Shown here: piece by piece, positions 1 through 64,000 of the stretch
How positions within the stretch are numbered: the stretch's first letter is position 1
Layout of the letters: every line of letters starts with the position of its first letter
Assembly (NCBI GenBank): GCA_045837725.1
Contig: JBEWZL010000239.1
Span: 62,001 to 126,000, forward strand
Origin: Vermamoeba vermiformis
Lineage: Eukaryota
Direction: 5' to 3'
Length of the DNA stretch: 64,000 bases
Program-made: the position numbers and the translations under genes
Notes under the pieces: generated by a model
What the model was told of the DNA's origin: nothing
The model's input: only the letters and a program-made list of their open reading frames with translations
Databases searched by the model: none

Positions 1-3000
1 ACCCGAGAAGAAAAGAATGATGACGACGAGCCATTATTTACCTCAGCGAGGCTTGTCAAAGAGCCTGATGAAGAGCCTATGTTCACCTCCGCGAAGAAGC
101 TCTTGCATTCAAGTAAAAAGAGCCCCGATGTTCAATTCAGAACGGCAAAGAATGTGGCTCGAGATAATGCCGATGATGAACCTCTGTTTGCCTCTGCAAA
201 GTCACGCATGAACGAAGAGACTGAATCGAGTGAGCCGGTATTTAGTTCTGCGAAGAAGATGGTATCGAATACAGCTCAAGACGGGGCACCTAGAAGGCGT
301 GTCAAGATTGGAGACAAACCTCTCAAAGGCAAGAAAGTTAACATCAGCGATCTATTCGAGGATGACGATGCAACGTCAAACATAGACGAGCCGAAAGGGG
401 CCTTGTCCACGCGTACAATCGAGGAGCCTTTCTTCCGTTCCGCGAAGAGTTTGCCGAAAGACAACGATGAACCGACCTTTTCTTCTGCCAAGCGTTTGCT
501 CGAGGAGGAGAAGGAAGTGGGGTTTACTACAGCGAGCAAAGCCCGGGAAGAAGAACCCTTATTTACATCAGCAAAGCAGCTGATGCGAGGGGAGAGCGCC
601 GACAAGCCTCCTGTCAAGGCCACCTCTGCGCAGAAGAGAGTTATCATCAAGGGTCCTCCGTTGAAGAAGGCGAAGATAAGCGCTATATTTGACGACGACG
701 AGGATGCTCCCGAGACATCTACAACGGCTGAGTTTTCTTTTGGAAAGAAGGCCAACAATGACGCGGGTCAGAAGTCCAGCCCTGAGTCCGATATAACCCA
801 CTCTGAAGAGAAGAAAAGCCGTATGAGTAGCATATTTGACAGTGACGAGGAGGACGGAGGTGACAGCAAAAAAGAGTCTGATGAAGATCTGCTGGCCAAA
901 TACGGCGGATTTACCAACTTTGCAACCGGCAAGAGCACCACGAATATTCTCAAGGACAAGAAGAACATAGCCAAGGCGCAGAAGGTACTCGGAGACGTCG
1001 CCGAAAAGAAGGCTAAACTCAGCCGGATCTTTGATGACGAGGACGACGAGCCTGAGGAGGGCACCAAAAAGGAGTCCGACGAAGACTTGCTCGAGAAGTA
1101 TGGCGGCTTTACGAATTTTGCCACCGGCAAGAGTACCACCAATATTTTGAAGAACAAGAGCAACATAGCTAAAGCGCAGAAGGTTCTCGTTGACGACAGC
1201 GAGAAGAAGGCAAAACTGGGTCGTATTTTTGATGACGAGGATGACGAGCCTGGAGATGCCAAGAAAGAGTCCGACGAGGACCTGCTCGAAAAGTATGGAG
1301 GCTTCACTAACTTCGCTACGGGCAAGAGTACAACCAATATCCTGAAGAATAAGACAAATCTTTCGAAAGCACAAAATGTTCTTGGCGACAACAGCGAGAA
1401 TAAGGCCAGACTGAGCCGCATCTTTGCCGACGAGGACGACGAAGAGAACAAAGTTGATGACAATCCGAACAAAGAAACTGACGAAGACTTGCTCGAGAAG
1501 TACGGAGGCTTCACGAATTTCGCCACCGGCAAAAATGAGACGAACATTCTGAAGAAAAAAGACAGTCTGAACACAGCCCAAAAGATGTTAGGCACTGCTG
1601 ATGAGAAGAAGTCTCGATTGAGTAGGATATTCGACGACGAAGAAGACGAGGGCCTGCCAAAGGAGAACGACGAAGACCTGTTGGCGAAGTTTGGTGGATT
1701 TCAGAATATGGCCACTAAACAGCCGATGAAGCCGCCTGCTAATAAGGAGAGTGTGTCACGTGTCAATGCAATCTTCGATGAGAAGGGTGACGACGAAGAG
1801 GCTCTCGAGAAAGCGTTCGCAAAGAGACGCGAGCAGGCAGCCAAGCAACGTGTTCAAAAGCGACAACCAGCTGCTCCGCTTAATCCGCTCGAGAAGGGCA
1901 AGAGACCGTTCGTCAAGCCTCGAGCGACAGTTACTCCGAACAAACCTCCGGTGGCCAAGCCAGTGCCTGACGTGCCCTTGGCCTCATCTCAGGACGATCA
2001 AATCTCACAATCAGACGTTGATCTCCTCGCAGGACTAGAAGATTCCACACAGTTAACACAAGATAGAGATAACTCGGATATGATGGCAGTCGATAAGCCT
2101 GAAGGCGAGGAGAGCACAGTTGACATCAACATCAACTACGACAATGTAAATAACGAAGACGATCAAATCAACAATAACAACTTCAATGTAAATAATGTAA
2201 ATACAAACCAAGAACACATCGACAGTCAGACAGCCCGACAAATACAAGAGACGTTGGAGGGCATCGACTTTGACCGAGATTTTGGAGACCCAGAACCGAA
2301 ACAAGACAACAACGAGCCTAAAGAAGAGGACGCGGAGCAGAGCACGTCCAACAGTCCGAGTCCGAGCAAGAATGTCTTCTACGCTGTGAGCACGAGTCAG
2401 ACGCCAAAGACACCAACGGCCAAAGCTCCTAACATGGTCTATTCTACACCTGCCACAGGCAACAAGAAGTTCAAGACACCGCCTACACCACAAAGTACAC
2501 CTGGCACGGTCCACAGACGCTTTTTGACGCCGTCAAATTCAATGTTCAAGCCCAAGTCCAACTTCTCGACGCCTTCAACGGTTAAGAGGAAAGGATTTGA
2601 AGGCACGACGACTAATGCAAACAATGGATTGCTCAGTCCGAACGTCAACAAACAGTTGATGTTCTCGCCCAACAAGGCAACACCGAAGAAGGCCATTAAC
2701 TACGGTGTGGCTGAGACTCCGAAGAAATCCGGTGGCGCCACATCACCCTCGCGACCCAATAAGGAGATTGCACTATTCAATCTGACAAGTAAGCCCTAGT
2801 AATACGATTATACGTGCAATGATCGCTAATTATTTTTACAGAACCAGCCAATCGGTACTCGCTGAAGGATTTTTCAGTGAAGTATCTGCGACGTCCTGAG
2901 AACTTATCCGAGGACACCTTGAGGGCCTATAATATGTAAGTACTGCCCAATGAGCACGGTAAATACTAACTGTGGCTAGTGACCCTGCAATCATGTCAAT

Positions 3001-5482
3001 GACCGCTGATTCAGCCGCACAGTTCAAGTTCCAGAACCCTGAGAACCCTGGCGAATTGATCGGTTATAACGAGCTACGCACACTTTTGATAGGGGATGGT
3101 GCAGGTGAGAAACTGGCCACTGTCGCGTGGGTGAAAAATCACTACAAGTGGATCGTGTGGAAGTTAGCCTCGATGGAGCGGATGTTCCCGCAAGACTACG
3201 CGAATCAGTACTTGACAGCTGCACGTGTGCTGTCACAACTAAAGTACCGTTATGAACGCGAGATAAATCAGGCACAGAGACCAGCGATCAGAAAGATCCT
3301 TGAGCGTGACGAGTTTGCAGGGCGATACATGGTGCTCTGTGTCTCGGCCATCCGATACCGCGGCAAAGATGGAATTTTTGTGCCTGCTAAACCTATTCGC
3401 GACAAAAGTGCTGGCAATCCGTTCCCACCGATGCGAAAGCCGTCAGATCCGTCTCAAAAGGAAGAAGTGAATGAAAACGCCAACGAAGAAGAGGCAGATT
3501 ACGAGGCACTGGGCGGCAACTGTGCCATCATTGAAGTGACTGATGGCTGGTACAGTGTCAACGCACACTTGGACGAGTACATGACTGCACTGCTGAGACG
3601 CGGCAAGATATTTGTTGGGCTCAAGCTGCGCGTGTTTGGTGCTACTATTAGTGGCTCAGGTACGTAACTTCAAGCGATTTAACTTAGCGTTCTAATGTCT
3701 CTGCGAACAGATCAAGGCGCGTCCCCGCTAGAAATCACACCCTCAACCATGCTCAAGCTGCGCATCAACGGTGTTCGTCGTGCAAAGTGGCATGCAAAGC
3801 TTGGTCTACAACGAAGGTACCGTAATATTAGTATTAATACTCACGTTGTACTGACATTTGTTGCTCTAGCCGAGATTTCGTGGTGAATTTAAAGTCCGTG
3901 CGGGCATTGGGCGGACCAATCCCGTCAATTTCAGTGCTGATTGAGCGAGTCTATCCCATGCTGTACATGGAGTCTTATCCAATGCGTGAAAATTCGTTCA
4001 AAGTCACGCGCACTGAGACAGGCGAGTGGCGCGCGAAAAAAGTTCACGAAGATATGTCGCGGACTATTTTGGACAAAAAATACAACGAGTTGGTGAAAGA
4101 ACAAGAAAATGATCGCAAAGCTTTCCTCGACCATTTGAATTCCAATTTTGGAAAGCGGAAATACTCGCGACAAGAGATCTACGAAGTCGATGACAAGGAA
4201 GAACTTTATTATTTATTCCGCAAGGAGCACGAGTCCCCTGAATTCTTGCAATTGCTCAGCCATCAACAGCACAACGAGTTGATGCGGTTCATCGACGAGT
4301 TGAACGCGACTGACCGCGAAGAGGTTGACAAACGATTGGCCAAGTACAAAGCGGAACATCCTGATTTGAATAGAACTGTCACGCCATTCGTCCGCGTTCA
4401 AGTCCGAGACCATCCATCTTTGGTAAGTGCGGAATAATAGCCGTACTCTATGTACTGTTCTGACTCTCGAATTAGACGCACAACCCGCAGAAAATATCAC
4501 GTGGCTATCTGACCATTTGGAACCCTCATCCAGAGCTGTTTTCAACGGTTCGGGAAGGATATCACGTGACCATCTCAATGGCTAATCCGAGCGAGTCACG
4601 TGACGCGACAGCACTGTTGACTGAAGGCGAGACCACGTACATGACAGCCAACAAAATGACGCGCTACACCCTCGTGTCACGCAGCCCAGCGCCGAGCTTC
4701 AAGGCCCGTGAGTGCATTCACTTTGACAGCTTTGGCAAGTTGGTGGGCTCAAAAGAATTTGACATGGCTGGTGTGGTGATTGGCACCGATCAGAAGGTAC
4801 GTGTCAAAGTGTCAAAGTGTCACTCGAAAGTGTCTAACTGTGTTTGTTACAGCAAGAGGCCTACGAGTTCAACAAGGTCTTGGTGTGTCAAAACATTTAT
4901 TTGACTGACATGACAGGTGTCATTTTAGTGGTGCAAATTCGGTGCAATCCTGATGACTTTCCTAATCGGGACATTGTGTCGGTTGGCAACATTGTTGGCA
5001 TGGCGAATTTGACTTACAGGTACTGGCGATCCCTTTCTTAACTCCGCTCAGTGTACTAATGCAGCACTTAGATTTTACGACGAGCGATGCGGTGTGCACA
5101 TGTCCTCAACGTCCATTTACACGGCCTATTACAGCAAGTCAAATTTATCGCCGTACATGCACAGCACACGCGACGCTATCGACCAGTGGATGAAGCAAGA
5201 GTAAGTCATTGGGTGCTATGTAGAGCTTATATAACGAGTGTTAATACCGCATTTAGGGCTGGCAAAGAACTGATTGCCCAGTCGAAAGAAAAGATCGATC
5301 AGTTGCGCGACATGAACTCAGCACGCAACAACAACGAGTACAACGGTCACATGGTTTATAGCCAAGTCAATCAAAATGAGATTGAGAAGACCGAACTAGC
5401 CAATAATAATAATCATCAAGAACAACAAAAGTCGCTTCTAGACGATGACTTTGATGAAATTCTCGCAAAAATGGATGTGTAA
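1..5482 (+). CDS. BRCA2: BRCA2 homolog, multi-exon, 5' end upstream of the window: FxxA/BRC-like repeats, then helical domain and OB folds
   Basis: Frame 1 is open from base 1. Later exons carry BRCA2 DNA-binding-domain motifs WVKNHYKWIVWKLASME, LSQLKYRYERE, IRKILERD, IEVTDGWYSV, LRINGVRRAKWHAKLG, IERVYPMLYME, RTVTPFVRVQV and GYLTIWNP. GT-AG introns include 2789-2841 and 2936-2979. Stop at 5480-5482. Confidence 0.93.
820..1790 (+). repeat. Coding tandem repeat of ~60 aa in BRCA2 (4 near-complete plus 1 degenerate BRC-like unit)
   Basis: The unit SRIFDDEDDE..KKESDEDLLEKYGGFTNFATGKSTTNILKNK.N..KAQKVLGD recurs with GGF cores near 905, 1105, 1300 and 1505. A degenerate unit GGFQNMATK...KESVSRVNAIFDE lies near 1695. 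Confidence 0.9.
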
Positions 5483-5957
5483 ATGTGGCAGGCACAGCGC
5501 GATTGTAAACGTTAAAAGTTATTTACAGCATTTATTTCGAGCCAACTAACCTTTGTCGTTGAATGTGCATTGGTCGGGCCAAGGGAAAACCCCGAGTTTC
5601 ACTGCACTGACAGAATTAACAACCGGTTTATTATTACAAGATACTAACAAGTTAACAATAATTTCCAGGTAATTGTAGGGGCTTCTACACCACCTGGATA
5701 TCGCTGGTGGATGAACGCCGTGTTGAGCGGTCTTCGCACTTCGAAGCGCGATCTGCAAAAATAGTTATTTACATTAATTGGTTTAAGCAATGAACCTGCT
5801 CCTTTACTTACCCACCAGGAACCCTGAATTTAAAAGGAGTGCAACTGACAATACTCCAGAATTTTAGTCAATTTGCATCTCAATAAAAATCATTTCGCAT
5901 CGACAAGTTTTTTTTGTGCTACAAAACGAAAGAACAGCACTTCTTCCTTCAGGACCA

Positions 5958-6558
5958 TGGAATCAGAAGAGCCCAAATATGAGCCAATCGAAGAGATACG
6001 GCTAAATTATGAAAGATTTTTGTATCTGGTGGAGAACATGAGGAAAGCCAAGGACACACGCCAATTCATCGAGTGGAAGCAAGAATATACCAATTTACAG
6101 TCCGAAATAAATGCAGATATTGACAAATGGAAGGCAGGCAATCGGCATCTGTTGAACGAAAAAAATGATGCAGGACTTACATTCGTTTATTGGACAGATT
6201 TATTCCCGAAAAAGACTGCCGAGGAATGTCACTACTTTAAATACGGCTCTATTGATTATTGCAAAGCTGCGTCGGATTGCCCAGATATCCGGCTTCGTTT
6301 TCTCTCGAGCGTGGAAAGCCAGGAATAATTTGGAATTGTTACCAGGCCTTGCCCGACAACCTTCGTGTTTCAGAGCGCAGCATGTTGTGCTATATGAAAG
6401 ATTCTCCTATGAGAAAAGTTCCAACCCAAGACGAATTGCGCCAGTGGATCAGAGGAAAAACTCCGGACAATGAAGTGTGCAACGTCTTCGTCTGCGGCTA
6501 CATCTTGTCTGCAGCGCCCATGTGTTATGAATTGGGTTACAACTATCAAGAGTATTAA
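5958..6558 (+). pseudogene. Orphan protein gene with an apparent 1-nt frameshift near 6263-6265
   Basis: ORF MESEEPKYEP... stops at 6328, while an overlapping frame (6259-6558) continues a protein-like sequence. Adding one A to the AAA run at 6263-6265 gives continuous YCKSCVGLPRYP. No splice signals are evident at the junction. Confidence 0.4.
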
Positions 6559-6824
6559 CATTGTATCAGTATTGTGGTGTGCGAATTAAATTGAGATCTT
6601 GTCCCGCAGCTAATTTGTGCGTTAGTGCAAAACTCAATACCACTACAGTGCTGTATATTTGGTACGTAATTTTAAGCTAGATAATTTAAGGAATTAAATA
6701 AAATATTAAACATAAGACACGCAGCAAGTCAAGCAAGAGTGCATATTGTAATTAATTGAATAATAATTTAAATAAGCGGTAATATTATTTAATAATTACA
6801 GTTATTAATAATTGATTAAAGCGA

Positions 6825-7628
6825 ATGAAAATCGTTATTCAACGAGTTCTTGAAGCCTCGGTCGAGGTAGGAGGCAAGGTCATCAGCAAAATCAATAGAG
6901 GGTTATTAGTGCTCGTTGGAATCCATAAAGATGATAAAAAAGAAGACGCTGACTTTATGTAAGTTTTTTTGGCCAGATTTACCGATCAACGTTTTGGATC
7001 GCGATGCCAAATTTACTAACTTGTTATATTTTAGTTGCCGTAAGGTACTTAACACACGGTTATTCGATAACGACGAAGAAAAGCCGTGGAACAAGTCAGT
7101 AGTCGATAAAAATTACGAGATCTTGTTTGGTGCGTTACAGTAACGTCCTTTTATGGACACTATAGTGCCATGACGTTATATTAATACTATACATCATAGT
7201 CAGTCAATTTACACTATACGGAGTGTTGAAAGGCAACAAGCCTGACTATCATAATGCCATGCCGCCAACTCAAGCAAAAGAATTTTATAGCAATTTCCTT
7301 GGCGAGGTCAGAAAGGCGTACAAAGCCGATAAAATATTCGGTAAGTATATTTAGAGTTCAATTATCAATTTCGAAGGCATCTAAGCACGAGTAACTGTTT
7401 TGAAATTTGGATCCAGCGAGGCTTCCCCGCCACTTTTGCTTCATTTTAACGAAGCTTATCAAGTATATTAGAGATAGATTTTTGTATTCAGTTAGTACGA
7501 TTATTTATATTTTATAATTAGACGGAGAGTTTGGAGCGATGATGAAAGTAAATTTAGTAAATGACGGACCAGTGACGCTAGTTATCGAGTCTAATAACAA
7601 CGGTAACAATAATAAAAAAGACGAATAA
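6825..7628 (+). CDS. DTD1: D-aminoacyl-tRNA deacylase (4 exons)
   Basis: Spliced translation [33 protein letters not shown]...[12 protein letters not shown]...[19 protein letters not shown]...[19 protein letters not shown] contains the SQFTL and NDGPVT signature motifs. Confidence 0.95.
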
Positions 7629-8012
7629 AAACTTTCAATTAAGAAAGAGTTATAGTAATATGTCGCGTACGAAGTAGTGGTGTGCTAGGAAGATCCAGTA
7701 CGACTATGTTGTAAAGTAGCCTACAGCGGAAGTCAAATACCACTATAGATCTATTAATAGGATTCGTCGAGTCTTTGTAAGTCTTGTCCAATCATTTGGA
7801 TTGCGATCCGAAAGTGGTTGTTCGGATTGGTTAAACTTTGTCGACGGGACAACGATCAAATGTTTACTGCCCTGTTAGACGACCCACCCACATATTGAGA
7901 CTTATTAAGGGCATAATCTTTTGATTCTAAGTGTATGGTGTGTCAGCACCAAAATAATTTGACTTTAAAGGAGAAAAACCAAACTGCGGAACAATTCTGA
8001 ATTTAGCGCTTA

Positions 8013-11000
8013 ATGGATAACACAAAAGATGTCCCTAATAATAATAATCAATTAAATATGTTCAATCAACAACAAGACGTTGCGGCAACGATGAATGCTC
8101 GATCTGCACGCGACTTTTTGCAAGAGACGAGGCGCAGAAGAGAAGAGATCATTGAAAGTCTTCGCAGACCTTCAATTACACCTGTAGTCCAGCCTGTGCA
8201 ACCTCCACCTCAACAGAAAAGCAATGAAATGGAGGTGGATGTGCCGCCTGAAAAGAGATTCGAGTTTGTAGATGAGCGCTTTCAGACTGTCGATGCACGC
8301 TTAAGAAAAATAGAAGCAGCAATAATTCAGAATAATATTGGTGGTGTTGATTTAGAAACTCTTAATAGAGTTAAAAGAGAGCTGCAGAAGATCAAGTTGC
8401 AATACATCCAAACAACGACACAGACCGAAGAAATAATTAACAAATTATTACAAGAAAATCAGTACCTTCGATCAAAATTAATGGACGTCGAAGAAGAGAA
8501 CGAGCATTTGAAAGCGGTACTTATTATGATTTTTTCTAAAATTTACAGTTTTAAACGAATTTTTCCGCCAGCTTGATGACGATGAGTACCCTGCTAACAA
8601 GCGACGTAGAATGAGCTTTGGTATGTGTTTGCAAAAATTTATAGTTACTTTTATCACGATTAATTTTGCGATTAAAATTTTCAGATGCTTATACTCCGAT
8701 CCGACGCGTCTCTATAGACTCTACAGGCGATGAAGATAGCAGTACTTCGCAACAAGGCATTGGTTTTCAAGTCCAATCGCCACCCAGACTGGAAGTCACG
8801 TACCCGACTGGTTACAATCCGCTCAAAAGACGATTTTCAGTTAGCTCTGAATCGTTCCATCCAGATCAAGTCAATGTCGAAGCAAAAATTATTCCGAAGA
8901 GCGAAGAGGCTAAAGCAAGCATTCGAGAGAATATCAAGCACAACCTTTTATTCAAAAATTTGAGCGAGGATCGCATTGAAGAGGTTGTTAATGCGATGAC
9001 GGAGGTGAAGTATTTGCCAAATGATACTGTTATAAAAGAAGGTACGTCTCATGCAATTTAAATTAATAGCCTACAATAGCTATTATTTATCGGAGCGCAT
9101 CCGGTCTAAATATGGATCCACTCTAAATAATTAATATTATGTTTAGGCGATGACGGCGAGAATATGTACGTCATTGACCAAGGAGAGTTGAATGTTCTTT
9201 ACGCTTCCGAAATTGTTGCTACACTAGGTCCGGGCAAGGCGTTCGGAGAAATAGCTTTGATGTACAATTGCCCGCGTACCGCCACTATCAAAGCCAAGAC
9301 CGAGTGCAGATTGTGGGCCATGGACAGAAACACTTTCAGACGCATTTTAATGAGCGACAGCATCAAGCGTCGTGCTTTGTACGAGTCTTTCTTGGCTAAG
9401 GTCCCTATCTTTGGTACGTACTATGAGATTTAATTATTGGAGTTAGAATGGCATTATATCGGCAAAAGACGGCATATTAATGTTATATTTCTATAGAATC
9501 GTTGCTTCCTTACGAGAGATCCAAGGTTGCAGATGCACTCGAACCAGTTAACTTCAATGACGGCGATGTTATCATTCGTGAAGGTGATACCGACGGCGAT
9601 AAATTCTATATTGTTGAAAAGGTAGGAGTTGACGAATTAAGGTACCACTCGTAACTAGATCTGACGTGTTGTTTTTCCGCTAGGGCGAGGTTGTTTGTAC
9701 AAAGACATCAACGGATAAGAGTACTTCAGTCTTTTCATCGCGCTTGAACGAAGGCGGCTACTTTGGTGAATTGTCGTTGTTGACACGTCAACCCAGACAA
9801 GCCACGGTGACTGCTGTTGGTCCCGTGAAGTGCCTTGCCATCAGTCGCGATCATTTCGTGCAGGTTATGGGCCCGTGCGAAGAGATCCTCAAGCGCAACA
9901 TGATGCACTATGCTACATACGAAGAACTGATCAAGCAATCCAAGACGCAATCTGCCAAAGAAGCTGTCAACAATGAAAAGGCCAAGGAAGTGGATCCCAG
10001 CAATAAGGACCATCATGACCGTCTTGGGCTCGTAAATGATCTCATTGCAACTGAGAACGAATACATTGCAGTTTGCACGAAGATTATCAAGGGCTATCTG
10101 TTGCCAATGAGAGCCCAAACCGACTTGAAGATCTCGAAAGACGAAATTGAAATGGTGTTCTGCAACATTGAAGAGATCGTCAAATTGCATGAAGACTTTG
10201 TTCGTGACCTCGAGAAGAACAAGCAGGACTTGCTCGTCGGTGAAGTTATTTCTCAATTTGTACGTGGCACCCTTAAGTCACGATCTGGTACTAACTTCAT
10301 TGCAGGCCAATGGACTACGAATCTACGAACGATACGTGAGCAATTATTTCAACTCGTTGTTCTTACGCAACAAACACAAAACTTCACCCGCACACAACAA
10401 GTTCTTGAAGGCGAGGCTAGCTGATGCCACAGTTAATGGCGTTGATTTGGACAAACTCCTTGAAATTCCATTCCAACGATTGCCTAAATATACTAAGCTT
10501 GTCAAGGTATGCTACTGACGACATTATTAGCTTGTACAGAGGTACTGACAATAATGTAGCAAATGTTGAACTTGACCGACGACAAGCATCCGGATCGACC
10601 GTACCTCCAAATTGCAATGAAGATCTTATTGGAGATTGAAAATACTTACGAAAAGGTCAAGAGAAAGTTGGAGCGATTGTATAATATACAAAACAATATT
10701 TCTGGCGAGCATGAGGTACGTGATCCACATCCATCTGTTGCACGTTCTTGTACTGACTTTAAACGCCTTTTAGAACTTCGTTGATCCCAAGAGACAGTTA
10801 AAGCGTGAAGAGGAACTCACTGCCTTAAATGATAATGAGAAGATGAAGAGCTATTTCTTTACAGATCTGATCGTGTTCACGAAGAAGATCGATGTGGGCA
10901 GTGGTGAGTCCAAAGAAGTGCACTTTAAGACTATTCCTTTGAGCGAGTGTCAAATCGCCAAGGGTGATGCACACGTTAGAATCATCTGGAAGAATAGAAA

Positions 11001-11169
11001 CGGAAAGGTAAGGATGTTGTTTCCAGAATGATCTAGTCCCCAAGAAATACTTTACTAATGACTGCTGCTTCAATAGACCGAGAGTATGGATTTCAGCATT
11101 CAATCACCGCAAATGAAGTCCTGGGCTGAAGACATTGAACGAGCAGTAGCAGATCTTTCTCGCTCGTAA
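8013..11169 (+). CDS. Fusion protein: N-terminal coiled coil, PKA-R-like inhibitor motif, two cyclic-nucleotide-binding domains, DH-PH RhoGEF (multi-exon)
   Basis: KRRFSVSSES...IPKSEEAK; CNB-A with phosphate cassette FGEIALMYNCPRTAT; CNB-B with FGELSLLTRQPRQAT. DH motifs RLGLVNDLIATENEY, FCNIEEIVKLHEDF, LLEIPFQRLPKY and HPDRPYL; PH-like YFFTDLIVFTK and MKSWAEDIERAV. Stop at 11167-11169. Confidence 0.88.
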
Positions 11170-11428
11170 TTTTACCTGTTAGTTTTTGCTTTTAATTAAT
11201 TCAAAACAATGTACATATGTAATGATAGACGAATTAAAACTTAATAAGTTGGTTACGAGCAGTGTTTCAGTTTATTGTTCCGTTGCGATGAATTTTGACC
11301 GAAGGAAAAAAAGTCAGCAAAAACAACGGTAATAATTTTTAATCGATAAACAATAAGTAGAGAATAGCAACACACAGTACCCTTATAAAGGGAAAATATA
11401 TAAAAAACCAAAAAAAAACAAATAAATA

Positions 11429-13020
11429 ATGGCTCATCTAGCCCACGAAAGCGCCGAAGATTATGGAATAAAAGATGTATGGATAGATAATTTAGAAGAA
11501 GAGATGGAAAAGATTAGAGATATTGTAGAGGCATATCCCTACGTGTCAATGGTAATATTTTATAGCCTCGGGATCATGCATCGTGAATCGAGCGAATAGT
11601 GTCGCGGAGGCAGTCTAGCGATTGAATTAGCCACAAAAATATTAATACTTAATTATCACATAGGATACCGAGTTCCCTGGTATTGTTGCGAGGCCAGTCG
11701 GTACCTTTAGAAGCCAATCAGATTACCACTACCAAAAACTACGGTGTAATGTGGACTTGTTAAAAATTATTCAGCTTGGTCTATCATTTTCAGATGCAGA
11801 AGGCAATCCTCCACCTGGCATCGCTACGTGGCAATTTAATTTCAAATTTAGTCTAAAGTACGTCTCGCATGCATAGAAAAATTTTCATTAAACCAATAAT
11901 AATCTGGTAATAATTAATTATATCGGTATAATTAATGCGCGGTAAATTGGTAGCGTTAGAATCGATGACGAATTTTACGGGTTGGATTTATAAAATAACC
12001 TGAAAAATATCTTTTTGAAATTGTAATTTTTCTAACGGCAATAGTTCCATATTTAAGTGTCGTAAAAATACGTCACAAAGCCAACGAAATCAAACAGCAA
12101 ATCACGCGCGTAGAATTATTGATAATTTTTCTTTTATTCGTTCATGAATTAATTGATTCGTATTTGCAGCGAAGATATGTATGCACAAGACAGTATTGAG
12201 CTGCTGACTCGAGCAGGCATCGATTTCAGGAAAAACGAACAATATGGCATTGATCCGATTGAGTTTGGCGAACTCTTGATGGCATCAGGTCTCGTCCTAG
12301 CGGAGAACATTAAGGTCAGTAATATTGCACTTATTTATTAGAATTTTAGCAATATTCATCCACAAATATGTTTAGTTACACGTCATAATTGTTACGGACC
12401 ATACTAAATCGAGGCATCATTAATTTAATCGCGCTACACAACAGCTAAAAAAATTACTTAATTTGGATTTATATAGTAAATAATACGATGTATTAATTTG
12501 GAGATGATACTAATACGGTAATCTTAACTATAGTGGGTGTCATTCCACAGTGGTTACGATTTTGGATATTTGCTCAAAGTGCTGACCTGTCAGCCCCTGC
12601 CACCAACAGAAGAAGAATTTTTCGAATTAATTAAGACGTATTTTCCGAATATTTACGACATTAAGTACATGATGAAAGCGTGCAAAAATCTGCGCGGTGG
12701 TTTGAACAACTTGGCTGATGACTTAGAGGTACATTTCACTCATAATATAACATTAGTATAATAATATAAGAGAAATTATATTATGGAGCTATGACGAATT
12801 AATAGAAGGAGTGTTTACTAATTTTTTTTTGGATCAGATCTCGCGAGTTGGCCCACAGCATCAAGCAGGCAGCGACAGTTTATTAACGAGTCTGAGCTTT
12901 TTTAAGATGAAAAGATTATATTTTGAAGATTTAATCGATGACGACAAGTATCTGGGAATTTTGTTTGGTCTCGGAGTTTCCGCGTCAGATTCAGCAGTCG
13001 TTGTGCCGTACCGAGAATAA
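11429..13020 (+). CDS. CAF1: CCR4-NOT deadenylase subunit CAF1/POP2 (CNOT7/8), 5 exons
   Basis: [12 protein letters not shown]...[62 protein letters not shown] and [15 protein letters not shown] (DEDDh nuclease). Confidence 0.96.
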
Positions 13021-13329
13021 AAAGCAACAAAAGCGCGAGTTAATAATACCAAATGTAATCAATAGTAAATAAAATCTGTGTATAGTTCATTTACAATTTA
13101 AAAACGCCTAACGCTAGATCCTGCTTTGATAGTTATTCCTGGTCGTACGACTAGATGTTTGTAAATTGCTGTGTGTTTCTACTAAAACCATTTATATTAC
13201 ATTGTAATAAGTCTCGATATGGAGAGTACCGGATTTTTTCCGATCGTAGAAATAAAGCTGATAACGTTTTGGCAATTTAACCGGGGTAAAATTATTGTCC
13301 TGAATTGTATCGAACTATACTACTACATA

Positions 13330-16300
13330 ATGGCTGACTTAGAGACCTACTTCAAAGAGACGCCGTTTTGGATTGTGCAGCAGATCAAGGTAGAATTTTA
13401 TCTACATTGCTGTAATAATTCAAATAATTCTAATCGTATTATATTAGACGTTTACTAAATGGATCAATATCCATTTGAAGTCGAGACTGCTCGCAGCTCA
13501 AGATCTACGATACGATTTTGCAGATGGAGTACTTCTCTGCGAGCTGTTGGAGATTCTTAGTGATAAAAATATGTCTATTAAGTACACCAAGAATCCCAAG
13601 CTTCGAATTCTCAAAATACAGAACGTGGCGTTGGCGCTCAGTTTTTTGAAAAGAGAAGGACTCAAAGAAATTGCAGCTGCTGAAGGTATGGAAATATAAT
13701 GAAATATGGCCATAATATATTATATTCTTTTTTTTTCGCGCATTATGGATTTTTTTGGGATTTAATTCAACAAAGATTTTCTCGGATGCGGAACAGATCT
13801 CCCTTTACTCTCTCAATTTCTGATTAATTACTGGAGCGTATTACTAAATACAATATTTGAAAGCGGCATTAATGCCAAGATACGCATTTTTATTTAATGA
13901 ATCAGAAGTTCATGTACTTTTGTCTCACAATCTTTTCGATTCGTTACATTAATTCGAGAACGCATTAAACAAACATTAACTATGATTATTATAGACATTA
14001 TCGAAGGCAATATGAAGATGACACTCGGCTTGATCTGGCAATTAATTTTGCATTATCACGTACGGGCTTCAATGGCCACTGGTAAATCTGATGGAAGTGA
14101 TGCTGTTCCTGACTCACCACGTGGACTGCGCGAAGAATTGCTTTCGTGGGTCAGAAACGAACTGGCTACCATTAAATTACCCATTGAAAATTTTGGATCG
14201 AGGTAAGTACTTAAATCCATAAGTGGATAAATTTATCCACTTGCTTGTCATTATATTTAATAGCATTACATATGTACTCGTGCACTCTACTGTTGAATAA
14301 TTTTGTATTTAATATTTTCGTTTTTATGTAGCTGGGCTGGTGGTCAATTATTTTGCCACTTAGTCGAGAAATACCTCCCAGACAAGTTCAATTATTCATC
14401 GCTCGACAAGTCCAACACACTCGTCAACTTGAAACTTGCATTTGATATCGCTGAACGAGAGCTCGGCATTCCAAAGTTACTGGTACGCGTTGGTTCTCGG
14501 ATCCATGTTTAGTCTTTATAATAATTAATTATTATATCCATTATTAGGAAGCAGAAGATATGCTCCGTGACACGCCCGATGAAAATTCGGTGATGACGTA
14601 CATTTCATTCTTTCCAACTTACGTCAACACATTCAAACGAAAACAAGCTGAAGAGCAACAGTACGTTAATGACAATAGTAACTCACTATATTATAGGTGT
14701 CTTATCATATGATAAATAGGAAAATGGAAAGTGAGCAGCTGTTGCGCCAACAAAGTCAACAAGTGATCACCAAGCTCGAGATGTCAGTCGATGAATTGAA
14801 AGCAGAGTTAGACCGTGAACGAAACGCGAGAAAATTGGCCGAGCAAGAGAACGTCAAAATGAAGGCGAAGATGGATCAGATGGCCAACGACAACTTCAAG
14901 ATGAGTCAAGAACTCAGCGGTACGTACATTCACTGAAATTTCTGTTTCACTGAATGAATTGTTCATGAACGAACAACACCGTACTCACATTGACTCCTTG
15001 CAGCACTGCGTAAACAGCTTGAGGCCCTGAAAGCAGGTGGCTCATTAACGAGCAGCACTGACACGTCCAATAGTCGTCCTAGTTCAGCTAGTTTTGCAGC
15101 ACCAACACCCAATTCGCCCAAGATTGGCAACAACAGACGATCACGTGCTATGGGCAGTGGTTTGAGCGAGCACAGACGAAAACGACCTTTCTCCATTATG
15201 GAAGGTCCTCTTGCTGGTACGTTCCTTTGTAGATCATTGCCTAATTAGGAAAGTGCTTAATATCGTAAACAGGTGATGCCTTGCAAGCAATCAAAACATT
15301 TATTTCGGAGTTAGAAGTGAAGAACGACAATGAGTTGAAAGAGCTGGCCGAAGAATTGCAAGAACAGATCAAAGCGCTGAAAGAGAACTGCGCTGATCTG
15401 ACCAATCAGGTCTCAGCATTGAACGAACAAATCGACGACTTGGAACGTACTGGCGACTCACCTTCCGAGGCTGAAGAATTGAAAAAAGAAGTTGAAGAGT
15501 TTAGAACACTATATAAGGAGGAAAAGAAGCGACTAGAGAAGGTCTTGGCGATGGAAACTGGTTTGAAAAAAGAACAGCGATCTCGCGCCAGATTTTCCAG
15601 GCGAATGTTGGCTGATGAAATGGAGGGATTGAAGGAACAATTAGAGGCTCAGACTAGTACTACCACTAATAAGCGACGTCTGCAGCGTACTAAGAGCATT
15701 GATTTGAATAGCCTAAGCAACAGAATTAATGTAAGTTTCAATCAAGATCTCGTTCAGATGCGATCCGTAACCGATTGAAACGAACATCTTTTTTTTCCCT
15801 TATAATCGCAATATTAATGCTTGTTATATTTATAGATGGAATTGACGAAGCGAAGAGATACAAGAGCTGAATTGACTGATGAAATTTTGCAACTTCAAAA
15901 GTCGTTACAGTTTGAAAGTGACGCGAGAAAAGACGCCATGAAGTCAAAGTATGTATCACTTACTCTTATATAAGCATAATAGGGCATTACTAACCTGCGA
16001 AATAGGAACGAAATGAAGATCCGCTTGGCAGAACTTGAAAAGATGTTGGAGACTGAAAAAGAAGCCCGTAACGAACTTGAATCGATGAAAGCTAACTTGG
16101 AAGGCTTATTGAACGCTAACAACAATCCTAGTACGTTTTTAGAGGAATTTGAAACTAGATCTGACCTTGTTTTTTAGCTGAGTCTGATCTGCCCGAAGCA
16201 CTCAATTTAGCCAAAGAATTCGAGGCGCTGAAAGAGACTCTCGACGCCGAGTCAATTGAAAAGGACAAATTGAAGCAAGAGAAGCTCAATCTTGAGGACC

Positions 16301-17053
16301 AATTGAACAAGATGGCGCAGCTCGCGAACGACGAAATTTCAGCACGAGCACGGTTAGAAATTGAATACGACCAGTTGAAGGCTCAATTGCAAGCTCTGCG
16401 CGAACAGCAATCGAATAATCACGGTAGCAACTCGCCGCACGAGAGCTCTATGGCCAAACTTGAACAAAAGGTACAGACTATAATAAGTACTAATGTCATT
16501 ATAGATGTAGTGAATCCGGATCCAGATCTGATTTTAGAAAAAATGATTTGCTAATGCCTGTTTTTTGTAGTCACAATTCACCGATGTTGAAAGCATTATC
16601 TCCGACGACGAGTCCGTGGAATCAGAGCGCAAGAACTTGACAGTCGACGAGCTCTTGTCGCAGCTCATGGTCGACATTAAACTCTCGCAACAAATGAAGA
16701 AGATTGATGACGGCATTTATCAAATTGGGGCTAAGAAAGTCAAGCTTGTAATTATCTCTGGCTGTTTGGTCGTGCGTGTCGGGTAAGTCAAAGATCTGCC
16801 AAAAAAATATTCGGTTTTTTAACCTTAGTTTACCAGTGGTGGTTTCATGCCGTTCCGCGATTGGTTAGTCAAGTACGGCAAACAAAACAACATCTTAGTC
16901 AAGCCACCGACAACCACTACAACTACCAGCCGTGTAGGTGTGTCAGTACGAACAGGTAAATAAGATACATCGCTCTTTTATGACCGGATCCAAACATTTT
17001 CTAACTTTTTTTTTTTCGCAGCTGGCAAAACAGTAGTCAAGGCAAAGAAGTAA
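13330..17053 (+). CDS. Tandem calponin-homology actin-binding domain, long coiled coil and C-terminal GAR (GAS2-related) domain
   Basis: CH1 WIVQQIK|TFTKWINIHL...DLRYDFADGVLLCELLEILS...IIEGNMKMTLGLIWQLIL; CH2 LLSWVRN...NLKLAFDIAERELGIPKLL...PDENSVMTYIS. Heptad-rich middle. C-terminal GIYQIGAKK..ISGCLVVRVG|GGFMPFRDWL resembles the GAR motif MVRVGGGW. Confidence 0.82.
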
Positions 17054-17184
17054 TATTAAGTTAGGTCTTGTTGCTAATAATAAAAATTGTACTATTATCA
17101 CTGTAAGACAGGTTAACATTACATTTAATACATTAATTAACTTTTGGTCATAGTTTAGCCGATGCTCCCTTCTTTCTCTTCTTT

Positions 17185-20124
17185 TTACAAAACATTAGTG
17201 ATATTTTTTACCGCGTTCCTTGGCTTCGATGCGGCGCCATTGAACGTCTTCTGTTCTTTTCTCTTTTGAACCCCGCCAAAGTAACTTTCGATCACGTGAG
17301 TCTTGGGTACTGTTCGGTGTTTCTTATTAATAATGATAGATTTCCACGTTTGGTCTCCGAAAAATGCCTTGTATTTCGGATCCCTCAACAGCACATTACA
17401 CGTGGGTCGTTTCTCCGGATCTTCATTCAACAAATCACGAATCATCACTTTAAAGGTCTCAAACTGTTCAATAGTCAAGCAAGGCTCGGTGCTTTCTTCC
17501 TCGAGTGCCGGATGTGATCGCCATAATTCTTTGAATGATGGTTGCGAATTGACGTACCTAGGTAATTAAATACTACGTCAGTATTCGTTCAATATTAATA
17601 AATACTTCGTACTCTTCAAAGACTTCCAACAGTACTTTGCCAGTGTCGATCTCGTTCTCATCCGAAAAGTCAGGTCTGTAAGATGCGAGGATTCTTTCCA
17701 ATGACCGCTGGAAGAACTAACCAAAGGCCATAAGTACATTATTATAACACTATGAGGCGGTACTTTACCCATTCAATTAGCCAAATACCGACGCTGTACA
17801 TTTCAGATTTGTACGTGAATTCGCCGCCAAGGATTTGTTCTGGAGCGCGATGACCACTCGTGCCAAAGCTGAACCAATCTGAATAGAATTTTAGTTATTT
17901 AGAATGTACAATAGGAAAGAATTATTCGTACGTTCGCCGTCAGAGACAAGATGCGTGCACTCGAAGTCGAAGATAAACGGCCCACGTTCCAACGAGTACA
18001 TTGTGTTGTCGTATTTGACGTCGCCATGGACAAGCCCTCTTTTGTGCATATAACGCAATGTCTAATTATATGAATTAAAATTATTTGAATCGCTTCAAAA
18101 GTTGGTCTTACCGCTACAATTCCTCGCACAGATGCGACAAAGTTGAGCAACGCACCAGACTTTGAGTGATATAAACGATCAAATATCATCACTTGGTATC
18201 GATTATTGTCTACGGATGCCCATTCTATTGGCTGTAGAACGGTTTTTAACGGCAGCAAACCGATGACATCAATTTCGTACGGTAGATCTCGTCCTTCAGA
18301 GTAGCACCACTGAAAATAATATGCTTAGTAATACATAATGAAAGGCATATTGTCACTTACTTTTGCAATAAACTCTCCTTCAGACTCGAGTGATGTAATG
18401 TAATAAATGTTTCGTGATCTGCTGTTAATATTATAGTCGAGCAGTTTGGCGTTATCAGGATACAAATGTGTAAAGTCTTTGTTGCTTATATCATCATTGT
18501 ATATCTTTTCCTTGTTCTCCTCGTGTGCTGAACCTTTAACTTCAGCTACATCCGCACTTGCAGGTTGGTCATTGAATTCCTGAGCCGAAATCTCATTTTT
18601 AGGAGTCAAATCTGCTGGGATGCTATGTTTTTTGCTTTTTCCTTCTTTTGTTTTGGTTTCAACAGCGCTGAATCCGTCTTTCAGGGCCAAAAATAATGCC
18701 GCCAATGTTTTAAGCAGCTTTGAAAAACCACCAAACGAGTATTTGAAGGTCGTATATTCTTTTTCATCTTCTAGTATCCAAAATATATTGTACTTTGGAA
18801 TTGTGACAACTTGGTTTCCATCATCGACACTGATCTGCAAACTTTCGACCTCGGCTCTGAAAAGCGTTGATTTGTTGCCGTCATTCAACACACCATATTT
18901 CGATACGCCGTCATATCTTGTGTCTTGGCAGATACCATGCAAGAGTTCTAATAGTTTGACGGTGTTCTTGTGCCCTACTCCGCTGTGATGTAGTGGATCA
19001 TCTTTGCCAACCAATAAGACCACGTCTTTATCGTTAATTTTCTTTGAAACCTGAAAATCTGGCTTGATCTTGTCTTTTTCTTCCTCACGCACAGTTTGAC
19101 GGTTACTAATTTTATCGAGTGAGAAAACGTGCCTTAAACCACCGCAGTGTATTAAGACTTACGATCGTGTGTCAAAAGCTTTCAACATCAGTTCATCTAT
19201 CAATGAATAGAGGTCTTTGCACCAATCAAGTTCTCCCCAGGTTTTATGATTGGCAAGTTCGTAATTCTCAATTTTGCTCCAAACAGCAAAGATGAATTGA
19301 CTGAATTTCGGTGGCAGGTACTTTGAAACAGGCTGCAAGCAGTGAAAATATGATGGCTATTAATATCGGTTTGAACTTACCTTAATTTTTTTCAGCACGT
19401 GGTGCGCTAAATCGTCAAACGCATCTGGATCTTTGTTACGGTCGGCAAACTGATAACGATGAAAACGGTTACTAAACAAGCCAATAATATTTTGGCGATC
19501 ATAACCTGTTGCAAGTCATCCAAGAAATTAATAGCTTTGGTAGGCAAATACCGCGTAATGAAGTCTTCTAATTTTTCGGTGAGTGGATAGATATTCCAAC
19601 GAATAAAATGTCTGGCTGTATCTGTAAACCTTAGTCTATTTTCACCAGGTAGGAGCCTATAAGAAGCGGTTAAAATAGTTATGGTTGGCGAAATCTCGGA
19701 TCTCGTACTGATTGTGTGGCGGTCCCAATGGCGATACAATAACACTGGCCCAGTGATCTTCATCTAGAGCTTCTTTTATGATAGCGTTTCGTTGCGCGAC
19801 TAGTGCTCGAAGTAGCGGCGCTTGAAGATCCACATCCAAAGGAAACCCACCTACATTTTTGGTCTCAATTTAAAATAATGCTCATAACATTAACTTACAG
19901 GTTAATTCGTTTGGCTCTTGTTTTTTTTCGGTAGTCCGCGCACGGATTGGATTTAAACCGGTGGAAGTTTTTGCCTTCTTTGTTTTTACTGTTGTATCGC
20001 TTGGTAATGGTGCATCGTCTTCGTATGTTGACTCGGTACGCTTTCTTTTCCTCTTGGTAGACGCAGTAGATCCAGATTTAGGTTTGCGCTGCGGACCCTC
20101 TTTGTTGGGGTTACTTTTATCCAT
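17185..20124 (-). CDS. Protein kinase with an upstream degenerate restriction-endonuclease-like domain (Crinkler-like effector architecture), multi-exon
   Basis: Basic N-terminus (KRKRKR). Middle exon has KPDFQV...LLVGKD...YGVLNDGNKSTLF. Spliced kinase motifs FIAKV, YMHKRGLVHGDVKYDN, FIFDFE, GTSGHRAPE and DLLNEDPEKRPT. The 3' end may extend to ~17148 through a short intron. Confidence 0.7.
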
Positions 20125-20289
20125 ATTCGGAAATCATTGTTTGAATTTATAATAGTATGTGGTCTTCAGGTTAAACATGGAGTATTCTACTAAATAAAAC
20201 GGAAGAAACTTCGTTACAAATTTTTTTTGGCGGGATGTAGCAAATTTACCAAAAAAGGATCAGGAAGGATGTTCGTGGTACGGAATTGT

Positions 20290-22235
20290 TTAATCCTTAT
20301 CGTTCCAATTTGTAACTACAGGCCAACCTACAATACTTTCAATATTATTACTATTATTCACAGCGTATTTTTTCTCCAGCCAATCAAATATTCCCGGAAT
20401 GGTCTTAATCGTGTTAAATTCTTTCTTTTCGACTCGCGTGTGTTGTCTGAACAGCATGAACATTAAGTGTTGGTGAATGAAGTGTGTAGTCACGCCGTAG
20501 CCCATCGCAATGTCAATCCAATCGTCAATGCACTCTTTAGGCGCGACTTTGTAGCCTTTAAATAGCGCTGGATTTAACAAGATGCCTCGTGCCGCCATAA
20601 TACCTAACGTACACGTTAGAAAAATATTTCGACTGGACACTTTGACACGTGTCAAACATCGACCATAAGCAATAACTATGATTGACATTGCGATAAAATG
20701 AGTGTTATTGCCGGCTATGAACACGTACCATCCACGCCAGTCTTTTCTTTCCACACGTGTGCGTCATTCAATTCGAAACATTGACCGTTAGCGAACACTG
20801 GCACCGTGACACTTTCTTTGACCTACGTTCATGAACACAGATGTTATTTACTGAATAAATGCGATTTAATGGTAACTCAGTACGTACTAACTTGACAACA
20901 TCATAATTAACAGGTGATGAGCTGCGTTCTTGAGGTGTTCGTCCGTGCACTGTGATCCACTCCACGCCGACTTTTTCCGCGCGTTGAACCAATTCGATTG
21001 TCTTCCTATGCGTGCATATACAATTAGCATCGATATTTCTCCAAACAAAGTAGCAAAATAATGTTAAAAAACAGATCCGTAGCAAAAAAAATTGGATCCG
21101 TTTAAATTTGTTGAGAGTATCGACTATATCGAGCAATAAATATAGTATCGCACTGACTGGTAGTCTATGAATGAGTCATACCTGACGTCTTTACTGTTGT
21201 ATCGGATCTTGATCGAGCAGGGCAAGTTGGTCGCTTCTTTAGCCATGTGCACCATGTCCTTGATGAGCTCAGGCTTCTCTAACATCGCTGAGCCGTAGCC
21301 TTCTTTCATCACCCACCGCTGCGGACAGCCGCAGTTGATGTCAATGCCGTCGCAGTGTCTGGCAATAACACAGGGTTAGTGCTCAGTGACACGTGTCAAA
21401 CACGAACTGTAATCGCAATTTAACGCAAAAGATGATATTGTTTGGTGATTTCCAAATATGTTAATCGAATCACGTGATTGATGCACAATAAACGTTCAGT
21501 TTTTTACCCGACAACAAATTCAGCTGCTTTGGCTAACGTCGCTGGTGTCTTCGCTATGATGAAATGAAATCTCGCGTTAGAAAATTGGTGCAATGATTAG
21601 CGGACCAATGAAAGCAATTCGAACGATCGTGCAGTGGTCATCAACAAGGTAATTTCATTACATACCAGCAAACTGTACAATCAACGGTCTGTCATCTAAA
21701 TACGAATATTATTATCGCTATAATTATCATCTAGGGTCTATTAATAATGGCGTAGTATTCTCGCACCGTACGTACATTTGTTGGTGCTAAATTCTGATTT
21801 ACGAGCTTCAGAACTGAGTACAAAGTCCTCGGCAATAATCATCGCGGAAAATGCCACGTCGCAGCCCCATCTAATATTAAATATTAATACGGCTTATAGT
21901 GCGATCGTAAACTGGAAAATGAACGGTGATCGCTGTTGGATCAGGCCAAAATTATTCATTTGCTTACCTTCGACAAAGCATTCTAAATGGCAACCTAAAA
22001 ATTAATATAAAAATCGTTAATGAGTGTAGAAAATTATTTTTAATTAAATAACGAATTTTTGTATTTTTCTCAGATCCACACCGAAGGATGAGCCAACAAT
22101 TACATACTTGCTATATCGAACCATAGGTGCAGCTATAGTAACAAATTTTCCAGCCTTCACCATCTCCACTGGCGTTTGATATACGAACGGCTGGCCATCA
22201 TCCGCTTTGTTGTGAAGCCAATCTGTTTTCTCCAT
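20290..22235 (-). CDS. DUS4: tRNA-dihydrouridine synthase, DUS4-like (multi-exon)
   Basis: AAPMVRYSK|LPFR, DRPLIVQFA, DGIDINCGCPQRW..KEGYGSAML, LPCSIKIR, WITVHGRT and GIMAARGILLNPALF. Confidence 0.9.
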
Positions 22236-22500
22236 CGTGTTATGCTGTCAAATATATAATATACAATTTAAATAATATTTTACAAGGTAGAATAGATGCA
22301 CGTGTGGTTGTCTATCGAACCGAAAGGTAGATTTAGTTTTTGCCTGCAGAACAAGTTGAACTTTTGAAGAAAACAAGGATTTATTATATTACATTAGGAA
22401 TGGGTAGAATATTAACACGGCTCGTAGATTCAAATTAAGAAATCTAAAGCGCAAAAAGAAACAAAATTATCAAATCTACCTCGATGTGAAGTCAATAAGC

Positions 22501-22953
22501 TTATTTGGAGTGATTGACGATGGTAGAGGTACCAGTAGATCCAAAACCTCCGCTACCACGAGCAGTAGCATCGAGGTCCTCAACTTCTTGCACTGGAGGC
22601 GTAGTGATCTTCTCGATGAGCAGCTGAGCAATGCGATCGTGTTGATTGATGACGAAATCAGTGTCGCTGTGGTTGAATAATAATACCATAACATTGCCAC
22701 GATAATCCTCGTCAATAACACCAGCGCCAACGTCGATGCCGTTCTTTACAGCCAAACCGGATCTAGGAGCCACGCGACCGTAGGTACCAGTAGGCAATGC
22801 CATAGCAATATCAGTAGGTACTACTGCACGACCTCTAGCAGGGATAGTGGCGGGACCAGCAGCAAACAAGTCGTATCCAGCAGCATGCGTTGATGCACGA
22901 ACAGGAGGCTTGGCGTTAGCAGAGAGCTTCTTGATTAAAAGAACTTCGGCCAT
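22501..22953 (-). CDS. DUT: Trimeric dUTP diphosphatase, intronless
   Basis: All five motifs are present: [40 protein letters not shown]. Likely start is [10 protein letters not shown] at 22953. Confidence 0.96.
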
Positions 22954-23057
22954 TTTAGATTTTAATTTAACAGTAGTGTGAAGTGTTCTCTTCTGAATTA
23001 AACAAAAGACTGACCGCATTTGTGTTTAGCAACGGTTTTTTTGAAACTAAATTAAAG

Positions 23058-23069
23058 TTTGCGCGGGAA
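23058..23069. promoter_or_regulatory. Putative E2F-type site in the divergent dUTPase/REP promoter
   Basis: TTTGCGCGGGAA (reverse TTCCCGCGCAAA), a GC island in AT-rich DNA ~105 bp upstream of the dUTPase ATG. Confidence 0.35.
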
Positions 23070-23266
23070 CCACCCTTTTGTTTTAAAACTACTGAAAATC
23101 TTTAGATACGATAGATAGGCAATATGACAGTTCGGTAAACTATTCGTCTTCAGTTTTCAAATAAAAATTACAATTCGGTTTCTAGCGAAAAATGTCAAAG
23201 ATTAATTTAAACCGATTGAAGTACCTCAAGAAGTCGAGAAGATATTTTATATAGCACATTGTAAAT

Positions 23267-25855
23267 ATGGAGCGTAATCCTAACTGGCTTGATGTCGATG
23301 ACTTCGATGTAATCATTCTTGGCACAGGATTTGCTGAATCTGTGTTGTCTGGGTAAGGAAAATTCTAATTTATTTAAAACACTCATGTCATGCAATATAT
23401 TTAAATGTATACCACTATTAAAGTGATGATAAGTGATATCGTTATTTTTCAAATAATATTTTTATTATTTCGAAATTGCAAACAATTCAAAATGCCCTCA
23501 TACTCCCTCTATATACATACGTATTAATAAACAATATAAATAGTGCATTTTCGCGAATCGGCAAACGTGTGTTGCATTTGGATCGAGCCGAATTTTACGG
23601 AGGAAATTACGCGACGCTTTCATTCGATCAAATCAATAGCTTCATCAAATCAACCAATATTCAAGGTAATAATATTATTACTATAGTAATCCGTTTGAGT
23701 AGGTCGATTTTAATTGAAAATTTGGATCTTCAGAAGCTACTTCTTTCGGAGACTTTTCTGTCGAATCTTTATTTGAAATATTACTATAGCTTATTAATTA
23801 TGCTATATAGACACGGGCGCAGTAGGAGAGAAGCAATGTGAGAGCGAAATTAAGCTGTCAAGCGGATCCAGCCCGTTCAAAAACAAGCAGATCGTCGTAC
23901 CTCACAAAGTACGTAACATTGTTTGCAACTATTTACCAAATTTCCTAATATAGTAATGATTTCATATTGTAGGAGGCAGAGCAATCAGAATCAGAAGAAG
24001 TATTTCCTAAAAAGGACAGTCGTCGCTTCAATTTAGATCTGACGCCCAAGTTGATGTGGAGCAACAGTCCCAATGTCGACTTGTTGATTCGTTCAGGTGT
24101 CGCGCGCTACTTGGAGTTCAGATGTTTGGAGCACACTTATTTGTATCAGAACAATACCTTGCAGCTCGTAAGTACCCCCGTACAATTACAACGCTTAATC
24201 CTTTTGAAATCTATTACCATATTTGGAAATGTAAAAAACTATAACAAGACAATAGGAAAGTATATTATGTTAATTAGGGTGAATTTGGATCCGGTTCTCA
24301 GGGCTTATAGATCCGTTTTTTGTATGACTCTTGGTTGTATCCTGGTACTAATGTGCTATACCATGATAGGTCCCGTGCTCTAAGAGCGATATCTTCTCGA
24401 ACAAATCAATTTCATTGCTCGACAAACGCACCTTAATGAAGTTTATCACGCAAATGACCACACCTGAAGAACTCGAGAAAATTCGTGCCGAGCACAGCAC
24501 TGAGCCATTTGAACAGTTTTTGACCTCGCGACTTTCAGTGAACTTACGCGCCTTCGTTTTGTACGCTATTTCGATGATTGGATCTGACCAAAGTGTCGAA
24601 GGTAAGGACAAATTTTCTACAGCGGATTATTTCCTTTTTTTGGCAATACTAATGGTACTGTATTGTAGCCAACAGGATCACAGTGGCTGAAGGCATTGAA
24701 CGGTTCCAGCGATATCTTGGCTCGTTGGGCCGTTACGGCAACACACCGTTCTTGTACTCACTCAACGGCACTTCAGAGCTCTGTCAGGCCTATTGTCGGT
24801 GAGTACTACCCGTTGAATATTATCACGTGGACTAACGGAGTCGCTGTAGATTGTCAGCGGTGTACGGTGGTTTGTTCGTGTTGCGCAGAACAGCTGCAAA
24901 GTTAATGCTCGAGACCGATGGTGACAAACAAAAAATCAAGTCGATTATTTGCACGGAAGGACAAGAACTCAAAACCAAGCACGTGATCGCGAACTTGGAT
25001 CACGCGTGCAACTTCATTGGACCGCAGGGCAAAAAGTAAGCGTTTGAAAAGTGAAGCTTTGCAAGTATTTTTCTGACGATGTTTTTGTCGTAGAACGCGT
25101 GGTACAGCAATTTGCATCACGAATAAATCATTGACAGGTGACACTTTGACACTTGGTGTCATCCCGCCCAACACTTTCAACAACAGTCACGTGATTTACA
25201 TTACACAGACCGAAGAGTCCGCGTACACTGCCCCGCACGGCAAATGTAAGTACCACCTGTGAAATTAATGCAAAGTAATCACGTGGTCGGCTACAATGAC
25301 TTGTTGTGATTGGACCAATCAGATATGAATTTTGTGCTAACATTACAATGCGTAGATGTGGTGCATCTGTTCGGCGAAGACATTGAACAGGCACGCGAGG
25401 CTTTGGAGCCAGTGGTGCACAGTTTATTCAAATTGAGCGATGAGCCTGACAGTAAGCAGACATTATTATCGTCATTACTATATATAGTATGCCTAATCAT
25501 ATGATCGGTATCAATAGACGACAAGCCCTTGCTGTTGTGGTCCGCGTACTTCAACCAAGAAATCAGATCTGTTGCTGACAGCGACAAGCCAGTCAATATG
25601 CACATCATTGCTGACCCCGACTTTGAATTGGACTTTGAACAGTCGTTGAAACAAGTGGAGGCGCTGTTCAAAGAGATTTGCCCTGGCGAGGAGTTCATTC
25701 CGACCGTGCCACATCCAGAGGACATTATTTGGGTATGTTAATTTGTCACACGTATACTATTATTATATATGTATTGGGGATGACGCTCTAATTGCTAAAT
25801 TTAGACTGAAGAGACTGAAGGTGAAGAAGAGAACAAAGCAGATCCGCTGCAATAG
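23267..25855 (+). CDS. CHM: Rab escort protein (Rab GGTase component A, GDI/CHM family), multi-exon
   Basis: FDVIILGTGFAESVLSG|AFSRIGKRVLHLDRAEFYGG, RRFNLDLTPKL, LIRSGVARYLEFR, VPCSKSDIF, SLGRYGNTPFLYSLNGTSELCQAYCR and EFIPTVPHPEDII. Confidence 0.9.
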
Positions 25856-26110
25856 AGCGGATGCATTATGTTTAACACGGATGCGAGTCAACATGCAAAA
25901 AGGTACAAAAAGATAAATAACAACTTATCGTACTAAAGGGCCCTGGTGATTGACACGGAGGTATAGTACTTTGAAAATAGATCCGCCTCGCAACACATTA
26001 GAGGCGACAATCTTGTGTGACACGTGTCAAGTGAGCTTTTTAATTTCAGGAGGTGCTAATTTTAATTTCGCATCAAATCATGATAGATTAAGCACCTAAT
26101 AGAGGCTACC

Positions 26111-28072
26111 ATGCGAACTCTATTATTACTACCAATACCGAGTGGTAAGTAAGAAAGCAGATCGCAACTATGCTTTAGCTAAAACGATTTATTTTATTGC
26201 TTTAATTAATTCGATTATTGCTAGATATAAAAACGCTCGTAATTTGCATAATTACGGTGCAAATGCTTACAAAATCAAACTGCTCGCTGATTGTTCACCA
26301 ATCCAACGGAACCGACATTAAATTGAAAGCTACATACAATCCAAATTCACCGTGGCCATTCAATATTACTGGAAAGCTATTAGTGCTCACTTCAGAGCAA
26401 AAAGATCGAATTGACAATTTAGATCTGACGGATATAATTGTGTTTATCGGAAATTATTCGATGTATTCCGCCATAAACACCGTGGAATATAGTCACAATC
26501 TCATAAAGAAAATCTATAATGCTAATGGCATGGTAAGCGATTTTTCTGTTTATAAGAAAGGAATTTATTTGTCGATCACGAAACAGAGGGCAGTTTTCCG
26601 AAATTTAGCTTTTCTTTTGTGTTCAATTTAGTGCTAAATATGCATCACTAGGGTGTAATAGCGGTAAAACCAGAGCCTGATGCGTCCGAAAACAGTTTAA
26701 TCTACGTCATGACCTCATCTTACCTCCTGTTTCCGATCCCGTACGTAGCAATTAATAGAACGGTAAGTTATTCCTATCATAGGCAATTGATAAGTAATTG
26801 AGTTATAATTTGTGCAATTTATTCAGAATGAAGCAAAATTACGACAAAAATGGAACGAATCCAACGGGGAACTAATGGTAACTTTAATATCAGGTAAGTT
26901 GGAACGCTATCAATTACCAAAATAGTATTAACTTATAAAATTTCATTCTTGTATACCTCGTGTGCTCGGTAAATTGATATTCTAACATTATTTTAGACGA
27001 CTTCCCTTTGATCCAAGTTGGTCGGATGCCGCCAGTTGTCTTCTTCGTATCATTTACCTTGGCATGTGCTATAGCATCTTTTGTATACGTCGGACACCAA
27101 ATTTATCAATTCCGAGCCGGTTCAAGTTTCTCAAAAATTGCCTTGATCTGTTGCCTGATTTCAAACTCAGGTAAGGGCCCTACTAAACGCTTATTATTGT
27201 TCTAATTGTATTACATAGCACTAATAATAGAACGATCGCTCGTGCTGTCATTTGTCTACACGACCACGGTCCCTTTCCCGGTCATCACTTTATTCATCAT
27301 TGCCGGAGTTTTCTTCACGTACTTTGCCGCGTCGTACATTGGAATCTATTGGGCCACACTAGTGTTCACTGATATGCAAGTCGAAATGAACAGCAAAACA
27401 GCGTTCTGGTGTTTATTGGCTTACTACTTAGTAAGTGGATCCGGTGTGCCATACCTGGTTCCGTCCATTAAATTTCTTATCATAGCCCGCCTATCTTCTT
27501 GATACCTTCGGCAATGCATTCTACTTGCCCATCGCATACTACATTGAAATTATCTTCCTTGCCATAGCAGGGGTAAGAATGTTAAAGGGTCGTAAACCTT
27601 GTGTCTCACCGCAATTCCATTACACAGCTTCTGGCAACTTTTTTTATCGTCGTCGGTGCCAAACGAATTTACACATTGCAGCATATGGATGCAGGGATCA
27701 TAGAGAAGAGAAAAATGAAGCGCCGAGTAAGTTCAAAGTGTTGACACGTGTCACTTGGATCTTCCTTCGTTTTACTTACTAAGACATTAACTGCAGCTTA
27801 TTCCTCTCATCCTCGTGACTGGTTTTTGCATCTTTGCAATTCTGATCAGCACGACCATTGGCAAGTTCGTCAAAGTGCCTGGTGACGCCATCGGCACAGC
27901 GACCGTTCAAACCGTCACGCGGTGTTTCGTCGTATTCTTTACCGTGGCTGCAAATACAACTATATCCGCACTGTTCAAACAACCTAAAACAGAGGATTCG
28001 TCGACACAGGCGATGGAAAGCATGACGGGAGGCAAGAAATATTCCCGAGAACCTGATGTTTCAACTAGATGA
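26111..28072 (+). CDS. Putative multi-pass membrane protein with an N-terminal extracellular domain (exon structure approximate)
   Basis: Hydrophobic signal-like N-terminus, an N-glycosylation-rich ectodomain (NGT, NIT, NYS), several hydrophobic segments in successive exons (27008-27960) and a polar tail. Confidence 0.55.
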
Positions 28073-28537
28073 AGAGCAAATAGCAAGCGACGATTGATTG
28101 AACTCTGCAGTCATGAAGAGCAAGTCAGGCACGTCGTTAAGCATATGCTCCTCTCATTGCCGAACACTGTGTACAAAAATTCAAATCTCGCGCCGAGATT
28201 TTCTTGAAGAACGTCACGTGCGCCTGTGCGCTAGAGATCCTAAGGCCGATGATCGCTACATTGCTATTTAGCGTCATCTGCAAACGGAAGATACTTACTG
28301 TGACTCATCGCGTATGCACTATGCAATATGCAGTGCTGTGCAATCATAAAGAATAAGCCAGTTTTAGGTTTCGTTGAATTTTTCCTTGCCAAACGCAAAA
28401 ATTACGGCTGTTAATCAGGGCCAAAAAAATACCAGTTCTTATTAACGCCGTGCAGACAAAAGCGGCTATACCTTTCTTATTTCTTGCCGCCAGTATCATT
28501 ATCTTTTGTTGCTCGCAGACTTGTAGTATAAACGAAC

Positions 28538-28973
28538 ATGCTCGCGAATCGTAATACGAGAAATGCATTTACTTATGTTGAAGGTGATTATTTTTTGCGG
28601 CTTCTAGTACTTTCTGTCTATAAAAATTCGAATTATATTAGTGCTAATTTGCAAGGATTACGAAATTAGTAAAATAGACTCATCTTCTTCGATTTTTCCA
28701 GGTCACTGTACGCTGCCTTATTCGCCAAAACAAGTCATTACTTGGACAGCGGAAGAAGTTGCTGATGGGGCACGAAAATACTTGTACTTTCGGTACGAAC
28801 ACCAAGTAGCATTGTTAATACAGGCGAAACTTAATGGTCGTAAACTCCTTTCCATCAACACAATAGAGGAGTTAATGATTAAAGTAAATTTAGTTTATGG
28901 GCCTGCTTCGAAACTGTGGAATGCGATCAAAAAACTGAAAAATCAGCTCAGTCAACCGGGAATGCACAAATAA
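28538..28973 (+). CDS. Small SAM-domain protein (2 exons)
   Basis: Exon 1 MLANRNTRNAFTYVE splices in phase to an acceptor at 28701. Exon 2 VITWTAEEVAD...LNGRKLLSI..EELMIKVNLVYGPASKLWNAIKKL fits the SAM pattern (W..E.V, G..LL, GP..KL..AI). Confidence 0.6.
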
Positions 28974-29291
28974 TCCTTTGTAGTGACAACCATGTTACAT
29001 AATAATTTTGTCCGAACGCAAAATAACAAACGCAACTTGTCATATTCCTCAGTTAATAAACGAACGCATGTCATTGTGCATTAACCCTTTTACGAAAAGA
29101 GTATCTCCAATCTCAGGTCGAGCCGGTTACTACCAGAGAACGATTCAAATGAAAGCAATCGATCCGCGCTTCTGTATGACGGAGCGAATAACATTTATCA
29201 TGTAACTCTGACAAGAAAACTGATTCAGAACAAAAAACAATAAATAAAGCTTTATTTTTAGCACAAGTCAAGTTCTGCAAATATTACGCAC

Positions 29292-31591
29292 TTATTGGTT
29301 GTTGTTTCTTCGTTGCCAGGCCTGTTGTGCTTCCAGTGCAAAATTGCCTCCGAATCCACCTTGTGGCTGAGATTGTTGTCTCGGCGCACCGCCCTGTTGT
29401 TGATGACCGTGGTCTTGCGGCACTTTGTTCAACTTGGATCTGTCGAAGCCTTGAATGCCACTGCTCAAACCGCCCGAGGGAGGTGGAGGCGGGGCAGCAG
29501 GGGCACCTCCACTATTGCCAAAAACGTCACTCGGGCCATCATCAAAAAAAGGATTGGGTTGTTGTTGCTGTTGTTGCTGAGGCGCGGATCCACCAGTGCG
29601 CATAGCAGGACGAGAAGATGAGCCGGGCATAGGCATCTCGTCGTCATCGTCGTACGGGTTGGGTCGCTTGGCAGGCTGAGAAGGTGCGCTGGGGGCACTA
29701 GGAGCGCCTTGAGGACCGCGATAGAAATCTTCGCGGGGTGAAGGGAGGTTCTGTTGCACGGAGGCTTGTTGGTTGACTTGCGGGACTTGGTGTTGAGTGA
29801 CAGGTTGCACGGGCACTTGCGGGGCTTGTGGGGGCTGTTGAGCGGGTTGAGCCACAGCGCCAGTCTTAGCACCACGCTCTAATTGTCTGATGGTGTCTTG
29901 CGCCTCTTTCAATTGCTTGGCCAAGTCAGCTGAGCGTTGTCTTTCAGCGATCAAATCTGCCTTCAACGCCTCGAGTTGTTTTTGTGAGTCCTTGTATTTC
30001 TCAGCAAATGATCGTTCTTCGCGTCTCTTAATGGCCAATTGGTGGTTGGTCTGAGCGGAGGCCAACAAATTGTTCGGCAAAACAACGGGCAATTCCATAC
30101 CTGAAAAAAAGAATTAATTTTAGCTCGTAATAATCAGCTATGCGTACCTTGTTTCTTCATATCAACCAAGTGCATGGCAATGCAGAACTCAATGAGGGAC
30201 AATTGATCGTCCTTGTCAGCATCAGCGATGGCCCAGATCTGACCAACAGCACCGAAGCTCATGCCTTGCTTGCCAAAAATATCCATGGCCATGTGTGAGG
30301 GAATCTTGCCGGTCTCTTCGAGATCAATCTTTGCAAACATTTCTTCGTACTGTTCTTGCTTGTCACCCGGAATGTTCCACACGTCAGTCAAGTTGCCAGA
30401 AGGTGTGGGTTGGAAGGAGGGTGTGGCCATTGAGGAGCCAGTGGTGCCCGTGCTACTGAAGCCACCGAGAGTAGGTGTGGAGCCCAATGTCGGCAACGAC
30501 AACGAGGACGAGGAGAAGCTGGTGAGCGGTGAGGTAAGACCGCCAGGAGTGGGGTTTGAGCCCAACGGGTTCGTGCTGAACACGTTCAAACTGGGCGAAG
30601 AGTACGCGCTCAATGAGGGCGTGTCGGGCTGTGACAACACAGTTTGAATGGACTGCACGAGCGCAGCGGGCACGGCACGTGGCAAAGGCTGACCTTTCAA
30701 ACGAGCGTAGGTCAAGCCCATGGCCAACAAGTACTCGCGCAAGTTCAATCTGCCGTCCTTGTCAGTGTCTGCGAGCTCCCATAATGTAATCAAGTCTTCT
30801 TTGCTGATCGTGGTCTTTTCGAAGATCTGTTGTTTGGCTTCGAGACCAGTAATGTAACCATCGCGATCTGTGTCGTATTGTGGGAATAAAGCGCGGTACT
30901 TTGTAAGGTGCTCGGTCATGTTCCAGTTGAACTAAATGTTTATTAGATAATTTAAACGAAAATTCAAAAGCTCGAAAGAGAAAATCTTTTTTACGCCCGG
31001 CAAACAAAATCAAAGTTAAAACTGATCTAGTTTAAGAATAATAATTATAGCGTTATATAATAGCAAATAAAATTATTTTAAATTTTCTTAAATCGCTTTG
31101 AATTATCGCAATTTTTAGATTCGGGAGATTGAAAAAATAAATTCAAACTCACCCCTGAAGCATCGGTACTAGCGGAAGTTTGCGAGACAAATCTTCTAGG
31201 AGGCAATTGAATTCCAGTAAAATTAGGAAAACCGTGCTGAACGGCTGGGTTGGTAGCCTCATCTACTGACAAAGGTTTTCCGCTTTGAAACAATGCACAA
31301 AGACGTAAAGCCAAATAAAAATCGTCTCTTGAAGGGCTATATTATTATAATTAATACCAGCTCATTATTAATTTTTTGAACATTTTCCGATTGTTACCTT
31401 TGAGGAATGGTGGGATTAACAAGCTCCCAAATCTGCGCCAAAGTTAACTGAGGGATAGCAGTCTTGCGTAATAATTCAACCACATCATTTGTTCTCAGCT
31501 GTCCGTCATGATCCGAGTCGATAGTGTTAAACAAGTAGTCATAGACTTCTCGCTCTTGTTGATCGAGCTGGACTTGTCTTCGTCTTTGCAT
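29292..31591 (-). CDS. EH-domain endocytic adaptor (Eps15/Pan1-like): three EH domains, coiled coil, NPF, Pro-rich and WH2-like tail
   Basis: Three EH/EF-hand units (DSDHDGQL...LAQIWEL; DTDRDGYI...LWELADTDKDGRLNLREYLLAM; IWAIADADKDDQLSLIEFCIAMHLV), then NPFFDD, APPPPP and SSGIQGFDRSKLNKV. Confidence 0.85.
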
Positions 31592-31934
31592 TTTATAAAT
31601 TGATAAAAATAAACAAAGAGCTTTGTTTCGCTCCTAAAACTACAAAAATTATATGAGCAATTTTTTGTCTTCAGTTTTTCCTTCGCTCGAATTGCGGCGA
31701 CGGAATTTTGACCAAATATTTTACCTATTGAAAATGAAGAAAAGAAGTAGCATATGATAAGAGGCTCTCGGTAAGGCTGGTTTGCAAAGACGTAAAATAC
31801 CGAAATTGAAATGAGTTCCGAATGGGATCCACAAGTCACATTTAACGCTGCAAGGTATAATTTCATGCTGCCTCAAATATATCGTACAAAGATAGATTTA
31901 CAACGTTTATTATTTTGCAAAAGTACGCGAGAAA

Positions 31935-34900
31935 TTACTGCGTGGTGCTCGGTTGTGGCGTTACTTGCGCTTGTAATTTCTTATACTCGTTACGTAGCAG
32001 CTGTAACTTCGCTTTGTATGATTCTGTTGCGAAAACAAGGTCAGATCTAGCGAGTCCAACACAGATCTTCAAATCTACTTACCAATTTCTTTAACTGAGA
32101 GCTCTAACTTCACCTTCAAATCATTATTTTCTTTAGCCGTTAATTCAGTCCTTTGAACCATCTGTTGGAAGGTCTGATGGTTCTTTTGTTCAATTTCTTT
32201 GTTCTTTCGGAGTACTTGTAACGTCTGTTGATAGTTCTCTTTCAATTCAGCTATTTCTGATTTGACCGTGCTTTCGGTCTTAAGTTGCTTCTTAAGCTCT
32301 TCAATCTCCTTAATGTAGCCCTAAAGACATTATTAGAACTTGTTTCCAGATCGCATCTGAATCCGAACTTACGTTAATAGTCTTAGTCTTCTCCTCTTCA
32401 GATTTTTTGACTTTTTGCAAGGTCTGTGCAAATAATAATTTCAAGTCATCAACCTCTTTCTTGAGCAAGAGCTCAGACTTGATGTGTTTCTTCAACTCTT
32501 CGTTTTGACGTGCCAACTGTTCCTCGCGTTGTCTGTCAGGGCCAGGACTAGACATAAAGCTCATATGATCAAATGAACCTCCGTATGATAACGACATTGG
32601 CGAGGTCTCGTATGCAATAGAATGACGGGCCTGCATAACAATTAGCAACTATTTCCTAGTTGCATAAAGTGTCTATCTTACCATGATTGGCGTGCTCGGT
32701 GAATCGAAGTCAGGTCGTCGCACCAAATAAGGACTGTTCGGAGCATCACCTGCTTCCGATGTACGACGCACAAGTGTCGGGGTGAGAGTAGGCGTGCTAG
32801 TTTCAGGGGCACCAGACTCAGTCAAACGGCGCATCAAGGTCTGTTTCTCGGTGGCGTAGCTGAACAACAAGTTCTGCTTCTCCTTTTCGAAGCGCTCTTG
32901 TTGGACTTGAAGAGCGTTACGAGCAGACAGGAGCTCTTGTTGCAAGTTGGCGATTTGAGATTGCAAGTCGTGTTCCATGGTCATAAGTTGCTGATACTGC
33001 GCGATTTGGTGACGCAACTACATAGCATCATGAGTACAAAGCCATAAACACTGTGTTTTACGTACCTTGGCGTGTTCTTCTTTCAAAAATTCAAAGTTCT
33101 CTTCGCTGTAGTTCAAATCGGTCTTCGAGTCAAGACCGCCAGATGAACGACGAAGGTTCTCTAGATGTGAGACACGTGCCTTCAAGTTGTTGTTGTCTTC
33201 AATCAAACTGGAGACTTGTTTGACCAGCTTCTCATTCTCAAGCTCGAAATTGGATGTCTCCAACTTAATCGCTTGCATTTCAAGATTCCTTTTTAAAATC
33301 ATTAGGACCTGTTCGTGCTTGTAACATTAGCCCAAACTTACTTAATCTCGACTCGCTTGCGCTCTTCAGTAACCAGGGCATTAAGTTTCTTGACTTCGAC
33401 GTCAAATTTCTCACGCTCTTCCTTCGTGGCTTTAACGAACTCGTCGTGTCGAATAGTAGAGTGATTGAGCTTCTCTTTCAACTCGTCGAGCTCACGTTGA
33501 AGTTCAGCAGAGTTGTTAGGAGCAACCTCAACAGGCGGTGCAGATTTGAGTGCAGCAAGTTCATCGCGGACTACTTGCAAGTCATTGGTCAATTGTGCGA
33601 CTTGTTCAGCGTGCTTCTTCTTGGTCTCATCGAGCAGTTTGTTTGAGCTCTGAAGTTCTTCGCGGAGCTTAGCGGCTTGATCAGGGGCAATATCAGCTGA
33701 GCCTCGTGTAGCACCAATCTTCAACTGACCACCGCTCGTGTTCAGCGTCTGTCGTTGCATGGCTTGAAGCTCCTTTTGAAGAGACTCGATCTGAGCACCG
33801 AGATTCTCTTTGGTAGCTTGAAGCTCGCCTTCGTGCTCAACTTTTGATGTGACCAAGTCATTTTCCATTGAAGTCAACTGGAGCTTGGTGACCTCAAGTT
33901 GGGTCTTCAAGTCCTTAATCTCTTCGCGTGCAGTGCCTAATTCAGCTTCGAGTTTAGCGTTGTCTTCATTAGCCTTGCCGTAGTTGGCCTTGTCCTTGTT
34001 AAGCTCGTCAATGCTGTTCTGCAACTTCTCATTCTCTTGGTGCAAAGAGCTGATTCGTTGCTCGAGTTCTGCCTTTTCAGCGCTCAATTTGTCAACTGCT
34101 TCGCTGCTTCCAGTAGAGCGTTCCTTCAACTTATCTAGCTCTGCCTTCAATGCCTCTTTTTCAGCATTGGCACCCTCAACGTCCTTTCGTTGAGTCTCAA
34201 GTGAGGCTTGAAGGGTCTTAATCTCTTCTTCAAGCGATGCCTTGGCAGCGTTCAAATTCTCGACGAGAGCGTTGTTTGCAGTGAGCCCTTCCTTCAACTG
34301 TGCAATTTCTGCGTTCAAGTTGTTCTTTTCGCTAGTCATTTGATCCAACTGTTGGTGCAAACCAGCGGTGACGTTATTAATAGAGGCCTCGTTGGATAAG
34401 ACCTTGGACTGCAAGGACTTGACGGTTTCTTCGAGGCTTGCTTTAGAAGCATTGAGTTCTTCAACGAGTACGTTGTTCGAAGTAATAGTCTCGTTGAGTC
34501 TTTCTAATTCGCTGCTCAACTTGGCCTTCTCTTCATTCGCCTGTGCCAAGTCTTGCTTCAACTTGTCCACGACACCATCTTGTGAGGACTCGTCGGTTGA
34601 GAGCTTCTCTTGCAGAGACTTGAGGTCTTGCTCGAGGGCTGCCTTCTCGCTGGTCAACTGCTCCACGAGAGAGCCGTTAGCAGTGACACTCTCCTTCAAT
34701 TGATTGAGCTCCTCTTCTAGCTTGGTCTTCTCACTAGTGACCTGCTCCAATTGTTGTTGCAGTCCGCTAGCATCGTTTTGAGAGCTCTGTGAGGATGCAA
34801 GTTGATCTTGCAAGGTCTTCAATTGTCCGCTCAACTGTTCTCGTGCTTCGGTGGCCGATTTGAGCTCGTTTTGCACGTTGCTCAATTGCTCGGTCAGGCT

Positions 34901-37900
34901 TGTAATGGTCGAAGACAACGATTCATTTTCTTCTTGGAGCTTGGCTACCTCTTCAGAAGCCTTGTTAGCGTCGGGTGAAGGCGTAGTGGATTTCTTGGCC
35001 TTCTCCTCCTGCAGCATTATTTAATTAGTTACGAAATTCGCAGAATTATTTGTTGAGACTTACAGCTTCGTGCAACTGCTTTGTAAGTGATTGATTTTGC
35101 TTCTGCAAGTGCTTGTTATCCTTTTCAAGAGCCTCGCTATTAGCCACAAGTTGCTCCATGATTCGGTTCGTCTCTTCGTACTTTTCGGTCAAATCTTTGA
35201 CTTTTGCTTCAGCAGACGATAGTTGATCCTTCAACTGCAAGTTATCAACGTTCAAATTGCGCAGTTGATTCTCTTGCAAGTCAATTACTTCGTTCTGCAG
35301 CGCTTGATTTTGTTCTTCAAGCTTTTGTACGCGTCGGCTCTCCGAGTCGTAGAGCTCTTGCATTTCCTTCAGCTGAGCAGCTAACTCTGAATTATCGGTG
35401 TCGTTGCTAGGAGCAGGAGTAGGAGCAGTTCCATTCTCGACTGGTTTTTGTTTCGCCAACTCCTCGATCTGCTTTTCGTACTCCTTGTTCTTGACCTCAA
35501 GCTCGTCGACCATTGCTAAAAATCCATTAATATCGCATAGTTTACAGGATAATTCGACTTACCTTTGAACGTGGTATTTTCCAAGTCGAGTTCAGTTCGC
35601 AACTGCTTTTCGAGCAAGATCTGTTGCTTAACTTTCTCGAGTTTGCTCTTCAAGACTCCTGCAATCAAATATTAGATAAATGGTAATTTGTTTTGTATCG
35701 TTGATATTACCGAAATCGCGTTGGAATTTGTTCAGATCATCTTGCAACTGAGCAGATTTGGCAGCTTCAGCCGACAACTTAGCTTGCAACTCTTCTTGAA
35801 CATTGGAAGAAGCCTCTCCATTCGTAGTATTGGCTGCAGCGTTCTCACTAAGCGACTTGAGCTCTTGTTTCAACGCATCCACCTCTTTAGTTTTCTGATC
35901 ACGTTCGCTTTCAAGCTGAGCCACCGTTGCTTGTTGTTGCGCCAATTTGCTTTCAGATTCAACGAGCTTAGCGCTGACGTCATTCAACTTGGCCTGAAGT
36001 TCTTGTTTCAAAGATTCCAACTCTTGGACCTTTTGATCGCGATCCCCTTCACCTTGCTTTAAGAACTCTTGCTGCTTCGCTAACTGTTGTTCGGACTCGC
36101 TTAACTTGTTTGTAATCTCGTGCAATTTTGTTTCATGCTCTTGCTTCAAGGACTCTAACTCCTTAGCCTTCTGATCTCGATCGGATTCGATCTGCTTGAC
36201 CAGAGAGTCGTGTTGAGTAAACTTGGCTTCGTATTCGATGACCTTATCATTGATTTCTTTAAGCTTAGTTTGCAGCTCTTGCTTGAGATTTTCAACGTCT
36301 TTAGCCTTTTGATCTCGTTCAGCCTCGATCTGCTTTGTAACGAGTTGTTGCTCAGCGAGCTTAGTCTCAGAGTCGCTTAGCTTATCGTTAACATCCTTCA
36401 ACTGATTTTGCAAATTAGCCAATTGAGCATCACGTTCTTTAACTTCTATCTGCAGGCTCTCGACGGTCTTGGAATGCTCCTGAAAAGAGCATTAGTACGA
36501 GAACAGATCTGACTTCATAAATTACTTACCTGCTTAAGTTTGTTATGTTCAGCATCAACAGCTTGGAACTTTTGCTCCAATTCGTGATAACTCTTTTCTT
36601 GCAAAGTAGCACGAGCAGCGTCGAGATCAGAAGTCAACTTTACAATCTCTTGAGCCTTTTCGTTATCGCCTGCCGCCTTAGTCATAGCATCTATATATAA
36701 ATAATCATGATTAGCCTCAGTAAAATCGAATTTGAAGAAAAAAAATATTGCGGATCTCGATCGGATCTACGTACCGATTTTTTCTTGCTCAGTCTTCTTG
36801 ACGAGGTTCTCCAATCTCACAGCGTTGTTCTTGTGTTCTGCAATCTCTTCGCGGTTCTTCTCGAGCAATGTAATCAACTCGTCGTTTTTCTCAGTTTGTT
36901 CTCTCAACAGCTTCTCGGTCTGTTCGATTTTCATGCCCATCGACAAATTCTCAGTAATCGACTCTTGCAGCTTAGTATCCAACTCCTTCACTTTAATAGT
37001 CTTCTGATCCAATTGGTTTTGCAAATGAGTGATGCTCAGCTCTTGTTTTTTGTTCGACAACTCCAACTCTTCAATGCGTGATTTGTAGCTGTCATTTGCA
37101 GCTCCTGATTCACTACTAACTTTTTTCAATTGTTCTTCGAGAGTTTTAATCTGTTCTGATTTTTCTTTCAAAGTGTTATTGAACGTGTTCGTAGAATCTT
37201 CGAGTTTCTTATTAAAAGTCGTTTCTTGGTGTCGCAATTGTTCCATCAACGCAGCAACTTGTTCGTCTTTGGCACCGCCATTCGAAGAAATTAAATCATC
37301 GAGTTGTTTTTTTGCAGTCTCATAATCACGTTTCAAAGCGCCGTAATTATCTTTTTCAACGCCCAATTTAGCTTTCATTTCTTCAAGTTCCTGACGCAAC
37401 GAAACTGCTTCGAGAGATTTGCTCGCTACAATAGATTAAGTTAATATGCAGACCTTATAATTATGTTACTTGATTGGAAGCGCAGTTTACTCGAATCAGT
37501 GTTCGCGTGGAGCAGATCCGTTTGCAAATTGACGTTCGATGTGGTCAGCTGTGCAATCTCTCCTTGGAGTTTTTCATTTTCACGCTTCAATTGCTTGTTT
37601 TCTTCCTCTAACTTGCTCACCTAAAAATTCACGTTAAACGTGACCACTAACTTAGTGAAGCAATTATATCACGTTATCCGCCTTGGACAGCATGAAAATA
37701 CAAGTGTATCAATACACTTAATAGACTAATTGACACGGAAAAGTATAAAACTGAAGTGTCACCGATGTAAGTACTGATGACAGGTGTCAAACTGAAACTT
37801 ACATCAACTTGAGGCTTGAGATCGTTGCTCGAGGAGTTCAAACTGTTCGGGCCAGCGTTAGGATTGACAGGTGAGAACTGTGCGCTCTGTCGTTGTCCCT

Positions 37901-39041
37901 TGCCACCAATCAACACGCGCTCGGGGGTTGCAGGTCCTGCAGTGCCACCAGGATTTGACGCAGTGGACGGTCGTCTTTGCAATGGAGGTGCACCACCGCC
38001 TATAGTACCTTTGCGTGACGCTGGTGAAGTTGTCGCAGATCCAGGTCCCGTAGAGTTGGTCAAATTGTTATCTCGTGCAGGGGTCGTTGGAGTCTTGGCA
38101 TTAGCCACTGCAGGTGTTTTGGGCGAATTACTTTGCGGCGAAGTCGTTTGTGGTGTTAAAGGACCCATTGTTATTTTTTGGCCGCCTTTCAGCTTTTGCA
38201 ACCAGCCGATCCATTTTTCTTTTTCGGCCTATTTGCAATTTATTAATTGATTTTCATTATAAATAAAATACGAGTATTATATAATTAATATTATGGGTAG
38301 ATTGGTTAGAACTCATATTGACTGGAATATTCAATGCCGTAAAGATTCTTAAGTGCACAACGGCAGATCTCTCGTTTAGATTATCTTATAATTTGCAAAA
38401 TAAATATGACAGAAACATGCAGGTAATAACGATGTCAATTCAATGCGCAGATGAATTTGTAGAGCTGACAACAGATCTTTCTAGAAGAAAGAACACTTAC
38501 CGGACCCTCAGCTGATAAATAATAAATTCTAGCAGAAGTATCAATTGTAAATCCACAATCTCCAACTTTTTTATCGTGCACCTGAATAAACACGTCAATA
38601 AGAATTTCCGCTTGGCCATCTGGCTGGATCTGACTTACTTGAATCGACGGACCAACAAGATTAATTTCAGCTAACGAAATATAACCCAATATTGTCGTAT
38701 CATTCGGTGTTTTCCTATTTTTGAGGGAAGTTAATTGGCGTAGGTTAAAAAATCAATATCACATTAAATAGCCAATTTATGCTTTATTTTAATTAAACTA
38801 TTTATTAAAAAATGTAATCAATAATTTGGCATAATAAATACGAATTTATATAAACTGTAGGTCAGTTGGAAAATTCGATCCGCAGTAAAAAAACCCGTAA
38901 CAATTACTACGGCACTATTAATATGCTCAATACTTACTTATAATCAATGCACTTCGTTGTATCATTATAACAGAACCACCGTTTCTGCCATTGTTTTAAT
39001 CCAGTTGGTGATTGTTTGTATAACCACCCGGAATAGTCCAT
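31935..39041 (-). CDS. Large N-terminal PH domain plus very long coiled-coil protein (multi-exon)
   Basis: Start MDYSGWLYKQSPTGLKQWQKRWF at 39041, then GYISL...FTIDTSARIYYLSAE|..EKWIG.LQ (PH), an S/T/P-rich linker and over 1,300 aa of heptad-rich exons. Last exon ESYKAKLQLLRNEYKKLQAQVTPQPSTTQ* ends at 31935. Confidence 0.82.
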
Positions 39042-39216
39042 TTACAACATAAGAAACTATATAATACAAATAAATATAATATGTAAAGAATACTATTCAC
39101 CACAAACGATGACTTGAAGAACTAAACAAAAAAAATCAATGGTCGTAATTTTCAGGTGCGCGCTGTCAAACAACATATTAGCGAGGCGTAATACTACCTT
39201 CATCTAATAATATGCA

Positions 39217-41623
39217 ATGAGTATTGAAATTGCGTTGCCAGAAGAGATTATCACGCTGATAATCAAATCAATCTCAGATCCTGCAACTGCTGCTCGCTGT
39301 ATCTGCGTCTGTTCTTGTTGGAAATCGACAATTGATCGAGCATCGTTTTGGAGAGTACGTTAATAATATTTACGCATTTTATTCTCACGATGATTCTCGT
39401 GCATTGGTTAATGAACGTCCTTGGGTTAGATAATTTTTAAAATTATTAATTTCTGAAAATCTCCCTCTTCGGCGTATCACTGATGTATTTTTCGCAAAGG
39501 AGCTTTATTATTCGAGTATCATTCCGAAAAAGTTCGAAGTTGCAGGAGATCTCCCTTCAGATCACAGACTCAACACACCATTTTGGAAGAACCGTGTTAT
39601 TCTAACATACGGCATTCAAAAATCTATTAAGCAACGGAAGTAAGTCAAAGTTGCTATCCACAGTTATCGAGAAAAATGAACTAAACCACTTCTGATTTAC
39701 TACTACAGTAGTAGTTAGCTAATATGAGTCTTTAGATGTCTTCCTCGTATTGTCGCCTCGTCCACAACGGCAATTAGCGGAGTTTCCATTCGTGCAAGAA
39801 CGAAATCCTGCAATAAAACTCATTGCGCTATTACTTGGGAGGTTGATAGTCCTTTATACATGTAAGTGGTGGTAAGATCTTACTAAGTAATTAATTTTGT
39901 CCACAGATCATCCGACACTGAATACTTCACGGAAGTAGCGAAGATCGGATCAGATCGTTCTCACGGGTTTGTAAGTCCCTCCAAAATTGGTAGTATTGAT
40001 CAATACTGATTATGTACAGCACAGTAGTGTCGTGCTCCACGGCAATTATGCTCTTTTTTGCGTAAGTCGTTGCTCGATCTGCAGGTGGTCGGTGGAAACT
40101 TTTAGTCAAGCCTAGCAAGATTTAATATTGTTTAACAGGACGTGACACCATATCGCGAAGTGGACTTATCCTCCATTACTGTCGTCAGGTTCAATCCCAG
40201 CACGTACCACGTTGACTTCAACAAACCAAAGCCAGATCCCATTACAATCCCCAATGCGCGCAAAATGGCAAAACGAGTCGAAACACAGTTAAAGTACCTT
40301 GTTATAGCCTCTTATGAAGATGAAAATAAGTACGGCGGTGTATCTACTTGACGCTATTTAGTGACACGTGTCAAATAATCCGCACTAACTTTCCGTTGCA
40401 GTTGCACTGTCAATGTCGTGGATCTCGATAAGCGACAGATAGTCTTCACTGAAGAGTACATGGGCCAATACAAGACGCTTGTCGCTCATGGAACCAAGTT
40501 TGCATTGCTGACGCGTCTTGGTGTCACCGTCGTTGATTTCATTTCCAAACAAATAGTCTTTTCTTCCGAAATTAGCGGAATTGACGCCCTTTTGCTCGAC
40601 GACACGGTACGTTTTTGACTCCTCGGTAAAGAAAACTAACTTATTATCGAACAGCTAGTTTACATTGAATATAAAACGCGATTTGTTACGCAAGTCGACC
40701 TCAGCAGCGGCTTAAGCAAGACCTTTGACGTATGCGACATAACATTTAATTACAAGAAGATAATAACCGGAAGCAGGTCAAAATTGAAGGAAAGATCGAG
40801 GATCAGGAGCGAATTTCACAACTTTTTATGTACCAAGGCCTCTTTGTATTCATAGCGAATGACAAATTCTACTTCTACACTCCTGAGCTCGAACTAGTGG
40901 CTGTACAAAGATTCAGTTTACGGCTGGATTATGTCACGGATGTGGTGACCCTCGTAAGCACCCAGTTAACTGACAAACTGTCAATATTGATAATTGTTAT
41001 CAGGGAAACGGAAATATGGCAATCATACTCTTTAGCGGCTCTGTTCTCGATGTTAGTTTCAATCCGAAAGACACCGAGCAACTCACAGAGTTGGATCTTG
41101 TCGAGCCAAATGGAAACGTTAAGGTATATTTCTCGGATCCGTGAACCGTACAATATTATAATATTATTTTAGAACCATGCATGTCCTGCATCGGACTTGC
41201 TCGAGAGCGTTGGAAAAGTCAATCAACAGGGCGAGCCGGATGTGGTAACGTCTTTGTACTTCCACACGACTGGCCAAAAAAGGTACGGTCAAACATCACT
41301 ATCTAATAATACTTTTATATTAATTGATTAGATATGGCATGTTCTTCCCCATATTCTTGCATAATGATGAGAACAAAGTTGCCGAGAAATTATGTGTGCA
41401 TTCTCGCCATGCACTCGATATGCACGCTCAATATCACGTTCCATTCATACTTATAGGACTCTCTGCTTCACAAACGGTACAACAATACGAAACAGTACTA
41501 TTCGATTCTAAACAAAACCTGAAATTTTACGGTACGATCGGGATCTTCTGCGAGGAGAAAGTTAATGAAGATTGGGTCTTTGTTAAACCCAATACTGATG
41601 AATGGAGGTCACTTATCAAATAA
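39217..41623 (+). CDS. F-box protein, tandem copy 1 (multi-exon)
   Basis: MSIEIALPEEIITLIIKSISDPATAARCICVCSCWKSTI...FWR|ELY is F-box-like (LP.EI...VC..W). The C-terminal region is beta-rich and the exon structure matches copy 2. Confidence 0.75.
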
Positions 41624-41744
41624 TAAATTGCAATTCTTGCCACTCGTCATCAGAGTTTCTTTTTTTTGACAGCACAAGTTCTTTTTTTGAATTTTTGTGC
41701 TGAACCACAACCATATCTATATTTATTTATTTATTTATTCTTGA

Positions 41745-44081
41745 ATGGACGAAGAGATCGTATTACCAGTAGAGATTATTAGGCTGATAGTCCAGTCAAT
41801 CTCAGATCCTGCAACTGCTGCTCGCTGTCTTGGAGTCTGTTCTCGTTGGAAATCATCCATTGATCGAGCATCCTTTTGGAGAGTATGTTAACAATATTTT
41901 CGCATTTTATTCTGAAGATGATTCTACTTGTAATTTATTTAAAAATTAATTTATCGCAAGTTAATGTTACTTAACCATTTTATTTACAAGTAAATGCAAT
42001 GATTATTTTATATTAATAACGATTTATTTTGCGAAAAGGAGCTTTATTATTCGAGCATCGTTCCGAAAAAATTCGAAGTTGCAGGAGATCTCCCTTCAGA
42101 TCACAGACTCAACACACCATTTTGGAAGAACCGTGTTATTCTAACATACGGCATTCAAAAATCTATAAAAAAACAAAAGTAAGAAGCTTATATTCAATAC
42201 TAATTTCTCAACAATACATCATTAACGGATGTGCCTGTAGATGCCTTCCTCGTATCATTGCCTCGACGGTGATTGATGCAAATCGTACTTATCATCACCC
42301 GAGAGTACAATCGTTCAACAAAACTCATTGTGCCATCACTTGGGAGTACGAACGACCGATGGACAGGTGCGTGCATAATACAACATAACAATATTCGCCG
42401 AAAGCTAATTGATGCGCAGGTCAACTGACAACTTGTACCTCTCGGAGTTGATGAAGATCGGAGCGAATATACCTTCGCAGTGTTTCGTGAGTACCTTCTA
42501 TAGTACCATTACTTATAATATATGCGTCTAACGGTATTCGCAGGACTGGGCAACTCTACTACTTCACGGCGACTATGTCTTGTTCTGCGTAAGTGGCACG
42601 TGTAAATGATCTTGTGACATTCAGTAAGCATCGAGACATGCACTAACAATTTGTTTTCAAAGAACGTGACGCCATATCGCAATGCAGATCTGTCTTCGAT
42701 TCGCATTGTCAGGTTCAATCCCAACACTTACCACAATGATCTTGACAAACCAACGCCAGATCCACTTGTCATTTCCAATGCATGCAAGATGGCCAAGCAC
42801 GTGGACAGGCAATCAAAGTACTTTGTCGTTGCTTCCTACGAAGGTGACCAGTGGTATGACACGCGAAAGTGACACGTGTCACTCATACTAATCATGCGTT
42901 ACAGCTGCACTGTTAATGTCGTGGATCTCGATAAGCGACAGATAGTCTTTACTGAAGAGTACAAAGGGAGGTACACGACTGTTGTGGCTTGCGGCACCAA
43001 GTTTGCACTGCTCACCAATCTCGGCGTTATCGTCGTTGATTTCATTTCCAAACAAATAGTCTTTTCATCGAAGGTCAATGCCACTGACGCCTTGTTGTTC
43101 GAAGATACTGTAAGTTCGTTACTACATAAGTGCTTGTGTTTATTGATTGCTGATATCATTAATTCAACTAGATATATATCCTTGAAAAAAAGCGGTCCAT
43201 TATGGAAGTCCAGTTCAGCGGTCATAGGGGAGGCAATAGACGCCGCTTTACAACTACAAAAGCAGTCTCGAAGATTTTTATGTACCAAGGCATGTTCGTG
43301 CTAGTATCTAACTCTCCAGAGACCCATGCACTATACTTCTATACTCCATCATTCGAACAAGTCGCTGAATTCATCTTGCCTCATGAAGACGTCGCGGATG
43401 TGGTGACCCTTGTAAGCACCTCTCGCTTAGTACTCAACTCTGCAATACTAATGTTTGTAGGGCAATGGCAATATGGTGATCACATTCGAAGATGATGGGG
43501 CTGTTTTCAATGTTAGTTTCAATCCGAAAGACACAGAGCAACTCGTCGAGTTGGATCTGGTTGAGCCAAACGGAAATGTTAAGGTTTGTCTTTTCGTAGC
43601 CCCGATAATATAATAACAATATCTTAGAGCCATGTATGCAGTGCATCGGACTTGCTCGAGAGCTTTAGAATGGTCAATCAACAAGGCGAGGCGATGGATG
43701 GGGTAACGTCGTTGTACATCCACACGACTGGCCAAAAAAGGTAAGAAATAATCCTGAACTCGTAGAAATGACATTAAATATTAATGCTTCAGGTATGGCA
43801 TGCTCTTGTCTGTTATCCCGAATCAAGAGGTGCCTCAAACGACCAATGAGATCGCAGAGAAGTTAATTGAGGGTTCGGCGAAAAGACTTAGTATAAGCCC
43901 TCAGTACAAAACGCCATTCAGAAATGTCGGCTTTGCTCCCTTTCAATCGGTACGGCGCTACGGAATCAACCAACCGAAGAGATTCCAAGGTACGATCGGG
44001 ATCTTCTGTGAGCAGAACTTTGGCGAGTGGTTCTTTGTTAAGCCCGATACTAATGAATGGAAGGAGCTTCTCAAGCAATAA
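41745..44081 (+). CDS. F-box protein, tandem copy 2 (multi-exon)
   Basis: MDEEIVLPVEIIRLIVQSISDPATAARCLGVCSRWKSSI...FWR|ELY. Paralogous to 39217-41623 along its length, ending GTIGIFCE..WFFVKPDTNEWKELLKQ*. Confidence 0.75.
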
Positions 44082-44272
44082 ATTGTCATATTCGCACTGA
44101 CTGTTCAATTCGGTGCGAATTTTTCTGGCGACTCCCAAATCTTTCGTTAAAAACTATTCTCTCTCGAAATTATAGCGCATACCACGTCATTAATACGACT
44201 ATAGTAATATTTTGCCACATCTGGTAGCAAGTGATTAAATCAGCGTCAGAAAGAAACCGCTGATCGATCCAG

Positions 44273-46991
44273 ATGGCGTTTTTCAAAAAATTTGGAAGTT
44301 GGGGATCTAAAGAAGGTAATACACCGATATACTCCCTTCTTCTCTAATTTCTTAAATAACGAAAGAATATTTTAATTGAAATTTAAAATTAGATTCAGAA
44401 ACTCTTCAAAATGCAGAGCCTAGCCGACCTTATAATGCTGTCCATAAGGTAAATTTAAATTATTAAATATTATTAAATAAAACTATCGAGTTAATTTTGC
44501 AATAATAGGTCCACGTCAACACAGACTTCAATTGGACGGGTCAAGATCCGCTCGAAATATTTAAATTAGAGAAAAAAGTTGGCGAAGGGTACGCACATTA
44601 TCTACACAAGCCTATATTATAATCATGCAAGTAAATTAAATACTAATTTTATTTATTTGACAGATCTTTTGGAAGTGTTTACAAAGCAGTACATAAAGAC
44701 TTGCCCGGCTTTGTCATCGCAATGAAGTGCATTCAAGTGCTAGACGATGAGAGCAGCGAGGACATTGCTAAAGAAATCAACTTGTTGAAGAAATGTCGAA
44801 ACAATCATATCGTCAATTACTACGGATCTTATTTTAAAGACGGGAAAGTTTGGGTACGCATAGTATTATACTCGTATATGTGTATCATATATCAATAATA
44901 TTTTTAGATTCTGATGGACTACTGTGGAGTTGGATCCATGCGTGACATTATTGAGACCTTAAATAAGCCATTAAATGAAGAACAATTGGCCGTAGTATTG
45001 CGGTAAGCATTCGAATATATTAATTCATTAATGCAATGTCATAAGAAAATATCTGACATCAGTGCGGGATCCACTTTTGACACAGCTTTTTCATGATTAC
45101 ATTAATACTGACACCATTCATTATAGCGGCACTCTTATAGGCTTGGTGTACTTACACACCGCACAAAATATCGTGCATCGTGATCTCAAAGCTGCGAATA
45201 TTTTGTTGAGCGAAGATGCACAGGTCAAAATTGCTGATTTTGGTGTATCGGATCAGATCTACCACACTTTATTGCCCGACGCTTTAGTAGGCACTCCATT
45301 ATGGTACGTACATACTATTTATATAATACTCCTAATCAACCAAAGTTCTATCCGATAAATTTTTATATGACGTGTCAGATGACCTATTGCCGCTACATAT
45401 GATCAGTTCAATATTGAATTCTTTCTGATTTTATTGCCTTTTTAGGATGGCACCGGAGGTCATTAAGAGATCAAAGTACAATTACAAAGCAGACGTGTGG
45501 TCATTGGGAATTACAGCGATTGAAATGGCCGATGGCAGACCACCGCACACTGACATGCATCCACTGCGCGCAATGGTGTTAATTCCAAACAAACCTCCGC
45601 CAACATTAGCAGACCCGTCTAAATGGTCACCAGAGTTGAACGACTTCATCGCCAAGTGTTGCACTAAAGGTACCTCGTGCATTCTACCACGATTATACTA
45701 ATGCTAATCACGTCACTTTAGAATACACAAAGAGACCCAGCGCACAAGATCTTCTTACTGTAAGCTTTAAGCCCTTGAAATTTCGCTATTCTTTTGTCGC
45801 TAAAAATTTGTTATGCAGCACCCGTTCATCATGAAAGCAAAAGATCCCAATATTGTATTGAAGCCACTCATCGCTGAAATGTTAATTGCAAGAATGGTAC
45901 GTGGCATCTCCATTAAAAGATTGCGTGACTCACTCATTTCCTTATTTAGAAGCAAGAAGAAATGGCCGCAAAGACTCCTAGTCCCTCGTACAAATTACAG
46001 TCGCACTCAGCCGTGACATTTATCAACAACAGTCACGCGACTAAACAACGAACCAAAAACAACAAAACAGTCGCCAATCCCATGTCAACCAACGCTAACG
46101 GCACTGCAACCATGAGCGGAACATTTGTCGAGAAATCTAGTGACGCCGATGCGTCTAAGAACAGTGACGATGAAGATGACGAAGATGAAGGCACATTGAT
46201 AATTCGCGGAGATTCCGTTGAATCCATGGGCTACACTGAGACAGCCATAGTCAAAACTACCGTGGAAAAAGACACGCAGAAACGACCGGTCTCGTCGAAG
46301 ATCTCGGAGATTGCTAAGAGCTACGAGAAGCTGCACAATAACAACACTACGAGCAATACTAAGTCCAGTGCTGGCACGAGTAACGGCACATTTGTCGTGA
46401 ATGGCACTGACACGGCCAACAACAACACGTCACCGCGATTGTCGTCTACAACACCACAACAGTCAGTCACCTCGCCGTTTGGAAGCAAACGATTTGAAGG
46501 TACGGCACACGAGAGTAGCTGTCAGCCACGTTATACTAACGTCTTTATCGTGCAGCTATGATGCCTAGAAAAGTGTTCATTGACGCTGGAACACAAACGG
46601 ATCCGGTTAAAACTTCCATGTCAACCGCCCAGTACGTTACAAAATTTATTAGTTTAGTAACATTATTAACACGATTAACTTTAGAATTCTCTCGCTAGTA
46701 GCTATTGTCTTATCAGTTTTACTATCGCTGTCGCTATTATCGATCTATGGCCTAGATCCGTTAGGCAAATCGCTCGGTGGAGCCTATCAGAGCGTGAAAG
46801 ACATTATGACGCACTTCATGAACGATTTATTAGGCACTGGTAATAGCGATCCCATGGTCATTGAACACGGCACAGATGAGTTCTCGCCGAAAGTGTGGCA
46901 AGGAGTGCCGAAACAGCTAGATGTGAGCAGCAAAACTAACGACAAACCTCTTGATGAAGATAAAGGGGGCAGTTGGTGGTCGTGGAGCTAA
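44273..46991 (+). CDS. STE20-family Ser/Thr kinase with an N-terminal CRIB-like motif and a C-terminal transmembrane helix
   Basis: [61 protein letters not shown] and [20 protein letters not shown]. The final exon carries [23 protein letters not shown]. Confidence 0.9.
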
Positions 46992-47606
46992 AAATGAACG
47001 ATTATTCACTTTTGTAAATAAAACAAGCAATAGAATATTGTATCATCTTCATCTGACGGCCAATTTCGGGCATTTTTATCCGCTATTCAAAGAGTGCCTC
47101 CACGCAAGATATATAATGGGCCTGAAAACTATGGTTGGGACCACTTAGGAAGGTACAACTTTGTTCGGAGATAGGAAAATCAATAAAAATAAGCAGAATA
47201 GTACCCTAATGATAAGCAAAATAACCAATAACGCTCAAATTGCATCCGCGTGTTAATCGAATAAGACATAATTTGGTTATTATTTTGGATCCGAAAGAGA
47301 TCCGTTAGATCCGAGTTAATCGACTTTGTTTGCTCACGAGCGCCTATCCTTAAATATCTATCGGTTAGAATATCTCAATAACAATCGGTTGATAACGAAT
47401 TGTTTACTAACCTACAACGTTAGCTTGCTTTGTCCAACGTATTTTTTTTTTGCAACGTGACATGAATACCACATATGCCTTGTAACATATCGTAGCTTTA
47501 GATGTCATTCTAATACATTATTGAAGATAATTTTGGAATAAATTTGACCAAGATTTGAATTCTGAGAGAAGCAAGAAAAGTTTTGAAGCGCAAACTAAAT
47601 CTGATC

Positions 47607-48839
47607 ATGAACTCTTCAAACTCGTGGAGCCCGGCAGTAACCCCCGAAGATGGTAAGTGTATTGTACTATAATAACATGATTAATAGAGTTGCAATCAAC
47701 CTTGATATTAATTAATTGCAGTGCTCGCGGAAACTCAACGGAATCAGTTGATAGAAGAGCTGAGATCTGCGGTTAGAGATATTATAGGAAGTATCCTATT
47801 TAAGCCTGATATAGTTATTGAGGATAGTCCAATGACCGTTGCGTTATGTTGAGTATCGAACGGATATTGCTCTATCATCTCCAAGGTAAGCGCAGAGTCG
47901 ATTCAAATCGTAACTTTACTATTATACGATGAAACTCCTATTACTCCGTACTTTACTCGAGAATTCTCTGTTTCAATTTTTCACTCCTAGATTCAACAAA
48001 TTTTCAATCTGAATCCGAAACCCAATTTTAACGATTTACTTCTTTAGTCCCACCCACGGCACTATTGCCGCACCTTATCGATAGTTCAACTCCTAAGCCA
48101 GTCAATACGCTCACGGTCAGGTATGAACGGATTTAAATTTACCTCGTTCGATCCCAGCAAAATTTCCGTTCCCTTACTGGGCATTACTTAAATTCAAATC
48201 CCAGGATTACACTTGCGCTTATGCTTGCCCGTTTCGCGTTTAGCTTACATTAGTCGTGCCAATCTTTGATTGCCGTACGGATTCGTAATCACGATCGCGA
48301 TCAAGATTTAAAGCGCTAGATCTTCAATTCAATTCATAGTTTGCACGCGCTCGCATAACGAGATACTTCGTTCATTAATTACGATTCGCTAAACATTGCG
48401 TAAAACGCACAAATCCGGTTTTATTTTATGGGTCTGATTGACTCTGCTTTCGATTTCAGGAATTGGATAGTATTTGCACTCAACAATAAGACTTTAGTGC
48501 CGGCAGTTACGAGCGTAAACAAGCTGTTGGCAAGCGATCGGATCGTGGACAGGTGCGTGTATCCATTCAGCCGATATACTTTACTTACTCGAGTTAAAAT
48601 TTAGGCCGTACGATAGCAAAGCAATACTCAGCAACGAAGAATGTGCTCAATTGTTAGTCTCATTGCTATCAGGGTTGTCATGTATCAACTTCAAGTTATC
48701 GGATCTTGCCGTGGAGGAACAACTAGAAAGTAAGCAAGCGGATCAAAAGGAAGCAGATGCGAAAGTTGAGGATAAACCCAGAGAGATACCCACAAAGAAA
48801 CATAAGAAGCGGACAAATATAATTATCTTGGATCAATAA
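47607..48839 (+). pseudogene. RUN-domain protein gene with an in-frame TGA/frameshift in exon 2
   Basis: Exon 2 QLIEELRSAVRDII...TVALC hits TGA at 47850-47852. Adding one T restores LCLSIERILLYHLQ. Late exons RNWIVFALNNKTL and PYDSKAILSNEECAQLLVSLLSGLSCINFKL are RUN-like. The middle exons could not be resolved. Confidence 0.55.
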
Positions 48840-49140
48840 TGAATCGCGTGCAGCGTATTCGGATATTGTAGGCTAGAATTCAGGTTAGCACCAAGTATAG
48901 TAACTTGGTAATCCCGTTCACCACAGAAATTTGCCAACAAATTCAGAAAATTGAGTCAATTTCGAGTTTGAGCCAATCAGTAGAGGCATTGCGATATTTG
49001 AATCAAAAAAATTGAAATTTATTAACTCAAAATTGGATGCGTGGATTCAGCCGCGCTAATGAAGAGAAGAATATGAGTACAAATAGGAGAATAATGACAA
49101 GGCTAGACAAGTAGATTGATTAGATTACGAAGGAGCACAA

Positions 49141-49381
49141 AAAAATCTCGCGTCACTGTTTTTAGCATTTCCATAAATAGAAAAACACAAAACACGTGAT
49201 TTTACCAAAGATAGAAAACATAAAATTGATAAAGGAACTGACCAATGGCGTGCATTTTAAAGGATAAAATTGACGCAATCCCAAGAAAACAACAAAATTG
49301 AAAAAACCTTGTTTGTTGTTTTTTTCATTCAATCTTAATTTATCTTCAAGTCGAGGACCTTGGGCAAGGCACTTTACATTG
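49141..49381 (+). repeat. 241-bp direct repeat, copy A (upstream of the Myb gene)
   Basis: Aligns without gaps to 55581-55821 with 5 substitutions (by-eye comparison). Contains CACGTG, CCAAT and TGACGC. Confidence 0.95.
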
Positions 49382-49487
49382 GTCAATCAGTGTTGTAGTT
49401 GTTTTCCCTTGTTCAATTTTCCTCACTTCGATCGACAGCACTCCAGCTTGTTTTAGATTTTAATACCCCGACGACTTCCATCTTAAA

Positions 49488-51280
49488 ATGCCTCCATCAA
49501 AGCGTTCAAAGCACAGACGTATGGGCTCTAACACTTCTACGGAAGAGGTAATTCATTTTGCTGCTTTGCAAGACATTTTTCACGAGTCAATCCTCTATGG
49601 CGCCAATTTCAGCGATTAAATTGTACTCTCGATTATATTTTGTCGCAATCTTGAAATCAATATATTTTCACACTCATAATTGCCATTATTATCGCATAAA
49701 GAAGCGTATAAGCGCTGGCCCGGAGGATTGACTTTCTTACAATTTCACAAACACAAATACGCAATAAAAATCAATGGCAACTTTACCATTGAATCAATAT
49801 TGGCCATCAATAATAATACGGGCGCTTATTTAATTATAATAATTAAAGCTTTCGGACCTTCGCGCGCTAAAATTAGAGACTAACGTATGATCTTACAGAA
49901 GAGTGACTTCGAAGCTCGCATGAAGATCCCTGCCGAGCTTGTTAAGGGTCCTTGGAAGAAGCAAGTAAGTGAAAGCAACTTTTTGCAATCCCATCTTTGC
50001 TTGTTTGGATTTTCTCGTGTTTGCCAGAAGTCGTTAGAAATTTTGAATTGACGAATATTATTAATAGGAGGATGAATTGCTTGCTTCTCTCGTGGAGGAA
50101 CACGGTCCTAAGGATTGGTCAAAGATCGCAAACAAGATGGCGCAGTTGGGTCATGTTAGAATGGGAAAACAATGCCGAGAGAGGTAAGTTTTTAATACAA
50201 TACATTTACGTGACCAACCGACAAGCATTTGCCCGTACTTTTTCGGGTCTGATCCTCCGATGAACCTAACTAATTTTGGCGAATCCTTTTCAGATGGTTC
50301 AATCATTTGAGTCCCGAAGTCCGTAAAGAAGCTTGGACCTCTGAAGAAGACCGAGTTATTATCGAGTCTCACCGCCAGTTGGGCAACAAGTGGACTGCTA
50401 TTTCACGCCTCCTCAATGGCCGTCCTGCCAACGCGATCAAAAACCACTGGAATTCTACTTTGAAGCGCCAAGTTCAATTCGGCGCTGAAATTGGCTCCGG
50501 CAGCCCTAGACCCGGCAAGAGACAACGCGCCACTGTCGGTCACCAGTCCCGAAAGAAGAGAAGACTCGACGTCTCTAGCTATGAGTCCGGTAAGTCCCGA
50601 AAGCGCATTTTTGATATTTTATTTGCTCCTGGCGGCGAGGCATGCATTATTCAATTTCGCGGGTCTATCCTTAGTTACTCGCACTTGTCAAGCGGCTGTC
50701 AGGAGTTTATACAAAGAATCTTTTTTAAATTTTACAAATCATGAAATTTCGCGTAACAGAATTATTGCAATGTTTTCAATTCTGGCGATTTATCTCCCTG
50801 TATCTCCAAGCTAATATTTTGTTAGATGAGGACTTCGATTCTACTAGCGATGAGATGGACGACGACGATTCTGAATTGGTCACATACGAGAGCCGAAATG
50901 AAGATCAAGATCAGGTCAGGGAAGATCAGCGCACCTTTGCTACTTCCCCCGCTGAAGTGGTTGTTCAAACCGCTGCCAGCGAGAGCGAAGACGAGACGCG
51001 CGCTCACGGTTCCGTTGCTTCTCATGATCCTCTTGCTATGGACACAACGAACCCCGTGTGGAACATCGATCTTATGCACCACAACGATTACGACTCTATG
51101 CAAGTTACACAAAGCTTCCAATATCAACAACCTCAATCATATAACAACTACAACGGATTTAATACAGCGGTTTACCCCGTGATGAATGAGTTCCACGATC
51201 ATCACGATCAGCGACAGGCTGGCAGCTTCAACACGTACTGGGACCCTTTTGAATTCGGAAGTGCCTCGTACAACGCCTAA
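49488..51280 (+). CDS. R2R3-type Myb transcription factor (5 exons)
   Basis: LVKGPWKKQ|EDELLASLVEEHGPKDWSKIA...RMGKQCRER|WFNHLSPEVRKEAWTSEEDRVII..HRQLGNKWTAISRLLNGRPANAIKNHWNSTLKR, NLS RKKRR and an acidic C-terminus. Confidence 0.93.
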
Positions 51281-51521
51281 ATAGGTGAAAGGAAGGTGAT
51301 CGGAGTTTACTCTGGTCTTCTTGTTTTCTCCTTTGTAATTATTCCCTGTATTTATTTCACGAACGAATGTAAAGTGTAAAGTTAATGTAATTAATTTCTT
51401 TGTTAATAAAACAAACCGCGGTTTCTAATATAAACACTTTGTACATCTTTTATTTACATGAGTATCTTTGACTCCTCGCTCCTCACACAGTTTCAATATC
51501 AATTTCGCGGTCGAATTTTCG

Positions 51522-54500
51522 TTACACAAATTGCTGATCCCAATCTGCATTATTCTTCGGCTGATTAAGGTCGCCAATACCCCAATCTAGACTGACGTCC
51601 GCTGCCCAGTCATCTACCGCGGCGTCATTGTTATTTTCTTCATTAAAATTCTGATTCTCGTCTTCTCCAGAAGGTGGACTTTTAGCTCTTTTTACGGGTC
51701 TAGTATCCGGATTGAGCGGATCTGTGTCCTCGAGCTTTCTCTTCCTCAACAGTGTGCTTCCGTTGTGATTGTTGTTGCTAGCGTCTGACGTATAGGTGGG
51801 TGGAATCATGCTTCCAGAAAAGTCGCTTGGCAGCTCTTCTTTAATTTGAATAACGTTTGATCCATTATTGTTATTGTTGTTCGGATCTTTCTTGCGCAGT
51901 TGATCCCACTTGGAGTACTGGGAATCAAACAGATCCTCTGACACCGCTGACTGTCCCGTCAAACCGGTCAATTCTCTTCCTTCATCTTCCGCGTGTTGTT
52001 GTTGATCAGCCCTAATATCATAATCACGCGGTTGAGGTGCGTCATCATTGTCGATATCAATCGGTGTATTGTCTCGAATGAGGTGCTGTAGGCCCAAGTG
52101 TCGCAGTACGAGTACTTCTTGCTCCAGATCTGTCACGCAAAATAAGTTAATTATCGCTTCTCAAATAGAGTTATGTGTGCTTACATAGAGTGTCGGGGTC
52201 TTCAGCAGGGTACGATCGAAGAGCAGAATTGACGCCCAACATGGCTGAAGTCTGCATCGATGATTCGACTACTAACACGGCACAAACTGCGTCTTGAAGT
52301 GTCACTTGCGTGCGGAACATCAACTTGGCATGCGCTATAATGGGTGTTGCTATAGTGAACATATTGATGTGATGTTAAGACGTACCTTGCGCGAGTCGGA
52401 TCATGCTTTCCAACAGACGCAATGTCGTTCTGGCTGCATTGCGCTGATCAGTGGCACGTTGTTTTCTGTAGTACATTTGCAGCACTTCTTGGCTCTCGCT
52501 GGTCATGTCTGGCGAGAAGGCTGCTTTGATGTAACTGAAGTAGACCTGGAGTTTATCCAGCGGCCACAACGGTTTGTTCACCAGATCTGGCTTAACATCT
52601 GTTTTGTGCTAAAGAAGAATTATTCATATGCCACATTATAGATATTGTGATCTACTTACGCCACGCAAAATGAAGTCACAAACATTTCTGTCCCAGTCTT
52701 TGTTCTGCTCGTCCAACAAAAGAATTACCAAATCAAAACGAGACAACAACGGCGTTGCCATGGCCACGTTCACTGAAAGACGTAATGTAAGGTTAAGGCT
52801 AATAACATAATAATAGGGCTTATAAAAGTATCGTTATGAGAGTTCGAAAAAGGATATTTTCATCAGTGTCGAATTTTCCCTTGGGATTCATTGCTGAAAT
52901 GATCGAGCACCGTGAGCGGAGTTTGCACACGAGACCAGCCTTAGCGACGCTAATAGTCTGCTGTTCCATAGCCTCGTGAATGGCGGCCTTGTCGTGTTCT
53001 TGAATGGTGCCGAACTCATCGATGCAACATATGCCACCGTCAGCGAGGACAAGTGCACCGGCTTCGAGGACCCACTCGCCACCCTTGTCTTTGACAGCTG
53101 TCACTGTCAGACCTGCACTCGTTGTACCCGCACCGGTCGTCAACACTGATCGCGTTGCCACCTTCGATGCAGTGCGCAGTAATTGAGACTAGAGGGTCCT
53201 TTAGTATAAGTGTTATATAGGTCTCAAGTACGTACCTTTCCCGTGCCTGCATCGCCGACCAATAACACGTGTGCTTCGCCACGCAAAGTTGTTCCTCGTG
53301 CGTCAACACGTGCTACTCCGCCGGCCAAGGCTAACGCCACGGCTGTTTTAGCCACATGAAGTCCTGCTAGTTCTGGACAGAGTGCCGAGATGATCATGTC
53401 ACGTGCTAGTAAAAGTACGGGCGATTAATACCAACGCTGGAATGGTGCTTGAAAGTACATACCTCGCAAAGGCGCGTGGCGGTTTTTCTTCCAAAACTCT
53501 TCAAATTCACGGCGCAAATCTTCATTGATGTTCGAGGCTTTTTGTTCGTTGTTCACGCGAATGTGATTGGCCAGCAAGATCATCTCCAGATCGCATCGTT
53601 CGTCTTCAGCCATTGGTCGCCAGCGTCGCGAGACTATGCCAGCAATAGTGACGTCATCACCTGCTTTGCAAAAATCAACCAGGTCGTCCATTAATATCAC
53701 ATTGATCGAGCGAGGAATGGCGCCAACACCGAGCTGATGCACTTGTTCTTGAATTTTAATCTCTTGGTAATCTTTGCACTCGACTTGATCGCCTTCAATA
53801 ATTAAAAATTTGTGGTTGTTGCACGGCGGTGTAATTGGGTTCAAACATTGTGTTGGGATCGGAAACGGATTTACAGATTCGATGTCGGCTTCTTGTTCCC
53901 ATACAAATTTGCATCTAGTGCATTGATATGATTTCTTCCACTATACATACGTTAAGTATTAGTATTTACAATAATAATGTTAGATTCCAATTTGAACTGC
54001 AAATAACGGTACCTCTAACATTTTTGCCAGTCCAGTTCTAATGACAGTGCCTCGTACAGCTAATAAATTTCCAATGTCACTTGATTTGGGCAGCACACCT
54101 AATATGGCAATAAAGTATTAATGCTTATTTGCGGCAATGTGCCGGATCTGGTATTAAATTTTTACCTTTCGTTGTTTCAGCGTTCAACGGCAAATTGCTG
54201 ATTCTAACGTGTACTTTAGCTTTAGGGCTCATTTGTTCTGTGAGTGGGTGATGTTTCTTGACGTCTGCTTGGAAGGCCCAGATCGCGTCATCGAATAAGC
54301 GCAACATCCGTTTCGGATATGAAATCAGCATTGATCCAAGTATCATATTTTCTTGTACCAAATTTAGAAAGCTAAAAATATGATTAATGAGGCGGTGGTC
54401 ATATTTTCGCGCCAATTGCAAATTAATTTTTAGAAGAAATGTAAAAAATATTACAAATAATTAATTAAATTATAATAAGGGTAAAACACAATGACTTACT

Positions 54501-54639
54501 TCACAGGGATGCCGTAAAAAAGTCCTTCGTCTTTATCCAACATCATTTCGTAGATCGGTTCGGCGACATGATCTACAATGAAATTCTTCAGATTACGAAG
54601 CACCCATTCATCCGAATATTCATGCTCCTGTCCGCTCAT
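51522..54639 (-). CDS. MCM9: DNA helicase MCM9 (multi-exon, one AT-AC intron)
   Basis: [12 protein letters not shown]...[94 protein letters not shown] and [18 protein letters not shown], all MCM9-type. Confidence 0.92.
52782..52857 (-). other. U12-type (minor spliceosome) AT-AC intron, 76 nt
   Basis: Minus strand reads GAA A|ATATCCTTTTT...AGCCTTAACCTTACATTAC|GT CTT TCA. It has the U12 donor, a CCTTAAC branch site ending 10 nt from the 3' end, and an AC terminus. Removal restores [24 protein letters not shown]. Confidence 0.92.
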
Positions 54640-54771
54640 GTTAGGCCGTTGTGATCACTTGGAAATGAACGTCAAAAAAAGCAACGAGACAAATTCTCCG
54701 GTTTTTGGTTCGCTTATCGTTTATCTTGGCAGATCCTTCGAAACACCACAAAAAACTGCGTATTGTAAATA

Positions 54772-57700
54772 ATGTATAGGTGGTGTAAGAAGGTGCATGC
54801 CGTCTTGCATGCTTCTAAAAGGGGAGTTGCTCGATCGTCAAATCCACCCATCTTTTCTCAATCAAATACAACTGTAACTAGCAGTGTCAGTAGTACAGCT
54901 GAATTTTATCGAAGTTTTGCACGGAAAGGTATGCATGAAATTAGTGATTTCAGCCGGATCTGCAAGCAGAATAATAATGAAATATTATTTAAAAATTGAT
55001 TTCAACGCCCAAATGGTCAATTTAATGTAAATTCAATATTTTTATTACATATAAATACGACACAAAATTTAATAACGATTATTTGGCTGGATCTCTAACG
55101 TGTCATAATCTTCAGCCAAATCCGATACCAAAGAGAAAGATACACGCCCTCATACACTATTGATCGATGGAACGCCCATTATATACAGAGCCTATTATAG
55201 CACTCCACCACTCACAGCTGGCGAGGACAATATGTCCGTCAATGCCGTGTTCGGTTACACGCGGATGTTGTTGAAATACGTGCGCGAGTTCAAGTGCGAT
55301 TATATAGGTACGTAACCATAATATGCATTAATAGCGTAATGTTAGTTATACTAATGATATTACAGGTGTTTGTTTGGATACTGGAAAATCGTTCAGAAAA
55401 GATCTTCAAAAAGATTACAAAGCCACGCGAAAGCCAGTACCTGACGTATGATTGAAATGATGTTTATTAATACTAGTATATAATAATAACATGTGTTCTT
55501 CATAGGATTTGAAGCAGCAGTTTCCCTTGGTAATTGAGGCAACAAAGGTAAGTTCACGTACGAAATTCTGCGAATGCGGCAAAAATCTCGCGTCACTGTT
55601 TTTAGCACTTCCATAAATAGAAAAACACAAAACACGTGATTTTACCAAAGATAGAAAGCATAAAGTTGATAAAGGAACTGACCAATGGCGTGCATTTTAA
55701 AGGATAAAATTGACGCAATCCCAAGAAAACAACAAAATTGAAAAAACCTTGTTTGTTGGTTTTTTCATTCAATCTTAATTTATCTTCAAGTCGAGGACCT
55801 TGGGCAAGACACTTTACATTGTGCTGACATTAATTGACCCAATTCTTTTTTCAGGCGTTGAATTTGCCGTGTTTAACCAAGCCAGGATTTGAAGCCGATG
55901 ATCTCATCGCAACTTACGCACGAATTGCGGCTGAAAAGGGTCATAGAGTGACGATCGTGTCCGGCGACAAAGATTTGCTGCAATTGGTCAACAGCAATGT
56001 ACGCGTGTACAATCCTTCGACCGATCAGGCCATTGGTACGAACTAGTGATTTATTATAACAATGTCTTAATATCTAACGTATTATTCTCTAGACGAAAAC
56101 TGGGTCAAAACGAAGTACGGCATAATGCCCGAACAATTTATTCATTTGCAAGCCTTGACTGGCGATAAGAGCGACAACGGTACGTCTATATAACAATATT
56201 AGTATGGTGCTTATTGTTAATATATATGTGTCTTATTAGTACCTGGCGTTATGGGTCTGAGTGATAAAGTCGCGACTGAATTGATTCAATCGTACGGCAC
56301 TATCGACAATTTATTGGAGAACATCGAACACGTCGAGCCCGTGAGAATACGCGACAAGTACGTAACATTAAATGAAGTTATGTTCTATTGCTCGTGCTAA
56401 CAGAAACTAGGCTGAAAATCGCCAAGGATCAAATAGTCAAAGCGTTCCAAGTGGTCAAATTGGTTGAGGACGTCGAAGTGCCACCATTCGAGGCCTTGGC
56501 TTACAAGCCACCAATCAGAGAGCAGGTATGAATCGATCGAAATATCACGCTAGAGCTCGTTCTGACATTTGATTATTTTGTTACAGGCACTGCCGTTCTT
56601 TGAGAAATATCGATTTGCCTCGATTATCAAAGCACTCGAGAACAACGTGTTTTCCACCAATGCTCTGCCCAAGGCCTACGAGCCACCAACTGAAGGCGTG
56701 GCTGAAGTCAAAGAGACAAAGACACCACGTGTTAAGGCTGTCAAGACCGAGACAAATGTCACTAAAGCAACGCCAACAACGACTGTTGAGACCGCGCAGA
56801 CTCAGAGCTACACAACCACAGCACCTCAAGTGTCACAGCCAGAAGCACCGGTCCAAGCTGAAGCTGAAAAGAAAGTGTCGCGCATCAAAACAAAAAAAGT
56901 CAGTCCCACCGAGCCACCATCAGATTTGTTGAACTTGCCGATCGATCAAGCGGTCAAAGAAAGCGAGGCATTGACTGAAGTGGCAAGTTCATCGATTATC
57001 AAGCGAGCACCGTTGATTAAAAAGCGAAAGACACCACTGGTCAAAACAAAAGCCACGACAGCAGCTCCTGGCGACACTTTTGTCGAGCCTGTTGACGCTG
57101 ATACTGACGCCGAGTCACGATCTGTCATTGAACTCTTGAACACAGAAGGACTCGATGAGTTGAACGACGATGGCGAGCCTGTCGTTTACGACGATGAGAT
57201 TTACACGCCAAAGCCGAAAGTCTGGAACAAATCACCCAAGAAAGGTGGTCCTCCCATCAAACTTGAAGGCGTGTCAGCTGTCATGATGGAGCCCAACGCA
57301 AAGATCACAACGCTCACCAAGACAGTTGAAATCGACCCTAATGTCGTGATTACAATTGACGAGAACACTAGCCCGCAAGTACTGCGAGAGACGATTGAAA
57401 AGAAGATGAAGGGCGTGACTGTTGTGAACGACAAAGAGTCCACGGAGCGCGTCTTGAAGATCATTTTGGCCCACAAAGACAGGTACTTTGCGTGCGATAC
57501 TGAAGCCGTGGACATTGAGCTCAAAGAAGAGGGTCCTGTCGGGCACGGCAAAGTGATTTGTTTTTCAGTCTATTGCGGCGAAGACGTTAATTTTGGCAAC
57601 GGACCTCGACTATGGGTCGATAACTTGGGTCACGCAGAAGGAGTCATTGAGTACTTCAAAAAGGACTTCTTTGAAAATCCTGGTAAGTTTGCATTAACAG

Positions 57701-60016
57701 ACAACAGACACGAAATCACCGGATCTAACAGGTTTTTTTCTCAGAAATTAAGAAAGTATGGCATAACTACGGCTTCGATAGGCACATGATTCATAATCAC
57801 GGCATTGATGTCTTAGGGTAAGTTCACCTACCTTTTTTTATTGTCGATTGATGGATCTAATGTCCGTGCAGATTCGGAGGTGATACCATGCACATGGGTC
57901 GATTGTGGAATGCATCGCGAAGAGGCACGCAAGGATATTCGTTGGAAAGTCTCACGCATGATTTGCTCGTGGGCAGATCCGGCAAGAAAGGCATGAAAGA
58001 ACGATTTGGCCGAAGAAAGGTTAAGAAAGATGGATCACTTGGCAGAGATGTTATTGTGCCTAACCTCGCTGAACTTCAACGAGATCCGCTTTGGATCTGC
58101 GACTGGATCGATTATTCGACCTACGATACTGAAGGGTAAGTTGAACGTTATTATCACGATTATTTATTAATGTACGTTAGAACGTTCTTCTTGCGCGAGG
58201 TACTAGAAAACAACTTGAGACAAATGCCGTGGCAAGAAGACAAGAACACAACAATGTGGGACTATTATCAACAGCTCTGGGTACCTTTCGGCGAGTTGTT
58301 GACGGACATTGAGCGCACGGGCATTAAAGTCGATTTGAATCATTTGCGCGAAGTAGAACCGATCGCTATTAAAGACAAGTTAGACAGAGTAAGTTCCTTT
58401 GATATTTTTTTTGCACGTGGATTAATGCTCTTGCCTTTTTAGGAAAAGAAGTTCATCGAGTGGGCGCAAAAATACTGTCCAGACGCCAAGTACATGAACC
58501 CCAACAGTGACGCACAAAAGCAGCAGTTGTTCTTTGCTCCCTGTCAGAACGTCAAGACGCACGAAGACATGCCTCATGAACGAGAATTCGAAGCTGAGAA
58601 TACCGAAGGATACATTGAACCTGGCAAGAAGGCAGCAAAGAAGAAGCGACCATTCGTTATCACAGGTTTTGGCTTGACGTTTGATGAAACTACTCCTGCT
58701 GGCTGGCCTTCAGTCGGCGGTCACATTTTGAAAAAGTTAGCGGGAAATCCACCTGACTTTTATGGTGACGCTAAAGATCAATTTGACGAGCGAGGAATGA
58801 ACGGCGAGGAGGTAAGTGTCACGGTGAATATACGAGGATTAATGACTAATAATTGAATAGGCTTGCGAGGCTATTGCTTCATTGGTTGAGTCCACGTCAA
58901 TTGAAACCATTTTGAACAACTTTATTCAGCCGTTGCAACAATTGCCCGACGCGAACGGAAGAATTCACGCGTCACTCAATTTGAACACTGAAACTGGTCG
59001 ATTATCGTGCCGAAGACCTAACTTGCAGAACCAACCTGCACACGAGAAAGATCGTTACAAGATTCGAAAAGCATTCACGTGCGAGCCTGGCAATGTCCTA
59101 GTTGTGGCTGATTATGGTCAGTTGGAGTTGCGCCTATTGGCTCACATCACTGGCTGCAAGAGTATGCTTGACGCCTTCAGGTACGTCATCACATTAATAG
59201 TGGTATCGTAGCTAATGAATGTATTAGACAAGGAGGTGATTTCCACAGTCGAACAGCTATGGGCATGTACACTGAAATCAGTGACGCGGTGCAAAGCGGT
59301 AAAGTGTTGCTGGAATGGGACAAATCAAAGGGCAAGGCTCCTGCACCCTTGTTGAAGGTACATTGCCGTTAATAATCATATCACAACGAGTACTAATAAG
59401 CGTTATGTAGGATGTTTATGCTGGTGAAAGAAGAAAGGCCAAAACATTGAACTTTTCAATCGCGTACGGCAAGACAGTTCACGGTCTGGCCAAGGATTGG
59501 AATGTCACGCACGAAGAGGCACAGAACACCTTGAACAGGTACTGCCACTCTCATAATAATCCATATCATGTATAGTCTAACTGTGCATATAGATGGTACG
59601 CTGATCGTCCTGAAGTGCGTGAGTGGCAAGACAAAACCATTCGTGCCGCACACCGCACAGGGTACACGCGAACATTGTTAGGCCGCTACAGACCTCTGCC
59701 TGAGATCCTCTCGCGCAACAAGCGATTTGTGCGTCATGCTGAACGAGCTGCAATCAATACGCCCTTGCAAGGTGGTGCTGCGGACATTGTCGTGGCTGCC
59801 ATGGTTAAGTTGCACTCGCATCCGCGACTAAAGGAAATAGGCTTCAAACAAATATTGCAAATTCACGATGAATTGATATTAGAGGGTCCTGAAGAGCACG
59901 CGAAAGAGGCTTTGAAGATCGTAGTGGATGTGATGAGCAATCCTTTAGACGAGCCTTTGTTAGTTGATTTAGTGGTCGACGCTAAAGTTGCTAAGACTTG
60001 GTACGAAGCTAAATAA
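54772..60016 (+). CDS. POP: Family A organellar DNA polymerase (POP type): targeting peptide, 5'-3' exonuclease, linker, 3'-5' exonuclease, polymerase
   Basis: Basic/Ser-rich N-terminus. 5' nuclease LLIDGTPIIYRAYY, GFEADDLIAT, IVSGDKDLLQL, LTGDKSDN|VPGV. POP-type ACDTEA...VGHGKVICFSVYCG...WVDNL and DWIDYSTYD. Polymerase TETGRLSCRRPNLQN, ADYGQLELRLLAH, RRKAKTLNFSIAYG and LQIHDEL. Confidence 0.92.
55581..55821 (+). repeat. 241-bp direct repeat, copy B, inside POP intron 55548-55854
   Basis: Near-identical to 49141-49381. It sits between the GTAAGT donor and the CTGAC branch point/polypyrimidine tract/AG acceptor. Confidence 0.95.
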
Positions 60017-60258
60017 AGCGAAATAAACATGTAAATTTGAAAGATTTTCGGATCTCGATCTGATTTTTTTCTACTTCGATTTCAAGAGCTCGGTAGCAAA
60101 AAGAATCATTATAATATAACTGTCTTACTGTCGTGCACGCGTTTTTTTGTCAAAAAGCCGGAAATTTCTTCTGGCGCTTGTGCGATCTTCCAGAACAAAA
60201 CCAGAACAGACATTTTTGTGTTTTTTGTCGCATCTGTAACACATGACAAGCCATAAGC

Positions 60259-62427
60259 ATGGAACCTACTATCGAATATGATTTATCCTCCCCGTTCAAC
60301 CCGAACGGGGCTTGCGATTATTGTCACAAAAGGAAGATGCGTTGCGATAAGACCAAGCCTCAATGCAACGAATGTGTCAAGCGCAATATTAAATGTAATT
60401 ATGGCTTACGATTAAAAAGAGGACCGAAAATGAAGCGACAATTGAAGTCTTCTGTCAAAGTTGAGACCTCGAAAGAAGAGCCAGATCAAGTTTTGGAAAA
60501 TATTCAAAATAAGCAAAATTCAAGTCCTCAGCTCGACACCATGCAATTTGAAGTACACTTTAACAAAAAAATGGCAGAATTATGGCAGAGCTTGTGCCCA
60601 CCAGAGGGAACTAATCCAGCCGTGACAGATTTCGCTCGTAAAATCCGGCCGGAGTTTGATCTAATTACAGAAGGATTTATACGGTCACCAACGGCGATTA
60701 ATTCACTTATGGATGATTTTCAGTCAACGTACAAAGTTATGTTCAACTTAAACAATTTTGCATCGAATATTGATGTTGCAACGAAGATCTGGCACGCGAT
60801 AATAGAGATCAACTTTGCGGACTTACTTACTGCGTTAAACACATTCGAGACACCACTGTTAGTGACAATATTAGAGTATTTAGTCGCATTCACATTATGT
60901 AAGTGCTCAATTTTTCCTTTTTTCCGTAACGTTACCGATCGGATCCTAAATTGCTAATTTTAACCAGGTCTCAAACTTAACAACTACGAGGACATATCAT
61001 CGTATATATCATCCTTAATACACCAAGTCATCAATGTTATTATATATATGCGCGATTTTACGAACGATTGCTTGCGATCTTCGCCCTTGACAGTCCAATT
61101 TATTCTGTGCGTGACCTTGATGGCCGGATATTTTAAAATGTGCAAAGATGGAGGCGCTTTGCAAGCTAATGTTAGACTAGCATATGATTTATATGATCAA
61201 TATCGAAATACTCCGCACGTAAACAAAGAGCTAGAAGCAAGGTAAATTCAAAATAATGATTCAATTCTTAGAATTTATCTTAATATGAACGTATTTAACG
61301 AAACATTAGTGATTTTGTGGCTTATTTAACTCACCTGGCACATGTTCTTAATTTAAAACTTTTGGCACCGCGGCTGAGTCACATTTCATGAACGAACACT
61401 AATAATAATATTATTATTATAGGCTCTGTTGTCGTATGATTATGACGAGTAAGACCGCCGAACTACGCAATTATTGGCTGAATCGAATAGATCAGCTCGG
61501 TTTCGAAGTACGTCATTGTGATTCACTCGCGTTAGCGCATTTGTTAAATTTATCCTTATTTATATTTATATACTCATACTAATATTATACTACGCAGAAA
61601 TCAGCGAATTTGCATTACCATATCAATCTGCATTTAACAACGCAAGCCTTGTACACGCACAAAGAAATGACGTACGGATCCAGCATTCAAAAATCATTTC
61701 ATGAAATTTACATATATTTTTTATTCAATAGCGTCGCCGAGAAAGATATTCAAAGAGCGGAGTATTACGTGGTGCGGTATTTGGAGTCAGTACCCGAGGA
61801 CAAACGAACACATATGGCCGGTTATTACGACTGCTATTTGAGCGTGTTGCACTCGGAAGTTGCGCTGCGTGCTGGGGACGGTGAATTGGCGCGCAGGAAG
61901 ATAGGTCATGTTTTTGAGACTTTTCCGAAACTTTCACCGGCCTTTAGAAACTTGTTCTTATACAACGCTGATGTAAGTCACACTAGAGCTCAAAATACCT
62001 CAAAAATATAGTTAATCAACCAATGCTAATCGTGTGTTATTAGTTTATAATGTACAGACTGTTGGGCATGACAAATGCAGCGTTGACGAGGGAGTATGTG
62101 GAGCTATTGAAGCCCAACACCTCGATGTACAGACAGCCCAGCAGTATCACTAATGTAGCGTACCCGTTGGCCTATGACAATGAAGAAGTGGTCGACAGCG
62201 ATGAGAATAATAGCAACTATAACAGCTGTGACAATAGTTCACTCCATTCACCGCTGGATGTGCACTCGAGTTCAAGCGAAGAATTGCCAGTAGTTTCCTA
62301 TAATGCGGCGTATATTGATAATCCAGTGAACCATTACTTCCAAGTAGCAGCACAATATTACGCATCGTTCTATAATAATAATGGCCCGCAAACATTAAAC
62401 AACAACAACATCCGGATGTACAATTAA
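60259..62427 (+). CDS. Zn(II)2Cys6 binuclear-cluster transcription factor, tandem copy 1 (multi-exon)
   Basis: ACDYCHKRKMRCDKTKPQCNECVKRNIKCNY (C-x2-C-x6-C-x5-C-x2-C-x6-C) followed by KRGPK, a helical middle region and an Asn/Ser-rich tail. Confidence 0.88.
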
Positions 62428-62680
62428 CAATTTTGTAAAATATACCAGCGTGTAAATAATAATAAACCGTGTAGATAAATGAATACCTAAACATCGAGTA
62501 TACAATACAATGCGTTATGGTTCTAGAACCTTTGCTAGCGTTTATTTTCTTGTGTATGACAAAAAATCGGCAAAATTTGAAATTTCACGACCTCGGCGAA
62601 ATAGATCTGTTCCGTTGCGAACTCCAACTTGCACGAGCATGATTCAACAATGAATAGAAATCACCGGAAAGACAAAGAAG

Positions 62681-64000
62681 ATGGCCTCCACTGAAACCGA
62701 GTACGATTTGAACTCGCCGTTCTATGTAAACGGTGCGTGCGATCACTGTCATAAACGAAAGATCCGATGCGACAAAGCAAAACCGCATTGCTCCCAGTGT
62801 AAAAAGCGAGGAGTAGAGTGCAATTACGGATTAAGATTAAAACGAGGCCCGAAAATCAGAAAGCCACGAGGAGAAAAGGGTGATCTGAAAAATACTCAAA
62901 AATCAAATACTCTCGTCCACGCACTTCTATTTGAAATTGAATTCAACAAAAAAATCGCAGAATTATGGAAGAGAACATGTCTACAAGAAGGCAGCGATAC
63001 AAGCTTCCGAGATTTTTCAAAGCGCATCAGCCCAAAGTTCTCAGCTTTAACCGAGGAATTTATTCGTTCACCAACGGTAGTCAGCACTCTAATGGATGAC
63101 TTTGACTCTGTATATAGAGTTTTCTATTCAGCGACCGATTTTGCTTCAAACGTCGATTTTGCAACGAAGATCTTTCAAGCGATAATTGACATTCCACTCA
63201 ACGACTTTCAAACTATGCTTAATACATTCGAGACATCACTGTTACTTTCAATGTTAGAATATTTCATCTTATTTTTGTTATGTAAGCTTTCTAAAATCCC
63301 GCTTATTTTTTTTATCGCTGAATCTAACTTTCTTCAAAATTTATCAGGTCTTAAACTCGCTCATTATGACGATATTGCCACGCATATTTCCGCACTAGTA
63401 TTCCACACGATTAACACAATAGTCTACGCAAGAGACATCACAACTACTTGCTTAGCCTCGTCTCACTTGACGTTACAATTTCTCGCTGCATTAGTAATGA
63501 TGACGGGCTATTTTAAAATGTCCAAATCAAAGTCAGGCATGCAGGCCAACTCCGAGCTTGCTTACGAATTATTTTGTCAGCATAAACAATTAACAGCGGT
63601 CAATCGCGATTTGGAAGTAAGGTAAATATTCATTATATTATTATGATTGAGCTATAGAACATACGAGAATGTTCGACTTTGGCTCCACGCGACGTGGGAT
63701 CTCCAAAAGTTCCGTTCACGGAACAACACGTCAATCGGAGAGATGTCCGATCGAATGTTCTATTACTATTCCCTATCGTGTCGCTAATATACATTACTAG
63801 GCTATGCATTCGAATGTTGATGAACAGCAAGTCGCTAGACAATCGAGACTATTTCTTGAAAAAGTTAAAGGAGCTCGATTACGAGGTACGCAGTGAGCTC
63901 AATTGTTTTATTATTACTTTGCTAACCTATTATTGCGAATAGCCGACTCCTAACCTCCAATATCAAGTCTCATATCATGTCTCCATTCAATCTTTGGAAA
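62681..64000 (+). CDS. Zn(II)2Cys6 transcription factor, tandem copy 2 (runs off the window)
   Basis: ACDHCHKRKIRCDKAKPHCSQCKKRGVECNYGLRLKRGPK. It is paralogous to copy 1 with matching intron positions. Confidence 0.88.

Follow-up and report, generated by a model that had tools for sequence, protein, structure and literature searches.

PKA regulatory subunits (PKA-R) normally end shortly after their second cyclic nucleotide-binding domain (CNB-B). A gene of the amoeba Vermamoeba vermiformis raises the question of whether such a subunit can instead continue into an exchange factor for Rho-family GTPases. The gene lies in a window of 64,000 nucleotides, the whole stretch of DNA that was analyzed (GenBank assembly GCA_045837725.1, contig JBEWZL010000239.1, positions 62,001 to 126,000 of the forward strand). 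A preliminary description, made from the letters of this window, had proposed that a PKA-R module is joined in frame to a DH-PH tandem and might act as a cyclic-nucleotide-gated activator of Rho or Rac.

The gene was modeled from the DNA (Table 1) as a coding sequence of 2562 nt that opens with ATG, closes with TAA at 11167-11169 and is interrupted by nine introns of 46-105 nt each, every one bounded by GT..AG. The order of domains is a helical N-terminus, a disordered linker with RRFS, CNB-A, CNB-B, a short tether, DH and PH. Two homologous proteins align with the model without a break at any junction, namely P0001 (94.1% identity over 836 aa) and P0043, a complete 836-aa ORF from a Vermamoeba vermiformis transcriptome (95.3% identity over 832 aa). 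In addition, an RNA contig (X4; 2208 nt, >99% alike) extends from the last part of exon 1 to exon 10 and on into the 3' untranslated region, and has all nine predicted introns removed at their GT..AG ends. Among the listed base differences between the window and four sequencing runs, 30 of 32 in the coding sequence are synonymous (15 further differences exist besides); the synonymous ones fall in both halves of the gene, and purifying selection on the DH part is the same as that on the sensor. The gene is real, spliced, expressed and under purifying selection, and each statement of the preliminary description on its sequence could be reproduced.

Table 1. Positions in the window of the gene, its exons and the features encoded by them.
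Feature	Position	Strand	Remark
Whole coding gene	8013-11169	+	10 exons, 853 aa; model built from DNA
Exons 1-5	8013-8516, 8572-8620, 8685-9041, 9147-9413, 9497-9621	+	
Exons 6-10	9684-10259, 10306-10506, 10560-10715, 10774-11007, 11077-11169	+	
Exon 1, helical N-terminal region of ~165 aa	8013-8516	+	In place of PKA-R docking/dimerization domain; AlphaFold2
Alternative possible start, Met16	8058	+	
RRRMS, extra linker RRxS motif	8602-8616	+	Read from translation
RRVS, extra linker RRxS motif	8702-8713	+	Read from translation
Family signature YPTGY	8801-8815	+	Followed by inhibitor site
Inhibitor/substrate-type site KRRFSVSSES	8825-8854	+	Ser at P-site; aligns to RIalpha RRRGAI
Linker motif IPKSEE	8891-8908	+	Aligns to 'vipkdykt' of RIalpha
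CNB-A	9005-9358	+	Intron 9042-9146 inside; Pfam cNMP_binding on exon 4, E 7.6e-17
CNB-A phosphate-binding cassette FGEIALMYNCPRTATI (FGE...R)	9242-9289	+	Glu 9248-9250, Arg 9275-9277, Thr 9278-9280
CNB-B	9547-9869	+	Intron 9622-9683 inside; cNMP_binding exon 5 E 0.0021, exon 6 E 2.1e-11
CNB-B cassette FGELSLLTRQPRQATV	9762-9809	+	With Glu and Arg
Exon 6, junction exon	9684-10259	+	C-terminal half of CNB-B, C-helix, tether, first half of DH; single open frame
CNB-B C-helix MGPCEEILKRNM	9867-9902	+	
Tether, ~35 residues	9903-10019	+	Predicted disordered (P0043 residues 507-530, pLDDT <50)
RLGLVNDLIATENEY, DH side of the junction	10020-10064	+	Same exon as CNB-B C-helix
DH (RhoGEF) domain	10032-10640	+	Introns 10260-10305, 10507-10559 inside
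CR1 Glu in TENEY	10053-10055	+	Aligned to P-Rex1
CR3-type motif LLEIPFQRLPKY	10456-10491	+	Within DH
PH domain	10798-11154	+	Intron 11008-11076 inside; model of P0038
3' untranslated region	11170-11258	+	At least to 11258; X4 contig runs on

The fusion itself is decided by exon 6, whose 192 codons form one reading frame without interruption. Translated alone, this exon matches both Pfam cNMP_binding (44.1 bits, cut-off 27.5) and Pfam RhoGEF (E 1e-11, 45.8 bits, cut-off 27.6). Moreover, the X4 contig is continuous over 9682-10259 and hence across the CNB-DH junction, with neither a mis-assembly nor a stop. The earlier argument that the fusion does not stem from mis-splicing is borne out by both observations. 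Raw RNA reads deposited under the same species label (X22 and X24) yielded 57 and 76 alignments, which are 95-99% alike and cover the gene in parts. These reads stem from a strain or allele that has diverged, and they back the expression of a close homologue, not the CNB-DH junction. In the same reads, the joint from 10499 to 10558 carries five other letters, a divergence at the exon end.

Comparisons of the sensor support a PKA-R type rather than an Epac or PKG type. CNB-A finds its best solved relative in RIalpha (132 bits), followed by Plasmodium PKG (109.5), PKG I (92) and Epac (52), and CNB-B could likewise be aligned to the CNB-B of RIalpha. When P0001, which contains two Pfam cNMP_binding stretches (2.3e-42), was compared with solved chains, RIalpha (6.2e-79) ranked before RII (8.4e-66) and PKG (5.5e-53), and residues 218-501 aligned to residues 92-375 of the RIalpha chain (284 residues), a span that begins with the inhibitor site and closes with CNB-B. 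The Glu/Arg phosphate cassettes, described before as intact, are present in both domains, and the FGE...R pattern is kept in all covered CNBs of the family (35 of 35 rows). No Pfam match to a Ser/Thr kinase domain (Pkinase), or to a RasGEF or REM domain, was found in any exon, P0001 or P0043. A phylogeny of the CNB pair, which had been suggested as a check, places the fused proteins among PKA-R as one starred group of 17 rows (SH-aLRT 95); this 46-row tree was built by a 'quick' method and has a single kinase-linked outgroup (P0012), since five kinase proteins aligned over one CNB only (four of them labeled oomycete, the fifth a Logan record) had been dropped. P0210, a non-fused-looking and possibly truncated protein, branches within the fused clade.

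One residue of the sensor sets the family apart. Directly after the CNB-A Arg stands Thr or Asn and never Ala (31 of 31 family rows); among the other PKA-R-like proteins, 89 of 94 have Ala there. Thr at this position is a hallmark of PKG and CNG proteins, and the isolated CNB-A of PKG has a cGMP preference of only two-fold (PMC3080414).

Upstream of the sensor, the RII-like site KRRFSVSSES is encoded exactly at the place given in the preliminary description, and the IPKSEE linker is present as well. Of the 35 family rows, 22 contain the extended motif [YF]PxG[YF]..RRxS[VI]..E, and the remaining 13 begin at or after it; thus, all 22 rows that reach that far have kept the inhibitor motif, including those of Ceratiomyxa and Clastostelium. 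A sub-clade of gene predictions (P0003, P0005, P0006 and P0007) has no N-terminus or inhibitor site, which is either a true loss or the result of truncated gene models. The two additional RRxS motifs, RRRMS and RRVS, are found only in Vermamoeba-like sequences (present in P0001; absent from P0002, P0011 and P0004).

The RIIa docking/dimerization (D/D) domain (PF02197), by which most PKA-R are defined, gave no Pfam match in exon 1, P0001 or P0043, and all Pfam matches of exon 1 are sub-threshold. In the AlphaFold2 model of P0043, this region forms helices at residues 17-34, 65-93 and 101-157 (pLDDT about 60-78), and the alignment shows it to be conserved in P0002, P0011 and P0004. Among the listed PKA-R matches, many protist and some animal entries also have no recorded PF02197, implying that the RIIa domain is not universal among PKA-R. 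A complex predicted for a pair of identical N-terminal segments (160 residues each) scored 0.55 and one control 0.64, a result that speaks neither for nor against dimerization. It is probable that the helical N-terminus stands in for the absent D/D domain in self-association or localization.

About 340 residues follow CNB-B and encode the DH-PH half. Besides exon 6, exon 7 also matches Pfam RhoGEF (2.5e-10, 41.3 bits) above the same cut-off, and the full domain is detected in P0001 (3.2e-33, 115.9 bits, model positions 2-176 of 180) and P0043 (6.7e-35, 121.3 bits). The nearest relative of the DH-PH tandem in sequence is P-Rex1 (7.1e-22), to which the Glu of TENEY and PFQRLPKY (the PxQR..Y motif) can be aligned. 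The CR1 Glu, the CR3 motif and a helix-9 Asn are the catalytic hallmark residues of a DH domain. For the last of these, the ungapped HMMER alignment sets a Glu opposite the Asn of 'INE' in P-Rex1; an Asn three residues upstream (IENT) matches only if a three-residue gap is moved, and this Asn is missing from P0002, P0011 and P0003-P0007. The PH domain is weak in Pfam (PH_5 with E 0.092 on exon 9; SOS1_NGEF_PH with 2.3e-4 in P0005) and is backed by the AlphaFold2 model of P0038, a 94.5%-identical fragment, in which seven strands (residues 300-376) and a C-terminal helix (380-397) are predicted with a pLDDT of about 90, the mean over the DH-PH fold being 82. All Foldseek matches of this model are DH/PH tandems (316-369 columns), with NET1 (5.4e-17), P-Rex1 (1.5e-15) and intersectin (3.8e-15) at the top; by fold, P-Rex1 does not stand out from NET1, ephexin or intersectin. 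The C-terminus thus matches the DH profile, and its PH assignment is backed by the fold model.

The preliminary description had called the protein chimeric; its relatives show that it does not stand alone. The P0043-like layout together with the inhibitor motif was found in Echinamoeba, Arcella, Pyxidicula, Ceratiomyxa and Clastostelium, and named family members come from the transcriptomes of six genera, Vermamoeba included. The Pfam pair PF00027 and PF00621 occurred together in 12 of 33 matches in one database search and in 36 of the best 120 database clusters, none of these 36 being from NCBI-annotated genomes. The described succession of inhibitor site, CNB-A, CNB-B, DH and PH is supported. 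As judged from these sequences, the PKA-R/DH-PH fusion is a conserved, little-studied amoebozoan family and no one-off chimera. Tubulinea and Evosea both keep its whole CNB-DH-PH layout, and given the same layout in relatives of several genera, the CNB-DH fusion is old in Amoebozoa. The top 'short' matches P0076, P0202 and P0203 were considered as stand-alone PKA-R paralogues and rejected as cut-off family members. A protein atlas search with P0043 gave no usable match.

The claim that no protein of this architecture had been described needs to be modified. The section 'Cyclic Nucleotide Signaling' of the Physarum genome paper mentions, in one sentence, the Pfam pair cNMP-RhoGEF (PMC4758236), which is the same pair as in the Vermamoeba gene. 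In the literature on CNB-DH proteins, no other paper and no functional study were found; the words 'cyclic', 'cAMP' and 'PKA' are absent from the main text of the survey of Dbl-like RhoGEFs by Fort and Blangy (PMC5499878), and neither 'Amoebozoa' nor 'RhoGEF' occurs in a 2025 paper on PKA/AKAP evolution (PMC12083921). In view of the Physarum sentence, 'never described' becomes 'noticed but uncharacterized', and what the present analysis adds to that section is that Tubulinea and further members of Evosea have this layout.

With regard to function, it appears fairly probable that the gene product is a cyclic-nucleotide-regulated Rho-family GEF built on a PKA-R chassis. The target GTPase in the amoebozoan is probably of the Rac type, and the protein probably also docks the PKA catalytic subunit (PKA-C). 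At low cNMP, the R-like module would adopt the 'H-form', with the RRFS site and CNB-A holding PKA-C, and DH-PH would be silenced in one of three ways, through the bound kinase, through phosphorylation or through its packing on the CNB pair. Binding of cAMP, or of cGMP at a site A with the PKG-like Thr, would flip the CNB domains, release the kinase and allow DH-PH to act at the membrane and charge Rac with GTP; a single pulse of second messenger could therefore produce local kinase activity and actin remodeling together. In the AlphaFold2 model of full-length P0043 (pTM 0.40, pLDDT of the tether <50), there is no confident packing of the CNBs against DH-PH, and for this reason autoinhibition of DH-PH by the CNB part is put forward as a conjecture. 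The missing D/D domain, the ambiguous helix-9 Asn and the sub-clade without an inhibitor site also count against this reading.

The protein might alternatively be the lineage's own, perhaps only, PKA-R that inhibits PKA-C, its DH-PH serving as a localization or scaffold module (binding the membrane or Rac) and contributing hardly any or no exchange activity, so that the protein would resemble an R subunit with an AKAP built in. This is considered unlikely. The inhibitor site and linker are indeed conserved as in a working R subunit, the fused clade lies inside PKA-R diversity with P0210 in it, and the helix-9 Asn is not conserved family-wide; against a silent DH-PH stand a purifying selection as strong on DH as on the sensor, the retained CR1 Glu and CR3 motif and the high RhoGEF scores of P0001 and P0043. 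A separate amoebozoan PKA-R was not seen among the few species looked up within the best 120 of 427 matches (the PKA-R-sized EukProt entries were from Mantamonas, Amoebidium, Codosiga and Lapot), a sample too small to bear on the absence of a canonical PKA-R.

Still less probable is an Epac-like switch independent of PKA, in which the CNB pair autoinhibits DH-PH until cNMP relieves it and RRxS is a site of feedback phosphorylation. Epac CNBs, distant but detectable relatives, do gate a GEF without a kinase, the P-site residue is a Ser and hence a substrate instead of Ala or Gly, and two additional RRxS sites lie nearby in the Vermamoeba protein. On the other hand, Ser is also found here in RII and fungal R subunits, which bind C, and in 48 of 94 PKA-R-like proteins examined; the similarity to RIalpha covers the inhibitor site, the IPKSEE linker and both CNBs, which are the PKA-C contacts in solved holoenzymes, and the structural model is without CNB-DH packing. 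An artefact, by mis-assembly or a read-through model linking a PKA-R gene with an adjacent RhoGEF gene, is extremely improbable and was ruled out, as no point supporting it was found, the junction lies inside one exon without a stop and is spanned by the spliced X4 contig, independent full-length fused ORFs exist in transcriptomes of the six named genera, and DNA runs (possibly the assembly's own source) contain 100% and 99% of the sampled words.

A cyclic-nucleotide-regulated GEF of this kind would extend a limited repertoire. Direct control of exchange factors by cyclic nucleotides is established for Ras/Rap GEFs (Epac, GbpC/D), and Rho-GEFs are known to be linked to these messengers via PKA phosphorylation or non-covalent complexes (AKAP-Lbc, RI-P-Rex1); no characterized cNMP-controlled DH-PH Rho-family GEF was found in the literature. 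A natural, conserved fusion of a full PKA-R sensor with DH-PH offers a simple test of whether CNBs can gate a Dbl-type GEF, and Rac tools under the control of cNMP could be modeled on it. Through this family, the actin cytoskeleton could come under direct control of cAMP or cGMP. Encystment of amoebae is governed by cAMP/PKA (PMC5804921), and the family points to a possible way in which cAMP might alter the shape of free-living amoebae, Vermamoeba among them.

Compared with known systems, the Vermamoeba protein has the inhibitor site, linker and tandem CNBs with Glu/Arg cassettes in common with PKA-R (RIalpha/RIbeta, RII and the fungal Bcy1 type), but it has a helical region in place of the RIIa domain, continues past CNB-B into DH-PH and pairs an RII/Bcy1-like P-site Ser with RI-like CNB similarity. 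PKG carries a kinase domain on its CNB chain, in contrast to the Vermamoeba protein with no Pkinase match. Epac (RapGEF3/4) and Dictyostelium GbpC/GbpD likewise combine a cNMP-binding domain and a small-GTPase GEF on one chain; however, their GEF is of the CDC25-type RasGEF class for Rap/Ras instead of DH-PH, they have no PKA inhibitor site, and their CNBs are distant.

Parallels also exist in mammals. According to PMC9361040, type I PKA binds mammalian P-Rex1, whose activity is inhibited when PKA-C phosphorylates it and is raised by RI; the two partners and the messenger given there are those of the amoebozoan fusion, whose DH-PH is closest to P-Rex1. In addition to DH-PH, P-Rex1 contains DEP, PDZ and IP4P domains, and its drivers are PIP3 and G-beta-gamma; it interacts with PKA as a separate protein, whereas the amoebozoan counterpart is one polypeptide. 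With both partners on a single chain, the gene may be regarded as a 'Rosetta-stone' fusion of the RI-P-Rex1 pair, lending independent support to the idea that PKA-R and a Rac-GEF act as a unit. More tentatively, and with some doubt, the family might descend from an ancestral amoebozoan two-in-one effector, which sequesters PKA-C via RRFS and in which cAMP, or cGMP at the Thr-bearing site A, frees the kinase and switches on the Rac-GEF of the protein itself; in that case, the mammalian cross-talk of RIalpha with P-Rex1 would go back to an ancient pairing, and in Tubulinea the fusion would perhaps be the principal PKA-R. The same paper (PMC9361040) presents AKAP-Lbc (AKAP13) as a DH-PH Rho-GEF that anchors PKA and is regulated by it. 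To recruit RII, AKAP-Lbc uses an amphipathic helix that docks onto the D/D domain; the Vermamoeba protein is without D/D and has its R-like module attached covalently. By analogy, the amoebozoan fusion would be the covalent counterpart of both mammalian RIalpha-P-Rex1 and AKAP-Lbc.

The CNB-DH-PH gene of Vermamoeba vermiformis is conserved, expressed and under selection, and carries an R-type sensor and a DH-PH module on a single chain. The gene model built from the window DNA, which is eukaryotic with approximately 40% G+C and short introns, comprises ten exons with 2562 coding bases (853 codons) and nine introns of 46-105 nt, all of them GT..AG. The gene limits and motif positions given in the preliminary description were exact, and its claim that CNB-B runs into DH inside one open exon was borne out: exon 6 is a single open frame of 192 codons that, searched alone, matches both Pfam cNMP_binding (E 2.1e-11, 44.1 bits, model positions 26-86 of 89) and Pfam RhoGEF (E 1e-11, 45.8 bits, model positions 2-66 of 180) above the curated cut-offs.

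Features of the fusion gene and its neighbours (window coordinates)
Feature	Position	Strand	Basis
Exons 1-5	8013-8516, 8572-8620, 8685-9041, 9147-9413, 9497-9621	+	model built from DNA
Exons 6-10	9684-10259, 10306-10506, 10560-10715, 10774-11007, 11077-11169	+	model built from DNA
Start ATG	8013	+	gene model
Stop codon	11167-11169	+	gene model
RRRMS	8602-8616	+	
RRVS	8702-8713	+	
KRRFSVSSES inhibitor site	8825-8854	+	translation
IPKSEE linker motif	8891-8908	+	translation
Upstream neighbour, large BRCA2-like gene	1-7000	+	
Open frame past window start, 932 aa	1-2799	+	no Pfam match
ORF, BRCA2-like	2963-3667	+	Pfam BRCA-2_helical 1.1e-22, BRCA-2_OB1 2.1e-22
A-rich stretch	11400-11430		length variants
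Downstream neighbour	11430-12400	+	RNA reads; splice donor at 11552
Exon, possible CAF1 ribonuclease	11664-11876	+	sub-threshold, E 1.8e-4, 21.4 bits (cut-off 24.2)
dUTPase ORF	22501-23025	-	Pfam 1e-43
EH-domain/EF-hand protein exon	30134-30931	-	EH 1.6e-23
Coiled-coil ORF, 560 aa	33338-35020	-	numerous weak coiled-coil family matches
'Fungal' Zn(2)-Cys(6) binuclear cluster ORF	60247-60957	+	2.5e-10
'Fungal' Zn(2)-Cys(6) binuclear cluster ORF	62654-63625	+	7.5e-12

Four public sequencing runs were aligned to window 7600-11600. A 2208-nt contig from run X4 (>99% alike) omits precisely the nine predicted introns, with GT..AG ends throughout, covers 9682-10259 and hence the CNB-DH junction without a break, and extends to 11258; another X4 contig spans 8017-8430 within exon 1, and contigs from X16 (RNA-Seq) confirm four of the nine predicted joints. 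An artefact of assembly or annotation is excluded as the source of the fusion. For X22 and X24, whose species label is that of the DNA, few raw RNA reads aligned (57 and 76, 95-99% alike); they derive from a diverged strain or allele and leave the junction uncovered. Among the coding differences listed between the window and the four runs, 30 of 32 are synonymous and scattered across both gene halves, 15 additional base differences falling outside this count. Moreover, the window model is 94.1% identical across 836 aa to P0001, an 839-aa protein encoded on a 2614-nt JGI contig, and the alignment is undisturbed at all splice junctions; this contig is presumably a transcript, because 2614 nt cannot accommodate the introns. 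The 90% cluster of P0001 includes P0043, a complete 836-aa ORF from the EukProt V. vermiformis transcriptome, which is 95.3% identical to the window protein across 832 aa.

With regard to neighbouring genes, the one downstream starts ~260 nt beyond the stop codon and is more densely covered by RNA reads than the fusion gene. The two Zn(2)-Cys(6) ORFs are neighbours and thus represent this type of transcription factor in tandem, here in the genome of an amoebozoan.

In both P0001 and P0043, Pfam recognized a RhoGEF domain and two cNMP_binding stretches, and neither an RIIa docking/dimerisation (D/D) domain nor any further Pfam domain was found in these two proteins. When compared with solved structures, residues 218-501 of P0001, which contain the inhibitor site, linker and both CNB domains up to the C-terminal helix, aligned end to end with RIalpha 92-375 (E 6.2e-79), followed more weakly by RII (8.4e-66), the Euglena, yeast and apicomplexan R subunits (1e-64 to 1e-55) and PKG (5.5e-53). 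For CNB-A alone the scores were 132 bits with RIalpha, 109.5 with Plasmodium PKG, 92 with PKG I and 52 with Epac. The AlphaFold2 model of P0043 contains N-terminal helices of moderate confidence (17-34, 65-93, 101-157), two CNB folds and a disordered tether (507-530). Between the helices and the first CNB fold, residues 158-233, which include the inhibitor site, are also disordered, as an R-subunit linker that is not bound would be expected to be. Two more PKA-consensus RRxS motifs, RRRMS and RRVS, lie upstream of RRFS in the linker; common to Vermamoeba-like sequences only, they are possible feedback phosphorylation sites.

In the C-terminal half, which had been described as DH-PH, the DH was recognized by Pfam and the DH-PH tandem by structure comparison. 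In sequence this half is closest to the DH-PH of P-Rex1 (7.1e-22), with collybistin, NET1, Asef and intersectin next. Aligned with P-Rex1, the DH shows the helix-1 Glu and the PxQR..Y motif, and the placement of the helix-9 Asn is ambiguous. A DH helical bundle was modelled, then seven strands and a capping helix forming a PH fold with pLDDT ~90, and Foldseek against the PDB returned solely DH/PH tandems over 316-369 aligned columns (NET1, ephexin4, P-Rex1, intersectin, p115 and others), with no DH/PH subfamily outstanding among them. The full-length pTM of 0.40 leaves the relative placement of the two halves undefined by the model.

The family proved widespread in Amoebozoa. Both PF00027 and PF00621 were present in 12 of 33 matches to exon 6, and a profile from 27 members retrieved 1007 proteins with E up to 1e-30, with both domains in 36 of the 120 clusters among the matches listed. 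These 36 came from JGI, Logan, ENA and EukProt plus two UniRef entries from Arcella, which bear only the name 'Cyclic nucleotide-binding domain-containing protein'; none was NCBI-derived. Named members belong to Tubulinea (Vermamoeba, Echinamoeba exundans, Pyxidicula operculata, Arcella intermedia) and Evosea (Ceratiomyxa fruticulosa, Clastostelium recurvatum). Distant members keep a helical N-terminus, [YF]PxG[YF]..RRxS[VI]..E, KxIxKS, FGEIALMYNCPRTAT, FGELALL..PR.A and MGPCEEILKRN, then DH. Of 35 family rows, 22 contain the inhibitor motif and 13 start at or beyond its position: P0008 starts at KRRYS, and four gene predictions (P0003, P0005, P0006, P0007) start just ahead of or within CNB-A, reflecting either true loss or truncated models. 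When 1.84 billion representatives were searched exhaustively by profile and a custom DH-PH HMM was then applied, two giants of ~2650 aa on Logan contigs of ~8 kb were added, which are another, different combination of these domains: P0051 has 16 CNB stretches and two DH domains (Pfam), and P0053 many cNMP-binding stretches and two RhoGEF domains, detected by custom HMMs only.

A quick IQ-TREE analysis of the CNB pair (46 rows; five one-CNB kinase rows excluded) agreed with the proposed PKA-R-type sensor. The fused proteins formed one starred group of 17 rows (SH-aLRT 95) within PKA-R diversity, adjoining RI-like and protist R subunits (SH-aLRT 97) and apart from the fungal/RII group and the single kinase-linked outgroup. 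This group also contains P0210, a 427-aa Asn-rich PKA-R-like protein from a 1545-nt JGI contig with no DH seen, which groups beside P0100 (SH-aLRT 97). P0210 could be a truncated member or a relative that lost the fusion secondarily.

The P-site of the family is Ser (RII/Bcy1 type), as in 48 of 94 other PKA-R-like proteins, of which 35 have Ala and 3 Gly. The residue after the CNB-A cassette Arg is Thr in 27 family rows, Asn in 4 and Ala in none, whereas it is Ala in 89 of the 94 others. According to a passage of PMC3080414, Ala210 occupies this position in RIalpha, and in PKG and CNG channels Thr here contacts the guanine 2-amino group and adds to cGMP selectivity. Since the same passage gives isolated PKG CNB-A only a two-fold cGMP preference, possible cGMP or dual sensitivity of the CNB-A site is a lead rather than a finding.

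By likeness to PKA-R, cNMP binding to the CNB pair would cause a conformational change, and the simplest meaning of the conserved RRxS site and linker would be that the PKA catalytic subunit is held and then released. The tethered DH-PH would be the output, most likely acting on Rac-type GTPases (in Dictyostelium, the abstract of PMC1914345 states, Racs are present, and Rho and Cdc42 absent), and its gating could depend on the CNB pair, on bound kinase or on phosphorylation. Rival explanations are an R subunit carrying a scaffold tail and an Epac-like switch independent of kinase.

The architecture and reality of the protein stood as first interpreted, but not its novelty: besides its wide occurrence in Amoebozoa, the cNMP-RhoGEF combination was noticed once in print, in one sentence of the section 'Cyclic Nucleotide Signaling' of the Physarum genome paper (PMC4758236). 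The Physarum proteins may belong to this family. Characterisation of CNB-DH proteins was not found in full-text literature searches, a Dbl-family survey or a PKA/AKAP evolution paper. What is new is a candidate cyclic-nucleotide-regulated GEF that would combine a DH-PH output with a complete PKA-R sensor.

Compared with known systems, the window protein shares the CNB pair and inhibitor site with PKA-R, but lacks the D/D domain and continues after CNB-B, where PKA-R ends. Both DH and PH of Dbl-family GEFs are present, whereas the CDC25 domain of Epac and the kinase domain of PKG are absent. Functionally nearest are two systems outlined in a review (PMC9361040): P-Rex1, a binding partner of type I PKA that PKA-C inhibits and RI activates, and AKAP-Lbc, a Rho-GEF that anchors RII. 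These associations are non-covalent, whereas that in the amoebozoan gene is covalent, and the gene has the appearance of such a PKA-R/Rho-GEF pair fused together.
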